Below, piece by piece: positions 1-58,313 of a DNA stretch of 58,313 nt. The notes beneath the pieces were generated by a model. It was not told the DNA's origin. It worked only from the letters and a program-made list of their open reading frames with translations, and made no database searches. The number at the start of each line of letters is the position of its first letter. Position 1 is the stretch's first letter. The position numbers and the translations under genes are program-made. The stretch comes from a virus (Duplodnaviria > Caudoviricetes): positions 1-58,313 of IMG/VR virus record IMGVR_UViG_3300048851_000052, one strand, 5' to 3'.

Positions 1-59
1 GCCGTGGTTGCGGCGCACAGAGGCAGCAGCCAAAAGCCGATAACTTTAAAAGTCGTCAT
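1..59 (-). CDS. Possible 5' end of a host gene running off the window (signal-peptide-like N-terminus)
   Basis: ATG at 59 gives MTTFKVIGFWLLPLCAATT..., open to the window edge. Confidence 0.3.
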   Translation of the reverse strand, partial: MTTFKVIGFWLLPLCAATT

Positions 60-524
60 GTGTGCACGGCCATGGCTACAGGTTGTTACTTGTTATATAT
101 GAATAAAATTACTTTGCCAGTACTTGATTAAAATTAAGTTCATTTATTTTGTTGGCGTCAACTTCTGTTCTTATTTATAAAGCGCTGATAAGAAACAGCG
201 CGCTCTTGTCAGGGTGCGAATTAATGGCGCCAAATAATCTGCCGGGAAACCCCCGTAATAAGCTGAGCGCCTATCGAGGTTTAATGATGGCCGCGTTTAA
301 TAAAGAGCTGAAGTTGTTAGCGTGCTCATTATGGCGCGGTGAAGGGCTCATGTTCCGGACTGTCTGCAGTCGAGCCAGTTTCATCAATGTTTGACCAGCG
401 GCCAGGCAGTTCACGGCGAAAGCCGGCTCCAGAAGGAGCGCGGGTGTTTTCAGCAGGATCGGCGTCAGACAGGTGCGAGCTGTTAGAATGCGCGTCCATT
501 TCGACCGACCTGCTTATTGCTCCC

Positions 525-605
525 ATGCTGCCTATTACTGAACCCCGTACCGATCGTCTGCCGTGCGAACCCTCACGCCGCTTTTCCGTGGCACCGATGA
601 TGGAT
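525..605 (+). pseudogene. dusA: Native 5' stub of dusA, cut off by prophage integration
   Basis: MLPITEPRTDRLPCEPSRRFSVAPMMD contains the DusA N-terminal RRFSVAPMMD motif, then runs into phage sequence and stops at 671. Confidence 0.9.
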
Positions 606-609
606 CGGA
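582..609 (+). repeat. attL (core CCGATGATGGAT at 594-605)
   Basis: TTTTCCGTGGCACCGATGATGGATCGGA matches 55191-55218 at 24/28 positions. Confidence 0.9.
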
Positions 610-717
610 TCTACTGGCTTAATAATCGCAGTCAGATCAGTAAGTTACGCAGACTTCACTGCTTGCTGTAGCGAAAATCAAGCAGTGACGCACGAGAAGT
701 GACGTTTTGGCGGGATT

Positions 718-999
718 TTATGAGACGCGGCGAAGGGGTCGCCCCATCAATTTGTTGTGCTCGATCTTCGCCCTCGAATGCTGCGCATCCAGGTATTCAG
801 CTAGATCGTTTAGATGGACCCCCCTGGCTGACTTTTGACTGCTTTCCATCCTGACTAACGGCAAATCAATCTCTCCAGCCGCTACTTTCATTCTCATCGT
901 TTCAGGCGTCAGGTGGCTGAAGTAATCGGCGCATACTCGCTCCAGCGGGATGATCGCCATCCCGCTGTACTGGGCCATTAGCAAAAATGCTGTGTTCAT
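718..999 (-). CDS. PrtN (pyocin activator)-family DNA-binding protein, probable excisionase/RDF
   Basis: MNTAFLLMAQY..IIPLERVCADYF..LPLVRMESSQKSARGVHLNDLAEYLD is typical of the family; it lies next to int on the circular form. Confidence 0.8.
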   Translation of the reverse strand: MNTAFLLMAQYSGMAIIPLERVCADYFSHLTPETMRMKVAAGEIDLPLVRMESSQKSARGVHLNDLAEYLDAQHSRAKIEHNKLMGRPLRRVS

Positions 1000-1004
1000 G
1001 TTGG

Positions 1005-1265
1005 CTACCTCCGTCCGGGGTCTATGCAGGGGTTGAGTGGCTCGGCGTTGTCCGTAATCACGTGCTCGATTGAGCAGCTGTGCGATAACGCGTCGCCCAT
1101 GTAAATCCTATTCATGACACGGTCATGGCTTGCCACTACATCGTCAACGATCTCCTCCATTTCCGAGAGATCAGAAAGGCCTGCGTGTCGAACCTGCTCG
1201 ATGGTCAGGCCGGCTGGTACTTCAAAAAAAGTAGTGATTGTGGTCTTCACGCTTATTTGTGGCAT
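1005..1265 (-). CDS. Hypothetical phage protein
   Basis: ORF with GGAG-like RBS, co-oriented with the early-left operon. Confidence 0.55.
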   Translation of the reverse strand: MPQISVKTTITTFFEVPAGLTIEQVRHAGLSDLSEMEEIVDDVVASHDRVMNRIYMGDALSHSCSIEHVITDNAEPLNPCIDPGRR

Positions 1266-1322
1266 GGGGAGTGCTCCGCCCGCCGTACACCGGCAGGCAT
1301 GTGGATAGATGGGGAAGGGGTG

Positions 1323-1772
1323 TTACTTGTCGGACTTGCGTTTGCGGGCGGCCAGCACCAGTGCTTTCGAAGCCTTGGCGACACCACCGACAACGTCTTC
1401 GGGAAGGATCGCAGTGTTGCAGTGCGGGCAGAGCGGCGCGGTTTTCGTACTACGCCAGGCTTCGTCCATCACCTTGGCTGCCCTGCTGCGCGCTTGGAAC
1501 TGCTCAGCCTCGGCCAGTTCGGTCTCGCGGCGCTTGATGCGTCCAGCTGCTGCACTGAACATGCTGACCAACCCTTCAAATGCATCGAAGGCCTCAACCT
1601 CGGTTTCGCAATCGCTGCACCAGATGCGGCGCTCGTTGTGGTCATAGACCAGCTTCCGGTGCTGGCATGACGAGGTGGGTCGGCGGGTCAGACCGCGCGC
1701 GACCCGCAGGTCCTCGATCTGGACGACATTCACCCCGTAGAGATAATCCTGCGGTTCAATAGGTGCGCTCAT
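1323..1772 (-). CDS. Hypothetical phage protein with CxxC zinc-binding motifs
   Basis: Start MSAPIEPQ after GGAGG; CQH..WCSDC and LCPHC motifs. Confidence 0.7.
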   Translation of the reverse strand: MSAPIEPQDYLYGVNVVQIEDLRVARGLTRRPTSSCQHRKLVYDHNERRIWCSDCETEVEAFDAFEGLVSMFSAAAGRIKRRETELAEAEQFQARSRAAKVMDEAWRSTKTAPLCPHCNTAILPEDVVGGVAKASKALVLAARKRKSDK

Positions 1773-1924
1773 GCCGCCTCCTTGCCGCGCTGCCACCAGA
1801 ACCAAGCGCGGGCCATGTACCGATCCAGATAGCTGCCATTGCTCAGTCGCTGGGACTGGCACCAGTCCAGCGTGCAGTTGTGGTCCTCGGCGTAGGCCTG
1901 TTCGAATTGGTCTCGACTGTTCAT
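1769..1924 (-). CDS. Small hypothetical phage protein (51 aa)
   Basis: MNSRDQFEQAYAE...RAWFWWQRGKEAA, ATGA-type overlaps with both neighbours. Confidence 0.6.
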   Translation of the reverse strand: MNSRDQFEQAYAEDHNCTLDWCQSQRLSNGSYLDRYMARAWFWWQRGKEAA

Positions 1925-2331
1925 TTGTTCAGCTCCTCGACCGCATCCAGGCAGGCGTTCCAGCCGGCACGGTATTCAGAAACGTGAAGCCGCTCGTAGC
2001 GCTCCGGCAACTCGACCGGGCGCTGCGGGTGGCGGTAGAGCGGCGTCAGGTCCGGCAAGTCCGCATGTAAGATCGCAGACTTTTGCTCGACAACTGCTCC
2101 CGACTTTAAACTGCCGTCTGACATGATCATGGGCAGGCTATGAGAACGCGTTGTTACGACTGTCGCCACCGGCTCCTCCACCACTGCGCGGACATCCTCG
2201 GCAGGGGCTGCGAGCAACTTCCAGAGATCAGTCGTAACTGAGGTTTCCGGGCAATAGCAGTTGGATAGTGCCAATTGCAGGCGCTCCAGAAGTTCACGCG
2301 GCACACACACCAGCTGTGTGTTGTTGGTCAT
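1921..2331 (-). CDS. Hypothetical phage protein
   Basis: EPVA...PLYRHP...GWNACLDAV motifs common in early phage accessory proteins. Confidence 0.7.
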   Translation of the reverse strand: MTNNTQLVCVPRELLERLQLALSNCYCPETSVTTDLWKLLAAPAEDVRAVVEEPVATVVTTRSHSLPMIMSDGSLKSGAVVEQKSAILHADLPDLTPLYRHPQRPVELPERYERLHVSEYRAGWNACLDAVEELNK

Positions 2332-2627
2332 GTCTTCTTTTCCTCTTCCGTCAGTTCATCCCATTCCGATTGGGTGTAGGTGGCAATAGGATCGCCATGA
2401 AATGCCCTTTCGGTGTAGCAGTGCGACTCAATGGCGAGGTAGTCGCTGATCTCCATGAACACCCAGAGGCCGGTCCAATCCTTGAACTCTGGCGCGTACA
2501 TTTTCCCGCCGTGCCATCGGACGTAGCCGCCTTTGAAAATTTTGCGGTAGCCGTTCACAAGGAAACCGTCGTCGCACTTCTGGTCGTAGCCTTGTCGACC
2601 CGCTGGCTTTTGTATGAGAGGCATCAC
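2328..2627 (-). CDS. Hypothetical phage protein
   Basis: 4-nt overlaps with neighbouring genes. Confidence 0.6.
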   Translation of the reverse strand: MMPLIQKPAGRQGYDQKCDDGFLVNGYRKIFKGGYVRWHGGKMYAPEFKDWTGLWVFMEISDYLAIESHCYTERAFHGDPIATYTQSEWDELTEEEKKT

Positions 2628-3241
2628 GCACCACCCTTCGCCGCTTCTGCATCTTGCCCGCAGATCTCGTCGACGTTGCAGGCGATGGGGGTGGCGAGGA
2701 ATGCGCGTGCTTCCGCATAGTCGCGGTTGTCGTCAAGCATCTTCTCGACGCTGTCACAGTCACCACCGAGGCCTGTGATTCGCTCGTGCCCAGCCTCAAG
2801 GCAGCACGCATAATCTGTCGTCATGCGGCGCAGCAACTCCCGCGCCTTGGTCAGGTCGGATTGGAGCGCGCCTGCATGGGACGCAAAAGCCTTGAACATT
2901 TTAGAGAATCTGGCTTGGTCAACACCAATAACGCGCATGACTTCTTTAGCGTCCAGCACATCTTGCAAAAGGTCCATGCGCCTCTCTTTGAGCCTGTTAC
3001 GCTCTACGGTCAGATCACACACGCGCTGATCAGCGATGTTCAGGCGCTGCTGTAGGGCGGCGACGCGATCCTTGCCCATCTGCTCCCGGGCGAGAAAGAT
3101 CGAGTACGCATCCTGCGACACGCGGACCGATCGGCCATCGATGCCGAAGTCGACGCCATCACCTGCCGGAGCAACATCCCCACGGCAGACTGCCAAGCGC
3201 TCTGCAGGACAACCGCTCAACCGCTTGCATAGCTGACTCAT
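2624..3241 (-). CDS. Coiled-coil phage protein
   Basis: Heptad-rich segment ALQQRLNIADQRVCDL; translational coupling. Confidence 0.65.
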   Translation of the reverse strand: MSQLCKRLSGCPAERLAVCRGDVAPAGDGVDFGIDGRSVRVSQDAYSIFLAREQMGKDRVAALQQRLNIADQRVCDLTVERNRLKERRMDLLQDVLDAKEVMRVIGVDQARFSKMFKAFASHAGALQSDLTKARELLRRMTTDYACCLEAGHERITGLGGDCDSVEKMLDDNRDYAEARAFLATPIACNVDEICGQDAEAAKGGA

Positions 3242-3471
3242 GCTCGTTTCTCCATGTCAGTGGTGATGGACTCAACAATCACCGGCCCAAGAATTCGGAT
3301 GTTGCGGCTGTCTTCTTTGAAAGCACGGTTCAGGCGGCCGACCGCTGCCTCTCGAGCCTGCCGGTAAACCTGGTCCAACAGGCAGTCGGGCCCCCACGAG
3401 CCAAGGTTGCTCAGCTCGACGGTAAGCGTGACTTTCGCCCCTGTTGTCGTTCGTACGACTGGCTTGCTCAT
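3238..3471 (-). CDS. Hypothetical phage protein
   Basis: Start MSKPVV after GGAGG; overlaps neighbours. Confidence 0.6.
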   Translation of the reverse strand: MSKPVVRTTTGAKVTLTVELSNLGSWGPDCLLDQVYRQAREAAVGRLNRAFKEDSRNIRILGPVIVESITTDMEKRA

Positions 3472-3785
3472 AACCCCTCCTGCGGCGAAACGATGCCGCT
3501 TGCTGGAATGACAGCCATGCCGAGATGGATGGCGAGTTCGATTTCTACGTTGGCGCCGCGGGACTGACGCCAGTCGGGCAGGAACGCCACGGTGTCGCAG
3601 GTCAGCATCTGGCGGAGGGCGGCGCGCATGTACAGCTCCCACACGTGCCCAGGGACTGGCGGGTTTTCGGTGGGATTCTCAACGGTGTAGCCGAGTGCAC
3701 GTATGCGGGCGGCCTCCGCATTGAATGCCGGGTAGTTGAAGTCCGGCAGGCCTGACATCGGCCCGCTGATATAGACGCGTTGCAT
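3468..3785 (-). CDS. DUF4406 / nucleoside 2-deoxyribosyltransferase-like protein
   Basis: RVYISGPMSGLPDFNYPAF..NP..CD.VAFLPDWRQSRGANVE signature. Confidence 0.85.
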   Translation of the reverse strand: MQRVYISGPMSGLPDFNYPAFNAEAARIRALGYTVENPTENPPVPGHVWELYMRAALRQMLTCDTVAFLPDWRQSRGANVEIELAIHLGMAVIPASGIVSPQEGL

Positions 3786-3831
3786 GGCAGCACCTCGCCG
3801 GTGGCGTGATTCAAAGTAGGGAAGGGGTTGT

Positions 3832-4956
3832 TCAAGCCGCCGGCGGCGCGTCGTGAAAGACGTCCATCTGAGCGGCGCCATCCAGCCATGCGGCGTCGAT
3901 ACGGGCCCGCGCCATGGATGCGTAATCAGGATTCAGCTCGCAGATGATTGACCGACGCCCCTCCTGCATCGAAACCAGCGACGTGGTACCGGCACCGCCG
4001 AACGGGTCCAGGACAACACCACAGCGCGGCGCGCCGGCCAGAATGCAAGGCCGGATCAAGTCGGGCGGGAAGGTGGCGAAGTGGGCGCCCTTGAAACTGT
4101 GCGTGGACACCGTCCAGACGCTGCGTTTGTTTCTGGTCAGCAAGTCCCAGCTGCTCGGCTCTCGATCTGGTCGATGCGTGCCCTTGTTTTGGCCTGGGAT
4201 CGTTTGCTCGCGCTTCGATCCTTCGCGCTGAAAGCTGTCTCGGTTGCTGCGGCTTCCACCGACTGCTTTCATCGGCCCATTTGTTTTGCCTGGAACCCGC
4301 TCGCTTCCTGCCTGGCTTTCGATGTCCTGCGACCACCGCGCCTCGCTGCTTTCGGCAGCCGGCTCTCGAATCGCCTGCATGTCGCAGTGGTACCGGCGGG
4401 ATTTACTGAGCAGAAACAGGTATTCGTGGGCCTTCGTGCATCGATCACGCGTCGACTCTGGCATAGGGTTCGGCTTGTGCCAGATGATGTCCTGTCGCAG
4501 ATACCAGCCGTCGTCCTGCAGGGCGAACGCCAAACGCCACGGCATGCCCATCAAGTCTTTCGGCTTGAGACCGTAGCCTCTGGGGTCCGAAGTGGTCTTA
4601 CGGGCACGCTTCGGATGATTGGTTATCGAGTTTCGCTGCATGGCGCTGGCGTTATAAGCTGTGTTGCCATGAGACGTGGTCCGCCCTTCAGCGCCCCAAC
4701 TGCCGGCGTAGCTGTCACCCATGTTCACCCAGATCGTGCCGTCGTCGCGGAGTACTCGACGCACTTCGCGGAAGACGGCAACAAGCCGCGCAATGAACTC
4801 GGCGGGCGTCTCTTCCAGGCCGATCTGGCCTTCGACGCCGTAGTCGCGCAAGCCGAAGTAGGGCGGGCTGGTTACGCAGGTGTGAACTGACTGGTCCGGC
4901 AGCGTCCGCATCATATCAATGCAGTCGCCAACCAGAATCTGATGCTGCTGGCTCAT
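3832..4956 (-). CDS. Orphan DNA methyltransferase (N4-cytosine/N6-adenine, beta class)
   Basis: TSPPY catalytic motif precedes HFATFP and VLDPFGGAGT SAM-binding motif. Confidence 0.92.
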   Translation of the reverse strand: MSQQHQILVGDCIDMMRTLPDQSVHTCVTSPPYFGLRDYGVEGQIGLEETPAEFIARLVAVFREVRRVLRDDGTIWVNMGDSYAGSWGAEGRTTSHGNTAYNASAMQRNSITNHPKRARKTTSDPRGYGLKPKDLMGMPWRLAFALQDDGWYLRQDIIWHKPNPMPESTRDRCTKAHEYLFLLSKSRRYHCDMQAIREPAAESSEARWSQDIESQAGSERVPGKTNGPMKAVGGSRSNRDSFQREGSKREQTIPGQNKGTHRPDREPSSWDLLTRNKRSVWTVSTHSFKGAHFATFPPDLIRPCILAGAPRCGVVLDPFGGAGTTSLVSMQEGRRSIICELNPDYASMARARIDAAWLDGAAQMDVFHDAPPAA

Positions 4957-5050
4957 GGTTCGATTCCATGCGATGGGGAAAAATGGCCTACGCTTACCGC
5001 TCCACAGGAAGGGGATACGGTCATGAGCGAAGACAGGGGCGATACGGTGA

Positions 5051-5812
5051 TTAGGCGGCTTTCGCCTCGCCCTGTTGGGCGACTATCGCCTTGGCGGCGT
5101 GATTGATGAGATACAGACGGTTGATGAGGCTTTCGCGCGGCTTGTCGATAGTGATCTCCCAGTAATCGCAGCCAAGCCCAAGCTCGTCGTGGTTTGAGCT
5201 CATGAAACTGAAGGCTTCATGGGTGTCGCCGATGTGATTTGCCTCATCCAGGCGATCATTCAAACCGTCCCAGAATTCATAGCCGTCCTCTCCATACTCA
5301 ATGGCGTCGTGCCGGGCTTCGACGAATGCGCAAAGCTCGTCCCAGCGACCTGCCTCGCCTGGCCCGCCGTCGTTACGCATCCATTCGGGCAAGGCTGCGT
5401 ACTCGTCGTCATCGCGGGTGTTTTCACAGATTTGGCTGCACACACCATTCACTAGTGACGCGCGGAAGGCGTCTTCATCAAACTCGCGTTCGCGACAGTG
5501 CCCTTCAAGTTTTGAATGGATGTAGTAGCCGATGTCTTTGCCTGCTAGAAACTCGATACCGTAGGAGAGGCCGACGCTGAAGGTCAATCCGTCAATGTCG
5601 CCAATTGTGGCAATGCCGAAGCGTGTCATGAGGATGTCAAAGGCATAGGCTGTGCTGCCTGGGGCCTTGCAGCGCCACGCTTTCAACTGATCTGTGTCAG
5701 CCAGCACGGTGTATTCGTGATCCTTCAAGCATTCCGCCGCTCGCTCCCGGCGCTTGGCCTCTTCGGCTTTGCGCTGTGCGATCCATTTTTGGTGGCGTTG
5801 TTCGGGGTTCAT
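5051..5812 (-). CDS. Hypothetical phage protein (acidic)
   Basis: 253-aa ORF with GGAG RBS in the operon orientation. Confidence 0.75.
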   Translation of the reverse strand: MNPEQRHQKWIAQRKAEEAKRRERAAECLKDHEYTVLADTDQLKAWRCKAPGSTAYAFDILMTRFGIATIGDIDGLTFSVGLSYGIEFLAGKDIGYYIHSKLEGHCREREFDEDAFRASLVNGVCSQICENTRDDDEYAALPEWMRNDGGPGEAGRWDELCAFVEARHDAIEYGEDGYEFWDGLNDRLDEANHIGDTHEAFSFMSSNHDELGLGCDYWEITIDKPRESLINRLYLINHAAKAIVAQQGEAKAA

Positions 5813-5897
5813 GGCAATGCTCCATGCGAAAGCCTCCGAAGGTTCGGTGGCTGGTGGTGGGATTTAGTTATGCGTGCGTTACATCGAAGGCGTGGTG

Positions 5898-6233
5898 TTA
5901 CGCCTGCATGACCGGACTGATGATCTCGTCGCCTGGGTCCTTGCCGATCATCAACATGCTTTTCTCAGCAAAAAGGCGCGCCACGATTTTGGATGGCTGA
6001 TATTCGTGGCGCGGTACGAGCAGCAACGGCCGGGACCGATCAGGCCCTAATTCGTGAAGCCGGTGAATCATCACCGTCAGCGCTTCCCCTTGCTCCTCGA
6101 TCTCTGCCCAGGCCATCAGCTCAGCGAGGGCTTGCTTCGTGCCGGGCCTGACTCGGAGCCTCAACTCCTCCTCGCCGACTGCCTTCCGTTTCAGCGCTGC
6201 CTTCTCGTCGCGCTGCTGTTGGGTCATCGCCAT
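5898..6233 (-). CDS. Hypothetical protein, possible ribbon-helix-helix DNA-binding
   Basis: EELRLRVRPGTKQALAELM strand-helix pattern. Confidence 0.6.
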   Translation of the reverse strand: MAMTQQQRDEKAALKRKAVGEEELRLRVRPGTKQALAELMAWAEIEEQGEALTVMIHRLHELGPDRSRPLLLVPRHEYQPSKIVARLFAEKSMLMIGKDPGDEIISPVMQA

Positions 6234-6314
6234 GAACTGGCTCCTTCAAACCGCTTGAGGGGAGGTGGATGTGTTCCTGTCGGCGGCGCTGCGTCACTCG
6301 TGTGCGGATGCGCT

Positions 6315-6998
6315 TCACCGCTGATTCGCCGGATAGTGAACCGAGTACGTTGCGATGATCCGCAACAGCTTCTTGGGGCTGATCCCCATGCACTTGGCAC
6401 AGGTGGTGCGCGGCACGCCCAGCTCGCTGAACGCTTTGATTCGCTCGATCAACTTGCGGTCAGCTCCCTCATCGACGGCGCCGGGAAGGTCGAAGCAGTG
6501 ATGTTTCGCCATTCTCACCAGTCGCTCGCGAGTCAGCCCGAACTCTCGAATCACGTCCTGCTGGCTGGCACCTTCGGCAAATCGCCGCGTGATGTCCGGC
6601 ACAAGCAACGCTTCGGCTTCACGCTTGAGCGCCAGAGCCGAGGCCGGCCTGATCTTCGACGGGAAGGTGATGCCGTATTCTTTGGCGAGATGTCCGAGCC
6701 GCGCCGCGCTGACGCCGATCTGCGCCGCCGCAGCCTTCAGGCCAACGCCCGAAAGCTTCCTGAGCTGTTCCACGGTGCGCCGCTCCAAAGCCAGCGCCTC
6801 CTGGGCCTTCCGTTCACTCTGGCCTGCCGTCTTGTAGCCGTAGGCGATCGTCTCGCTATTGAAGGGAAGCGCAACCCGCTGGGTGGTCTCCAGCTTATGG
6901 ATGACTCCACCGCTGCGCTCGTACTCGGCAACAGCGGCGGCAATCTCGGCCGACTGGATGCTGTTGTGCTGGATGCTGCTCAACTCAAGGCTGATCAT
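6315..6998 (-). CDS. Multi-HTH phage protein
   Basis: Three HTH-like segments (AAAQIGVSAARL, VIREFGLTRERL, CAKCMGISPKKL). Confidence 0.7.
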   Translation of the reverse strand: MISLELSSIQHNSIQSAEIAAAVAEYERSGGVIHKLETTQRVALPFNSETIAYGYKTAGQSERKAQEALALERRTVEQLRKLSGVGLKAAAAQIGVSAARLGHLAKEYGITFPSKIRPASALALKREAEALLVPDITRRFAEGASQQDVIREFGLTRERLVRMAKHHCFDLPGAVDEGADRKLIERIKAFSELGVPRTTCAKCMGISPKKLLRIIATYSVHYPANQR

Positions 6999-7000
6999 TG

Positions 7001-7339
7001 TCAGGCTCGCTTTCGACTGTTGATGTCGATGTAGTGGATTTCGGCGATTTCACGAAGGATTGCGCGGGTGATGCCCAAGGCTTCGCAGATCTGCGATTGC
7101 GACCTGGTGCCGGCCAGCTCACTGATCTTGGCGGCCAGGGCATCGCGGTCTGCTCGCCGGCGCTGCCGGGTGGCTTCGGTGTTGGTTGAGAACTCGATGC
7201 CGTGCTGCTTGGCGATTCGGTTGATGCTGCGAGTGGATCGCCCCAGCGCCTTAGCAGCCGCATAAACCCCGGCGTCCACGTATTGGTGCAGAGATTTTGC
7301 TACCTCGGGCTCTGCTGCCCGGTGCGCGTCCCATCTCAT
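7001..7339 (-). CDS. Tandem-HTH phage protein
   Basis: AAKALGRSTRSI and QICEALGITRAIL HTH-like motifs. Confidence 0.7.
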   Translation of the reverse strand: MRWDAHRAAEPEVAKSLHQYVDAGVYAAAKALGRSTRSINRIAKQHGIEFSTNTEATRQRRRADRDALAAKISELAGTRSQSQICEALGITRAILREIAEIHYIDINSRKRA

Positions 7340-7977
7340 GCTGCGACCACTTCATTAATGGCGTTCATGGTTTCGTTGACCAGCTCAAGGAACAGGGCGC
7401 GCCGATCAGCGAGGCGCTTCAACTCCTCCTTGAAGTCGTCCCGATCCTGCCGGTAGATGATCAGCTGGCTCGATTCAGGAAAGTCAGAACAGTAACTGGT
7501 GAAGTCCACCCAGTCGCGCCCAGTGCAATCAAGATGCCCGACAAGCTGCCAGCGGTATGAAGGGTCGAATGAGCCCCTGCGAAGCGTGTCGTAATGGACG
7601 CCAGCGATGACTGATTTGATTTCCAGCACACCATCAGTGCCGACAAGGCCGTCAGGAGAGTCACCGTATTCGCCAAGGTCGAAGAAGCCGCCGTTGGTGA
7701 CTTCGACGAATCGCTCGTCTTCGTACAGCATCCGGGCAATCGGTTCCTGTTCGTGTCCGCGCTCCATCTCCGCGTTCTTGAACCCGAACTCAGCCTTGCG
7801 TCCGGTGATACGCTCCAGCGCGATCTGAAGTGCGTATCGCTTGGCTGGCTCGCCGAAGGCCTTGCCCTCGTTTGCCATGAAGCAGGAAAAGTTCGATGCC
7901 GTGGCCTTGCCGGTTCTCAGTGCCTGCCAAACCTCGGTGTTTTGCTCGATGTCATGCCACTGCCGATTCATTGGCAC
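7336..7977 (-). CDS. YqaJ-like viral recombinase / lambda-exonuclease family
   Basis: QNTEVW..R.GKATAS, GHEQEP.AR, SPDGLV, LEIK motifs. Confidence 0.92.
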   Translation of the reverse strand: MPMNRQWHDIEQNTEVWQALRTGKATASNFSCFMANEGKAFGEPAKRYALQIALERITGRKAEFGFKNAEMERGHEQEPIARMLYEDERFVEVTNGGFFDLGEYGDSPDGLVGTDGVLEIKSVIAGVHYDTLRRGSFDPSYRWQLVGHLDCTGRDWVDFTSYCSDFPESSQLIIYRQDRDDFKEELKRLADRRALFLELVNETMNAINEVVAA

Positions 7978-8473
7978 ACTCCTGCATCAGCTGCTGCTGG
8001 TGCTCATCGGTCATGGATAGGCGGGCAAGTACGGCATCAAGATTGCCATCGCGCTTGTATGCGTTTTTGGCGTTGTTCCAGGCCTTCAGGTTTTCAGGAG
8101 TGAGCCATGCCACCACTGGTGCCTTCGGGCTAATCCGCAATCCCTCCATGACCTCACGCCCGAACTTTACATTCGAGTCCACGTAGACGGTGATCTTCAC
8201 GCCCTGCCAGTCTTCAATGAACGGCGAGTTCGTCAGCGTCTTCAGCGTTTTGCTGTTGGTGACGTTGAGGATCATCGGCTTGAGTTTCTCGCCTGGGCGG
8301 ATTTCGCGCTCGACGAAGTAGGCCGTGTTGAACATATCCTTAGTCTTCTTCGTCTTATCCTGTTCCAGGCGGACGTTGGCGATGGTGAAGGTCATATGCC
8401 CGACGATATCGGCGCTGCTCAGGTAGGGGCTGTTGAAAGCCTTCTTGAAGTGAGTCTTGTTCTCTGCACTCAT
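7952..8473 (-). CDS. Conserved phage protein in the recombinase-partner (SSAP) position
   Basis: KTHFKKAFNSPYL..KPMILNVTN..W.G.KIT motif; overlaps the exonuclease gene. Confidence 0.65.
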   Translation of the reverse strand: MSAENKTHFKKAFNSPYLSSADIVGHMTFTIANVRLEQDKTKKTKDMFNTAYFVEREIRPGEKLKPMILNVTNSKTLKTLTNSPFIEDWQGVKITVYVDSNVKFGREVMEGLRISPKAPVVAWLTPENLKAWNNAKNAYKRDGNLDAVLARLSMTDEHQQQLMQECANESAVA

Positions 8474-8769
8474 GACAGCCCTCCAGCCTTTCTGATTGCG
8501 GTGTTTGCCATGTGCGCTGCTTTGGTTTGCATACCAGCGAACCCTTTGTCAGCTGCGCAGTGGGCCAGCGCATCAAGTGCGTACTTGAGCGCTGCCAGAA
8601 GGTCAGGTGCAGCCGCGATCAGGTGCGCATCTGCTTCCTCATAGACAAAGTCAACGACCTGCTCTTGATCGACGTTGAAGTCGATGGCGTAACCGACCTG
8701 CCCAGGAAAACCCTGACCGCCTACCTTTCTAGCGCGCCATGGGCCGGGTGTGTGCGTTTGTTCAGACAT
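8470..8769 (-). CDS. HTPGPW-motif phage protein
   Basis: HTPGPW ... ADAHLIAAAPDLLAAL signature. Confidence 0.75.
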   Translation of the reverse strand: MSEQTHTPGPWRARKVGGQGFPGQVGYAIDFNVDQEQVVDFVYEEADAHLIAAAPDLLAALKYALDALAHCAADKGFAGMQTKAAHMANTAIRKAGGLS

Positions 8770-8826
8770 GCGGAGTCTCCCGCGCCATCCGTGTGCCGGG
8801 GCGCTGCGATTGAATAGGGTGGGGGG

Positions 8827-8943
8827 TTATTGCGTGATGTGTGAGGCGTAGGAGCTTGCGAGCATCCAGGCAGTGCAAAGCAGTAGAGTGAAGAAACTGC
8901 CGCGCCATAGGGTCACGCGCTTTGCGTGCTGGTACCGGGTCAT
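8827..8943 (-). CDS. Small single-TM peptide (38 aa)
   Basis: MTRYQHAKRVTLWRGSFFTLLLCTAWMLASSYASHITQ, coupled to the upstream stop. Confidence 0.5.
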   Translation of the reverse strand: MTRYQHAKRVTLWRGSFFTLLLCTAWMLASSYASHITQ

Positions 8944-9209
8944 AGGCGAACTTCGTAGGAAAGCGTCCACTCGCCACACCAGCACTGACGCTGGCTCCAC
9001 GCCTCAGGGTTCGAGATATGCGCCCGTTCAGCCTCGCGCATGGCGTCCAGCATGGTCAGGCCCTTGAACACCATCAGCACCCGGTCTTCAGGCACTGCCA
9101 TATGCTCGGGCAGCTCAACGCTTGGCGCGCTGAAGCCGAGCATTGCCAGACTGCGTTCAATCTCGGCGATCTGATCGTCGATCAGGGATTTGACGATTGG
9201 CTGGCTCAT
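8940..9209 (-). CDS. Hypothetical phage protein
   Basis: Start MSQPIV; ATGA coupling. Confidence 0.6.
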   Translation of the reverse strand: MSQPIVKSLIDDQIAEIERSLAMLGFSAPSVELPEHMAVPEDRVLMVFKGLTMLDAMREAERAHISNPEAWSQRQCWCGEWTLSYEVRL

Positions 9210-9430
9210 GGCTGCACTCTCTTGGTTACCAATACATCCCAAACCTCACCATTGCCGTGAATATCGAATGCGCCACCGTGATACTCAGCCTTGTAAATCA
9301 GAGCCTTCATAAAGTCACTTGTGACCTTCTGCCGCGATCCTTCTGTTATCGAGTCGCCCTTCGCGTTTTCGAAACCCGCAATAACTTCTCCTGTCAACGC
9401 TGTAACGTTAAGCCTGATCTTCTTGCTCAT
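9206..9430 (-). CDS. Hypothetical phage protein
   Basis: Coupled small ORF. Confidence 0.6.
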   Translation of the reverse strand: MSKKIRLNVTALTGEVIAGFENAKGDSITEGSRQKVTSDFMKALIYKAEYHGGAFDIHGNGEVWDVLVTKRVQP

Positions 9431-9612
9431 GACTGCACCATCCCACCAGCAACCCGAACAGCTTCAGACCAGAGCTTGTCACGCTGAGCGATGGCTGCGG
9501 TCACAGCAGCGTCAAGGCGCATCATGTCCAAGGTTGGAGGGCAGAGACGGGGCGCCTTTACAGGCTGAGCCGGGCGCTGGACGGTGATTCCGATCTGGTA
9601 CATGGCGTTCAT
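9427..9612 (-). CDS. Hypothetical phage protein
   Basis: Coupled small ORF. Confidence 0.5.
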   Translation of the reverse strand: MNAMYQIGITVQRPAQPVKAPRLCPPTLDMMRLDAAVTAAIAQRDKLWSEAVRVAGGMVQS

Positions 9613-10133
9613 GGTTGCACCTGTTTGCGGTAGCCGGCTGCGTGAATCGCATAAGCCAACAGAGTTGAATTCAAAGGCTCCGCTTCGAGCAGCGTGCGAA
9701 TTTCGCAGATTTCATGGGCTCGCTTTTCCTCCGCGATCTGCTCGGCGGTTGGCTTCGGCTTGAACAATTCCGCTACACCCATCTCAACCTGAATACCGCC
9801 CTCGCACTGGAAGGTGAACACGGCCACTGTCATTCCTGATATCGGTTGAACGACATGCGCGACAATCGTCACCTCGATATCCTCGTGGCGCGGGAGAACT
9901 GGGTGCCATTCCTCGTCGTATACCTTTTCAGTGTTGAAGATGCACACCGCGCTGACTGGTGGAACGCCTTCGCCGCTCCATGCTTCAGGTCCCGGACGAG
10001 CCCAGTCATCATGATCATGGATAGCGAAGTAAGCGGCTTCGATGCCGTCACCTAGGCTGCCAGAGCCATTTAGAAACTCTGCGCCGTAGGCCGTGCATCC
10101 AGCCTGCAAAATCACTTCTGGAATCTTGCTCAT
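9609..10133 (-). CDS. Hypothetical phage protein
   Basis: WSGEGVPPV and AGYRKQ motifs typical of Pseudomonas prophage early proteins. Confidence 0.7.
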   Translation of the reverse strand: MSKIPEVILQAGCTAYGAEFLNGSGSLGDGIEAAYFAIHDHDDWARPGPEAWSGEGVPPVSAVCIFNTEKVYDEEWHPVLPRHEDIEVTIVAHVVQPISGMTVAVFTFQCEGGIQVEMGVAELFKPKPTAEQIAEEKRAHEICEIRTLLEAEPLNSTLLAYAIHAAGYRKQVQP

Positions 10134-10324
10134 GCCGCTCTCCCTTGCCGACGTTCAAGCGCGGCATAAAGTCGTTTGCAGTAGTGGGTGAATTCTTCGG
10201 TGGTGATCTGACCTTCATCCATCAGGCGGGTGAAGTTGCGCAGCACGATCACTTCGTACATCGCTGGGCAGGCTGAAGACTCGACCGTCTCCAGGTATTC
10301 GTCGGCCAAAATGTGAGGGCTCAC
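10130..10324 (-). CDS. Hypothetical phage protein
   Basis: Coupled small ORF. Confidence 0.6.
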   Translation of the reverse strand: MSPHILADEYLETVESSACPAMYEVIVLRNFTRLMDEGQITTEEFTHYCKRLYAALERRQGRAA

Positions 10325-10734
10325 AGAGCGTCGTCCTCGGCCTGAGCAATCAGCGCATCCTTCGCCAGCGGCGTCAGCAGCGTGACCGCGATCTGGCGCA
10401 ACGCCTCGTCAGGGTTGGGACTGTTCAGGGCCTCAGCGGCCGCAGTACAGGCGTCTGACGATGCGCGGCGCTTGGCGGCCAGCACCAGTCGGCCCAGCAC
10501 CGAGTTGCTGATGCCAAAAGCAGAGAGTTGGCCTATCACGAACTCATCCACCGCAGCGGCGAACTGTTCGTAGGTAACGCCCTGGGGAGAGTGGAGGGAT
10601 CGTTTGAACTTGACGTCGGCGCCGAGCAGCAACTGTTCCGCTGCGTCGTCGATCCAGATCCGTTCCGCGATCGAGCAGAGTTCCACCGGGAGGCGGTTGT
10701 CATACTCGAACTGTGCTTTGGCTAAAGCATTCAT
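10321..10734 (-). CDS. Hypothetical phage protein
   Basis: GGAGG RBS; operon context. Confidence 0.7.
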   Translation of the reverse strand: MNALAKAQFEYDNRLPVELCSIAERIWIDDAAEQLLLGADVKFKRSLHSPQGVTYEQFAAAVDEFVIGQLSAFGISNSVLGRLVLAAKRRASSDACTAAAEALNSPNPDEALRQIAVTLLTPLAKDALIAQAEDDAL

Positions 10735-10757
10735 GGTCGCCTCCGTCGGCGGTGGTT

Positions 10758-10943
10758 TTAAGGATGAACGCTGATCACGTTGCCTATGCTGTGAAGCTCA
10801 AGAACCTCACCGCACTCCAGCTCCTCGATCGTTTCTTCGAACTCATCAACGCTGCCGTCACGGGCCAGAATCACGATTGCCCATTCGGTAACGGTGCGGG
10901 TGATCTTCGCCTTCACTCGGCGCGGCTTTCGCTCGTTGTCCAT
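10758..10943 (-). CDS. Small hypothetical protein
   Basis: AAGGAGA RBS before MDNERKP. Confidence 0.55.
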   Translation of the reverse strand: MDNERKPRRVKAKITRTVTEWAIVILARDGSVDEFEETIEELECGEVLELHSIGNVISVHP

Positions 10944-11210
10944 GCTCAATCTCCTTGCGGATTGACCAAACACACTCCAACTGACGCCTCAAGAACGCAA
11001 AGGGCCCCATGGGCAGCGGAGAGGAGTCAGTTGGAGTGGGTTCGGTGGGGAAAGGGTTCCGCATGTGCGGGCACTGCCACGGTGTTCTGCTTGGGGTGGG
11101 CCTACCTCTCGGCCAATGCGCGGTGACATCGACGACCCTGCTGTCCGCTGCCTGTTAGGTGTTGGTCGCAGCCTTCAGGCTTACTGCGACGCGCAGGTGA
11201 ATCGGCTGGC

Positions 11211-11219
11211 TTACTTCAT
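11211..11219 (-). other. Two-codon minigene ATG-AAG-TAA
   Basis: AGGAGA SD 7 nt upstream of the ATG. Confidence 0.45.
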
Positions 11220-11271
11220 GGCGGTATCTCCTATTGCTCGCTCACTGGGAAGGCAGTGGGTACCTGTTGAA

Positions 11272-11412
11272 TGGGGTGATGCAGATGGTGGGTGCTGATC
11301 TCCCCCTTGCGTGTGAAGTGTCAGGTTCAACCAAGCCAGCCAGCTTTCGCCCACTGGCGCCGCACTTATGAGCCTGCGTCGTTGCCCGTCAGCCCGGGCC
11401 TTCATCTGCATC
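11272..11412 (-). ncRNA. tRNA-like / C4-antisense-like structured RNA
   Basis: Terminal stem GATGCAGATG/CATCTGCATC, GCCCG-GGCTGA-CGGGC hairpin, T-arm-like GGGGG-AGATCAGCA-CCCAC, 3' tail ending CCA. Confidence 0.55.
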
Positions 11413-11646
11413 GGGCTGCCCTCTGAGCGCAATGCGCACTCGCCGGTAAGCCATCACTGGCTGAGTCCAGCTCTACCACCAAGGGCAGAGGACAATCCGA
11501 TGCAGCCTCGTAAGAGGTGATCGGTTACTTCAAGACCAAGCCACCATCAGCCCCAGCGCGAGGGCGTGCAGCGAAAGTATTGCTGTCAGCAGTCCCCATG
11601 CTTGTGGGGGTGAGGGGAGGGTTGGCATGGGGTGCTCCAGGTTGCT

Positions 11647-11838
11647 TTATGCGGTTACTTTTACCGGCGTGAAGCGGGACGGGCTCCAGTCGCAGGACTC
11701 GTCTTCTGGGATGTGCCCGAACATCATCGTGCAGCGGCGGCAGTGGGCGCAGTCGCCGCAGGTCTTGCCTTCCGGCAGGTTCATCTTGTCGGCGTTGTCT
11801 GCTGAGCGCGGGTAGGGTGCTCTTTGTTCTGTAGCCAT
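11647..11838 (-). CDS. Small Cys-rich protein, first gene of the pL operon
   Basis: AGGAGG RBS; CGDCAHCRRC..C motif. Confidence 0.65.
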   Translation of the reverse strand: MATEQRAPYPRSADNADKMNLPEGKTCGDCAHCRRCTMMFGHIPEDESCDWSPSRFTPVKVTA

Positions 11839-12106
11839 CACGTTTCCTCCTATGGATTTCCAAAACGCCCGGTCGCCCAGGCGCTTCAGAAATCGTTCGG
11901 TTTCTCCGCCACGCTTCGTCGCCGGATTCATATCGCTGGCCTGCGTCACACATTTCGTACTCGGTGTTCTTCGCTGGCTGGCTTGCGTGGTTTCGCGCAC
12001 TCACATCTGGTGAGCACGGCCAGTTCCAGAGCTGGCATGGGATCGACTATTTGTTGCTCGCGCTTACCGGTTAAGGGGTAGTCGGTCGCGAGGTTCCCAA
12101 GTTGTC

Positions 12107-12115
12107 TAAAGAGCG
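12107..12115 (-). promoter_or_regulatory. boxA antitermination element (nutL-like)
   Basis: CGCTCTTTA about 45 nt downstream of the predicted pL start. Confidence 0.7.
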
Positions 12116-12167
12116 GGTTACCGATCCGTGAGTCCCTTGGTAGGGGCTGATTCGTTTCGATGGGTGA

Positions 12168-12210
12168 ACAATACCCTTAGGTAAAACATCCGGTCAATAC
12201 CTTTAGGTAA
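12168..12210 (-). promoter_or_regulatory. pL promoter with two CI operator-like sites
   Basis: -35 TTGACC (12197-12192), -10 TATTGT (12173-12168); operators ATACCCTTAGGTAA (12171-12184) and ATACCTTTAGGTAA (12197-12210). Confidence 0.7.
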
Positions 12211-12228
12211 GATATTTTCAAATAGGCG

Positions 12229-12253
12229 AAAAAAAGCCCGCTCAGTGGCGGGC
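12229..12253 (-). terminator. Intrinsic terminator of the cI-cassette transcript
   Basis: GCCCGC/GCGGGC hairpin followed by a U-run on the minus strand. Confidence 0.8.
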
Positions 12254-12277
12254 CTATAGATGGCGAACGATCAGCGA

Positions 12278-13033
12278 TTAAGCTGCTATTTGCTCCAGGA
12301 GGTGATTGGTTCCGGTATAGATAAGGACTTCCGCCGCGTCGGTTAACGCTGTAGCGGCCTTGCGGTTATCGTCCTCATCACCTGGTTCAAGAATCACTTT
12401 GCGTATGGCGCCGGAGTGCGCGTTCTTGATATCGAGCATCTTGCCCACTGCGCGGTAGACCAAGCTCCAGTCAACCTTGCCATTCTTGGTAGGAATCGTC
12501 TGGATCACAGTCGACTCCTCGCCCTCATCAACGATGGCGAAGGGCAGCGTCAATTGATGCCCGCTTGCACCAACGATGTGGAAGTCGGTTTTGAGACGTC
12601 CGTGATAAGCGCCACGCAGCGCCGTCTCGATCACTCGATCAAATCGGGAAATTGGAGAAGGCCGAAGTTTGTTGCACGCAAACCCGACATGTTCGGCAGC
12701 CTCAACGAACCGGGCGAGATAGAACGGCAGTTGATCCTGTGTGCAGGTTTTGAATATCTCCCCACCGTCCGAGAGTTCCAAGCCGCTCATCTCGACCAGC
12801 TCAGCCATTTTCCGGCCCTTGGCCGCAGTAGGCCTAAGCCCGTGAGTCATGGCCGAGAAAAGCGTATCAGCGTTGTCGCTGATCCGCATATTGCCGTTGC
12901 CAAGGTCCTGGACATACGCCCCAATGAGGTTGCCGTCGAAAGCCAGTGTGAGCGGCGACTCTATGTAGTAAACGCTGTCACTGACAGGCTTGCACTTGAA
13001 GCCAAGCTGGCTGCTGATCATTGTGCAATTCAT
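12278..13033 (-). CDS. DUF1828/DUF1829-like protein
   Basis: IESPL..DG..I..YV..ISDNADTL N-terminal motif; GASGHQL C-terminal nuclease-like segment. Confidence 0.7.
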   Translation of the reverse strand: MNCTMISSQLGFKCKPVSDSVYYIESPLTLAFDGNLIGAYVQDLGNGNMRISDNADTLFSAMTHGLRPTAAKGRKMAELVEMSGLELSDGGEIFKTCTQDQLPFYLARFVEAAEHVGFACNKLRPSPISRFDRVIETALRGAYHGRLKTDFHIVGASGHQLTLPFAIVDEGEESTVIQTIPTKNGKVDWSLVYRAVGKMLDIKNAHSGAIRKVILEPGDEDDNRKAATALTDAAEVLIYTGTNHLLEQIAA

Positions 13034-13548
13034 CGGTATAGGTCCATTTGTCCGGCCTCAGGAAGCTCTATTCTTGGGGCTCCCGTAATATTTGCCTTTT
13101 CCAAGAATAGCTCCCATAGCGATTGAACAGTAGTGCTGTTCAGCGGTTCGGCGTACCCATAACTGCTTTCCGGGATCGGGATGTGCAGATGCGGGAAATC
13201 AACTGCAGCCTGATAGTGGGGCAACCCTGCGCCGATCTTGTTCAAGTGCGCCCCTTGGCCGTTGTCATCGATAGACACCACCCTGGCCTTGTTGACGACA
13301 AATGTCATCGACAGGGTGTCCCTGACTCCGGGAACAAGGTTCTTCTTGAAATACAGTTCGACAAACCAGTCCTCGGCGAATTTGGTCTGGGCTTCGTCCA
13401 GAGCCAACGAGCTGCGAAAGCTGAATGGTGCCGGGAACCGCTTAGTTGATGAGGTCTTCCAGTCGAAAACCAAGCCTTTGGGCCATAGCTTGAAAGCGGC
13501 AACGGCAAGCATCGCGTCGTCGTATGGAATCGTTTTCTGTTGCGCCAT
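13030..13548 (-). CDS. DUF6978-like protein
   Basis: H.N...PHLHIP..YGYAEPL..FLEKANI motif; coupled to the DUF1828-like gene. Confidence 0.6.
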   Translation of the reverse strand: MAQQKTIPYDDAMLAVAAFKLWPKGLVFDWKTSSTKRFPAPFSFRSSLALDEAQTKFAEDWFVELYFKKNLVPGVRDTLSMTFVVNKARVVSIDDNGQGAHLNKIGAGLPHYQAAVDFPHLHIPIPESSYGYAEPLNSTTVQSLWELFLEKANITGAPRIELPEAGQMDLYR

Positions 13549-13615
13549 CCATCACAGCTCCGTGCATTACATATGCCGCTACCAGCAGCGTTAGGGTTGC
13601 GTGCCATCCATAGCT

Positions 13616-14350
13616 TTAGAAGCTGCGGCCGGTCCACCAGTAAATGATCTGGGCTAGCACCGTGATATCTTCTTCGCGATCACCTGGAACTTGTATAGCG
13701 GGGTACTGGCTGTTGTCCGAGATTATCGTCAGTCCATCCAGCCCGCGTTGAATCCTTTTGATCTGGAGCTGACCACGCATGAGGAAGAAGTAAATCGCGT
13801 CTGACTCGACCGAGGTTACCCCTGAGTCAACCAGCACAGCGTCACCGCTGCGGATCGTCGGCGCCATGCTGTCGCCCCGGCCCGATATCAGTTTGAGGTT
13901 ATCCACGTTCGTGTAAGTGAGGTTTTGCCGAACCCAGTTGGCATCCAGCCTCATGTTCTCGACGACCATGTTCATCTCGGGAGGCTCCGTGCCGTGCCCC
14001 ATTGAGCCGGCGATGTCGAAACGCTCCACGGCGACAATGGGTCGATAGCTCTTTATCTTTTGGGCGAGGGCGGCTGGGAGCCCTTCGATGTCGATCACAT
14101 CCGAGCCACCGAGGCCAGGCTTGTCGAAAGCGTATTCTTCCAGTTTGAATTCCTTCTCAATATCCCTCGCAAGATCCTCTCCCACATTCTTCGATCCAGC
14201 CTTGTCGGGCGGGTAGAGGCATCTCGAAATGTAGTCGGCCTGTTTGCCCATGCGGCGTGCGAACTCGGCCTTTGCACCATGCTTACCAATACCGAATTGA
14301 CGGTCAATCAGAAGCTGAAGATTTGCTTTGCGAATCAATTTTTTGTCCAT
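13616..14350 (-). CDS. cI: CI-like repressor (HTH + S24 autopeptidase)
   Basis: N-terminal HTH, AGSMGHG cleavage region, GDSMAPTI and IKRI catalytic Ser/Lys motifs. Confidence 0.93.
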   Translation of the reverse strand: MDKKLIRKANLQLLIDRQFGIGKHGAKAEFARRMGKQADYISRCLYPPDKAGSKNVGEDLARDIEKEFKLEEYAFDKPGLGGSDVIDIEGLPAALAQKIKSYRPIVAVERFDIAGSMGHGTEPPEMNMVVENMRLDANWVRQNLTYTNVDNLKLISGRGDSMAPTIRSGDAVLVDSGVTSVESDAIYFFLMRGQLQIKRIQRGLDGLTIISDNSQYPAIQVPGDREEDITVLAQIIYWWTGRSF

Positions 14351-14370
14351 GGCGCAAATATGCTTTCCCG

Positions 14371-14427
14371 TTACTTCTAGGTAAATGGCCTGTGGGTATT
14401 GCTTTATGCCTTACCTATGGGTAAGAA
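14371..14427. promoter_or_regulatory. OR region: three operator-like sites and pR
   Basis: TTACTTCTAGGTAA (14371-14384), TGGCCTGTGGGTAT (14386-14399), TTACCTATGGGTAA (14411-14424); same TACC-N4-GGTA palindrome as OL. Confidence 0.7.
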
Positions 14428-14454
14428 TTGGCGCATCACTTAGGAGATTCCGTG

Positions 14455-14688
14455 ATGCGAACCAAACACACACAGTTATTGGAGTGGCTCAAAACAGCCT
14501 CAGATGAGGTTGTAGAAAGAACCGGGACCACTCGCGGCTACCTGAAACAGATTGCCTACGGCAACAAGCAAGCGTCCGCCAGCGTGGCCTCGTCTCTTGA
14601 GCGGGAAACTCTGGGTCTCTTGACCCGGCAGTCCCTACGCCCAAATGACTGGACCGTGATTTGGCCTGAACTCGCGTCGGCGGCCTAA
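14455..14688 (+). CDS. cro: Cro-like (YdaS family) repressor
   Basis: Divergent from cI; GTTRGYLKQIAYG..LRPNDW..IWPEL signature. Confidence 0.85.
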   Translation: MRTKHTQLLEWLKTASDEVVERTGTTRGYLKQIAYGNKQASASVASSLERETLGLLTRQSLRPNDWTVIWPELASAA

Positions 14689-14690
14689 CC

Positions 14691-14999
14691 ATGTCGACCA
14701 ACCAATTAAGCCAAGAACAGCTTGTAAGGTCCCGCAAGAATTACCACTTCATCGTGCAGAAGCTTGCATCGGTGGGCAATGCGCCAGTAGCGGTTGCAGT
14801 GGGTTGCGATGAGGCGACGATCAGCCGCATGAAGCCGGAGAAGTTTGAGCAGTTCGCTCAGATCCTGGCGGTGCTCGACCTGAAGATTGTTCCGGCCGAG
14901 ATGCGCTGCTTCAACGAGCGCGATATCGAGATGCTGATCCACGCATCGAAGCGCTGGATGGAGCACATCGACGGCGTTGACCAGTTGCAGGAGGAGTAA
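14691..14999 (+). CDS. cII: CII-like transcriptional activator
   Basis: VAVAVGCDEATISRMK..LAVLDLKIVP; position after cro. Confidence 0.8.
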   Translation: MSTNQLSQEQLVRSRKNYHFIVQKLASVGNAPVAVAVGCDEATISRMKPEKFEQFAQILAVLDLKIVPAEMRCFNERDIEMLIHASKRWMEHIDGVDQLQEE

Positions 15000-15202
15000 T
15001 GCTGACACTTCCTGCTGACCAACTTGAGATGAGCAAGGAGTTCCACCAAGCGGTGGCGATGCTTCATGCCCGCTCAGTTCGGAACATGTACTCGAAAGAC
15101 AGAAAGCAAAAAGCCCGCAGTGAGTGTTTGGCTCATCTGCGGGCTTCGTTGTGTCCGACGGCGCCAACCGTTGAACAAGTTCTCAAATCATCCGAGACCT
15201 GA
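14999..15202 (+). CDS. Hypothetical phage protein
   Basis: Coupled ORF between cII and O. Confidence 0.5.
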   Translation: MLTLPADQLEMSKEFHQAVAMLHARSVRNMYSKDRKQKARSECLAHLRASLCPTAPTVEQVLKSSET

Positions 15203-15204
15203 TT

Positions 15205-16011
15205 ATGAGCAATGTCATCCCACTTCGCAATACCGGGGGATTCACCCGGATGGACAACGACCTTTACGAGGCTCTGATCGGAGCCGACTTGTCTGGGCGT
15301 GAGCTTCGTGTCGCCCTGGCTATCCATCGTCAAACAGCAGGCTACAACCTTGAGAACGCTCGTATAGCGGCTTCCTACATCGCTCAGATGTCAGGCATCC
15401 ACCGTGAGGATGTATCGCGGGCAATCTGTGAGCTTATCCGTCAGCGCGTCATCTACCGTGTCGGGGGAAGTCGAAGCCCTATCGGTTTCGCACCGATCAA
15501 TGAGTGGGTAATCGACAAGAAAAACACTCATCCGACAAAGCAAAAAGAAGTGCCACAGTGTGGCGTTTCCACCACGTCCAATGTGGCGTTCTTACCACAC
15601 AATAAAGACATAAATACAAATACTACTTCTATCGAAGTAGTCGTCGACGCCGAGCGTCAACCTTCGCAAGTTGAGCTGATTCCTGAAAAGGTCGTTCGCA
15701 GCAACCCTGCAGTTGAGCCATGCCCGTATCAGGAGATTGTCCGCCTGTACCACTTGGCTCTTCCTGAACTGCCAGCGGTTGCACTGCTGAATGCGGGTCG
15801 CAAAAAGACGCTGCAAGCCCGGTGGCGTGAATCCGATGTTCATCGTGATCTTGGCTTCTGGGCTGACTACTTCGCGATGGTCAAGGCCTCTCGTTTCCTG
15901 ACTGGCAAAGTGCAGGGGAAGAACGGCGACAAACCATTCTGCGCATCGTTTGACTGGCTGATCGCGCCTCGCAACTTCGTCAAGGTTGTGGAGGGCAATT
16001 ACAATGCGTGA
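15205..16011 (+). CDS. Lambda O-like replication initiator
   Basis: GFTRMDNDLYEAL..DLSGRELRV..RQTAGYN N-terminus; FDWLI..NFVKVVEGNY C-terminus. Confidence 0.88.
   Translation: MSNVIPLRNTGGFTRMDNDLYEALIGADLSGRELRVALAIHRQTAGYNLENARIAASYIAQMSGIHREDVSRAICELIRQRVIYRVGGSRSPIGFAPINEWVIDKKNTHPTKQKEVPQCGVSTTSNVAFLPHNKDINTNTTSIEVVVDAERQPSQVELIPEKVVRSNPAVEPCPYQEIVRLYHLALPELPAVALLNAGRKKTLQARWRESDVHRDLGFWADYFAMVKASRFLTGKVQGKNGDKPFCASFDWLIAPRNFVKVVEGNYNA
15559..15630. other. Putative replication origin inside O
   Basis: Two iterons TGTGGCGTT-N3-ACCAC (15559-15575, 15582-15598) followed by an A-rich tract. Confidence 0.55.
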
Positions 16012-17383
16012 TCCATACAGCCTTGAAGCCGAACAGAGCGTTTTGGGCGCCATGCTGATTAGCCCTGAGCTGATCGACACACTTACCGCTGACATCGCTG
16101 AAACGGATTTCCACTGGCCCGAGAACGCTCAGGTCTATCGGGCGATTCTCTCGCTGCGTGCCGAACAGGGCAGCATCGACGTACTGACCGTGGCAGAGCG
16201 TATGGGGAACATGGACGATGGGTCGTCAGCGCTGGCCTACACCGTCCTGCTCAACCAGAACACACCAAGTACTGCGAACGCTGGTGCCTACGCAAAGATA
16301 ATTCAGGAGCGCAGCCTTGATCGCGCCTTGATAGCTGCTTCTCAACAGATTCACCTGATCGCGCACAGCCAGAAATCCACCGCCGACAAGGTTGCCGAGG
16401 CCCAAGCAGAGGTTCTCGCCATTGATGGCGAATCCGCTACCCCTGACATCGTCAGCGCGGCGGATGTCATGCGTGTGCACGTCAATGAGCTTGAGCGTCG
16501 CGAGCAACTGGGCGGCAAACTCGACGGGCTCAGCACGGGTATTCCTCAATTGGACGAAAAGGTCCAAGGCCTCAAGCCTGAGCAGCTCATCGTGATCGCC
16601 GGCCGGGCGAAGATGGGTAAGACCACCTTTGCGATGGGCATCGCTAGGCACAACGCCATTCGCGACAAGAAAAACGTCTTGATCATCAGCCTGGAAATGA
16701 GCAACGCGCAGCTCATGGACCGACTGATTGCGGCAGAGGGAGAAATCCCGCTGGATAAGCTGAAGGACGGGTCCGCTATGAAAACCCACTCGTCCGCACT
16801 GTCTGCGGCTGCGGGAAAGGTCATCAACTCCACGCTCAAGCTCTCGGATCGGCCAGGACTGAGCATCGGCCGGATTCGTGCAATGGCGCGTCGGCACAAG
16901 ATGGTCCACGGACTCGACCTGATCGTAATTGACCACCTTGGCCTGCTGGATGCCGAGGATGCCTCAATGAATAGCTTGCAGCGCGTAAGCGAAATCACTC
17001 GCCAATCAAAGCTTTTGGCCAAAGAGCTGAAAGTCCCCGTGATCCTGCTTTCCCAGCTCAACCGAGCACTGGAGCAGCGCCCAAACAAACGCCCAATCCC
17101 CTCTGATCTGCGCGACAGCGGAACCATCGAGCAGGACGCCGACCTGGTGCTGTTCGTTTACCGCGACGAGGTCTACCACGCGGACACCCAATACAAGGGC
17201 GTAGCAGAAATCATCCTCGGCATCGCCCGCGACGTACAGGCCTGCACCGTACACGTCGGATATCAGGGCCAATACAACCGGTTCGTTCCGCTCGCTCCCG
17301 GCTGGAAAGAACCTGACCCAGAACCTGAGCCGCAAAAGCCGGCCAGCATGTCGAGTCGCTACGGCGCCAAGGAGCGTTTCTGA
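16004..17383 (+). CDS. dnaB: Replicative DNA helicase
   Basis: EAEQSVLGAML, Walker A GRAKMGKT, SLEMS, LSQLNR, DLRDSGTIEQDAD. Confidence 0.95.
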   Translation: MRDPYSLEAEQSVLGAMLISPELIDTLTADIAETDFHWPENAQVYRAILSLRAEQGSIDVLTVAERMGNMDDGSSALAYTVLLNQNTPSTANAGAYAKIIQERSLDRALIAASQQIHLIAHSQKSTADKVAEAQAEVLAIDGESATPDIVSAADVMRVHVNELERREQLGGKLDGLSTGIPQLDEKVQGLKPEQLIVIAGRAKMGKTTFAMGIARHNAIRDKKNVLIISLEMSNAQLMDRLIAAEGEIPLDKLKDGSAMKTHSSALSAAAGKVINSTLKLSDRPGLSIGRIRAMARRHKMVHGLDLIVIDHLGLLDAEDASMNSLQRVSEITRQSKLLAKELKVPVILLSQLNRALEQRPNKRPIPSDLRDSGTIEQDADLVLFVYRDEVYHADTQYKGVAEIILGIARDVQACTVHVGYQGQYNRFVPLAPGWKEPDPEPEPQKPASMSSRYGAKERF

Positions 17384-17895
17384 TGGCTGTTTCCGAATCA
17401 CGTCAGCAACAACTGCTCGCCGGGCAGTCATCCATTGCGCAAAAGGTCTTTGGATTCGTGCCCATCAAGGAGTGCTGGAGCGCTCACGACATCCACGGAG
17501 CTGCATTGGCCGCTAACGCCACTGCCGTAGCAGCACCCGCTATCCGCCGTGCCCTCTGCGAACTGCGCGATGCCGGGATTATCCGTGAGCCCGTCGGCGG
17601 CAAATACCAGCGTGAAGCCTTTACACCTAAGCCAATCAAGGAACAGATCATGCCCACAGTAGCCAATGACACCGTCGTTTCGATCAAGAAGCATGAAGCC
17701 GGTGCGCTGGATGCCTTGGCCAGCCTTTCCGCCGAAGTGATCACTCTTTCCGATGACATCGGTGCTCGCCTGAAAAAGATGGCCGCCCGCATCGAAGAGG
17801 TTGCCCTGTCGGTTGCCGCTGAGCAGGAGAGCAATTCCGAGGCCCTGGGCAAGCTCAAGCAGTTGCAATCGCTGCTGAAGGGGATCGCGCAATGA
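17383..17895 (+). CDS. Winged-helix/coiled-coil phage protein
   Basis: IRRALCELRDAGIIRE motif plus C-terminal heptads. Confidence 0.7.
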   Translation: MAVSESRQQQLLAGQSSIAQKVFGFVPIKECWSAHDIHGAALAANATAVAAPAIRRALCELRDAGIIREPVGGKYQREAFTPKPIKEQIMPTVANDTVVSIKKHEAGALDALASLSAEVITLSDDIGARLKKMAARIEEVALSVAAEQESNSEALGKLKQLQSLLKGIAQ

Positions 17896-18071
17896 TCACC
17901 GACCATAACAAGACCCTCAAGTCCGAAGGCTTCCAGGTCGTCGGCAATCTCAACGACATGGTGCTGATTACACGTGGTTCAGATAACCGATTCGTGCGCC
18001 ATGACGGCAGCCAGCGCCGGGCGGTTGATGTGACTGAAAGCAACGTGCGCGTGATTCGAGGTGCGGTATGA
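17892..18071 (+). CDS. Small hypothetical protein (59 aa)
   Basis: MITDHNKTL..., ATGA overlaps at both ends. Confidence 0.5.
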   Translation: MITDHNKTLKSEGFQVVGNLNDMVLITRGSDNRFVRHDGSQRRAVDVTESNVRVIRGAV

Positions 18072-18340
18072 GCAGTCGCGAAGAGTTCACCGCTTGGTAT
18101 CTAGCGGAAATGACCGAGATGTTCGGCAAGGGCATCAGGGCGCAAGCGGAGCTAAATCTGGCGTGGTCGCGAGACGATGGAAGCTTTGCGGACCCTTCCC
18201 TCCGGCTCGCGCTGATGTCTTGGGAGGCGTCTCGTTCGACGCTGGTGATTGAAGTCCCAGAACTCCAGCTGTGCTGTGAAGATTTTGGCGCCGAGTTCAT
18301 CAAGAACATCGAAGCGGTCGGGCTGAAGGTGAGCGCATGA
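18068..18340 (+). CDS. Hypothetical phage protein
   Basis: SREEFTAW...WEASR..IEVP motif family. Confidence 0.7.
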   Translation: MSSREEFTAWYLAEMTEMFGKGIRAQAELNLAWSRDDGSFADPSLRLALMSWEASRSTLVIEVPELQLCCEDFGAEFIKNIEAVGLKVSA

Positions 18341-18606
18341 GCAAGACGACTCTTTCAGGAATGGACATCAAGCTCATCCTTTCGGACGTCCTCCCGGCCC
18401 GCACGATGGTTGTCAGCCCTGACCTTTACGACTTGCTCGCCAACGATGGTGAGGCCGCGAAGAAGGCGACTGTGGACGTTATCACCAAGGCAGAAGAGTT
18501 TTCGCGGCTTTTGAAGGCGGCAGAAGCACGTCGTTGCCCGCACGGGCTGCGAATGAACCAGTCCTGCTTTGACTGCATGAGCGTTCTGCATGGAGCGAAG
18601 CCATGA
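18337..18606 (+). CDS. Hypothetical phage protein
   Basis: Coupled ORF with C-terminal CPHG..CFDC. Confidence 0.6.
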   Translation: MSKTTLSGMDIKLILSDVLPARTMVVSPDLYDLLANDGEAAKKATVDVITKAEEFSRLLKAAEARRCPHGLRMNQSCFDCMSVLHGAKP

Positions 18607-18920
18607 GTGCAGACATCCATCAATTCCCCGCATCCCGGACTGCGCACAACCGCCGTGTCGCTTCGGAGCAGGCAAAGCGCAACGTGATCGCCGAGTACCT
18701 GCGCACCTGCGCCGACTGGATTCAAGCCGACGACGTGGAGAGCGAGCCGACAGCAGTGCTGCTCGTCTTCTCCGGCAAGGCTGGCGACGAAGTCGTGTGG
18801 AAGGGCTACGCCGGCAACGCCGAGGTAAGTCTGCGCGATGCGGGCAATGCAGCTCAGGCTCAGGTCAGTTCGTTGTTCAAGCGCCGTGGCGGCAACTTCC
18901 ACGACCGGAGGCACGTATGA
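18603..18920 (+). CDS. Hypothetical phage protein
   Basis: Coupled ORF. Confidence 0.6.
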   Translation: MSADIHQFPASRTAHNRRVASEQAKRNVIAEYLRTCADWIQADDVESEPTAVLLVFSGKAGDEVVWKGYAGNAEVSLRDAGNAAQAQVSSLFKRRGGNFHDRRHV

Positions 18921-19036
18921 GCGCCTCAAAAATCTGGATCTGCATAGCAGCCATCACCCTGGTAGCCGCAGTCGGCACCGGGCACAGAGTTGAGACGGTG
19001 GTGAAGCCGGTGAATCTGCAGGAGGTGTTCCGATGA
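18917..19036 (+). CDS. Small single-TM peptide
   Basis: MSASKIWICIAAITLVAAVG after GGAGG. Confidence 0.5.
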   Translation: MSASKIWICIAAITLVAAVGTGHRVETVVKPVNLQEVFR

Positions 19037-19311
19037 GCATCGAGAAAATGCGGGAAGAGTACAAAAAGCATCGCAGCAGCATCGCGGCGCACTTGATTCA
19101 AGGAGATGACTGGGCGGGAGCGTACCGGCTTGCGGATCAGACCGTTAGCCTAGCAAGTTTTGAGGCCGGCTGGCGCGCCTCCCGCGCCGCGCTGGCGGTC
19201 AACCTGCCCAAGCCCCTCCCATCCGGCGACTACCGCATGACAGTCCCGTTCTACAAGGCGGCAGACGTCATCGAGGCGCTAAGCGCTGTGGGTATTGAGG
19301 TGAAAGTATGA
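19033..19311 (+). CDS. Hypothetical phage protein
   Basis: EKMREEY..GWRASR motif, similar to 18068-18340. Confidence 0.7.
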   Translation: MSIEKMREEYKKHRSSIAAHLIQGDDWAGAYRLADQTVSLASFEAGWRASRAALAVNLPKPLPSGDYRMTVPFYKAADVIEALSAVGIEVKV

Positions 19312-19937
19312 GCGCCATTCAGAAGCTGAAGGCCATTGCCGAAGCCCAGCCTGAGAAGGTTTGGCGCCGGTATGAGGGCGAATCCTCAATGATGACCGGT
19401 GACCGCATGTTCTACGTCGAGGGCGCCGGCAGCGTCGGTTGCTGGGAACATGGTGCGCTGGATCGTATATCGGTCGCGTACATCGAGGCAGCGTGCCCTG
19501 CCGCAGTGCTGGAGCTGATCGCCCAGACCGAAGAAGACGCCATGCACATGCGGGCTTTCGGCGAAGTTATGCGCTCGCAGGCCCAGCAGATTGAACAGCT
19601 CAAGGCCGAAAACGAACGCCTCCAGCGCTTCGAGACCGCCTACAAGGAGTTCAGCGACAAGACGGAGTGGGTTCGCCCGAACGCCGCAGCTCACGAATTG
19701 GGCATGCACGTCGCCGACATCCTCAAGCGCTGCGACGATCTGACTTCGCACAATCAGGCGCAGGCGGAGGAGATCGTGCGGCTGCGCAAGGATGCAGCCC
19801 GTCTTGATCGGCTGGACAGAGAGTGTGAGGCCTACGGGACTGAAGTCCACGAGGGAAACCGCTGGGTGCTGGATGGCCCGTTCGCAACCGTGCGCGATGC
19901 GATCGACGCAGGCATGGAACAGGAGCAGCAGTCATGA
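19308..19937 (+). CDS. Ead/Ea22-like protein
   Basis: AYIEAACPAAVLELI motif followed by a coiled coil. Confidence 0.7.
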   Translation: MSAIQKLKAIAEAQPEKVWRRYEGESSMMTGDRMFYVEGAGSVGCWEHGALDRISVAYIEAACPAAVLELIAQTEEDAMHMRAFGEVMRSQAQQIEQLKAENERLQRFETAYKEFSDKTEWVRPNAAAHELGMHVADILKRCDDLTSHNQAQAEEIVRLRKDAARLDRLDRECEAYGTEVHEGNRWVLDGPFATVRDAIDAGMEQEQQS

Positions 19938-20113
19938 ATCCGCTCGATGCGAAAGTTTTGGATTACCTACGCACCGTGAACGGCTGCACCGCGTGGGTCA
20001 TGAGCGGCCGGGTAAAGACAACCCGCGAAGAGGTCAGCAAAGCCTGCCAGCGTTTGAAGCGCAAGGGCCTGATAGCTGCCAACGGAAGCTACTGGCAGGC
20101 GGTGAAGCCATGA
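19934..20113 (+). CDS. Small winged-helix protein (59 aa)
   Basis: LDAKVLDYL..VSKACQRLKRKGLI..W. Confidence 0.6.
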   Translation: MNPLDAKVLDYLRTVNGCTAWVMSGRVKTTREEVSKACQRLKRKGLIAANGSYWQAVKP

Positions 20114-20195
20114 CCTGGTCCCAACTCAAAACCCTACTGAATAACTCAAAGGTTCATTCCGACGGCCGTGAGACGTACTGGTTTGGGGGTGCGCG

Positions 20196-20612
20196 ATGAC
20201 AGAGATTGTGATGCGCAGCCGTGACGACACCAGCCGCCTGCTGGGCCTGCTGCACGGTACGGACTTCACCAAGCCGAAGAAGATCGTCATCAAGGATCTG
20301 GACCGCAGCTCGGATCAGAACCGCCTGCTGCACAAACTGCTCACGCAAGTATCCGAGCAAGTCCTCTGGCACGGCCAAAAGCTCTCAGTCGTCGTATGGA
20401 AGCGTTTGTGCACCGCAGCATGGCTCAGGGAGGACGGGCACTCGCCGATGCTGGTGCCGGCTCTGGACGGGCACGGTATCGACATGATCTTCGAACACAC
20501 GTCGCAGTTGAGCGTGAAGCAGTGCGCCAGTTTGATCACCTGGATCGAGGCTTTCGGGTCTCAGCAGGGCGTCAAGTGGTCAGCGCAAGATCATTGGGAT
20601 GGCCGGTACTGA
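20196..20612 (+). CDS. ninB: NinB/Orf-family recombination protein
   Basis: RSSDQNRLLH..WHGQKLS..WK..TSQLSVKQ..IEAFG..GVKW. Confidence 0.88.
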   Translation: MTEIVMRSRDDTSRLLGLLHGTDFTKPKKIVIKDLDRSSDQNRLLHKLLTQVSEQVLWHGQKLSVVVWKRLCTAAWLREDGHSPMLVPALDGHGIDMIFEHTSQLSVKQCASLITWIEAFGSQQGVKWSAQDHWDGRY

Positions 20613-20908
20613 TGAGCAATCAATTCAAGTCGGGTGATCTGGCGATAATCATAGGCGGGCCTAACACCGGTTCCTGCGTCGAGTTGATTTCCTTCCATGC
20701 GTCCGGCGATGTGCGGATGAGTAGCGGCTGCTGGACAAGAGCTGACGTTCCTTCGTGGAAAGTTACAGGCCCAAGCCTAACAGCGCGATTGGAGGGTATC
20801 CCCGGCCGGTACAAGGTGGCTCAGGGGCTCATATGTCAGAGCCTCTTGATGCCACTGCGCGGCGACTTCGCGCCTGAGAAAGCCGAGTCCCGCGAGGTGC
20901 CAGCATGA
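20612..20908 (+). CDS. Hypothetical phage protein
   Basis: FKSGDLAIII..LMPLRGDF motif family. Confidence 0.65.
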   Translation: MSNQFKSGDLAIIIGGPNTGSCVELISFHASGDVRMSSGCWTRADVPSWKVTGPSLTARLEGIPGRYKVAQGLICQSLLMPLRGDFAPEKAESREVPA

Positions 20909-20999
20909 AGACCATTAAGGCCCTCATCAGGCTCGCAGCGATTCTGCTCGAGCACGGCTACAGCTCGAATCCTGCCGCTCATCAGTTCGGAGGTGGCCT

Positions 21000-21302
21000 G
21001 TGAAGCAGACAAAGCTCAGGAAGGCCGCCCGTGGCCGCGACTGTCAGATACGCATTCCGGGTGTCTGCAACGGCAACCCGGAGACCACCATCCTCGCTCA
21101 CTACCGAATGGCGGGTACCCGCAGCGGAATGGGCATCAAGCCGAACGACCTGCAGGGCGCCTGGGCGTGCTCTGCCTGCCATGACTGCGTGGACGGCCGG
21201 GTCAAGACCGAATTCAACCACCACGAACTCCGCATGATGCATCTCGAAGGCATGGTGCGGACCATCGACATCCTCGTCAGCGAAGGGAAGGTAGCCGCAT
21301 GA
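21000..21302 (+). CDS. DUF1364 (YbcO-like) putative nuclease
   Basis: LRKAARGRDCQIRIPGVCNGNPETTILAH..ACSACHD. Confidence 0.9.
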   Translation: MKQTKLRKAARGRDCQIRIPGVCNGNPETTILAHYRMAGTRSGMGIKPNDLQGAWACSACHDCVDGRVKTEFNHHELRMMHLEGMVRTIDILVSEGKVAA

Positions 21303-21520
21303 GCGTTCTGAATCTGAAGTTCACCAAGGGCGCGCCACAAGCATTGCTGCCGGGGATGGTTATCCGGTGCCGCGGTGAGATGGTTCTGATCGGCACCCAC
21401 ACACCGCCTTCCATTGTCCGGGTGATTCTGGCCGAGGCCGAAGAATGGGCAGAAGCAATTCCGGCGTACACGCTGGACTGGCTGAACGATATGGGCGTGC
21501 CAGCCAAGGCGGTGTCGTGA
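21299..21520 (+). CDS. Hypothetical phage protein
   Basis: Coupled ORF. Confidence 0.55.
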   Translation: MSVLNLKFTKGAPQALLPGMVIRCRGEMVLIGTHTPPSIVRVILAEAEEWAEAIPAYTLDWLNDMGVPAKAVS

Positions 21521-21690
21521 TGGATTCTGCGAAGGGGAAGCCCTGCCCATGGTGCAAGTCGCCGCTATCCGACATTGCCAGTCAGTTCGTTCGTCTCTGC
21601 ACCGGCTGCCACAACGAATGGGAGTGGAAGCTCGACGATGGCCAGGCACCTTTGATCACGGAGTCCAGGGATCGAGGGTTGCAGTCATGA
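21520..21690 (+). CDS. Small zinc-ribbon protein
   Basis: CPWC...CTGC. Confidence 0.55.
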   Translation: MDSAKGKPCPWCKSPLSDIASQFVRLCTGCHNEWEWKLDDGQAPLITESRDRGLQS

Positions 21691-22061
21691 GCGCACCCGA
21701 GGAGCTGCTGGCACTGCACATGCGCGCTCACAAGCTGGAGGTCGAGCCAGAGTATCGGTTTGGCGCTATCGCAGCTGGCGGGCCGGGCAAAGGTCTACGC
21801 GAGCGGCTGAAGGCGTCCGGGTTGCGTGACTGGCGCTTCGACTTCGCCTTACCGGCTCACAAGCTGGCAGTTGAGGTTGAGGGAGGCGGATGGACTGGCG
21901 GCCGTCACACGCGCGGAACCGGATTCGCCGAAGACATGAAGAAGTACGACGCGGCGATGCGTCTGGGCTGGACGATCTACCGGTGTGACCCGGCGATGGT
22001 CAAGTCGGGCAGGGCGATTGAAACCATCAAGTTGATCATCGAAATGAGGGCGGTAGCATGA
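21687..22061 (+). CDS. PD-(D/E)xK endonuclease (DUF559-like), possible resolvase
   Basis: EYRF..WRFDFA..LAVEVEGG..GRH..DMKKY..GW. Confidence 0.85.
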   Translation: MSAPEELLALHMRAHKLEVEPEYRFGAIAAGGPGKGLRERLKASGLRDWRFDFALPAHKLAVEVEGGGWTGGRHTRGTGFAEDMKKYDAAMRLGWTIYRCDPAMVKSGRAIETIKLIIEMRAVA

Positions 22062-22735
22062 GACTTATCGGAGCACGTCAGGCCTGGACAGACGCACAGC
22101 ACGAATCAAACGCCTCCATCAGCGCGGTCGCAATTGCCAAGGCTGAGTCGGCGCCGATCAAGAAGGGTCAGCGGATGCGCAGGCATGAGGCCGTCTTCGC
22201 GGCGTTGGGCGATGAAAAGGAAGAGCGCATCAAAGTGGTCCGCCAGCGAATCAGCATCAGTGAGACCCGCGGCGCGCCCATTGGCCGCTCAACTGCCAGG
22301 GCAGCTCACCTGACCATGATCGGAAAGGTGCTGCGCGCCATCGACACACTGCCGTTCCAGGTGCAGCAGCTTGGCCACTTCCTGTACCACCCCTGCATGA
22401 CCATGCAGCACGTCATGAACGCGGTGCTGATCATCCAGGCCAAGGCGGCGTTGCCTGACCTGACATCGGCTAAGCGCGTGAAGGCCCAGTATCTGGTCAC
22501 CATGGCGCTGCAGTCCTACAAGGGTGAAGTAACCGGTGCGGCAGAATGGGGGCCGGCGAGGGTTGCTGCTGAGATGCACGCCTTCTTCGGGGTAACGATC
22601 GAGCCAAAGCACTGGAATCGTGACTGGCTGGATCTGTGGGAGCAACTCAAGGCCGTGATCCATGAAGTGGATATTCAGGCTCAACAGCCGGTATGGCAGG
22701 TAATTCACGCGGAAAAAGAGGAAAACGCAGCATAA
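22058..22735 (+). CDS. Probable late antiterminator (Q analogue)
   Basis: Last nin-region gene, directly followed by a strong promoter and a terminator. Confidence 0.6.
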   Translation: MRLIGARQAWTDAQHESNASISAVAIAKAESAPIKKGQRMRRHEAVFAALGDEKEERIKVVRQRISISETRGAPIGRSTARAAHLTMIGKVLRAIDTLPFQVQQLGHFLYHPCMTMQHVMNAVLIIQAKAALPDLTSAKRVKAQYLVTMALQSYKGEVTGAAEWGPARVAAEMHAFFGVTIEPKHWNRDWLDLWEQLKAVIHEVDIQAQQPVWQVIHAEKEENAA

Positions 22736-22738
22736 ACA

Positions 22739-22767
22739 TTGACATGGTGGGGAATTGACCGTAGATT
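22739..22767 (+). promoter_or_regulatory. Late promoter pR'
   Basis: TTGACA-17 bp-TAGATT. Confidence 0.8.
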
Positions 22768-22808
22768 TCCCATAGTGCGCAACTCTCCACCGACGCACGC
22801 AGATCTCT

Positions 22809-22834
22809 AACCCGGCCACTGAGCCGGGTTTTTT
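22809..22834 (+). terminator. tR'-like terminator
   Basis: AACCCGGC/GCCGGGTT hairpin plus T-run. Confidence 0.8.
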
Positions 22835-22978
22835 GTGTCCACAGTTTCCCCAAACCCTCGGAACCTCTGATCGTCACGTTCAGCGAGGGCCTCATTCGCA
22901 CCTGCTCCTCCTTGGCCTACTCCAATGGGCCTTTTTTACAACTGCCTATTCTTCAAATCATTCAATTGAGGTTGCTCC

Positions 22979-23449
22979 ATGCCCACAGTATTTGTGTCTG
23001 GCTTAGAGATAACCTTGGATGAAGAAGATCTTGGGCTTCTGTCCGAACCCGGATGGCGCGTGATGAATGTAAATGGGTTGCCCTACGTCTTCCGCAATGT
23101 CAGTAAGAGAAGAGGGACCCCTAACCAGCTATTCCATAGGGCCATTATGAATTGCCCCGAAGGTATGCTTATTGATCACAAAAACGGCCTGACGCTCGAT
23201 TGCCGAAAGGAAAATCTGAGGATATGTACGCATGCTCAGAACATGAGAAATCGGAAGATGAGCAAAGCGAACAGATGTGGATTCAAAGGAGTCCACGAGG
23301 ACTGCAGAACTCCCGGAGTTTTCATCGCCCAGATCAAGTTTGAAGGCAAACGATATCGGCTCGGCAGGTTCAAGGATCCAGCGGAAGCTCACGCTGCCTA
23401 CTGCGTAGCCGCAACGAAATATCACGGCGAGTTCGCTCGGACCGCCTAG
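22979..23449 (+). CDS. HNH-AP2 homing endonuclease
   Basis: HRAIM..IDHKNG..ENLR..N..N HNH domain; GFKGV..AQI..LGRF..EA..AY AP2 domain. Confidence 0.9.
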   Translation: MPTVFVSGLEITLDEEDLGLLSEPGWRVMNVNGLPYVFRNVSKRRGTPNQLFHRAIMNCPEGMLIDHKNGLTLDCRKENLRICTHAQNMRNRKMSKANRCGFKGVHEDCRTPGVFIAQIKFEGKRYRLGRFKDPAEAHAAYCVAATKYHGEFARTA

Positions 23450-23466
23450 AGAAATTTGGAATCCCC

Positions 23467-23775
23467 ATGACAGACGTATCCCGCATCGCTGACAGCACGG
23501 TGTTCAAAATCGTCGTGCCTGTCCTGCAGACTGTCCTGTCTGCCGCTGCGATCGGTGCGTTCGTCTATGTCGTGGGCTCGCTCTCGACGCTTCAAGCCTC
23601 GCTCAACAGCTACCAGACAAGCCAGGCTCTCCTGACCCAGCGCGTCGACTCCCTTGAGCGATCCCGCGAGTCCGGTGACAAGTTCATCGACACGCTGCGC
23701 ACCTCAGACCAAAAGCAAGACTACCGCCTTGATTCCATCACAGAGATGGTCAAGAGCTTCGGGCGGCCAAAGTGA
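23467..23775 (+). CDS. Membrane-anchored coiled-coil protein, putative i-spanin
   Basis: One N-terminal TM then a coiled coil; overlaps a lipoprotein gene. Confidence 0.55.
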   Translation: MTDVSRIADSTVFKIVVPVLQTVLSAAAIGAFVYVVGSLSTLQASLNSYQTSQALLTQRVDSLERSRESGDKFIDTLRTSDQKQDYRLDSITEMVKSFGRPK

Positions 23776-24020
23776 GGTGCGCCCTGGTAGTTGTGCTGAT
23801 GCTTGCCGGGTGCGCTCAGCAGGACGCAGTGACACCGCCACCGACCGAGCACAAGACGACGGTGTTCCGGTTCACGTCTGCGCCGTCGGTGTGTCCTGAG
23901 CCTGAATCGCCCAAGGCAGCGCTGAAACGCATGACGAAGAGTCGCGACGAATGGAAGCAGTACGCCGAAAGCCTCGAAAAACTCCTACCTGCGGAAGCAA
24001 CCAATGGCACTCATCCCTGA
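23772..24020 (+). CDS. Lipoprotein, putative o-spanin
   Basis: Lipobox LAGC followed by a Pro-rich segment. Confidence 0.6.
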   Translation: MRCALVVVLMLAGCAQQDAVTPPPTEHKTTVFRFTSAPSVCPEPESPKAALKRMTKSRDEWKQYAESLEKLLPAEATNGTHP

Positions 24021-24219
24021 ATGGCGGAAGGCCTGGAAGCTGACCAGTGTCCAGATCGCCGCCGTGGGTGCCGCGCTTAATGCGGCGGCGGTGGGGTGGC
24101 TGCTGTTTCAGGGTTCGGTGCATCCGCTGCTGTTCGCTAGCGTGAACATGGCCCTTGGCATCGGTGTCGCTGTATCGCGGGTGGTGCAACAGCCAGAGCT
24201 GCACAAGCCGGAAGATTAA
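24004..24219 (+). CDS. Putative holin (2 TM)
   Basis: LIPEWRKAWKLTSVQ..two hydrophobic helices..RVVQQPEL. Confidence 0.7.
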   Translation: MALIPEWRKAWKLTSVQIAAVGAALNAAAVGWLLFQGSVHPLLFASVNMALGIGVAVSRVVQQPELHKPED

Positions 24220-24228
24220 AGATTCAAT

Positions 24229-24327
24229 GGGGTCGTAGCTCAGCGGTAGAGCGCCAGGACTTAGGCATGTTCTCGAGAGTGCCGAAAGACTGCCTGGATG
24301 TCGGAGGTTTGAATCCTCCCGACCCCC
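24229..24327 (+). ncRNA. tRNA-like RNA with a 34-nt insert in place of the anticodon loop
   Basis: Acceptor GGGGTCG/CGACCCC, D-arm GCTC-AGCGGTA-GAGC, CCAGG/CCTGG stem, T-arm GGAGG-TTTGAAT-CCTCC; no encoded CCA. Confidence 0.8.
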
Positions 24328-24498
24328 GCTTACTGGAAGGCCGAGAGGCAGAACTAAAACGAGGCGCCGGTGCGCGCCTACCTGTCGAACGAACGACCTG
24401 GCGCGCAGGGTAATCAGTCGGCAGGGAACCAGTAGGGCAAGAGCAAATAACTCGCGCCACGAATTCAGATGCGCCCGTTTCGTGGCGCGGAGTAACTC

Positions 24499-24960
24499 AT
24501 GACGACCATCGCCTACAAAAACGGCGTGATCGCCTATGACTCTCGCCGCACATGTGATGGAAGAATCGTAACTGACAGGGCAGACAAAAAGCGTGAGCGC
24601 GATGGGCATGTTTTCTTCGGCTCTGGATCGACCTCGGACATTCTCAGCCTGATGGATGCCTTCTTCGGCGCAAAGATCGAGGGAGAGTGTGACGCCCAGG
24701 TCATCGTCGTCCACGATGGACATGTCACGGAAATCATCTGGACTGAGGGCCGACTGTTCAAATACCCGGTCGACCATGAATACGCAATCGGTAGCGGGTC
24801 GGACAACGCCATCACCGCCATGGACATGGGTGCGACTGCTGCTGAGGCAGTGGAGATGGCGATGAAGCGAGACACGGCAACTGGTGGGCAGGTTAGGACG
24901 CTGCTGGTAAGAGGAGGCAATACTGATGATTCGCCCCCATCCTCCCAATGCACTGCTTGA
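24499..24960 (+). CDS. HslV/proteasome-beta-like Ntn-hydrolase
   Basis: N-terminal MTTIA..DSR; AIGSGS..A..AM..GA.A.EAV..A..RD..TGG. Confidence 0.85.
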   Translation: MTTIAYKNGVIAYDSRRTCDGRIVTDRADKKRERDGHVFFGSGSTSDILSLMDAFFGAKIEGECDAQVIVVHDGHVTEIIWTEGRLFKYPVDHEYAIGSGSDNAITAMDMGATAAEAVEMAMKRDTATGGQVRTLLVRGGNTDDSPPSSQCTA

Positions 24961-25549
24961 GCTGTCGGAACTCTCCATGCTCGGCATTCGGCTAACGCCT
25001 GCGCCAGATGTATGGGAGTGGATCACCGAGCAGATCCTCGCCGACACCGGCAGCATCCACAACCCTGACCACGCTCACCTGATCGATGCGCCTATTCGCA
25101 TCCTGTGGGCATCATCTGCCTTCGAGAAACAGGGCCGCACGGTGCTGGGGCAAGCCGAACAGGTCGCTTTCCGTGCAGGGGGATGGCAGAAGGCACGACA
25201 GGAGCAGCAGATGCTCGACTGGTTCGGTGAGGTGCCGACCTTCCTCATTACCCTGGCTGCCGATTACTGCGCTGATTGCAGTGACGCTGACTTCTGCGCA
25301 CTGGTGGAGCACGAGCTTTACCACATTGCTCAGAAGCTCGACGCGTATGGCGCACCCAAGTTCACCCAGGACGGACTGCCAAGCCTGACGCTGCGCGGTC
25401 ACGATGTTGAAGAGTTCGTCGGAGTGGTTCGCCGCTACGGTGCGAGCCCTGACGTTCAAGCGTTGGTGGATGCAGCAAACAAACCCGCTGAGGTGGGGAA
25501 ACTGAATATTTCGAGGGCCTGCGGAACCTGTCTGCTCAAGTCCGCCTGA
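24926..25549 (+). CDS. Phage putative metallopeptidase
   Basis: ALVEHELYH (HExxH) and HDVEEF..VVRRYG. Confidence 0.85.
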   Translation: MIRPHPPNALLELSELSMLGIRLTPAPDVWEWITEQILADTGSIHNPDHAHLIDAPIRILWASSAFEKQGRTVLGQAEQVAFRAGGWQKARQEQQMLDWFGEVPTFLITLAADYCADCSDADFCALVEHELYHIAQKLDAYGAPKFTQDGLPSLTLRGHDVEEFVGVVRRYGASPDVQALVDAANKPAEVGKLNISRACGTCLLKSA

Positions 25550-25581
25550 CTTCATGACAGGTTATGACGGGTGGCAAACAT

Positions 25582-26058
25582 ATGGCAGTACTCCAAAGCG
25601 AGGTCAAAGTCTTCATCGTGCAGGCTCTAGCCTGCTTTGATACTCCCTCCCAGGTGGTGGCCCAGGTCAAGACGGAATTTGGCATTGAGTTGAGCCGTCA
25701 GCAGTGTGAATCGCACGACCCAACAAAGTTCGCCGGCCAGAAGCTCGGCAAGAAGTGGGCGGACCTGTTTCATGAGGCCCGCAAGCGATTCCGCGAAGAC
25801 ACCATAGACATCCCGATCGCCAATAGAGCCTATCGCCTACGTGCGCTTGGGCGGATGGCTGAGCGGGCAGAGAACATGAAGAACATGGCGTTGACTGCTC
25901 AGCTACTGGAGCAGGCCGCCAAAGAGGTCGGCGACGTCTTTGTTAATCGCCGGTTTGAACCTGAAAAGCCGCTGGGCTCCCAGTCCGATCAGCAGCACGC
26001 GGTCGCTGAGTACAAACTGGAGCCTGACGAGAATGTCCCAACTACCCCGTACCTTTGA
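25582..26058 (+). CDS. terS: Terminase small subunit (DUF2280)
   Basis: FIVQALACFDTPSQV..DPTK..IPIANRAYRL..EQAAKE. Confidence 0.85.
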   Translation: MAVLQSEVKVFIVQALACFDTPSQVVAQVKTEFGIELSRQQCESHDPTKFAGQKLGKKWADLFHEARKRFREDTIDIPIANRAYRLRALGRMAERAENMKNMALTAQLLEQAAKEVGDVFVNRRFEPEKPLGSQSDQQHAVAEYKLEPDENVPTTPYL

Positions 26059-27358
26059 TGCGCCAGTAAGGCTGACGCCGAAGCAGGCCAACATCTACGT
26101 GTGGGGGTTCCAGCCTCAGGCTCGATTCAGAGATGCGGTGTGTGGACGGCGATTTGGCAAGACCTTCCTCGGCAAAGCGGAGATGCGCCGCGCGGCTCGA
26201 CTGGCTGCGGAGTGGGGCGTAAGCATTGAGGATGAGATCTGGTACGGCGCCCCAACATTCAAACAGGCCAAGCGTGTGTTCTGGCGCCGACTCAAGCAGG
26301 CGATCCCGCAAGCATGGCGCGACCATCGCCCGAATGAGACTGAATGCTCGATCACATTGAAGTCTGGCCACGTCATGCGCGTGGTGGGGCTCGATAACTA
26401 CGACAACCTGCGCGGCTCCGGCTTGTTCTTTGTGCTGGTGGATGAATGGGCCGACTGCCCATGGGCGGCTTGGGAGGAAGTGCTGCGGCCGATGCTGTCG
26501 ACCTGTCAGTACACGTTACCAAGCGGAGAGACGCGTAAGGGTGGCCATGCGCTGCGGATCGGCACGCCGAAAGGCTTCAACCACTGCTATGACACGTACC
26601 TGGATGGACAGCCAGGCGCTGAGCCAGATCACAAGAGCTGGCAGTACACGTCACTGCAGGGTGGCAACGTTCCGGCCGAGGAATTGGATGCGGCCCGTCG
26701 CAAGATGGACCCGAGAACCTTTCGGCAGGAATACGAAGCTGGGTTCGAGAGTTACTCCGGCGTTGTCTATTACACGTTCAGCCGCACTGAATGCTCGACC
26801 ACCGAGCGCATCAAACCGGGCGAAGCCCTGCATATCGGCATGGACTTCAACGTCATGAAGATGGCTGCGGTGGTCTACGTGGTGCGCGAGGGGCTACCCC
26901 TTGCACTCGATGAGTTTCATTCGGTCCGCGATACGCCAGAGATGATCGAGAAGATCCAGGCCCGATTCCAAGGGCACAGCATTGCGGTGTATCCGGATGC
27001 CAGCGGCCAGAACACCAGCAGCAAGAATGCGAGCGAGTCCGACCTGTCCCTGCTGCGAAAAGCGGGATTCACCGTCGTTGTCGATTCGACCAACCCCGGC
27101 GTCAAGGATCGGGTGAACGCCCTGAATGCTGTGCTCCTGAACACATACGGCGAGCGGCGGCTGAAGGTCAATACTGATCAGTGCCCGCAGCTCACGCTCT
27201 GCCTGGAGCGCCAGACCTACACCAACAAAGGTGAGCCGGACAAAGATCCGAAGAAAGGTCACGACCACATGAACGACGCGGCTGGCTACTTCATCGCCAA
27301 GCGCTACCCGATCAAAACCCAAACCGCCGGCGTCCGCCGTATTGGAGGATTGGCCTGA
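26033..27358 (+). CDS. terL: Terminase large subunit
   Basis: GRRFGKT Walker A, VLVDE Walker B, GTPKGFN, GMDFN, DHMNDA. Confidence 0.95.
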   Translation: MSQLPRTFDAPVRLTPKQANIYVWGFQPQARFRDAVCGRRFGKTFLGKAEMRRAARLAAEWGVSIEDEIWYGAPTFKQAKRVFWRRLKQAIPQAWRDHRPNETECSITLKSGHVMRVVGLDNYDNLRGSGLFFVLVDEWADCPWAAWEEVLRPMLSTCQYTLPSGETRKGGHALRIGTPKGFNHCYDTYLDGQPGAEPDHKSWQYTSLQGGNVPAEELDAARRKMDPRTFRQEYEAGFESYSGVVYYTFSRTECSTTERIKPGEALHIGMDFNVMKMAAVVYVVREGLPLALDEFHSVRDTPEMIEKIQARFQGHSIAVYPDASGQNTSSKNASESDLSLLRKAGFTVVVDSTNPGVKDRVNALNAVLLNTYGERRLKVNTDQCPQLTLCLERQTYTNKGEPDKDPKKGHDHMNDAAGYFIAKRYPIKTQTAGVRRIGGLA

Positions 27359-28725
27359 TGCCAGTGCAATCAACAAACCCCGACTTCGACGCCCATATTG
27401 ACGAATGGCGGATGATGGACGACGCGCTCGAAGGCGAAGGCGCCATCAAGCGCAACGCGGTGAATCTGCCGAAGCCAAGCGGCATGGTTGAGGCTGAAAA
27501 GCTCGACGCCGCCGGAAACAAGTACCTGTATCAGAACTACACCGACCGGGCGCAGTACGAGCACTGGGTCCGGGACGCACTCAGGTCGATGATGGGCCTG
27601 GTGTCGCGCCTGATCCCAGAGATCAAACTGCCGTCAGGCATGAAGGGGCTGGAGGATAACGCCACGTCTGATGGCTTTGGTCTGAAGCAGCTTTTCCTCC
27701 GCATGGTCCGGCAGGCCATTTCCCATGGTCGCGTCCCGCTGGTGGTCAACATCGACGAAGCGGGCGAACCTTACTTCTCCACCTACGCGACCCGCAACGC
27801 TATCAACTGGAAGGTCGGGGCAATGGGCGGCCGTCAGGACTTGATCCTGGCTGTGTTCATTGAATTCCGCGACAGAAAAGAGGACGAGTACGACCACGAA
27901 TGCAAGATGGTCTATCGCGTCTTCAAGATGATCGATGGCGTCTGTCACAGTGAGGTGCTCGGCGAAGATGGGTCTGTGCTGGAGAGCTTGAAAGCGCTCG
28001 GCACCACCGGATCCGATAACCGCCTTGTGCGCGGGCTCCCGTATTTGCCTGTCATCTACGCCGGCTCGACCGACAACTCGCCGGAAGTCGACGAGGTCCC
28101 GCTGCTGACCATGGCGCGCGCAGCTTTGAAGTCGTACCAGCTCAGCGCTGACTACTTCACCGCGCTGCATCAAACCAGCCACCCGCAGCCTTGGGTGTCA
28201 GGGATGGATGAGTCGATAGAGCTGAGCGTTACCGGCCCATCAGCCGCTTGGGATCTGGGGCCGCTTGGTAAGTGCGGTTATCTGGAGTTTCAGGGTGCTG
28301 GTGTTGAAGCTGTACGCACGGCCATGGAAGACCAGAAGAACGCGGCGCTTGAGGCTGGTGCCAAAGTAATGGATGTCACCGGCACTGAGTCAGGTGAGGC
28401 GCGGAAAACCCGCCAGAACGATCAGCACGCGACGTTGCACAGCATTGTCATGGCTGCCGCCGAGGCGCTTGAGCAGGGGATTCGCTACGCCGCCGAGTGG
28501 AAGGGCTTCGACCCCAAGCAGGTGGTGTTTACGGTTAAGCCTGAGTTCATCGTTCCGGGAGTTGACGCCCAGGTGGCGACGCAGCTGCTACAGGCCGCGC
28601 TGGCCGGCGTGATTTCCCATGAAAGCTACTGGCTGTACCTCACGACCGGAAAACTGCCGGATCGGGCGTATGCCGATGAGCAAGCCCGCATCGAGAATCC
28701 AGACCCTGAGGACGCCGTGACATGA
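27358..28725 (+). CDS. Portal protein (DUF4055)
   Basis: Follows terL; Y..Y..RA, PLL.MA..YQLSADY, ESGEA motifs. Confidence 0.88.
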   Translation: MPVQSTNPDFDAHIDEWRMMDDALEGEGAIKRNAVNLPKPSGMVEAEKLDAAGNKYLYQNYTDRAQYEHWVRDALRSMMGLVSRLIPEIKLPSGMKGLEDNATSDGFGLKQLFLRMVRQAISHGRVPLVVNIDEAGEPYFSTYATRNAINWKVGAMGGRQDLILAVFIEFRDRKEDEYDHECKMVYRVFKMIDGVCHSEVLGEDGSVLESLKALGTTGSDNRLVRGLPYLPVIYAGSTDNSPEVDEVPLLTMARAALKSYQLSADYFTALHQTSHPQPWVSGMDESIELSVTGPSAAWDLGPLGKCGYLEFQGAGVEAVRTAMEDQKNAALEAGAKVMDVTGTESGEARKTRQNDQHATLHSIVMAAAEALEQGIRYAAEWKGFDPKQVVFTVKPEFIVPGVDAQVATQLLQAALAGVISHESYWLYLTTGKLPDRAYADEQARIENPDPEDAVT

Positions 28726-29894
28726 GTGAGGATCTTGAGCGGGCGCAGCGAGCAATCGTCATGGCGCTCGCTCAACATTCATCGTGGCTTCACAGGGCTT
28801 CCACGGCGTCGGTTAATAGAATCAATGCCGAGATAGGCGAGCTGTCCGTAAAGCTCGGCAGGGTGCTGTCGGAGCGGCTGGAAGGGCTATCACCCGCAGA
28901 GCTTCAAGCGTTCGCCGCAGGGAAGTATACGTCTAGTCGGTTGAAGCGGCTGAATGCCGAGATTGAGGCATGGGCTCAGGCAGTCGATGAGGCCATCCAA
29001 TCAGAATGGACTGACTCGGCCAAGGAGCTGGCCGGGTACGAAGCAGCCTATGCCGGTTCAGTGATGAACCAGGCGCTCGCAGACCTACCAGTCGTTGCGA
29101 TTACGGCTGCCAGCGCTTACAAGGCGGGCATGCAGTCGCCGGTAATGGGTGAGATGGTCGACCGCATGCTGTCCGGTATCGCAGAAAGCTCAGCGGTCCG
29201 ACTCAATGCCCGGATTCGTCAGGGTGTCGCGGCAGGCGAGGCGAATCAGCAAATCGTCCGCGCACTGCTCGGCACCAAAGAGCTCAAATACAAAGATGGG
29301 CTGATCGAAGTTACCCGCCGGGACGTTGAAACAATCGTCCGCACGGCCCGGAACCACATCAGCAACGTCGCCTACAACGAGACTTATAGGGCTCTCGACG
29401 TTCAGGAGGTCATGGATTGCGCCACCCTGGATGGCCGCACCAGCAAGTACTGCGCCTCCATCGATGGCCGCAAGCACAAGGTCGGCACTGTTCACCCGCG
29501 CCCGCCGTATCACCCGCGCTGCCGGACTGTTCAGGTGCCGGTCATTGCTGATGGGTTGATGGGCAGCCGCCCTTACGTCCTTGCGCTAAGGGTGAAGGGA
29601 CAGGACGGCCGCAGCACGTTCCGCTCCATCGGCAATATGACCGACAACCAGCGAGAAGCCGCGGGCCTGAAAGTGGGGCAGGTGCAGGCCAAAACGACCT
29701 ATGCCGGCTGGTTTGCCGGACAGTCAGCGGAGTATCAGCGCGAGTGGCTTGGCCCTTCGCGCTACCGGCTGTACAGCGAAGGCGGTCTGACCCTGGATCG
29801 CTTTGTCGACCCGAGCGGCAAAGAATACAATCTTGAGCAGCTGCGTCAGCGTGATGCTGCAACGTTCAAGGAAGTGTTCGGTGAGAGACGTTGA
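28722..29894 (+). CDS. Minor head protein (Mu gpF / SPP1 gp7-like)
   Basis: IVRTA..ATLDGRTS..C..PPYHPRCRT. Confidence 0.9.
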   Translation: MSEDLERAQRAIVMALAQHSSWLHRASTASVNRINAEIGELSVKLGRVLSERLEGLSPAELQAFAAGKYTSSRLKRLNAEIEAWAQAVDEAIQSEWTDSAKELAGYEAAYAGSVMNQALADLPVVAITAASAYKAGMQSPVMGEMVDRMLSGIAESSAVRLNARIRQGVAAGEANQQIVRALLGTKELKYKDGLIEVTRRDVETIVRTARNHISNVAYNETYRALDVQEVMDCATLDGRTSKYCASIDGRKHKVGTVHPRPPYHPRCRTVQVPVIADGLMGSRPYVLALRVKGQDGRSTFRSIGNMTDNQREAAGLKVGQVQAKTTYAGWFAGQSAEYQREWLGPSRYRLYSEGGLTLDRFVDPSGKEYNLEQLRQRDAATFKEVFGERR

Positions 29895-30064
29895 ATTGGC
29901 TGATCGTTTGTTCATGCAGTGGTGGCAGCTCCGCATCGTTGAGCAGTACCCGACCCATGAGCGGCCCGGCGCTTGGGTGAGCTTCACGCTATCGATGCAC
30001 ATGCAGAACAAGCTGGAGCCTTTTGGTAGTCTGTCAGATACCAATAATTGATCGGGATCAGATC

Positions 30065-30295
30065 ATGTCGAAAGTGCACAAGGGGAGTTTTCGGGTTCTT
30101 GATGAGTCGGGGCAAAAGCTTACGGTTAATGCTTACAGGGAAGAAATAACTGTCAAGTACTATTCCGGTGATTCAGAGCAGCAGTCAGGTCCGGTGTATT
30201 TCAAGCTTTCTGATGGCCGAACACTTGTTAAGGAAAGCGATACCTCGCTGCGAGATCGTGACGGAAGCGAAATCTTCAAAGTAGTAGGGGACTGA
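30065..30295 (+). CDS. Moron-like hypothetical protein
   Basis: Own extended -10 motif (30024-30032) and terminator, inside the head operon. Confidence 0.6.
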   Translation: MSKVHKGSFRVLDESGQKLTVNAYREEITVKYYSGDSEQQSGPVYFKLSDGRTLVKESDTSLRDRDGSEIFKVVGD

Positions 30296-30325
30296 CCGCA
30301 ACCGCTAACCAGAAAAATCTATATG

Positions 30326-30350
30326 ACCTCGGCCATGCCGGGGTTTTTTT
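30326..30350 (+). terminator. Intrinsic terminator
   Basis: ACCTCGGC/GCCGGGGT hairpin plus T-run. Confidence 0.75.
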
Positions 30351-30397
30351 ATGCCTGCTGATCAGGTCAGAGGCCCACAAATCCCAAGGGGATACCC

Positions 30398-31168
30398 ATG
30401 TTCAAGCTGAAACAACTTTTTCTGAACACTACTGGTGAAGGCGGCGAGGGCGGCGGTGGGCCAACCATTACCCCTGAGATTCAGGCACTGATCGACCAGC
30501 AGGTCGCCGGGCTGAAAACTAAGAACAGCGAATTGCTTGGCACTCTGCGAACCACCAAGACGGAACTCGACAGCTTCAAAAATCAGTTTGAAGGCTTGGA
30601 CATCGACGCCGTCAAGGGCCTACTGACCAAGGTCGGACAGGACGAAGAGACCCGCCTGCTTGCGGAAGGCAAGCTCGACGAAGTCATCACGCGCCGCACC
30701 GAGCGCCTGCGCGGTGACTACGACAAGCAGCTAGCCGCCGAGAAATCCCGAGCCGACAAGGCCGAGGCATTCGCTGCCAAGTACAGCGACAAGGTGCTGG
30801 CTGACTCCATCCGCGCCGCCGCAATCAAGGCCGGCGCGCTGCCCGAGGCTGCAGAGGACATCATCCTGCGCGCCCGGGGCACTTTCAAACTCAGCGAGGA
30901 CGGCGAGGCCATTGCCACCGACCGAGACGGCGAAGTCGTTTACGGAAAGGACGGCAAGACCCCCCTGTCGCCGCTCGAATGGGCGGAATCACTGCGTGAA
31001 ACAGCAACACACCTTTGGCCAAGGGCCCAAGGTGCCGGACAGACCGGCGACAACGGTGGCAAGGCCACGAAGAAGTTTTCCGACATGACCGAAACCGAGC
31101 GCACTGAACTTTACCGGGCAGATCCGGCGAAGTACCGCCAGATGCGCGAAGCCACCAAACAGGAGTAA
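30398..31168 (+). CDS. Capsid scaffolding protein
   Basis: Coiled coil, GLKTKNSELL, C-terminal MTETER..DPAKY; precedes the capsid gene. Confidence 0.8.
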   Translation: MFKLKQLFLNTTGEGGEGGGGPTITPEIQALIDQQVAGLKTKNSELLGTLRTTKTELDSFKNQFEGLDIDAVKGLLTKVGQDEETRLLAEGKLDEVITRRTERLRGDYDKQLAAEKSRADKAEAFAAKYSDKVLADSIRAAAIKAGALPEAAEDIILRARGTFKLSEDGEAIATDRDGEVVYGKDGKTPLSPLEWAESLRETATHLWPRAQGAGQTGDNGGKATKKFSDMTETERTELYRADPAKYRQMREATKQE

Positions 31169-31174
31169 CACCCT

Positions 31175-32215
31175 ATGGCGACCACTCGCCTTTCCGATGC
31201 AGTAATTCCCGAGGTCTACGCCGACTACCAGGCGGAGAACACCCCCGAAAAGACCGCTTTCTTCGAGTCTGGCGTTGTGGTTCGCAACCAAATGCTGGAT
31301 CAGAAAGCCGACACTGGCGGGCAAGAGATCCAGGTGCCGTTCTGGCGCGACCTGGATTCGTCCGTAGAGCCGAACGCCTCCAACGATGACCCGGCCGACA
31401 TGGCGTCGCCGAACAAGCTCGGTTCCGGCATCCAGAAGGCCCGCATCAGCTACCTGAACCAAGGCTACTCGGCCTCCGATCTGGTGGTTGAGCTGTCCGG
31501 CTCCGATCCGATGCAGCGCATCCGTAACCGCTTCGGCACCTACTGGCAGCGTCAGTGGCAGCGCCGTGTGATTGCCTCCGCTGTGGGCGTGCTGGCAGAC
31601 AACGTCGCCAATGACAACGGCGACATGGTCTACGACGGCTCGGCGAGCACCTGGTCTCGTCAGGGCTTCACTTCTGCTGTCTTCACCCTGGGTGATGCAT
31701 TCGGCCAGCTGTCGGCTATCGCCGTGCACTCGCTGGCCTACAAGCAGATGATCGATGCCGACGACATCGACTTTGTCCCGGACAGCAAAGGCTTGCTCAC
31801 CATCCCGACCTTCATGGGTCAGCGCGTCATCGTTGACGACTCCATGCCAGCTACCAGCGCAGGCGATCCAGCTACGATCACCACCACTGCGGTGCTGTTC
31901 GGTGCCGGTGCGTTCGGCTATGGCGAGGGCAGCCCGCTAGTTCCGGAAGAGGTGGAGCGTCAGGCCCGTGCCGGCAACGGCGGCGGCGTGGAAACCCTGT
32001 GGGAGCGCAAGACCTGGATCTTGCACCCGTTCGGCTACCAGTTCACCGGTGACGACATCAGCAACCGCGCGAACGTCAACGGCCGTACCGGCGCCGCAAC
32101 CGCTGAGGATGAGTTCACGCCTCTGTTGGCCGATTTGCGCAAGGCTGCGAACTGGAATCGCGTAGTCGACCGTAAGAATGTGCCCATCGCATTCCTGAAA
32201 ATCAAAGGCGCGTAA
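31175..32215 (+). CDS. Major capsid protein
   Basis: MATTRLSDAVIPEV..PFW.DL..GSDPM..HP.G..NW.RV.D.KNVPI. Confidence 0.9.
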   Translation: MATTRLSDAVIPEVYADYQAENTPEKTAFFESGVVVRNQMLDQKADTGGQEIQVPFWRDLDSSVEPNASNDDPADMASPNKLGSGIQKARISYLNQGYSASDLVVELSGSDPMQRIRNRFGTYWQRQWQRRVIASAVGVLADNVANDNGDMVYDGSASTWSRQGFTSAVFTLGDAFGQLSAIAVHSLAYKQMIDADDIDFVPDSKGLLTIPTFMGQRVIVDDSMPATSAGDPATITTTAVLFGAGAFGYGEGSPLVPEEVERQARAGNGGGVETLWERKTWILHPFGYQFTGDDISNRANVNGRTGAATAEDEFTPLLADLRKAANWNRVVDRKNVPIAFLKIKGA

Positions 32216-32221
32216 GCCGAT

Positions 32222-32241
32222 AGGGGCTTCGGCCCCTTTTT
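32222..32241 (+). terminator. Terminator after the capsid gene
   Basis: AGGGGC-TTCG-GCCCCT plus T-run. Confidence 0.85.
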
Positions 32242-32255
32242 CGTTGGAGATGATC

Positions 32256-32501
32256 ATGAGCAATGACGATATCAAGCCGGGCGAACAGCTTACGCTTGCC
32301 CAGATCAATCGCTTGCGCAAGGACGCGCAGGCAGCGGCTGCCGGTGTTGGCAACCAGAAAAAGGCCGACGATGACTATGTCGAAACTGACCCTCTAAAAA
32401 TGAAGGTCGACGATCTGAAGGCCTGGCTCACAGGCAAGGGTATCGAATTCCCGGCCGACGCCAAGAAAGACGACCTGAAGGCTTTGGTGCCAGCGGAATA
32501 A
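32256..32501 (+). CDS. Small HeH/SAP-like virion-associated protein
   Basis: MKVDDLKAWL..GIEFP..AKKDDL. Confidence 0.7.
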   Translation: MSNDDIKPGEQLTLAQINRLRKDAQAAAAGVGNQKKADDDYVETDPLKMKVDDLKAWLTGKGIEFPADAKKDDLKALVPAE

Positions 32502-32511
32502 GGACAGACAC

Positions 32512-32889
32512 ATGACCGATTTCATCACTGTTGCCGATGTCGATGCCCAGCTTGGTCCTGACTGGGCTGGCACCGGTGATGCGGTCCTTGCTGTGGCCAT
32601 GGCTAACGCCTGGCTCACGGCCAAGATTAATCGCCCCGTTGCCGACCCTGTACCTGATGCCATCAGGCAAGCTGGCGCTCAGGTCGCAAAGGAAGCGGCG
32701 GCGGGCAAGCTGTACACGTCCACCCAGAGGGAAGTGCTGAGCAAGACGGTTTCGGCCCAGTCCGGCACATCTGTCAGCAAGACCTATGCATCGGGCTCGA
32801 CTGACCTGTCTGCCGGCGTGAACTTCGCCCTGGCGCTGCTTGCGCCATGGATCAAGCGCCCCGGCGTGATGATGCTGAAAAGGATCTGA
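32512..32889 (+). CDS. Head-tail adaptor
   Basis: FITVADVD..ANAWL..VPDAIRQA; synteny. Confidence 0.7.
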   Translation: MTDFITVADVDAQLGPDWAGTGDAVLAVAMANAWLTAKINRPVADPVPDAIRQAGAQVAKEAAAGKLYTSTQREVLSKTVSAQSGTSVSKTYASGSTDLSAGVNFALALLAPWIKRPGVMMLKRI

Positions 32890-32891
32890 CC

Positions 32892-33284
32892 ATGGGCATG
32901 CGCGATGAGATCCAGGCGGAATTGGCCGAGGCGTTTGATGATCCGGACGGCCTGGCTGACGCGGTTCGGCCCCTTACTGGCACTCGCACGGTATTGGCCG
33001 AATATGACCCAATCACGGGAACAGAGACCGAAGGATCGACGCTTACTTACGTCGGTCGCGGGGTCTTTGGAAGCTATTCGGTTCGTGAGGTCGATGGAAG
33101 CTTGATCCAGTCCACCGACGAGAAGCTGCTGGTGCTGCAAAACGAAATGCTCGTCGCAGTTAATGGGGTGCCGACCACGGTGCTTGTTGCCCCCTTGATA
33201 GGCGACATCATTGGCGACAAGCGAGCGCTCAACGTCTCACAAGACCCGGCAGGGGCGACATTCACCATTCAGCTGAGGGTTTGA
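32892..33284 (+). CDS. Head closure protein
   Basis: YDPITG..D.KLLVLQ..DPAGA..IQLR; synteny. Confidence 0.7.
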   Translation: MGMRDEIQAELAEAFDDPDGLADAVRPLTGTRTVLAEYDPITGTETEGSTLTYVGRGVFGSYSVREVDGSLIQSTDEKLLVLQNEMLVAVNGVPTTVLVAPLIGDIIGDKRALNVSQDPAGATFTIQLRV

Positions 33285-33286
33285 TA

Positions 33287-33682
33287 ATGGGTTTCTCTGA
33301 TCAGATCCGCGCCTTTAGCGCCAAGACCGTACAGGCCCACGACAAGATCGTTCGTGACACGACTATCGCTCTATTCACGAACGTCGTTACCGAGACACCG
33401 GTAGACGAGGGCACAGCGAAGGGAAGTTGGCAGACCACCGTTACCACGGCCGCTGCTGGTCAGACTGAGCGAGTTGACCCTTCGGGCCGGCAGGCCATTG
33501 CGGAGATCGAAGCAAACACGCCCGCAGGCGCTGGGCAGGTCACCTATCTGGCCTCCAACCTCGCCTACATCGAGCGACTTGAGAATGGTTGGTCGATGCA
33601 GGCACCCGCGGGCATGGCTCGGCGGAACGTTGAGCGCTTCCAGCGAATGATTGACGAGTCTGCAAGGAAGAATCGCGTATGA
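33287..33682 (+). CDS. HK97 gp10-like neck/tail completion protein
   Basis: TPVDEG..W..NLAYIERLENGWS.QAPAGM. Confidence 0.85.
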   Translation: MGFSDQIRAFSAKTVQAHDKIVRDTTIALFTNVVTETPVDEGTAKGSWQTTVTTAAAGQTERVDPSGRQAIAEIEANTPAGAGQVTYLASNLAYIERLENGWSMQAPAGMARRNVERFQRMIDESARKNRV

Positions 33683-34098
33683 GCGAGACCAAGATCAACG
33701 CAGCTCTGGTTTCTGCCTACCTCGCGAGCAATCTGTACCCGGCGGCCAGGACAGCGCTAGAGGGCAAAACCTTCACGCCTGTTACCGGCCAAGCATGGGC
33801 CAGACTTACCGACATGCCAACCGGGCGCGAGCCTGCTGCATTCGGCGCTGCGAACCCTGTCGAGCGAAGCGGCTATCTGCAGATCGACGTATTTCACCCA
33901 AACAACAGCGGTACCGGGCCGATCCTGGCCGATGCTGACAAGGCGCTGAGCTTCTACAAGCCAGGCCTCGACCTCGAATACCAAGGTCAGCGGGTTCATG
34001 TCCGAAGCGCTGAGCGAGGCAAGATCACCCCCGAAGACGTATGGACGGGCGTGAGCATCCGCATCTATTACACGGCCTGGATTTTCCCGGTCGCCTGA
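33679..34098 (+). CDS. Tail terminator (DUF4128-like)
   Basis: G.LQIDVF.P..G; synteny. Confidence 0.75.
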   Translation: MSETKINAALVSAYLASNLYPAARTALEGKTFTPVTGQAWARLTDMPTGREPAAFGAANPVERSGYLQIDVFHPNNSGTGPILADADKALSFYKPGLDLEYQGQRVHVRSAERGKITPEDVWTGVSIRIYYTAWIFPVA

Positions 34099-34165
34099 TT
34101 CATTCCCCGCGCAATCCCACACCCTGCCCATATGCGGGGTTTTTTCGTTCCAGGAGATCCCAAAA

Positions 34166-35071
34166 ATGGGCAAGTTAGCCAACGGCTCGGCCGTTCAAGC
34201 GTTCTACGTCGAAGAGGTCGCGGGAGTAATCCCTGCAACCCCGGCATGGAAACCTATTCGATTCGTCAGCGAGGGCCTGACGCCGAGCATCAATCAGATC
34301 GACACGGCGGAGATGAACCAGACCCGCCAGCGCCCGCCGAGTCGCGGCGGCACCTATAGCGTGGCCGGCGACATCGCGGTTGAGCTGTCATTCGCCAGCT
34401 TCGACGACCTGATTCAGGCGGCGATGCAGGGCACCTGGACCGCAAACGTCCTGAAGATCGGCAAGGTCGAGCGCACCTTCGCCATCCTCGAGCGCCATAC
34501 CGATATCGGCGTTGATTACGTCTATCGTGGTTGCCGTGTCGCCACCATGGCCATCAGCTCACCGCTGAATGCTCCGGTAGGCGTTACCTTCAGCATGATG
34601 GGCACGCAGGCGCAGAAATTCACCTTGCCGGTTGGTTCGACCTTCCTGCCAGCGACCGATACCGACATCATGATCACCACCAACCTGGCGCTCAAGGAAG
34701 GCGGCATTGATATCGCCTATGCCACCGAGTGGAGTGTCAACCTCAACAACGGTATGGAGGCGCTCTTTGCCCTCGGTAACCGTGAAGCCTTCGACATCTC
34801 TAATGGCGTTGCTGTCGTGACCGGATCGATGTCTGCGTATCTGGTTGACGCCGTGCTCTGGGACAAGGTGCTTGATGAGACCTCGACCGCGCATTCCATC
34901 GAGTTCATCGAGGGAGCGGACAAGTACACGCTGGAGCTGCCGAAGGTTCGCTACACCCAAGGCCAGAAACAGGTGAGCGGCCCCGGCGCGATCATTCCGC
35001 AATACACGATCAGTGCGGGGTACGACGACGTGCTGGCAACCACAATGATGATGACGCGCACCGACGTTTAA
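34166..35071 (+). CDS. Major tail tube protein
   Basis: E..G..PATPAW..GDIAVELS..LELPKV.Y; synteny. Confidence 0.85.
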   Translation: MGKLANGSAVQAFYVEEVAGVIPATPAWKPIRFVSEGLTPSINQIDTAEMNQTRQRPPSRGGTYSVAGDIAVELSFASFDDLIQAAMQGTWTANVLKIGKVERTFAILERHTDIGVDYVYRGCRVATMAISSPLNAPVGVTFSMMGTQAQKFTLPVGSTFLPATDTDIMITTNLALKEGGIDIAYATEWSVNLNNGMEALFALGNREAFDISNGVAVVTGSMSAYLVDAVLWDKVLDETSTAHSIEFIEGADKYTLELPKVRYTQGQKQVSGPGAIIPQYTISAGYDDVLATTMMMTRTDV

Positions 35072-35085
35072 TCGAACCACCTTCC

Positions 35086-35110
35086 AAGGCCCGCCACTGA
35101 GCGGGCCTTC
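35086..35110 (+). terminator. Hairpin / weak terminator after the tail tube gene
   Basis: AAGGCCCGC/GCGGGCCTT. Confidence 0.55.
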
Positions 35111-35131
35111 TAATTTCTGGAGATTCACCGC

Positions 35132-35554
35132 ATGGCTGCTAAATCTGAGAAAACCGCAATCAAACCTTTCGCACTGTCTGACTTCTTCACCCTTGGTGCG
35201 TTGATCAAGGGTAAGCCGCTGCCTGTACCGCTGCCTGATGGCAGCTCGAGCGGCTTCAACCTGATGGTGTTGGGCGCTGACGCTCCTGCTGCCCGTAAAG
35301 CGTTGCTGGAGGCGACCCGAATCCTGCGCGACGAGGCCAAAGAGGGTATGTCGGTCGACGAAGAAGCTGAAATCACCCAGCGCGCGAACCTGCATTACCG
35401 CACCGCGCTTGCGTTCGACTGGGACTTTCCGGTGGAATACACCAAGGAAGCCATCACCGAGCTCCTGCTGAACAACCCTGGGCTTTCCGTCGAAGTTGAA
35501 AAGCTGGCGAGTGACCGCGGCCGTTTTTTCGCACCAGAGTTGAAAGCCTCCTAA
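35132..35554 (+). CDS. Tail assembly chaperone (G)
   Basis: Position after the tube gene; ends with ..RGRFF at a slippery site. Confidence 0.8.
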   Translation: MAAKSEKTAIKPFALSDFFTLGALIKGKPLPVPLPDGSSSGFNLMVLGADAPAARKALLEATRILRDEAKEGMSVDEEAEITQRANLHYRTALAFDWDFPVEYTKEAITELLLNNPGLSVEVEKLASDRGRFFAPELKAS

Positions 35555-35862
35555 AGCACTGGGAGGCCGAGGCCAGGCTTAACAAGCCAGTCAAAGGCTC
35601 GACCGCCACAACCCGTGCTCACTTGACGCGGGTCTGGAACATGACCGGGCACAAGCCGCGGGAACTGGACATTCCAGAAATGCCCGAGGGCATGGCTTAT
35701 TTGGCTGGACTGTTCTGGGAGCTGAAGCGCACATCTGACCCGCTGACCTGGCAAGAGATGGATGCATGGGCGCGCATGATGGATCGAGAAGTCGAGCCGG
35801 AAGAAGCTAGGGCGCTGATGAAGATGGATAGCATCTACAGTCGGGTAATGAGTGAAGGGTGA
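35524..35862 (+). CDS. Tail chaperone frameshift extension (T), reached by -1 slip
   Basis: T TTT TTC at 35524-35530; the -1 frame is open to 35862 (..PLTWQEMDAW..E..LMKMD). Confidence 0.8.
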   Translation, partial: FFRTRVESLLKHWEAEARLNKPVKGSTATTRAHLTRVWNMTGHKPRELDIPEMPEGMAYLAGLFWELKRTSDPLTWQEMDAWARMMDREVEPEEARALMKMDSIYSRVMSEG

Positions 35863-35891
35863 GAGCGCGCCGTGGCGAGATGAATGACAGG

Positions 35892-35907
35892 CTGGTGATC
35901 CATCCAG
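35892..35907. promoter_or_regulatory. Possible LexA (SOS) box
   Basis: CTGGTGATCCATCCAG fits CTG-N10-CAG, just upstream of the extended -10 at 35928. Confidence 0.4.
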
Positions 35908-35965
35908 CTCAAATCGTGATGGCTACATGCTAGAGTCTCGGCTCATCACGCATATCGAGAAAGCC

Positions 35966-36754
35966 ATGGCTGGCGCAGCCCCCAAAAGCAAAGCCCAGGA
36001 AATAACAGCCAGGATGAATGACATGGCTGCCGAAAGAGCCAAAACAGGCTCAATCAATGACTGGGCTTGGCGCCTCCTAAAGAAAGATGTGGAGGCAATG
36101 CGCAAGACTCCCGCTCTCGCTCCTCAGTCCCTATTATTCGAGGCGATTGTTTGGAGTCTCGCCTCTAATGTCTCCGAGATGGAGCGCTGTTTCAACATTT
36201 ACGCCGGCCAGTATGGTAAGGATTGGCCTTGGTATAGAGCCAGGGCCATGCAGGGGCCGGCTCTGGGACGTACTGATATGGTTATAGATATGCTTGAATC
36301 TGGCTATCCAGAGGGTAGCGCTTCAGACTTGCGCGTCGTAGCGCACGTGTGCAACCAGTCTGGTCTGTTTATCAGTAGCGCCAAGGCTCTCGACAAGTGT
36401 CTGAGACTTGACCCCAATAGTCGCGAGATGGATGAGGTTCAGGATCTGCAGCACCTCCCAGAAACTGTTGAATACATGCTGCATTACCACCTGGATGAGA
36501 AAGAAATCTCGCGCAGGATAGCCGTGGCCACCCAAGTCGTAATCCAGATGTCTGGCCCGCTAACCACATTCTCGATTCATACAAACGAATCAGGCATAAC
36601 CTTTGAGTACACGGTTGATGCAGCAGTTGAGCAGCTAGCAGAAATTGACTTTGCGATCACGCGAAAGTTAATCGGAGCGTTCGATGACACCATGTCTCGT
36701 CACATGAGCATCGGAGTTGCTCCGCGAGCTGAGGATGAAATCCTTGCCGGTTAA
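35966..36754 (+). CDS. TPR-like helical protein with an alpha/beta C-terminal domain (alternative start 35927)
   Basis: Helical repeats including AKALDKCLRLDPNS; overlaps the HEPN gene by 20 nt. Confidence 0.7.
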   Translation: MAGAAPKSKAQEITARMNDMAAERAKTGSINDWAWRLLKKDVEAMRKTPALAPQSLLFEAIVWSLASNVSEMERCFNIYAGQYGKDWPWYRARAMQGPALGRTDMVIDMLESGYPEGSASDLRVVAHVCNQSGLFISSAKALDKCLRLDPNSREMDEVQDLQHLPETVEYMLHYHLDEKEISRRIAVATQVVIQMSGPLTTFSIHTNESGITFEYTVDAAVEQLAEIDFAITRKLIGAFDDTMSRHMSIGVAPRAEDEILAG

Positions 36755-37112
36755 GTTCTCAGAGTTTCTGGAGTGGTCAGAGTTCGAGGTGGGAGCGACT
36801 GACGTCACTGAATTCAGCTATAGAAATGCTAGCAGCAGGGCGTATTACGCTCTATTCCATGCTGCAAAGGTGAAACTGTCTGCCATGGGGATACCAATCC
36901 TGCCCGTGCAGAGTGGAGGCAGTCACGAGGCAGTAATCTGTGCGGTAATGAGCCTTGGAGTTGCGGGTCGCGAGATAGCGGATGATATGAGGCGAGCGAA
37001 GAGATTTCGCCATTTCTGTGACTATGAAATTAGCAAGCATCTAGATCGACGCCGTGCTCGCCTTCAGATCATTGAGGCAAGCCGCTTGATCGACATGCTC
37101 AGCCGCCTCTAA
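36735..37112 (+). CDS. HEPN-domain protein (putative RNase)
   Basis: SSRAYYALFH, GSHE, R-x4-Y (RHFCDY) motifs. Confidence 0.82.
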   Translation: MKSLPVKFSEFLEWSEFEVGATDVTEFSYRNASSRAYYALFHAAKVKLSAMGIPILPVQSGGSHEAVICAVMSLGVAGREIADDMRRAKRFRHFCDYEISKHLDRRRARLQIIEASRLIDMLSRL

Positions 37113-37250
37113 CGCTTCAAGCACCCCACAGATGGTGGTAGATTGCTGGCCCGGTCCCGCGCAGGGCTTTCTGCATCTGGTGGCGATCTTCCGCATGTCC
37201 TTGAGTGATGCTAGATTGCAGCTCCTATACAAAAATACGTCGGAGCAGCT

Positions 37251-37358
37251 ATGTCACAAGATGAATTTTATAAGAGTCATGTCCCACCGACCAGAACCCC
37301 AGCAGCACCGCAGGCTCCAGCGGCACCTTCAGAGCCGCCATCTCAGCAAAAGAGCTAG
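37251..37358 (+). CDS. Pro/Ala/Gln-rich micropeptide (35 aa)
   Basis: GGAG RBS; MSQDEFYKSHVPPTRTPAAPQAPAAPSEPPSQQKS; stop 5 nt before the next ATG. Confidence 0.55.
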   Translation: MSQDEFYKSHVPPTRTPAAPQAPAAPSEPPSQQKS

Positions 37359-37363
37359 GACTC

Positions 37364-37840
37364 ATGGACAGAGTCGATGGGCGTACCTATTTTGAAGCAA
37401 ATGGCGATCTTTGCTACGGCTCAAGGTATTACCATCTTCAGGCCCGCCTCTTCGGGAAAATTGATGCCTTGTTCAAGCTGATCAGTGTGGTTGCTGGTAG
37501 CTCAGCATTTGCGGGCTTTCTATCAGGCAGTCCTAAGCTTGCCGGAATCGCGGCCCTCATTACTGCAGTGATAACTGCGCTGGATGTGGTTTGGGCTCCA
37601 GGGGGTAAGCACTTCATCTGCTCGGACTTAGCGAAGCGATACACGGCGGTTGAGCGAAAAGGAAGGAAGCTTTCCCTGGAAGATTTGGACGATGAAATCT
37701 GGACTCTGAGAGAAGTGGAGGCTCCTTCCATAGAGGCGCTACGCATTCCTGCCTACAATGATTCGGTCGTCGAGCGAGGGTTGCCGTCCTACCAGCTACC
37801 CACCACCTGGTGGCAGCGAATGATGGCAGCGCTGGCCTGA
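37364..37840 (+). CDS. SLATT-like two-TM protein
   Basis: YYH..., two TM helices, then H....KRY..V helical tail. Confidence 0.65.
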   Translation: MDRVDGRTYFEANGDLCYGSRYYHLQARLFGKIDALFKLISVVAGSSAFAGFLSGSPKLAGIAALITAVITALDVVWAPGGKHFICSDLAKRYTAVERKGRKLSLEDLDDEIWTLREVEAPSIEALRIPAYNDSVVERGLPSYQLPTTWWQRMMAALA

Positions 37841-37851
37841 TTGAGCGACAT

Positions 37852-37876
37852 AAAGAAGCCCGCTGATGCGGGCTTT
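37852..37876. terminator. Bidirectional terminator
   Basis: AAGCCCGC/GCGGGCTT between convergent genes. Confidence 0.7.
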
Positions 37877-37889
37877 GCTCTGCCATGTT

Positions 37890-38165
37890 TCAGTCAAGGA
37901 GTCCTCTCTTCCTATCAATGCCTTCCTTTGTGATTCGCATTGTGTCGGCGAGAACATCCTTAAACGACTCTACCCCGTCCGGCCCCAAAAATTGAACACA
38001 GTCTTCGTCCTCAGAGATCGACCCGAGCAGGTCGTGCAAAACTATTGCCTCCTCTATGGATGCCTGATGAATAGACGCCAGTGCGAGAGCTTGCACTACG
38101 CGCAGCAGTCCCTCATTGATGCCGCGCTGGGCGTCCAACAGAGCTTCGAGTTCTTCATTCTGCAT
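37890..38165 (-). CDS. Hypothetical acidic protein
   Basis: AAGGAAG RBS; converges on the terminator. Confidence 0.55.
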   Translation of the reverse strand: MQNEELEALLDAQRGINEGLLRVVQALALASIHQASIEEAIVLHDLLGSISEDEDCVQFLGPDGVESFKDVLADTMRITKEGIDRKRGLLD

Positions 38166-38299
38166 TTTTAGACTTCCTTGATTAGACGGCGTCGGTGCTA
38201 TTTGGGTAAGCGTCCAATGGTGAGCATGGGGCGTGGCGTCATGCCTTAGGAGCGCCTGCGTGGCTTGGCCCCGCCGCTCAGGTCAGGGGCTGGGCTGCA

Positions 38300-38599
38300 T
38301 CAGTAGACAAAGAGGTGATAGGACTCCGGAAGATCCCTCAAATCGTCTTCGTCGGACGCGCCAATATAGATAGCCAGCCGCTCCAGATAAGCCTGATCAA
38401 TTTCGCCATAGATGACACCTGTCCGGCCTTGATTTGGGACATGCTTGTCGAGCACCTCTGGAATCCGGTACTCAAGCGCCGTTCCAGACAAAGCAACTCG
38501 CACAGCGTCGGCTACGACCATCATTTCAGCGCCTGATGCAGGTGGCGATGGTATGACCGCCATCAGTGCTGCCTCTTTCTGTCTGTTCAGTTTGCTCAT
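38300..38599 (-). CDS. Hypothetical protein
   Basis: ORF downstream of the Arc-like gene. Confidence 0.55.
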   Translation of the reverse strand: MSKLNRQKEAALMAVIPSPPASGAEMMVVADAVRVALSGTALEYRIPEVLDKHVPNQGRTGVIYGEIDQAYLERLAIYIGASDEDDLRDLPESYHLFVY

Positions 38600-38673
38600 A
38601 GGTGCTCGCTTGCTATGTAGCGTTGACGCAGTAACTGCCAAGACAGGACGCTTGCTTCAGCAAAGAGCGTCTA

Positions 38674-39108
38674 CTACTTCGGGTATTTTTTGCGCGGCTT
38701 TGGGCCTTGGGTGGTTGATTTCCTTCCCTCTACAAGCTCGAAAGCTCTGATTATCGCGCGAGTCAAAGCGTCGTCTGTGTAGTTGACGATTGTGCCGTTT
38801 CGCTTGATCACGCGAAGGCCGGACTCGTCGACTTCGTCGCCTCCATTGGCACCCGTGGAGTACGGATCCATGGACGCCATGAGCTTCTCCCTGCTTACTC
38901 CGGCAGCTGGCCTGACAGCCTGACTCTGTGCGTCGTCAGGCTCGCTCAGTCCTGGGTAAAGCATAGCCTCGTCATCCTCAACACTTTTCGCGAGGCGCGC
39001 CACTACCTCCGCAGTCAAGGATCTGCGGTTTAGCTTGGCTAACGCCTCAAGCTCGCGCTTGAGCGATGCCGGCATTCTGAAATTGACCTGCAGCTCTTCT
39101 TTGCTCAT
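38674..39108 (-). CDS. Arc/Mnt-family RHH repressor (Mnt-like, with C-terminal extension)
   Basis: QVNFRMPASLK..A..NRRSLTAEVV.RL. Confidence 0.88.
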   Translation of the reverse strand: MSKEELQVNFRMPASLKRELEALAKLNRRSLTAEVVARLAKSVEDDEAMLYPGLSEPDDAQSQAVRPAAGVSREKLMASMDPYSTGANGGDEVDESGLRVIKRNGTIVNYTDDALTRAIIRAFELVEGRKSTTQGPKPRKKYPK

Positions 39109-39146
39109 GCCGCGCATCTTGTAGCAGATTGCTATAGACGGCAACA

Positions 39147-39185
39147 AAGCAAAGTGCTTTACTGCCTACCAAGCAAAGTGCTTTA
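39147..39185. promoter_or_regulatory. Two identical 15-bp operator-like sites between divergent Arc genes
   Basis: AAGCAAAGTGCTTTA at 39147-39161 and 39171-39185, each an AAGCA-N3-TGCTT palindrome. Confidence 0.75.
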
Positions 39186-39205
39186 TCAAGACGCGTAGAG
39201 GAAGG

Positions 39206-39358
39206 ATGATGAAAAAGCCGCAATTCAATCTCAGGCTTCCAGAGGAGATCAAGCAATGGATCGAAAGCCAGGCGCAGCAAAACCACCGCTCTCAGACGGC
39301 AGAAGTCGTCTTCATGCTTGCGGCAGAAAAGAAACGGCAGGAGCAGGCGACAGCCTGA
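39206..39358 (+). CDS. Arc-family RHH repressor (50 aa)
   Basis: PQFNLRLPEEIKQWI...A..NHRSQTAEV. Confidence 0.88.
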   Translation: MMKKPQFNLRLPEEIKQWIESQAQQNHRSQTAEVVFMLAAEKKRQEQATA

Positions 39359-39422
39359 AACGAAGAAGCCCCGGCGTGCAGGCCAGGGCTTCAGGTGACA
39401 TCAATCTACTAGGAAAAACGTC

Positions 39423-40346
39423 ATGACCGATATTACCACAGCAGTATCAAATGTCATCCCCTTCGATTTTCGTGGGCATAGCGTCCGCGCTGTGACAGTC
39501 GCTGGCGAGCCATGGTTCGTTGCAGCAGATGTCTGCAAGGTCCTCGGGCAAAGCAACACCACGAAAGCCCTGTATTCTTTGGATGATGATGAACGGTCTA
39601 ACTTTAAGTTAGGGCGTCAAGGCATGGTAAATATCATCAACGAGTCAGGTCTCTACACGTTGACCCTGCGTTGCGACGACGCAATCAAGAAAGGCAGCAC
39701 GGCTCACGCCTTTCGCCGGTGGGTGTCTTCAGACGTTCTGCCGTCCATTCGCAAGAATGGCACCTATACCGACACCGCCAACAAGATGGCAACCCTGATG
39801 GGTGAGCTGATCGGTATGAATGAGCTCAACGTAATTAAGGGGCTGATTCGCGATAAATCCAAGTCGGTGCCGGTTGACCAGCGTCAAGGCTTTCAGCTGG
39901 TGATGCACAATCGTCTGCATACCCGCTTCAATGTGCCGCGCACTGATCTGATTCCTGCCAGCCAGTTCGACGCGGCGTGTAATTTCATCGGATCGTACGC
40001 GCTCAATGGTGAGTACCTGCCGTACGATAAGAAGTCCGACCGGCTCAACATCCATCTGCCAGTTCAGGCGCTCGCCGCCCGGCGCGAAGGGATGCTGATC
40101 ATACGCAACGGACAACAAGCCTGGCTGGACGTGACCCTACATGATCTGCGCGAAATCCGTGGCGACCTGACACCTCTTGAAAAAGTGCTGGACGAGTTGA
40201 AAGACGCTGGCTACGAAATCGAGGGGGCTTGGTGGGAACTGCGCACCTACCGTAACAAGCTTCGCGAATTGGCATCATTCGCGATCGGCATGAGTCGGGT
40301 AGTCGAAGAGCCGCAACGTTACGCGGTGTCGGGAGATGCAGCATGA
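39423..40346 (+). CDS. BRO-N domain antirepressor
   Basis: FDFRGHSVR..EPWFVAADVC..INESGLY..FRRWV..VLPSIRKNG. Confidence 0.9.
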   Translation: MTDITTAVSNVIPFDFRGHSVRAVTVAGEPWFVAADVCKVLGQSNTTKALYSLDDDERSNFKLGRQGMVNIINESGLYTLTLRCDDAIKKGSTAHAFRRWVSSDVLPSIRKNGTYTDTANKMATLMGELIGMNELNVIKGLIRDKSKSVPVDQRQGFQLVMHNRLHTRFNVPRTDLIPASQFDAACNFIGSYALNGEYLPYDKKSDRLNIHLPVQALAARREGMLIIRNGQQAWLDVTLHDLREIRGDLTPLEKVLDELKDAGYEIEGAWWELRTYRNKLRELASFAIGMSRVVEEPQRYAVSGDAA

Positions 40347-41002
40347 CCAATATCGTGCTTATTCAGTCTGGCGGCGAAGCGAGGGTAGACACCCGCGTTC
40401 TGGCAGTCGAGCTTGGCAACAATCATGACAACGTTATTCAGCTGCTCAAGAAATATCCGGCAGATTTTAAGGAGTTCGGAATACTCCGTTTTGAAACAGG
40501 AGTAATCAAGGGTAGAGGGCAGCCGGAGCAGTTCTCCCACCTAAATGAGGATCAGGCGTACCTGCTTCTGACCTACGTTCGCAACTCAGAAAAGGCCAGG
40601 TCGCTCAAGAAAAATCTGGTTCGTGCGTTCCGCGCGGCGCGGGACAAGGTGTCTGTCAGCGACCAGCAATATTTGCCGCTTTATCGGGAACTGCACGAAG
40701 AGGTAAAGCTTCTGGCTCACCGCGCTGAAGAATGTGGGAGCACGACGCCCGAGCGGATATTCCATATCAACGCGAACAAGGCCATCAACGCTGCGATGGG
40801 AATAGCTAGCGGCGAACGCGGCACACTCACAATCGAGCAGCGGTTACTGCTGACAAACATTCAGTTGATCTTCAAGCGGGCGCTACATGAAAGCTTGGAG
40901 GCGGGAGACACGCACCGAGAGGCTGCCGCGAAGGCTAAGGCCGCCGCACTTAATTTTGTCCAGGTAGCCGGAACTCTGATCGCCGGGAGCAAGGCTGCAT
41001 GA
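40343..41002 (+). CDS. Rha-family phage regulatory protein
   Basis: VDTRVLA..HDNVI..LNEDQAYLL..K.NLV.AF. Confidence 0.85.
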   Translation: MTNIVLIQSGGEARVDTRVLAVELGNNHDNVIQLLKKYPADFKEFGILRFETGVIKGRGQPEQFSHLNEDQAYLLLTYVRNSEKARSLKKNLVRAFRAARDKVSVSDQQYLPLYRELHEEVKLLAHRAEECGSTTPERIFHINANKAINAAMGIASGERGTLTIEQRLLLTNIQLIFKRALHESLEAGDTHREAAAKAKAAALNFVQVAGTLIAGSKAA

Positions 41003-41214
41003 CGCTCTCTATAGAAGAAATCGAAAAGTACAAGGACGACGGCGTTTTGGCCGGGCATTGCATCTGCACGCCACCCTTGGGATTGATAATCCAGGGCGTG
41101 ACCTTCTACTACAGCGAATGGGAGCGCGGCCTTGACCGTCCGGTTACGGATGCGATGGCCACTGCATGGCTTGCCGGGGTTTCGTCCTTCCTCGGCGGGA
41201 TTTATCTGGAATAA
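40999..41214 (+). CDS. Hypothetical protein
   Basis: Coupled to the Rha-family gene. Confidence 0.5.
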   Translation: MTLSIEEIEKYKDDGVLAGHCICTPPLGLIIQGVTFYYSEWERGLDRPVTDAMATAWLAGVSSFLGGIYLE

Positions 41215-41295
41215 TTGATTCTTTCGGTAAGCTTTGGCTGGGTCCGGTGGGCTATGGCAAGACAAGCTCCGACATGGGCCGCAAACGGCAAAGAT

Positions 41296-41320
41296 GGGCA
41301 CCTTCGGGTGCCTTTTCTTT
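41296..41320 (+). terminator. Intrinsic terminator
   Basis: GGCACC-TTCG-GGTGCC plus T-run. Confidence 0.75.
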
Positions 41321-41419
41321 ATCCGCATCAAAGAAGCAGCTACCTCGCCTCGGCGGGGTTTTGGCCGTTCCCCGTGGGAGGTGGTAGATTCCTGACCTTT
41401 ATAGGGGAGGGGATGCCAG

Positions 41420-41854
41420 ATGCAAAAAGATTACCTTGGTCCTGCCACTGAGGCTAAAAGGGCGGGGAAGGCAGCTGTCAAAGCGGGGCGACACGACGAT
41501 GCGTGGGGCCATTTCCACGATCAGAAGTCGCTCTATATGCAGCATGCCAGCCGCTCTGGATTCACTGCACCACAGGTGCTCGCCCTGGACTCAACAGTCC
41601 ATGTAGACCTAGCGAACATCCTTCGCCTGGAAGGCCGCGATCACGAGGCCCTGGCTCATATCCTGTATGCCGTTATTGCCCGAGCGCCTAGAGCGTCAAA
41701 GACAGATGCGCAGAAGCTGTCGACCTACTTCAGGCGCTGCAAGCTCCAGAACACAGATATTGCGGAGGTCAGTAAATTCGTATCATCCAAAAAAACCGGA
41801 GCGGACTTCCTATCAGCCCAGTCGAAAGCCAAAGAGTGGATAGCTAAGGGCTAA
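41420..41854 (+). CDS. Moron: basic helical (TPR-like) protein
   Basis: Own promoter motif and GGGGAGG RBS; LANILRLEGRDHEALAH. Confidence 0.7.
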   Translation: MQKDYLGPATEAKRAGKAAVKAGRHDDAWGHFHDQKSLYMQHASRSGFTAPQVLALDSTVHVDLANILRLEGRDHEALAHILYAVIARAPRASKTDAQKLSTYFRRCKLQNTDIAEVSKFVSSKKTGADFLSAQSKAKEWIAKG

Positions 41855-41967
41855 GTATTGCCTGTTAGCCGTCATTGGTGGCCTGCTGCGGCTGCTGATT
41901 GATACGGTTCTAGGCTGCTGCTACCAGCAAATGGTAGATTGGCGCAACCAAAAAAAGGGAGTTGTCC

Positions 41968-42264
41968 ATGGAATACCTGATTGTCTGGCTGGCGGCAGCT
42001 GGTGCTTGCGCATACTTCGCAAAACAGAAAGGCAGAAGTGCGGTTGGTTGGTTCGTGTTGGGTTTTCTGCTACCGATCATTGCCTTGGTGATCCTTTGGG
42101 TGCTGCCGTCGCTCGGGTTTGATGATGCAAAAAGCCAGGAAATCGCGCGAAAATTCGGGATCTCATCCAGATATAGGAAGTGTCCGACTTGTGCAGAATT
42201 AGTCCAGCGTGATGCGCTAAAGTGCAGGCACTGCCAAACCGACCTGCCAGCTATGACCGAATAA
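41968..42264 (+). CDS. Moron: two-TM membrane protein with C-terminal zinc ribbon
   Basis: A..KGRS..GWF.LGFL TM hairpin; CPTCAE..A.KCRHC. Confidence 0.85.
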   Translation: MEYLIVWLAAAGACAYFAKQKGRSAVGWFVLGFLLPIIALVILWVLPSLGFDDAKSQEIARKFGISSRYRKCPTCAELVQRDALKCRHCQTDLPAMTE

Positions 42265-42281
42265 TTTAACAGAACAAACAG

Positions 42282-42304
42282 AACCCGCTTCGGCGGGTTT
42301 TTTA
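42282..42304 (+). terminator. Intrinsic terminator
   Basis: AACCCGC-TTCG-GCGGGTT plus T-run. Confidence 0.85.
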
Positions 42305-42352
42305 TTACCTGCATTCCGTCAATCGAGGCGGTTTAATTGTCCGGAGAAAAGC

Positions 42353-45300
42353 ATGACCGAGACAGCGCGGCTGGTTATTGCGGTAGACAGTACTCAGGCA
42401 AAAGCAGCTTCTGTAGAGCTTGGAAGCCTAGCGCAGACCTCAAAAGCAACAGAGTCAGCAGTTCAAAAACTCGGGGCAACTGGCGGCTTTACTGCAACGG
42501 AGTTGGGAAAGGTCCAGCAAACCAGTAAGTCGACAACCACCGACCTTGGGGTCTTGGAGCGAGCGACCAGGTCTACCGACTCCGCAGTGACGAAGTTTGG
42601 CTCTACCGGCGCGTCGGCCGCGACGCAGTTAGGGAAAGTCCAGCAGTCCAGTAAGAGTGCTGCAACTAGCATGTCTGAGATGGGCTCAATCCTAAAGGCT
42701 GCTGCAGGGTTTCTTGGCGCCGCGTTCAGTGTAAAGGAGGTTGCAGCAGCGGCCGACCAGTACCAAAATCTTACAAACAGGCTACGTCTAGTTACTGAAG
42801 GCTCGGCACAGCTAGCCTCAGCTCAGGGTGCTGTATTCGAGGCCGCTCAAGCCTCGCGCCAATCGCTCGAAACCACGGCTTCCGTGTATCAGCGAATCGC
42901 TCAGAACGGCAAACAACTCGGCCTGACGTTCGCCGACGTAGCCAACATCACCGAAACCGTCGCCAAATCTGTCGCACTGAGCGGCGCAAGCGCACAAGCC
43001 GCTGACGCAGCGCTGACGCAGTTCGGCCAGGCCCTCGCATCCGGCGCTTTACGCGGTGATGAGCTGAACTCCATCATGGAGCAGACGCCTGCTCTCGCGC
43101 AGACGATTGCGCGCGGTCTCGGCGTGTCAATTGGTCAGCTCCGGGTCATGGGCGCCGAGGGCCAGCTTACCGCCGAGAAGGTCATTAAGGCGCTGACCGG
43201 CCAAAAGCAGGCCGTGGACGATCTAGCCTCAACGATGCAGGTCACTGGCGGGCAGGCTCTAACAGCATTCGGAAACTCGCTCACTCAGGCCATCGGGAAG
43301 CTGGACGAGGCAACAGGCTCAAGCAACAAGTTCGCCAATGCGGTACTGGGCATCTCGCACGCAATTGATGGCTTTAGCTCCGGGGAGTTCCTAGACTTTT
43401 TCCGCGATAACAAAGAGTCGGTGGCCGGGCTTAACAATGAGATCGGCACTACCATTGCGCGGGTGCGCGACCTGACTGCCGCCCGGGCGAAGCTTGATCC
43501 GAGTGATGCATCCGACACAACTCTCTTCAACTTCAAGTTCTACAACCGCGAAGAACTGGACGCGGAGATTGCAGGGCTCGGCAAAAAGGCCGATGCAGCC
43601 CGCGAAATTATCGCAAAAATGAAGAAAGACGCTGCCGGTATCCAAGCGCAGTCGCCAAAAGGTGACGCGGCGGGCTCGGCCGTGAACGCGGCGTACGAGA
43701 AGGAATTAAAAAACCTTCAGAAAATGGCTGCATTGCAAGGCGACAACACCGAGCTAGCCAAGACACGCTACGCAATCGAGCACGGCGAACTTGGTAAGCT
43801 TCTGCCCGCTCAGGAAGAGCTGCTTCTCAAGTACGCGCGCGAAAAGGATGCGAAAGCTGCGGCGGAGGCGGCCGCCAAAAAATATGGATCAGCAGCAGAG
43901 AAAGCGGGTAATCAAGAAGCTAAGGCGCTCGAATCTCTTCTCTCTCAATCGTCCATTACCACCACCGCAACGAATTCGATGGCCGACGCCTATCTGGCCG
44001 GTGCCGACAACGTTCGCGAGCTGACCATTCAGCAGAAGATTGAGCAGGAACTGCTCAAGACTGGCGCCGGCGCAAGAGATGCCGTGACCGCCGCTGTCAA
44101 CCGCGAGGCTGACGCCAAGGATCGGCTAGACGTAGATCAGGCCATTGCAAGTCTGCGGGTTGAGAACACCAACACGCTAGCCCAGGCGACGGCAACGCTT
44201 CAGGGCGCGTCGGCCCTGGAGACGTTCAACATCCAGAAGTCTATGAATATTGCCTTGGCCGGCAAAAAGATAGACATCGGCTCAAAAGAATACGAGCAGC
44301 TCCTAGAGCAAACTCGCGCCCAACTCGACGCCAACAAGGCGCTGAAGGAGGCGGGCCAGGTCGAGGGGATCGTTGATCGACTGAACCCGCAGGCCAAGCT
44401 GCTGAAGGATTTCACTACCGAGCAGGACGCGCTCAACGCTGCCATCGCTCGTTATCCAGAAAACGCCGCGCTGTATCAGGATGCCCTGTCGAAGCTAGGA
44501 AAAGAGTATGAGATAAACCGAAACAAGGCCACGCTTTGGGGGCAGTTCACCGAAGGTGCGATTGACCGCATCGATGAAGCATTCGCAGACATGTGGAAGT
44601 CCGTCCTAAGCAAGTCCGGCAATTTCATGGATACGCTCAAGGACAGCTTCCGGCAATTCCTTGCTGAAATGCTGCACATGGCGATCACCAAGCCGATTAT
44701 TGTGCAGATTGGTAGCGCTCTAGGCGTTGGCGGCCTAGAGGCTAGCCAGCAAGGCGGAGGGTTGCTGTCTGGGCTTACCGGCGGCGGCGGTGGCGGCATC
44801 ATGTCTTACCTGAATACCGCCAAGAACGTCATGTCAGCGGCCGGCAGCAGCTTCGGTCAGTCGATCCTGTCAGGGTGGACAAGCGGTGATGGTCTTGTGG
44901 GTGGCTTGCAGGGCGCCTTCACGAACGGTGCTGACTATCTCGGTAGCGCAATCACCAGCGCGTTTGCTTCCGGCTCAACAACTGCTGCCCAGGTGGCAGG
45001 TAACTTTGCAGCCTCCACCACGCCTGCGACTGTCGATCTTATCGGTAATACCGTCAGCGTCGGCGGGCAAACGGTCGGCACGGCATCAGGGCTGACAACA
45101 TCCTCTGCCGCGTCCAGCCTGTCGAGCCTTACCACTGCCCTGAGTTATGTCGGGGCGGTCTATTCGGTCATCCAGTCCTACCAGGACTACGGGATCAAGG
45201 GCGCCGCTACTACTGCAGGCTTTGCAGCGGCAGGCGCAGCAATTGGCTCGGTCGTGCCGGTCATTGGTACAGCGTTGGGCGCGGCAATCGGTGCTGTTAT

Positions 45301-47689
45301 CGGTTCGTTCGCCTCAAGCAAGGCCTTCGGCACGGGCGAGAAATACCCCGATCTGAGCACCTCGGCCACCGGCAACTACGTCAACGGCCAATACAACGAT
45401 ACCGGCGCCGCAACAACCTGGCAGCGCAACGCGCCGAAATACGGCTCGGCTGCCGATGCGGCGATGTCTTCCACCCTCAACAAGTTCAGCATGACGCTGG
45501 GCAACCTGTACGAGGTGCTGGGTAACGGCGCGGATGTTGTGGCGTACAACACATTGCAGCAGCGCAAGACCTCCGGGAAGTACTCGAGCACGTTCGGCGC
45601 GCAGCTTGACGACGGCTCGGTAATCACCGGCAAGCAGCAGTTCAAGGCCGACGACATTTCGGCCGCATTGACTGCCGACTACGACGACATCATGGGCACC
45701 TTCCTCGCGAAGGCGATCGTGAGCTCCAAGTCGCTGCCTGAGTATTTCAAGGCTCAGTTCCAATCGTTCGCAAATGACTGGGATACCACTGCGGATGAGG
45801 TCATCAAGGCGATTGAGGGTGTCTTTACCCGCTTCAATGGGGTGAACGATGCGCTCAGTCTGATCAACGTTGGCAACCTTAATCTGGACAACACCGGGTT
45901 GATGGCGTCCGATTCGATTCTGGACATGGTCGGCGCCATTGGCGGACTGGACACCGCGACAGCTACCGCAAAGGAGAAGGTCGACGCGCTGAACAAGACC
46001 GTCGGCACGTACTATCAGTTGTTCTTCACTGCCGATGAGCAATTCACCGGTCTGACTGAAAGCCTGAAAAAGTCGTTCGCAGGTTTCGGTTTAGAGCTTC
46101 CAGATACCGCCCCGGCTTACCGCGCAATGGTCGAAGACATTGATGTCACTACATCTGCTGGGCAGGCGATGTTCGCGACGCTGACGGGGCTAGCAGAGAA
46201 TGCCGATGCTTATTACAAGGAAGTAGGCAAGCGCTCGCAGACAGCAATCGAGACTGCCAAGCAGGAGCTAGAAGCGCAGCAAGCAGTGAACGCCAACTAC
46301 TACAGCCTGTTCACCACGGATGCAGAGAAGGCCAACGACAAGCTCTCCGATATCACGGCGCAGTTTGCCGCGATGGGTGTCGTCCTGCCTGCGACCAAGG
46401 ATGACTATAAGGAGATGGTCTACGCGGCGAGCCGTGCAGGCGAGTCGGGCAAGAAGCTGTACGATTTCCTGATGGGTATGGCCGGTAATGCGAGCGATGC
46501 CTTCTCGATTGTCGCGCAGCAGGCTGAGACGCTGAAAGCCAATGCTATCGGCCTGGCCACTTCGGCAATGTCCACGCTTCAGCGCTCGATCGCGGCTCAG
46601 CAGAAGACATCGCAAGCTGCCTACACGGCGCTGAGCACGTCGCTGAATGACATGCTCAGCACAGCGAGCAGTAACGTCTCGGATCTGACCTCTGTCGGGG
46701 GCGAACTCAGTTCGGCGCTCAAAGCATTGCGCGGCGATTCGGACGACGCTGTGAAGATGCTCCAAGCGCAGGCCCGGGCCACGCTGCAAAGTGCCTTGGC
46801 TACGGCAAAGGCGGGCGGTTCGCTGGCGAACTTCGCCGGGTTGAGCGATGCGCTGGATACGGTCGGCAGCAACAACACCGATCTGTATTCGACGCTGGAA
46901 GACTTCAACCGCGACCAAGGCCGTACGGCCAACGTCGTGGCCGAACTGAACGCCATCAACGGCAAACAGCTCACTTCCGCCGAGAAGCTGCAGCAGAGTC
47001 TCGAAGATCAGATCGACAGGGCCAAGGACGCCTACGACCTGCAAAGTGAACAGTTTGAGTCCGAACAGGAATTCGCGCAGGCCCAGCTCGACGCTTTGAA
47101 CGGCTTGGATACTTCGGTACTGACGGTGGCAGCAGCAGTGGCGGCGATGAATGCGTCCGTCGTGGCAGCGCTCGGGACAATGCCCACCAGCGGCGCAGGC
47201 AGCCCCTCCGCGAATACGCCAGCCAACAACGCGACGCTGGTCAACAGCATCTACAAGGACGTTTTGGGCCGCGATGCCGATGCGGCGGGTATGGCTGCAT
47301 GGACTGGCGCCTTGCAGAACGGGGCGTCGTATCAGGACGTGATTGCGGCGATTAAAGCCTCTGCGGCGGCAAACGGCCAACTCAAGGTTCCGGGCTTTGC
47401 AGCGGGTGGAGATTTCGGTGGTGGGTTGCGGCTTGTAGGGGAGGTCGGCCCTGAGCTGGAAGTGACAGGACCGAGCCGCATCTATAACGCCAGCCAGACG
47501 GCAGCAATGCTGGGTGGTGGCGGCGACAAGGCATCAGCAGCGGAGATTCGAGAGTTGCGCCGAGAAATAGAGAGCAACGCCACCTACATGGCCCGACTCA
47601 CCAAAGCGGTCGCTGACGGTATTGACACTCTCGTTAACTCCGGACTCCAGGTCATTGGGACCGTTTCAACTAAGGCGGTGGCGGTATGA
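42353..47689 (+). CDS. Tail tape measure protein (1778 aa)
   Basis: QALASGALRGDELNSIMEQTP tape-measure domain; Ala/Gly-rich; C-terminal FAAGG..VGEVGPEL. Confidence 0.95.
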   Translation: MTETARLVIAVDSTQAKAASVELGSLAQTSKATESAVQKLGATGGFTATELGKVQQTSKSTTTDLGVLERATRSTDSAVTKFGSTGASAATQLGKVQQSSKSAATSMSEMGSILKAAAGFLGAAFSVKEVAAAADQYQNLTNRLRLVTEGSAQLASAQGAVFEAAQASRQSLETTASVYQRIAQNGKQLGLTFADVANITETVAKSVALSGASAQAADAALTQFGQALASGALRGDELNSIMEQTPALAQTIARGLGVSIGQLRVMGAEGQLTAEKVIKALTGQKQAVDDLASTMQVTGGQALTAFGNSLTQAIGKLDEATGSSNKFANAVLGISHAIDGFSSGEFLDFFRDNKESVAGLNNEIGTTIARVRDLTAARAKLDPSDASDTTLFNFKFYNREELDAEIAGLGKKADAAREIIAKMKKDAAGIQAQSPKGDAAGSAVNAAYEKELKNLQKMAALQGDNTELAKTRYAIEHGELGKLLPAQEELLLKYAREKDAKAAAEAAAKKYGSAAEKAGNQEAKALESLLSQSSITTTATNSMADAYLAGADNVRELTIQQKIEQELLKTGAGARDAVTAAVNREADAKDRLDVDQAIASLRVENTNTLAQATATLQGASALETFNIQKSMNIALAGKKIDIGSKEYEQLLEQTRAQLDANKALKEAGQVEGIVDRLNPQAKLLKDFTTEQDALNAAIARYPENAALYQDALSKLGKEYEINRNKATLWGQFTEGAIDRIDEAFADMWKSVLSKSGNFMDTLKDSFRQFLAEMLHMAITKPIIVQIGSALGVGGLEASQQGGGLLSGLTGGGGGGIMSYLNTAKNVMSAAGSSFGQSILSGWTSGDGLVGGLQGAFTNGADYLGSAITSAFASGSTTAAQVAGNFAASTTPATVDLIGNTVSVGGQTVGTASGLTTSSAASSLSSLTTALSYVGAVYSVIQSYQDYGIKGAATTAGFAAAGAAIGSVVPVIGTALGAAIGAVIGSFASSKAFGTGEKYPDLSTSATGNYVNGQYNDTGAATTWQRNAPKYGSAADAAMSSTLNKFSMTLGNLYEVLGNGADVVAYNTLQQRKTSGKYSSTFGAQLDDGSVITGKQQFKADDISAALTADYDDIMGTFLAKAIVSSKSLPEYFKAQFQSFANDWDTTADEVIKAIEGVFTRFNGVNDALSLINVGNLNLDNTGLMASDSILDMVGAIGGLDTATATAKEKVDALNKTVGTYYQLFFTADEQFTGLTESLKKSFAGFGLELPDTAPAYRAMVEDIDVTTSAGQAMFATLTGLAENADAYYKEVGKRSQTAIETAKQELEAQQAVNANYYSLFTTDAEKANDKLSDITAQFAAMGVVLPATKDDYKEMVYAASRAGESGKKLYDFLMGMAGNASDAFSIVAQQAETLKANAIGLATSAMSTLQRSIAAQQKTSQAAYTALSTSLNDMLSTASSNVSDLTSVGGELSSALKALRGDSDDAVKMLQAQARATLQSALATAKAGGSLANFAGLSDALDTVGSNNTDLYSTLEDFNRDQGRTANVVAELNAINGKQLTSAEKLQQSLEDQIDRAKDAYDLQSEQFESEQEFAQAQLDALNGLDTSVLTVAAAVAAMNASVVAALGTMPTSGAGSPSANTPANNATLVNSIYKDVLGRDADAAGMAAWTGALQNGASYQDVIAAIKASAAANGQLKVPGFAAGGDFGGGLRLVGEVGPELEVTGPSRIYNASQTAAMLGGGGDKASAAEIRELRREIESNATYMARLTKAVADGIDTLVNSGLQVIGTVSTKAVAV

Positions 47690-48609
47690 GTGAGATGAAG
47701 GTGGTTCCAGGAATTGAAATCACCCCCGCCAACATGATCGTAAACGCATTGCCGGATATGGATTATCCGGCTTACGTTTCAACAAAAACCTATGCAGTCG
47801 GCGACTACGTCACCATTGATCGCATCAACTACCAGTCCACGCTGGCTAATAACACAGGGAAGAATCCGGTAACCGATACTTCATCGCCACCAGCGTGGCA
47901 AGCCGTTGGATGGGTCAACAAATACCGGATGTTCAACAAGGCAATCGGCAACACCTGGAAGATTGGCACATTCACGTCAAATCCCGGAAGCATTGATTTC
48001 ACTATACGTCCGGGCAAGCGGGTCAATGCGATAGGACTTGTCGGCGTCAGGGCTTCATCAATTCGCATCGTGATGACAGTCCCCGGCGTCACCGATCCGG
48101 TTTACGACAAGACAGTTGCGATGTCTCGCAAAGCGGGGGGCAGTTGGTACCAATACTACCTCGGCCCCTTCACTACCAAAGACAATCTGGCCCTGTTTGA
48201 TCTTCCTCCGTTCAGCAACGCCGATATCCGCGTGGTCATCAGCGCGCCAGGCGGGACGGCTCAAGTTGGCATGTTCGTGATGGGCTGGTCGAAGTCCATC
48301 GGCACCGCTGTTTACGGCACATCGCTCGGTCGCAAGAAGTACTCGACGATCAAGGAAGAATTCGATGGCAGCGTGACCATCACCAAGAGGGGGCATCGTC
48401 GCTTCATAGACTTTCAAGTCGTAGTAAAGGGGGACGAGATCTCCAGCACTCAGCGTGTCTTGGATGACGTTGACGACGTTCCAGCCCTCTTTGTCGGGTC
48501 TAGCGACCTGGAATATACAGTCATCGTAGGCATCTTCGATGATTTCGATACAGGCTTGCCGACCTACAACCGCGGCGAATACACACTCAAAGTAAGGAGC
48601 CTTAGCTGA
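47686..48609 (+). CDS. Distal tail protein with a small carbohydrate-binding-like motif
   Basis: TYAVGDYV..YQS..N..P..W motif; DEF-G-like C-terminal motif; follows the TMP. Confidence 0.7.
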   Translation: MSEMKVVPGIEITPANMIVNALPDMDYPAYVSTKTYAVGDYVTIDRINYQSTLANNTGKNPVTDTSSPPAWQAVGWVNKYRMFNKAIGNTWKIGTFTSNPGSIDFTIRPGKRVNAIGLVGVRASSIRIVMTVPGVTDPVYDKTVAMSRKAGGSWYQYYLGPFTTKDNLALFDLPPFSNADIRVVISAPGGTAQVGMFVMGWSKSIGTAVYGTSLGRKKYSTIKEEFDGSVTITKRGHRRFIDFQVVVKGDEISSTQRVLDDVDDVPALFVGSSDLEYTVIVGIFDDFDTGLPTYNRGEYTLKVRSLS

Positions 48610-48962
48610 TGGCGATTCTGCCTTTAACCCCGCTGCCTCAACCACCTCTGCCGACAGATCCGGAAGACGTCTTCGATGCTCACGCCGGGGCTTCTCTAAC
48701 CGCCCAGGTCACATTCACGAACGAGATGAACACCAACGTCATCCCGGCCATCAACACCGCCAGCCAGCAGGTGGCCGCCGACGCCCTCTACGCAGGCCAA
48801 GCCGCAGACCGCGCCGAGGCTGTAGACACCAACGTCAGCGCACAGGTCGCAGCGGCCACGGCAGCGGCGAACAACGCAGCGGCCTCCGCTACGGCAGCAG
48901 AAGCCGCGCCCGGCTCAGTCGGCAACCTCGCCCTCATTCAAGCAATGGCTCTTCTCTTTTAA
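48609..48962 (+). CDS. Tail tip / fibre-anchor protein
   Basis: PLP.PP..DP..FD N-terminus and Ala-rich coil. Confidence 0.6.
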   Translation: MAILPLTPLPQPPLPTDPEDVFDAHAGASLTAQVTFTNEMNTNVIPAINTASQQVAADALYAGQAADRAEAVDTNVSAQVAAATAAANNAAASATAAEAAPGSVGNLALIQAMALLF

Positions 48963-48971
48963 GGAACCACC

Positions 48972-49391
48972 ATGGCCAACACCTTCGTTTCACCGTTCGT
49001 TCAAAGTTACAAGACACAGTCCGCCGCTGCCACCATCGCGTTGGGCGGCATTGGTACCGCAACTGTAACGGGCGCCGTCGCTGTTGCTACTGCTGGCGCT
49101 AACGGGGCGGTAGTGACTCGTTTAACTGCCATGCCCCGGGCGACGGTGGCAGCTTCGTCGCTGGTGCTGTTCCTGGTTAAGGCCTCGGCTCCTACCGTTT
49201 TCAACTTGATCGACTCCGAATTGATGCCGGCCTATACCTTGATGGCCACTACAGCCATTCCCGAAACCGCCTTCGGCAACATCAGCAACGACATGCCGCT
49301 GCGCTTGGAGGCTGGCGACATCCTGTACGTCGGCTCGCAAGTCGCCCTGGCCGCCGGCATTGTCTTCACCGCTCAGTGGGGCAACTTGTAA
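48972..49391 (+). CDS. Tail-associated beta-rich protein
   Basis: LRLEAGDILYV motif; synteny. Confidence 0.6.
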   Translation: MANTFVSPFVQSYKTQSAAATIALGGIGTATVTGAVAVATAGANGAVVTRLTAMPRATVAASSLVLFLVKASAPTVFNLIDSELMPAYTLMATTAIPETAFGNISNDMPLRLEAGDILYVGSQVALAAGIVFTAQWGNL

Positions 49392-50173
49392 TGAGTGCGC
49401 GTGAACTGGGGAATCCTTTTGGGAACCCGCTGGCGTTGGCGAAGAAGGCAGGCGGGGCGAAAACAATAAATCCAACCATCGTTGATTTTGTCAACGGTGT
49501 CTCCGGCGATTACGTGATTCCGGACGGGTATTCGTTTTTCCGGGTGACCGTAGTAGGTGGAGGGGCCAGCGGTTACGGATCTACTACGCGGGCAGGCGGC
49601 GGTGGCGGTCTCGCCAGAACGGCAATTCTGCCCGTTAAAAAAGGGCTAACCATAAGTTACATCGCAGCGGGTATTGCGGACGCAAATCCCGGCAATCAAA
49701 ACGGATCATCTTCACAGGCTATCTTTGATAGCAGGACGCTTATAGCCACCGGGGGGGCCACAGGGAGCACAGTTGTGGGCGCGGGCGGAATAGGCTCAGG
49801 CGGAGATTACAATTTCCAAGGAGGCCCCGGAAGCGCAGGAACTGCAGCGGGGGGAGGAGGTGCTGCTGGGCCGACTTCGAATGGGGGGGCGGGAAATCAA
49901 GCGTATTCGGGTGACGGAGGGGGAGGCGGCGCCAACAGCGGAGGCGACGACGGCATTGGAGCGGGGGGCGGAGGCGTCTACGCCCCAGGTGGCGCCAATG
50001 TATCCAGGTCACGTGCGGGGACTAATTACTATTGGGGCTCTCCAGGCTCAGACACACTGAATTCTACACTCGGCAGCGGAGGCGCGTGGGGCGGTGGTGC
50101 CGGGTGCCCGGGTCCAAATAATGCGGGCACCGCAAACGGCGGCTACGGCGGCGTGAGGATCGAACTATGGTAA
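49391..50173 (+). CDS. Glycine-rich tail fibre-like protein
   Basis: VVGGGASG...GGGGG...GGVRIELW Gly-rich domain. Confidence 0.75.
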   Translation: MSARELGNPFGNPLALAKKAGGAKTINPTIVDFVNGVSGDYVIPDGYSFFRVTVVGGGASGYGSTTRAGGGGGLARTAILPVKKGLTISYIAAGIADANPGNQNGSSSQAIFDSRTLIATGGATGSTVVGAGGIGSGGDYNFQGGPGSAGTAAGGGGAAGPTSNGGAGNQAYSGDGGGGGANSGGDDGIGAGGGGVYAPGGANVSRSRAGTNYYWGSPGSDTLNSTLGSGGAWGGGAGCPGPNNAGTANGGYGGVRIELW

Positions 50174-50778
50174 AGGTCGAAAACGGCATCGCATCACGTG
50201 AGCCACTCCCGCAGTTCCTCCTAGGCCTGTTGCCCGAATCCCTCGCTGACCTATCGTGGACTGATCCGGCTCTCGGCGTGCAAGCCTGTGCATGGTGGCC
50301 CGAGGAAAACGCTGACGTCGAACTGGGCGCGAACAAGAAGTGGGGCGCCGAGGTGCTGACCGTTGATACCGCCCGCAAGGTGGTGGTCGTCACCCATAAG
50401 CAGGTCAACATGACTGCCGCCGAAAAAGCGGCGCGCGATGCCGCCATTGCTGCCGATTGGGCGCAGCGCATCGAGGCTCGTCGCTACGCGGCTGAAGTCG
50501 GCGGCACTACGGTAAGCGGAATGCCGATCGTGACCGACGACCGCAGCAAAGCTCTGATCACCGGCGCCGCTCTGCGCGCAACACGCAGCGCTGACTACAC
50601 CCTTCGATGGAAAACAGCAGATGGATTTGTCGACCTAAACGCTGACCAGGTGATTGCCGTTGCGGATGCAGTTAGTGATCACGTCCAAGCCTGCTTTGAT
50701 CGCGAGTCAGCGCTGCTCGATGCCGTAGCTGACGGATCGATCACCGCCGAGATGCTGGAAGAAGGTTGGCCCTCTTAA
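50167..50778 (+). CDS. DUF4376-like tail fibre assembly protein
   Basis: RRY.AE.GG..TDDRS..WKTADGFVDL..HVQACFDRE. Confidence 0.85.
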   Translation: MVKVENGIASREPLPQFLLGLLPESLADLSWTDPALGVQACAWWPEENADVELGANKKWGAEVLTVDTARKVVVVTHKQVNMTAAEKAARDAAIAADWAQRIEARRYAAEVGGTTVSGMPIVTDDRSKALITGAALRATRSADYTLRWKTADGFVDLNADQVIAVADAVSDHVQACFDRESALLDAVADGSITAEMLEEGWPS

Positions 50779-50803
50779 CGCACCGCAATTCGAAACAACA
50801 CAT

Positions 50804-50825
50804 GCCGCCTTAGGGCGGTTTTTTT
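50804..50825 (+). terminator. Intrinsic terminator
   Basis: GCCGCC/GGCGGT hairpin plus T-run. Confidence 0.75.
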
Positions 50826-50847
50826 GTGCTCGCAGGAAAGCCAACAC

Positions 50848-51315
50848 ATGATAATCCCTGTTGAAACCCTCAAGCAGGGCCTGTCCCTGCTGCCCGCGAA
50901 GATGAGCGGCTGCCGCGCCATGACAATGCTGGCTTCCATTGGCCTGCAAGAATCCGGCTTCCTGACCCGGCGTCAGTACGGCAATGGACCCGCGAGAGGG
51001 TGGTTCCAGTTTGAAGAAGGCGGCGGGGTTAAGGGCGTGATGGAACACCCTGCAACCTCATCCTATGCCGCCGCCGTATGCATCGGTCGTGGCGTGCCGT
51101 TCGAGCGCGCCAAAGTATGGGCTGCACTTGAAACGGATGACTTGCTCGCCGTGGTCTTCGCCCGCCTGCTGTTGTGGAGCGACCCGAAGCCATTGCCTGC
51201 CGTGACCGATGCATCCTCTGCATGGGGTCTCTATCTGCGCACCTGGCGTCCCGGCAAACCTCATCCAGACAAGTGGCCCGATTGCCATGCTCAGGCGCTG
51301 GAGTCACTGGCATGA
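50848..51315 (+). CDS. Endolysin (lysozyme-like fold)
   Basis: IGLQES..RRQ..GPARG.FQFE..WRPGKPH. Confidence 0.8.
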   Translation: MIIPVETLKQGLSLLPAKMSGCRAMTMLASIGLQESGFLTRRQYGNGPARGWFQFEEGGGVKGVMEHPATSSYAAAVCIGRGVPFERAKVWAALETDDLLAVVFARLLLWSDPKPLPAVTDASSAWGLYLRTWRPGKPHPDKWPDCHAQALESLA

Positions 51316-51755
51316 CCGGCCAATTCCTCGACCCGCTCATCCTTCGCGCCTACGCGCCCGGCGAGTGGGTTCTGATGACCGACTTCCGCTATCAGGCGGC
51401 TGACGGCACGGTCTACGCGGCGCCGAAGTACTTCGTCACTGACTTGGCTTCGATCCCGTGGATTGCCGAGCCACTGTTTAGCGCGAGCGAGCACAGGCTG
51501 CCCGGCGTCATCCACGACAGCTTCTACTGCCTGAATCAGCTGCCGCGCGAAAGGTGCGACAACCTGTTCTACGAAATGTTGCTGACGATTGGCGTCTCGA
51601 AACTCAAGGCGAAGCTGATGTATGCCGGCGTCCGGATCGGGGGAGGCCCTCGTTACGCTGCCTGCAAGGGTGGCATCAAGGTCGAAGACCTGGCCTTCGA
51701 GCTGATGAACGAGGACGAGACCGCCTTATGGAAGACCGCGCTCGCACGCGTTTAG
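51312..51755 (+). CDS. DUF1353 protein
   Basis: FVTDLASIP..HD.FY..R..D.LF..MYAGVR.GG. Confidence 0.88.
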   Translation: MTGQFLDPLILRAYAPGEWVLMTDFRYQAADGTVYAAPKYFVTDLASIPWIAEPLFSASEHRLPGVIHDSFYCLNQLPRERCDNLFYEMLLTIGVSKLKAKLMYAGVRIGGGPRYAACKGGIKVEDLAFELMNEDETALWKTALARV

Positions 51756-51810
51756 GCGTCGATCAACCAAACCCGAACGCATCCATCACAAATCATTCAA
51801 GGGGAAGGGC

Positions 51811-52023
51811 ATGGCAACAGCGCAGCTGGTGAGTCAGTACTTGGGTAAAGCGACTTTGATCGTCAAAGCCAATGGCGGCAGCGTGACCGTCGAAAAGAAG
51901 GTAGAAAATGCCTGGGTCATCGTTGACACCTTCTCGGCGGACGGCGCGTGGCGTATGGACTTTGGCATGTCATCTACTCGCATCACGCCCTTGAACGGCG
52001 CTGCGTTTGAGGTCAGCCAATGA
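51811..52023 (+). CDS. Small beta-rich protein
   Basis: RBS; coupled to the SGNH gene. Confidence 0.65.
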   Translation: MATAQLVSQYLGKATLIVKANGGSVTVEKKVENAWVIVDTFSADGAWRMDFGMSSTRITPLNGAAFEVSQ

Positions 52024-53453
52024 GCCTCGCTATTGGGGAAGGGCTACGCATAAGGGAGGGGGGAGGCGGTGGGGGCTTCACCAGCAAAACACTGGATCAG
52101 CTGAAAACCTACCATGCGGCCGACCACCCCGGGCAAGTCGTAGTGGTCAGCGACGGTAGCGAAAAGCCGATCACCTGGGCCTACAGCAAAAGCAACACGT
52201 GGGTAAGCGTCTACTCTGGTGTCGTTTTAAGCACCGATCCGGCCCAGAGCTGGGATGGCACACCCAAGAACCTTGACCTTGTTGAACTGGGTGACAGCTT
52301 CATCTTTATGGGCGGCGGGGCAGCAGGCTACGAATACTACGGCATTGTCACGGCTGCTCAGCGCTTTTCGGGCCAGCGCCTTCGCCGCTCCCTCTCGCGT
52401 AATTTCGGCAGGGGAGGCGATGGCTCTACAGATGCGCTTGTCCGCCTACCTGACGCCCTAGCTACCGGCGCCGGTGTACTGATTGTCCACCTGAGCACCA
52501 ACGACGGAACCTCGACGACAGTAGACGGAACCCTCACAGCGCTCAAAAAGATTCGTGACGACGCAGCGTTGCAGCACACGGCAACCATCTTCGTCGCGCC
52601 CGAGCCTCGCGGCAATGACACCTATCCAAGTCAGCGCTTAACTGGCGCTGCTCTCCAGAACCATCTGGATCGCCGCACGCGAATGCTGGCCGAGTTGCCT
52701 CAGCCTGGCTGCATCGTGGTTGACGTTCGCGACTTGCTGCTGAAACCGGGAACCGAGAACGACGTGGTGGACGGCTTCACCATCGACGGCCTCCACATGA
52801 GCCCGGTTGGTGCGGACGAGGTCTGGGGTCCGCGCATCGCAGCAGGCATCATGTCGCTCGCACCCCCAGCAACCGATCTGCCTTCAGGAACAACGGCGCG
52901 CTCGAAGAACGTCAACGTGGAATGCGCCGGGGCGAGTACATCCAGCGACACCAGTACGACACCTCCAACCGGCTACACCGGAACAAACGCTGGTGGCCTG
53001 ACCGGCGTCTTGCGCTACTACAGAGAGGTCACGACCCCGACTGGCCGTTGGTGCCGGAACAGGGTCTCAGGCGCGGTGCCAACAGCCGACGCAGCGGTCG
53101 ACCTGCTGCGTCAGATCACGCTGCAGGGCAACCTGGAAGAGGGCAAAACGTATGAGGTGGTGTGCGAATACGAGATTGAGGCAGGCGCCCAGAACGTTCA
53201 GTCGTTACAGCTGGGGTTCCAGGCCGCAGGCTCGTCAACCACTCAACTGTGGGACAGCGACAAATACCAAACGCCGTTTGTCATTTCCGGAAAGGCGCAG
53301 AGAGGCTGGTTCCGCACGCCGCCATTCACCGCAACCAACGTCGTTGGCCTGACAGACTTCCGCATTCGTCTGGCTGCGTACCTGAGTAAGCTCGGCGCAC
53401 CAGTGCTTGAAGTTCGCACACGGAACTTTGAGCTGAAGGAAGTGGCTGCTTAG
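52020..53453 (+). CDS. SGNH/GDSL hydrolase with C-terminal beta-sandwich
   Basis: Blocks LGDSF, G.GG, STND and DGLH. Confidence 0.85.
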   Translation: MSLAIGEGLRIREGGGGGGFTSKTLDQLKTYHAADHPGQVVVVSDGSEKPITWAYSKSNTWVSVYSGVVLSTDPAQSWDGTPKNLDLVELGDSFIFMGGGAAGYEYYGIVTAAQRFSGQRLRRSLSRNFGRGGDGSTDALVRLPDALATGAGVLIVHLSTNDGTSTTVDGTLTALKKIRDDAALQHTATIFVAPEPRGNDTYPSQRLTGAALQNHLDRRTRMLAELPQPGCIVVDVRDLLLKPGTENDVVDGFTIDGLHMSPVGADEVWGPRIAAGIMSLAPPATDLPSGTTARSKNVNVECAGASTSSDTSTTPPTGYTGTNAGGLTGVLRYYREVTTPTGRWCRNRVSGAVPTADAAVDLLRQITLQGNLEEGKTYEVVCEYEIEAGAQNVQSLQLGFQAAGSSTTQLWDSDKYQTPFVISGKAQRGWFRTPPFTATNVVGLTDFRIRLAAYLSKLGAPVLEVRTRNFELKEVAA

Positions 53454-53485
53454 ATTCTGATGCCTTCGCCTCCGGTCGGCAGCAA

Positions 53486-53529
53486 TTGACGCCGGCGTCT
53501 GGGCTTCGGTTAACTGGACGCATATCCAG
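53486..53529 (+). promoter_or_regulatory. Promoter with LexA box
   Basis: TTGACG -35 (53486-53491); CTGGACGCATATCCAG (53514-53529) fits CTG-N10-CAG. Confidence 0.65.
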
Positions 53530-53544
53530 CTATCAGACCAGCCC

Positions 53545-53859
53545 ATGATCCCGCTCGCGAAAAACACACCTGACCCTCTGGCCGAATGGACGCGCATGGT
53601 CGAAGACAGGCAAGACCTCGTCACCGACCCTGACGGCCAACGGGCGAAGCTGCGGGAATTGGCGATGCTCGCGTATCAGCGTCGGCAGGTGGATGCGGAT
53701 GAGCTTTCGGACATGCTGGAAATCACCGACGCCGCACGCGAGTGGGGAATGACGGAATTGGAGGAGGGCTACCACCTGGGCATATTCGAGAATCAGGAAT
53801 TCGGTCCGCAGACCGGGACGCAGTACTTCGATGGCAAGACGCTGGTAAGGGTTTTGTGA
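53545..53859 (+). CDS. Hypothetical helical protein, probably SOS-inducible
   Basis: ORF directly after the LexA box. Confidence 0.65.
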   Translation: MIPLAKNTPDPLAEWTRMVEDRQDLVTDPDGQRAKLRELAMLAYQRRQVDADELSDMLEITDAAREWGMTELEEGYHLGIFENQEFGPQTGTQYFDGKTLVRVL

Positions 53860-53907
53860 TTGTCGGCAGGACGCCGGGGGAGGGCTGACGATTGCCAGCC
53901 CGGTACA

Positions 53908-55023
53908 TCAAGTCAGTTTCTTCGGATCGATCTTCGGTCCATCAATAACCCGCTTCACCCATGGCCACTCCTTATAAGGGTCGCCATTTCCCCGGAGGTG
54001 CGTGTAGCGCCTCATCGAGTTCCAATCCCGGTGGCCGGATACAGAGGCCACTTTCGGGATATCCCACCCCATTTCGAACAAACGGCTCACACCGTCATGG
54101 CGCAGGTCATGAAAGTGCAGATCCGGTATCTCCATAAAGTTACACGCCCGTGTGAACGATGCCGATATTGATTTTGCGTTGTACGGGAACGGCCGCGTCG
54201 AGCCCTTAGGCATTGACTGCATGATCTCCCAGGCCTCGTCGGGCAAATGGCACCACACATCGTTGCCGTGCTTCTGGCCTGGGTTCTTCATGTCGGTGAT
54301 CAGCACGCTCTGGCGCGTCTCGTCGACAGCGTCCCAATGGATCCTTGTGATTTCCTCCTGCCGTCGGGTCGAGAACAGCGCAAACAGGGTCACGCGAACC
54401 ATGTCGATCTCCTGCTTCCGACGATCGCGCATTTCCTCGAAATACTTCAGGATGGTTTCCATCTCATCCTTCGTCGGCCGGCGGTCTCGCTCCTTGCTGC
54501 GCGTGACGGCGCCCATCTTCTTCAGTACGCGACGTGCGTCGGGCATCGCCATCGGATCGACGTCATAACCCCATGCAGGTCGCGCCACTGCCATCACTGC
54601 GCCGAGGTGAGCAAGGTCATTGCCAACGGTCTGCGGCTGGATGCCGTCATTCTCCATGCGCGACAGCCCGTACTCCACGAGCTTCTGGCTACTGATGTCC
54701 TTGTCCGCCAACTTGCCGAGCCAGCTTTCGCCGATGGCCTTCAGCGTCGCGCGCTTGGTCTTGCCGAGAGGGCGGAGTTTCTCGTACTCGTCCAGGTAGC
54801 GGTCGATCATGTCCTTGACGGTGTGGCCTTTGCGGTTCGCCTTCTCGATCGCGCCCGGGTCGGCCAATTCCGACTCTCGCCGCTTCAGCCAAGCCTGCGC
54901 CGTGGCCTTGCGCTCGAACGTCTGGCTTTCCTGATAAACTGTCGCGCCTTTCTTCGTGATGCGGATCTGCGCGGTGTAGGCCGAAGATCCGTCCTGGCGC
55001 TTGCGAAGGGTAATAGTGCCCAT
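53908..55023 (-). CDS. int: Tyrosine integrase (dusA-associated type)
   Basis: RRQEEI, HFHDLRH, SGHRDW..RRY catalytic motifs; adjacent to attR in dusA. Confidence 0.95.
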   Translation of the reverse strand: MGTITLRKRQDGSSAYTAQIRITKKGATVYQESQTFERKATAQAWLKRRESELADPGAIEKANRKGHTVKDMIDRYLDEYEKLRPLGKTKRATLKAIGESWLGKLADKDISSQKLVEYGLSRMENDGIQPQTVGNDLAHLGAVMAVARPAWGYDVDPMAMPDARRVLKKMGAVTRSKERDRRPTKDEMETILKYFEEMRDRRKQEIDMVRVTLFALFSTRRQEEITRIHWDAVDETRQSVLITDMKNPGQKHGNDVWCHLPDEAWEIMQSMPKGSTRPFPYNAKSISASFTRACNFMEIPDLHFHDLRHDGVSRLFEMGWDIPKVASVSGHRDWNSMRRYTHLRGNGDPYKEWPWVKRVIDGPKIDPKKLT

Positions 55024-55027
55024 GAAT

Positions 55028-55065
55028 TTGCTACACGACTGACTGGGCTTGCTACATTGTAGCAA
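55028..55065. repeat. TTGCTACA repeats / palindrome upstream of int (possible arm or regulatory sites)
   Basis: TTGCTACAC (55028-55036) and TTGCTACATTGTAGCAA (55049-55065). Confidence 0.5.
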
Positions 55066-55112
55066 CGACCGCCAAGAAACAAGGGATCACGTAGGACCAA
55101 CTAGGCCCTCAC

Positions 55113-55126
55113 ATACTTTTAGGTAA
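55113..55126. promoter_or_regulatory. CI operator-like site between int and dusA
   Basis: ATACTTTTAGGTAA, one mismatch from the OL site ATACCTTTAGGTAA. Confidence 0.6.
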
Positions 55127-55133
55127 TGTTCAG

Positions 55134-56144
55134 ATGCACGCGGAACAGGCAGAAAACCTCGCAACCCCAGCAGATCCGGTATGTAGGAGGTTTTCTGTTG
55201 CCCCGATGATGGATTGGACGGACCGTCACTGCCGATTCTTCCTGCGTCTGCTGTCGAAAAATGCGCTGCTCTATACCGAGATGGTCACCACCGGCGCGTT
55301 GTTGCATGGCGACACCGAACGCTTTTTGCGCCACGACGAGACCGAGCATCCGCTGGCGCTGCAACTGGGCGGCAGCAACCCGGCCGATCTTGCGGCCAGT
55401 GCGCGATTGGCACAGGCGGCGGGCTACGACGAGGTCAATCTTAACGTCGGTTGCCCCAGCGACAGGGTGCAGAACAACATGATCGGTGCGGTCTTGATGG
55501 GGCACCCGCAGCTAGTGGCCGATTGCGTTAAAGCCATGCGCGACGCGGTGACGATTCCGGTCACGGTCAAACACCGCATCGGCATCAACGGACGCGACAG
55601 TTACGAGCAGCTTTGTGAGTTTGTCGGCACCGTGCGCGACGCTGGCTGCACCAGCTTCACCGTGCATGCCCGCATCGCCATTCTCGAAGGCCTGTCGCCC
55701 AAGGAAAATCGCGACATTCCGCCATTGCGCTATGACATTGCCGCGCAGTTGAAACAGGACTTCCCCGAGCTGGAGATTATCCTCAACGGCGGCATCAAAA
55801 CCCTGGAGCAATGCCAGGAACACCTGAACACCTTCGACGGCGTAATGCTGGGTCGGGAGGCGTATCACAACCCCTACCTTCTGGCAGGCGTGGACCGGGA
55901 GCTATTCGGCAACGAAGCCCCGCCGATCACTCGCGCCGAAGCACTGGCACTGCTGCGCCCCTATGTAGAGGCGCACATTCGCGATGGCGGCGCGATGCAC
56001 CACATCACCCGCCACGTGCTGGGCCTGGGCACCGGCTTCCCCGGCGCGCGCAAGTTCAGGCAGATGCTCTCGGTGGACATTCACAAGACGGACGATCCGC
56101 TGGGCTTGCTGGATCGGGCGGGGGAGTTGCTTGAGGGGCGGTGA
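55134..56144 (+). CDS. dusA: tRNA-dihydrouridine(20/20a) synthase, rebuilt with a phage-supplied N-terminus
   Basis: FSVAPMMDWTDRHCR, NLNVGCPS, VHAR, NGGI, GVMLGREAY motifs. Confidence 0.97.
   Translation: MHAEQAENLATPADPVCRRFSVAPMMDWTDRHCRFFLRLLSKNALLYTEMVTTGALLHGDTERFLRHDETEHPLALQLGGSNPADLAASARLAQAAGYDEVNLNVGCPSDRVQNNMIGAVLMGHPQLVADCVKAMRDAVTIPVTVKHRIGINGRDSYEQLCEFVGTVRDAGCTSFTVHARIAILEGLSPKENRDIPPLRYDIAAQLKQDFPELEIILNGGIKTLEQCQEHLNTFDGVMLGREAYHNPYLLAGVDRELFGNEAPPITRAEALALLRPYVEAHIRDGGAMHHITRHVLGLGTGFPGARKFRQMLSVDIHKTDDPLGLLDRAGELLEGR
55191..55218 (+). repeat. attR (core CCGATGATGGAT at 55203-55214)
   Basis: Direct repeat of 582-609. Confidence 0.9.
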
Positions 56145-56149
56145 GTGGA

Positions 56150-56335
56150 TCACTCCTTCCAGCGCCGTGCGCGCATTTCTGCGACGTGCTGATCACTCGC
56201 GAATTTACCTTGGTCGGCCTCGCCAACCGCCTGCTCGATCTGGGCAGTCAGTGCCCTGTCGTGTTCCTGAGCCATGGCGAGATCGGCTAGGAACTTGGGC
56301 AGGTCTTGCGGATGGTTCGGCGATGGTTCGGTCAT
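56150..56335 (-). CDS. Small protein resembling an antitoxin C-terminus
   Basis: GAGG RBS; IEQAV.EAD.GKFASD.V motif. Confidence 0.5.
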   Translation of the reverse strand: MTEPSPNHPQDLPKFLADLAMAQEHDRALTAQIEQAVGEADQGKFASDQHVAEMRARRWKE

Positions 56336-56407
56336 AGCAACCTCGTGATTGGGCAGCTGGCCGTATGTTACGCCGTCATTCCGCGTCGGGGCAGGAGATA
56401 GCCAACA

Positions 56408-56432
56408 TGTTGGAGCGAGCTTGCTCGCGAAT
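56408..56432. repeat. Pseudomonas REP-like palindrome
   Basis: GGAGCGAGCTTGCTCGCGAA. Confidence 0.7.
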
Positions 56433-56479
56433 ACGGTATTCCAGGCGCTGAAAATGCAGCGGCCTGACCTGATCCACCC

Positions 56480-57616
56480 TCACCGCCGCCCGGCCCGCGT
56501 ACTCACATCCACCCACACTGCGAGCACCAGAATGCTGCCCTTGACGATCATCTGCCAGTAGCTGTCGACGTCGAGCATGGACATGCCGTTGTCGAGGCTG
56601 GTGATGACCAGGGCGCCGAGCAGGGCGCCGTACACGGTGCCCGAGCCGCCGCGCATTGAGGTGCCACCGATGAAACAGGCGGCGATGGCGTCGAGTTCAC
56701 CCATGTTGCCGGCCGACGGCGAGCCGGCGGCCAGGCGTGCGGTGTTGACCAGTCCGGCGAGGGCACACATGACGCCCATGATGCCGAAAATCCACAGCTT
56801 CACCGCTTGCACGTTGATGCCGGAGAGCCGCGTGGCTTCCATGTTACTGCCCACCGAATAGATGCGTCGGCCGAACACGGTCTGGCTGGTGATGTAGCTG
56901 AACACGCCGAGCAGGACCAACAGCAGCAGGACCGGCACCGGAATCCCGTCGTAGCTGTTCAACGTGTAAACGAACCCAGCCAGAATGGCGCCAATCGCCA
57001 CGACGCGCACCACATCCCGTACCGGCGAATGCGCGGCCAGCCCGTGCAATGCGCGGTTGCGCCGCTGGCGCCAGGTCAGGAACAGCGTCAGCGCGAAGAG
57101 CAGCACGCCAAGCACGACCCCCACCAGCGGTGGCAGATAACCCTGACCGACATAGACCAGCTCCGGCGACACCGGCGCGATGGTGGTGCCGCCGGTGATC
57201 CCCAGCAGAATCCCGCGAAACGCCAGCATCCCGCCCAACCCGACGATAAACGAGGGGATGCGCAGGTACGCGGTCATGCAGCCATTGGCGAGGCCAATCA
57301 GCAGCCCGCAGCTGGCGACGATGCACAGGTTCAGCGGCAGCGGCACGTGGTACACCACGTCGAGAATCGCCGCCAGGCCGCCAAGCAATCCGAGTAAAGA
57401 ACCTACCGACAGATCAATCTCGCCGCTGATGATCACCAGCACCATGCCGCAGGCGAGAATGCCAGTGATGGACATCTGCCGCAGCAGGTTGGACAGGTTG
57501 CGCGGCGTCAGAAAGCCCCCGTCGGTTTCCCAACTGAAGAACAGCCAGATGACCGCAATGGCGATCACCAGCGCGAGCATTTTGTAGCGGGTGAACAGTT
57601 GCTTGAGTTGATTCAT
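56480..57616 (-). CDS. xylH: D-xylose ABC transporter permease
   Basis: [33 protein letters not shown]; multiple TM helices. Confidence 0.88.
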
Positions 57617-58313
57617 TGACGCGCCTCTCCCACAGCATCCGGCCGGTCGTTATTGTTTTTGCTGTGTGCAGCCAGGTAGTCACCGGACTGGCTGAGTGCG
57701 GCCGCGAGCACCTGCTCCTGGGTCAGGCCTTCGTTGATGAAGTCCCCGCGCAACTGGCCCTCGCCGATCACCAGCACCCGGTCGGACACGCCGAGCACCT
57801 CGGCCAGCTCCGACGACACCATGATGATCGACACGCCGCTGGCCGCCAGCGCGCCCATCAGTTTGTAGATTTCGTATTTGGCGCCAACGTCCACGCCGCG
57901 GGTGGGTTCGTCGAGAATCAGCACCCGTGGCTTCGTCAGCAGCATTTTCGCCAGTACGGCCTTTTGCTGATTGCCGCCGGACAGGCTGGTGATCGGCAGG
58001 AACGGGCTCGCGGTTTTCAAGTGCATGCGCGCGATTTCCTTGTCGATGCTGCCCAGTTCGGCCTCGGCGTCGATGCGCGTCAGGTGGGCGAAGCTGTCGA
58101 GCACGGCGAGGGTGATGTTCTGGCCCACGCCCAGGTCCGGAATGATGCCCTGTCGCTTGCGGTCCTCGGGAACCATGCACAGGCCCGCGCGGATTGATTT
58201 GAGCGGCGTGCGCGTGTCGATGGGTTTGCCGTCCAGCCACACTTCGCCGGTGTAACGGCCCGGGTAGGCGCCGAACAGCGCCGAGACCAGTTCGGTGCGC
58301 CCGGCCCCGACCA
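57613..58313 (-). CDS. xylG: D-xylose ABC transporter ATPase (3' part; 5' end outside the window)
   Basis: [27 protein letters not shown] motifs. Confidence 0.85.

What the first reader, a model, noticed from the sequence alone, without database searches (positions are those of the whole stretch)
24229..24327. Near-perfect tRNA body with the anticodon loop replaced by a 34-nt structured insert
Seen: intact acceptor, D, anticodon and T stems, but the loop is ACTTAGGCATGTTCTCGAGAGTGCCGAAAGACTG, which has its own GGCAT/GTGCC stem around the palindrome TCTCGAGA. The T-loop is TTTGAAT and no CCA is encoded. Fully paired stems argue against simple decay. Inference: a non-decoding tRNA mimic made late in infection, such as a decoy for anticodon nucleases or synthetases, an RNase P processing signal, or a scaffold displaying an RNA cargo.
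Basis: partly seen in the sequence, partly recalled or inferred. Interest (0 to 1): 0.75.

Follow-up and report, generated by a model that had tools for sequence, protein, structure and literature searches.

The report
tRNA-shaped half of a two-domain phage RNA
The odd tRNA is real, cannot decode, and is the front half of a conserved two-part phage RNA whose back half, a strongly conserved folded domain of unknown function, matches no catalogued RNA family.

Summary
Window 24229-24327(+) scores 54.7 bits on Rfam tRNA, with a 34-nt insert replacing the 7-nt anticodon loop and no encoded CCA.

The element does not stand alone. Directly after the discriminator base starts a ~111-nt domain (24328-24438) that folds into a four-way junction.

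I found this domain 33 times in phage and metagenome contigs and in cultured phages (Psa21, D6, TPWB-08, three Vibrio phages). It had no hit in 185,579 bacterial species genomes and matches no Rfam family.

Its helices covary strongly: 97% of cells are paired and 23 of 31 pairs show compensatory changes.

By my manual reading, about 27 of the 33 copies have a tRNA-shaped element with a non-standard anticodon arm directly upstream. That arm ranges from a 3-5-nt loop to ~70 nt. The 34-nt insert is therefore one state of a hypervariable arm, not an intron and not decay.

Of 68 loci encoding the neighbouring holin-like gene, only one, on the contig of the closest relative (L002), has the module. 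None has a normal tRNA at that site.

Best reading: a non-decoding tRNA-shaped handle fused to a conserved effector domain. The function is unknown. The main rival is a cis-acting 3'-end processing ribozyme.

The parts
24229..24327 (+). tRNA-shaped 5' domain. Acceptor stem 24229-35/24320-26, D arm 24238-52, anticodon stem 24254-58/24293-97, T arm 24303-19, discriminator C at 24327. No CCA is encoded.
   Evidence: Rfam RF00005, 54.7 bits, E 4.7e-09. The MFE fold gives the cloverleaf. The same body occurs in L002 (56.6 bits) and L014 (48.2 bits).
24259..24292 (+). 34-nt expansion in place of the anticodon loop, with a hairpin GGCAT(24264-68)/GTGCC(24279-83). This is the hypervariable arm of the family.
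   Evidence: L002 has a 30-nt version with the same base and a different apex. Other members carry arms from a 3-5-nt loop to ~70 nt. ARAGORN 'anticodon' calls are inconsistent between relatives.
24328..24438 (+). Conserved 3' domain, a four-way junction. P1 24328-36/24429-38 with bulged G 24436. P2 24340-42/24347-49 with a GAGA loop. P3 24362-67/24374-79. P4 24381-88/24418-25. Internal loop 24389-96 and 24410-17. P5 24397-24400/24406-09 with loop 24401-05.
   Evidence: Covariance model R1 scores 121.6 bits here. Covariation. BLAST alone finds it in the Psa21, D6, TPWB-08 and Vibrio phage records at 82-86% identity. No Rfam family matches.
24220..24228 (+). Short A/T-rich leader between the stop of the holin-like gene and base 1 of the tRNA-like domain. 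A similar leader motif precedes the element in Psa21, D6 and L019.
   Evidence: read by eye. It may be a processing context; this was not tested.
24004..24219 (+). Upstream flanking gene: a holin-like protein of 71 aa.
   Evidence: PHROG 1356, holin, E 5.2e-18.
24453..24489 (+). Perfect 11-bp hairpin just before the ribosome-binding site of the next gene. It is not part of the module and marks its downstream boundary.
   Evidence: Inverted repeat I4. It is conserved in phiPSA1, MR13, MR15, Medea1 and Aurca01, where it directly follows the lysis gene with no tRNA-like element.
24499..24960 (+). Downstream flanking gene: an HslV-family peptidase-like protein.
   Evidence: PHROG 1040, E 5.6e-37. 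Relatives annotate it as 'proteasome subunit beta'.

Best explanation
Window 24229-24438 encodes one bipartite non-coding RNA of about 210 nt on the + strand.

The 5' domain is a tRNA-shaped module with acceptor, D and T arms. Its anticodon arm is a free-to-vary expansion site, here 34 nt. It has no anticodon loop and no encoded CCA, so it cannot decode.

The 3' domain starts immediately after the discriminator base. It is a ~111-nt four-way junction whose junction and internal-loop nucleotides are almost invariant across unrelated phages, while its helices covary.

Shown: both domains exist, they are adjacent, the structure is conserved, the arm is hypervariable, the family is found only in phage sequences, and the module is an accessory insertion in this phage.

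Inferred mechanism:
1. The RNA is read through as part of the late transcript here, or as part of tRNA-array transcripts in most other phages.
2. The tRNA shape recruits host RNase P, and possibly RNase Z/BN, to give defined ends and stability.
3. The conserved 3' domain is the working part. It binds, or acts on, a host component conserved from Pseudomonas to Vibrio.

Whether the two domains stay joined or are cut apart after the discriminator is open. The target of the 3' domain is unknown.
For: tRNA-like body: Rfam 54.7 bits with a 34-nt insert.

Discovery of the 3' domain independent of any pattern: BLAST of 24200-24500 finds only the part downstream of the tRNA-like body. It matches TPWB-08, Psa21, D6 and three Vibrio phages at 82-86% identity over 71-82 nt, always in unannotated DNA.

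Family size:
- 15 IMG/VR loci.
- 13 metagenome loci, of which 6 duplicate other loci.
- 8 more loci by a looser pattern, all confirmed by model R1 at 54-119 bits.
- A second copy in L010.
- In total 33 instances were tabulated, including the window.

Structure of the 3' domain:
- In 23 of 24 non-redundant sequences parsed by anchors, P1 pairs 7 of 7 in all 23 and P5 pairs 4 of 4 in all 23. P4 pairs 8 of 8 in 16, 7 of 8 in 4 and 6 of 8 in 3.
- On the MAFFT alignment, 91.5% of cells pair against 72.6% in shuffles, 21 of 31 pairs carry double changes, and 0 of 500 shuffles reach the observed value.
- On the model-fitted alignment of 25 sequences, 97.0% of cells pair, 23 of 31 pairs are compensatory, and the covariation score is 0.637 against at most 0.113 for slid partners.
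- G-U pairs on the + strand fix the RNA strand.

Hypervariable arm and conserved T arm and acceptor.

Context: 25 of 33 instances lie within 1 kb of another ARAGORN-called tRNA. The raw count is 26, including one call that is the element itself.

Stand-alone gene in a Vibrio phage: the domain is followed 20 nt later by a strong intrinsic terminator, and no cloverleaf lies upstream.

Accessory insertion: Medea1, phiPSA1 and Aurca01 lack it. Of 68 loci with the holin-like gene, 1 has it and 0 have a tRNA at that site.

Reliance on host enzymes: the complete 58-kb phage has no CCA-adding enzyme, RtcB, RNA ligase or Ro60.
Against: There is no expression or end-mapping data. No sequencing run on record as RNA holds the stretch.

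Much of the 'invariance' is built in. Of the 48 invariant columns, 35 positions were fixed by the search pattern. The looser pattern did find members with changes at some of them. Only the helices (N in the patterns) and the BLAST hits are free of this bias.

The classification of upstream elements as tRNA-shaped is partly manual. Only some reach the Rfam gathering score: the window, L002, L014, both L010 copies and L020. The automatic parse picked wrong acceptor strands in several loci.

Exceptions to the architecture: in 2 of 33 instances (L039, L041) the upstream partner is a genuine tRNA-Ala(UGC) with CCA. In 2 (L005, L038) there is no cloverleaf at all.

An RNA whose only job was a processing handle would not need to be a dedicated non-decoding tRNA inside arrays already full of real tRNAs.

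The folding energy of the whole RNA is not significant (z -1.54).
Confidence: 0.6

Rival explanations
1. The 3' domain is a cis-acting self-cleaving ribozyme, or a dedicated nuclease site, that cuts between the discriminator and the invariant G (24327|24328). It would release the tRNA-shaped RNA with a defined 3' end, as theta (HDV-like) ribozymes are proposed to do for phage tRNAs.
For: There is a precedent: theta ribozymes sit with their cleavage site within 1 nt of the 3' end of phage tRNAs, and few of those tRNAs encode CCA (PMC10879173, abstract and section 7 read).

Here an invariant G follows the discriminator in all 24 aligned members, and the tRNA-like partner lacks CCA.

The nearly invariant junction and internal-loop nucleotides look like a catalytic or binding core.

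In the L039/L041 subfamily the domain directly follows a genuine tRNA-Ala(UGC)-CCA.
Against: All covarying helices are nested. The outermost helix joins the first and last strands of the domain, which is not the HDV double-pseudoknot topology.

No Rfam ribozyme family matches, even at E up to 10 on a 129-nt query.

The partner is almost always a non-decoding mimic, so 'tRNA maturation' has no obvious purpose.

The Vibrio phage version has no tRNA upstream and has its own terminator.

The G and C after the discriminator are base-paired within P1.
Confidence: 0.2
2. It is a functional tRNA gene interrupted by a 27-nt intron. Splicing would give a decoding tRNA.
For: The stems are intact.
Against: With the 5-bp anticodon stem, no way of removing 27 nt leaves a 7-nt loop with U at position 33 (read).

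The fold shows no bulge-helix-bulge motif, and no group I intron family matches.

The ARAGORN anticodon calls disagree between the window (Ser aga) and its closest relative (Ala agc), and between Psa21 (Gly acc) and D6 (Asp gtc).

Other members have 3-5-nt loops or tetraloops that cannot decode.

That bacteria have no known enzyme for splicing such short tRNA introns is recalled knowledge, not a call.
Confidence: 0.02
3. It is a decoy that soaks up anticodon nucleases (the PrrC or PARIS type) or aminoacyl-tRNA synthetases.
For: Phage tRNAs that counter tRNA-cleaving defences exist; this is recalled, not searched here. The tRNA shape is kept.
Against: The anticodon arm, the part such nucleases recognise, is the most variable part of the family.

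Acceptor stems and discriminators differ between members and no CCA is encoded, so no common synthetase identity exists.

This reading does not explain the conserved 3' domain.
Confidence: 0.05
4. It is a cis-regulatory leader, riboswitch-like, for the downstream genes.
For: It lies upstream of protein genes in the window (the HslV-like gene) and in Vibrio phage 1.106.O, where a terminator and then a peptidase M15 gene follow.
Against: In 25 of 33 cases it sits among tRNA genes, often followed within about 10-30 nt by the next tRNA rather than a coding gene.

The downstream genes differ between the window, L002 and L014.

The Vibrio terminator does not overlap P1.
Confidence: 0.05
5. It is a decaying tRNA pseudogene, a chance cloverleaf, or a DNA-level site such as att or pac.
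For: No CCA is encoded, the T loop is unusual (TTTGAAT), and ARAGORN default mode is silent.
Against: All four stems are fully paired.

The acceptor stem of L014 differs from the window's at two pairs, both changed on both sides (read).

The element is always coupled to a covarying RNA domain, with G-U pairs on one strand only.

The family spans unrelated phages.
Confidence: 0.02

Closest known systems
Theta (minimal HDV-like) ribozymes next to phage tRNAs (Kienbeck et al. 2024, PMC10879173; abstract and section 7 read)
   Same: A structured RNA starts directly at the 3' end of a phage tRNA-type element. It begins with G. The tRNA partner mostly lacks encoded CCA. The family is confined to phages.
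   Different: The topology is a nested four-way junction, not a double pseudoknot. The domain is ~111 nt. No HDV-family match was found. The partner is a non-decoding mimic rather than real or suppressor tRNAs. Self-cleavage is untested.
Canonical tRNA (Rfam RF00005)
   Same: It has acceptor, D, anticodon and T stems, a D loop with GG and a T loop. It scores 54.7 bits.
   Different: A 34-nt arm replaces the 7-nt anticodon loop. No U33 or anticodon can be assigned. No CCA is encoded. The 3' end runs straight into another helix.
Viral and cellular tRNA-like processing handles: MHV68 tRNA-miRNA (TMER) transcripts and MALAT1-mascRNA (recalled, not searched)
   Same: A non-charged tRNA-shaped module is fused to a second functional RNA. 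The tRNA shape serves RNase P or RNase Z processing.
   Different: Those are eukaryotic systems. Here the downstream partner is one conserved, complex domain rather than miRNA hairpins or a long ncRNA. Processing is not shown.
tmRNA and bacterial Y RNA YrlA, which are chimeric RNAs with a tRNA-like domain (YrlA paper PMC4201824 seen only as listing and abstract)
   Same: A tRNA-like module is combined with a second functional module in one RNA. Phage-borne copies exist.
   Different: In tmRNA the two ends form the tRNA-like part, and it carries CCA and a tag reading frame. ARAGORN finds 0 tmRNA in 33 modules. No Rfam YrlA or tmRNA match was found.
Phage T4 stable RNAs, species 1 and 2 (rnaC, rnaD), in the T4 tRNA cluster
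   Same: They are small stable RNAs of unknown function encoded at the end of a phage tRNA array. By eye, rnaC ends in a T-arm-like hairpin plus an acceptor-like strand.
   Different: They are not homologous. Model R1 with filters off gives at most 1.9 bits over rnaC and rnaD.
GOLLD and ROOL large ornate RNAs (PMC12286853, listing and abstract only; their association with tRNAs and prophages is recalled)
   Same: They are structured phage-associated RNAs of unknown function, often near tRNA genes.
   Different: They are several hundred nt long. They have Rfam models, which do not match here.

Membership tests
tRNA (RF00005) | Cloverleaf with acceptor, D, anticodon and T stems scoring above the Rfam gathering score | tested here: met
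   54.7 bits against 29; all stems fully paired.
tRNA (RF00005) | 7-nt anticodon loop with U33 and a readable anticodon | tested here: not met
   The loop is 34 nt. No 7-nt loop with U33 can be derived from it. ARAGORN default mode genes.
tRNA (RF00005) | 3' CCA end, encoded or added, and aminoacylation | not testable with these tools
   CCA is not encoded: the discriminator C at 24327 is followed by GCT, which pairs into P1. Addition or charging needs wet-lab data. The phage has no CCA-adding enzyme.
Intron-containing tRNA (archaeal bulge-helix-bulge or group I) | Bulge-helix-bulge at the exon-intron junctions, or a group I intron core | tested here: not met
   The MFE fold of the arm has 1-nt and 4-nt bulges and no 3-4-3 motif. 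No intron family is found in Rfam searches. The arm length is not conserved in relatives.
HDV-like / theta ribozyme | Nested double pseudoknot (P1, P1.1, P2, P3, P4) with the first strand paired to an internal strand, and a catalytic C in J4/2 | tested here: not met
   All covarying helices are nested, and the first strand pairs with the last. No HDV-family hit at E up to 10.
HDV-like / theta ribozyme | Self-scission at the 5' edge of the motif | not testable with these tools
   This needs in vitro transcription or mapping of ends.
Other Rfam self-cleaving ribozyme and riboswitch families (whichever Rfam release 15 holds) | Match to the family covariance model | tested here: not met
   0 matches for 24322-24450 at E up to 10 against all 4227 families. 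Which individual ribozyme or riboswitch families are among them was not checked by any search.
tmRNA | tRNA-like domain formed by the two ends, a tag reading frame and a CCA end | tested here: not met
   ARAGORN finds none in the window and 0 of 33 modules.
New family proposed here (tRNA-shaped domain plus four-way-junction 3' domain) | 3' domain matching model R1, with P1-P5 | tested here: met
   The window scores 121.6 bits. The window is one of the 24 sequences the model was built from, so it matches by construction. All 24 training sequences score 105-129 bits. Independent matches, not in the training set, are the second copy in L010 (102.7 bits) and 8 further loci at 54-119 bits.
New family proposed here (tRNA-shaped domain plus four-way-junction 3' domain) | A tRNA-shaped element with a non-standard anticodon arm ending one base before P1 | tested here: met
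   Met in the window. By manual reading, about 27 of 33 instances fit; 2 have a real tRNA-Ala, 2 have no cloverleaf, and 2 lie on contigs cut too short.

The most novel reading that the evidence does not exclude
The 3' domain is a new class of catalytic or ligand- or protein-binding RNA carried by phages. Two examples of what it could be: a new self-cleaving ribozyme acting at the discriminator|G junction, or an aptamer-like decoy for a host factor or signal conserved from Pseudomonas to Vibrio. Phages would have welded it to a tRNA-shaped handle so that the host tRNA-processing machinery matures and stabilises it.
Probability: 0.3. Interest if true: 0.9.

Novelty: new variant of a known kind. 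Interest (0 to 1): 0.78.

Why it matters
Chimeric RNAs that pair a tRNA-like module with a second working module (tmRNA, Y RNA, viral tRNA-miRNA transcripts, tRNA-theta ribozyme pairs) have each revealed new biology.

This is another such chimera. It has strong comparative support and matches no Rfam family. The keyword and motif searches I ran found no paper describing it.

It occurs in cultured, tractable phages: Psa21, D6, TPWB-08 and Vibrio phages of the Nahant collection. Its function can therefore be tested directly.

It also explains a class of 'tRNA-OTHER', pseudo-tRNA or unannotated gaps in phage tRNA arrays. And it shows that odd anticodon arms in phage tRNA-like genes can be neutral expansion sites rather than introns or decay.

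Tried and rejected
Relatives of the tRNA-like body or its insert:
- Three IMG/VR pattern scans found only L002.
- A scan of the 185,579-species genome collection found 0.
- The core-domain pattern also found 0 there.

Other collections searched with the 3' domain:
- E. coli complete genomes: no match.
- Plasmids: 3 weak matches, E 0.3, 21-36% of the query, taken as chance.

Expression:
- No RNA holder is listed for the stretch.
- The four runs laid are contigs that the tool marks as probably DNA or unknown, so they say nothing about transcription or ends.
- They do show that near relatives of the module exist. One 250-nt contig covers 24220-24437 with 9 differences.

Rejected structural ideas:
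- A kissing-loop dimer through the palindromic P5 loop. The loop is RCGCG in most members, but AGGCG, GCGAUCG, GGGUUCG and GGGAUCG also occur, so palindromy is not kept.
- The same idea for the apex of the 34-nt insert was dropped for lack of data.
- A sarcin-ricin or loop-E motif in the P4/P5 internal loop. The 'GAA' positions vary.
- The recurring CUUAG in anticodon arms as an anticodon remnant. The same UUAG tetraloop caps P2 in several members, so it is more likely a stable loop.

Rejected homologies and resemblances:
- T4 rnaC and rnaD: rejected.
- 5S rRNA, RNase P, SRP RNA and the GTPase-centre rRNA: considered from memory and by eye only. No Rfam match supports them.

Other checks:
- Promoter scan upstream: 0 sites.
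- A terminator-like call on the minus strand over P3 is read as a by-product of the A-rich junction.
- The insert as a repeat or mobile mini-element: it is a single copy in the window.

Literature: seven searches were answered. They found no description of this RNA. Subscription journals and supplementary tables were not searchable. That includes the supplements of the 10,006-candidate virus RNA catalogue (PMC10690425), which may list this motif.

Full report
**1. The observation**

The window is a complete 58.3-kb virus record. It is related to temperate Pseudomonas siphophages such as phiAH14a, Medea1 and Aurca01.

At 24229-24327(+) Rfam's tRNA model gives its only hit in the window: 54.7 bits against a gathering score of 29, E 4.7e-09. 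All four stems are fully paired and 34 nt stand where the 7-nt anticodon loop should be.

ARAGORN in default mode calls nothing.

Folding energy alone is not remarkable. The z-score is -1.54 for the whole RNA and -0.46 for the insert arm. The case rests on comparison.

**2.

A BLAST of 24200-24500 against cultured phages found no relatives of the tRNA-like body. Instead it matched the ~80 nt just downstream of it. The hits were Phage TPWB-08, the Pseudomonas jumbo phages Psa21 and D6, and three Vibrio phages, at 82-86% identity and always in unannotated DNA.

In TPWB-08, Psa21 and D6 the match lies inside a tRNA gene array. In D6 it follows a gene annotated 'tRNA-OTHER'.

Pattern scans and a covariance model then collected 33 instances, including the window:
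- 15 IMG/VR loci.
- 13 metagenome loci, of which 6 duplicate other loci.
- 8 more from a looser pattern, all confirmed at 54-119 bits.
- A second copy in one 310-kb contig.

The same patterns found nothing in one genome for each of 185,579 bacterial and archaeal species. E. coli genomes gave nothing. Plasmids gave only chance-level hits.

**3. Structure of the 3' domain (window 24328-24438)**

It is a four-way junction, laid out in this order:
- P1 closes the domain. It consists of G-C, a bulged G, and 7 further pairs.
- A 3-nt junction.
- P2, a short hairpin capped by GNRA, UUCG or UUAG loops.
- A 12-nt A-rich junction.
- P3, 6 pairs with a 6-nt loop.
- One A.
- P4, 8 pairs.
- An 8-by-8 internal loop of near-constant sequence.
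- P5, 4 pairs with a 5-nt loop.
- A 3-nt junction back to P1.

Anchored parsing handled 23 of 24 non-redundant sequences:

| Helix | Result in the 23 parsed sequences |
|---|---|
| P1 | 7 of 7 pairs in all 23, with about fifteen different P1 sequences |
| P5 | 4 of 4 pairs in all 23 |
| P4 | 8 of 8 in 16, 7 of 8 in 4, 6 of 8 in 3 |

On the plain MAFFT alignment, 91.5% of cells pair against 72.6% in shuffles. 21 of 31 pairs carry changes on both sides, and 0 of 500 shuffles reach the observed values.

On the model-fitted alignment of 25 sequences, which leans towards the model, 97.0% of cells pair and 23 of 31 pairs are compensatory. The covariation score is 0.637 against at most 0.113 when partners are slid.

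G-U pairs occur on the + strand only, which fixes the RNA strand. The unconstrained MFE fold of the window sequence reproduces both the cloverleaf and this domain.

No Rfam family matches the domain, even at E up to 10 on a 129-nt query.

Caveat on conservation: 35 of the 48 'invariant' columns were fixed by my search pattern. Only the helices, the flanks and the BLAST hits are free of that bias. The looser scan did find members with changes at some of these positions, for example a compensated A-U to G-C or C-G change at the base of P3.

**4. The tRNA-shaped partner**

In the window P1 starts immediately after the discriminator base. The acceptor stem and P1 are therefore separated by one unpaired nucleotide.

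Reading the upstream DNA of all 33 instances (partly manual):
- About 27 have an acceptor stem, a D-arm-like hairpin and a T arm with a T-loop-like sequence, combined with a non-standard anticodon arm.
- 2 (L016, L024) sit on contigs cut too short to judge.
- 2 (L005 from a Vibrio phage, and L038) have no cloverleaf.
- 2 (L039, L041) have a genuine tRNA-Ala(UGC) with CCA, followed by a variant of the domain that lacks P2.

The anticodon arm is the variable part:

| Member | Anticodon arm |
|---|---|
| L010 | 3-5-nt loop |
| L021, L025, L042, second L010 copy | long stems capped by UUAG, UUCG or GUAA tetraloops |
| Psa21 | 8-bp stem |
| D6 | 14-nt loop |
| L002 | 30 nt |
| Window | 34 nt |
| L014 | about 37 nt, unrelated in sequence |
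| L003 group | 55-70 nt |

ARAGORN's forced anticodon calls disagree even between close relatives: Ser(aga) in the window against Ala(agc) in L002, and Gly(acc) in Psa21 against Asp(gtc) in D6.

The window and L002 share the base of the insert hairpin. They differ at its apex by a 4-nt indel and substitutions.

The 34-nt insert is therefore one state of a hypervariable expansion arm. It is not an intron, not a bait for anticodon nucleases, and not decay.

**5. Genomic setting**

25 of 33 instances lie within 1 kb of another ARAGORN-called tRNA. The raw count is 26, one of which is the element itself.

The window belongs to the minority outside arrays. Here the module sits between a holin-like gene (24004-24219) and an HslV-like peptidase gene (24499-24960). 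It lies downstream of a Q-like antiterminator gene and upstream of the terminase genes, all on the + strand. No promoter-like site lies in front of it.

The related phages Medea1, phiPSA1 and Aurca01 lack it. In them a conserved hairpin (window 24453-24489) follows the last lysis gene directly.

Of 68 IMG/VR loci that encode a relative of the holin-like protein, only 1 has the domain, and it lies on the contig of L002. None has a tRNA downstream of that gene.

The module is thus a ~225-nt accessory insertion.

In Vibrio phage 1.106.O the domain lies in a 900-nt intergenic region. A strong intrinsic terminator follows it 20 nt later, which suggests a free-standing small-RNA gene.

The window phage encodes no CCA-adding enzyme, RtcB, RNA ligase or Ro60. 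Any processing must therefore use host enzymes.

**6. How it most likely works**

Shown:
- A bipartite RNA gene exists, with a tRNA-shaped 5' domain and a structurally conserved 3' domain.
- It is found only in phage sequences.
- The 5' domain cannot decode.

Inferred:
- The tRNA shape gives RNase P a cleavage site, and possibly RNase Z/BN as well, and gives stability.
- The 3' domain, with its near-constant junction and internal-loop nucleotides, is the working part. It targets something conserved across the hosts.

I put 0.6 on this overall reading.

The main rival, at 0.2, is a cis-acting cleavage module at the discriminator|G junction, by analogy with theta ribozymes (PMC10879173).
- For it: the invariant G and the L039/L041 tRNA-Ala variant.
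- Against it: the nested topology, the lack of any ribozyme-family match, the non-decoding partner, and the tRNA-less Vibrio version.

Whether the two domains stay joined is open. If P1 stacks on the acceptor stem, the 5' end of the RNA would abut the 3' end of P1. That is geometry read from the secondary structure, not a result.

**7. Comparison and novelty**

This RNA works like other chimeric RNAs that carry a tRNA-like module: tmRNA, YrlA, the gammaherpesvirus tRNA-miRNA transcripts (recalled) and tRNA-theta ribozyme pairs. It is a member of none of them. Defining features of tRNA (anticodon loop), tmRNA and HDV-like ribozymes were tested and not met.

T4 species 1 and 2 RNAs share only the setting.

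Seven literature searches found no description of it. Supplementary tables of large candidate-RNA catalogues could not be read and may list it.

I rate it a new variant of a known kind, a tRNA-mimic chimera. I give 0.3 to its 3' domain being a new catalytic or binding RNA class.

**8. Limits**

- There are no expression or end data.
- Sequence conservation is affected by ascertainment bias.
- The classification of upstream elements is partly manual.

Noticed in passing
window 24453-24489: A perfect 11-bp hairpin sits just before the ribosome-binding site of the HslV-like gene. It is conserved at the DNA level in phiPSA1, MR13, MR15, psageK9, Medea1 and Aurca01, directly after their last lysis gene. 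It has no U tract, so it is not a plain terminator. It could be a processing, regulatory or packaging-related site.
   Followed up: partly
window 24499-24960: An HslV-family peptidase-like gene, annotated 'proteasome subunit beta' in relatives, lies between the lysis genes and the terminase genes. This is an unusual phage gene. It is shared with relatives that lack the RNA module.
   Followed up: no
L010 2587-2768 and 3172-3359: One 310-kb jumbo-phage contig carries two copies of the whole module about 600 nt apart. The second copy is more divergent: 102.7 bits, a compensated change at the base of P3, and a 7-nt P5 loop.
   Followed up: partly
L039 7738-7843 and L041 1446-1578: A subfamily in which a genuine tRNA-Ala(UGC) with encoded CCA is directly followed by a version of the 3' domain that lacks P2 and has a 7-nt P5 loop. 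In L041 the P1 strand seems to include the CCA end. This may be the ancestral arrangement, or a clue to a link with tRNA 3' ends.
   Followed up: partly
L014 2494-2573 (-): A Proteo-phage-1 RNA (RF03044, 85.7 bits) lies on the same strand about 1.2 kb upstream of the module (transcribed before it) in a related Pseudomonas-type phage contig. The window itself has no such match.
   Followed up: no
L045 (phage T4) 2909-3047 (-): By eye, T4 species 1 RNA (rnaC) ends in a T-arm-like hairpin with a TTCGAAT loop plus an acceptor-like strand. It is another tRNA-array RNA with partial tRNA shape and no known function. It is not homologous to the domain described here.
   Followed up: partly
L005 (Vibrio phage 1.106.O) 940-1300: The intergenic region upstream of the RNA holds many copies of short repeats of the type TTACACGGA / ATGACACGG. 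They look like iterons or operator sites.
   Followed up: no
window 24362-24379 (-) and L005 1514-1531 (-): On the minus strand, the P3 hairpin followed by the complement of the A-rich junction scores as an intrinsic-terminator-like site in both phages. This is probably a by-product of the RNA's conserved sequence, but a bidirectional role was not excluded.
   Followed up: no
window 22979-23446: An HNH endonuclease gene lies between the Q-like antiterminator gene and the lysis region. Psa21 also has an HNH endonuclease gene just after its tRNA array. No link to the RNA was tested.
   Followed up: no
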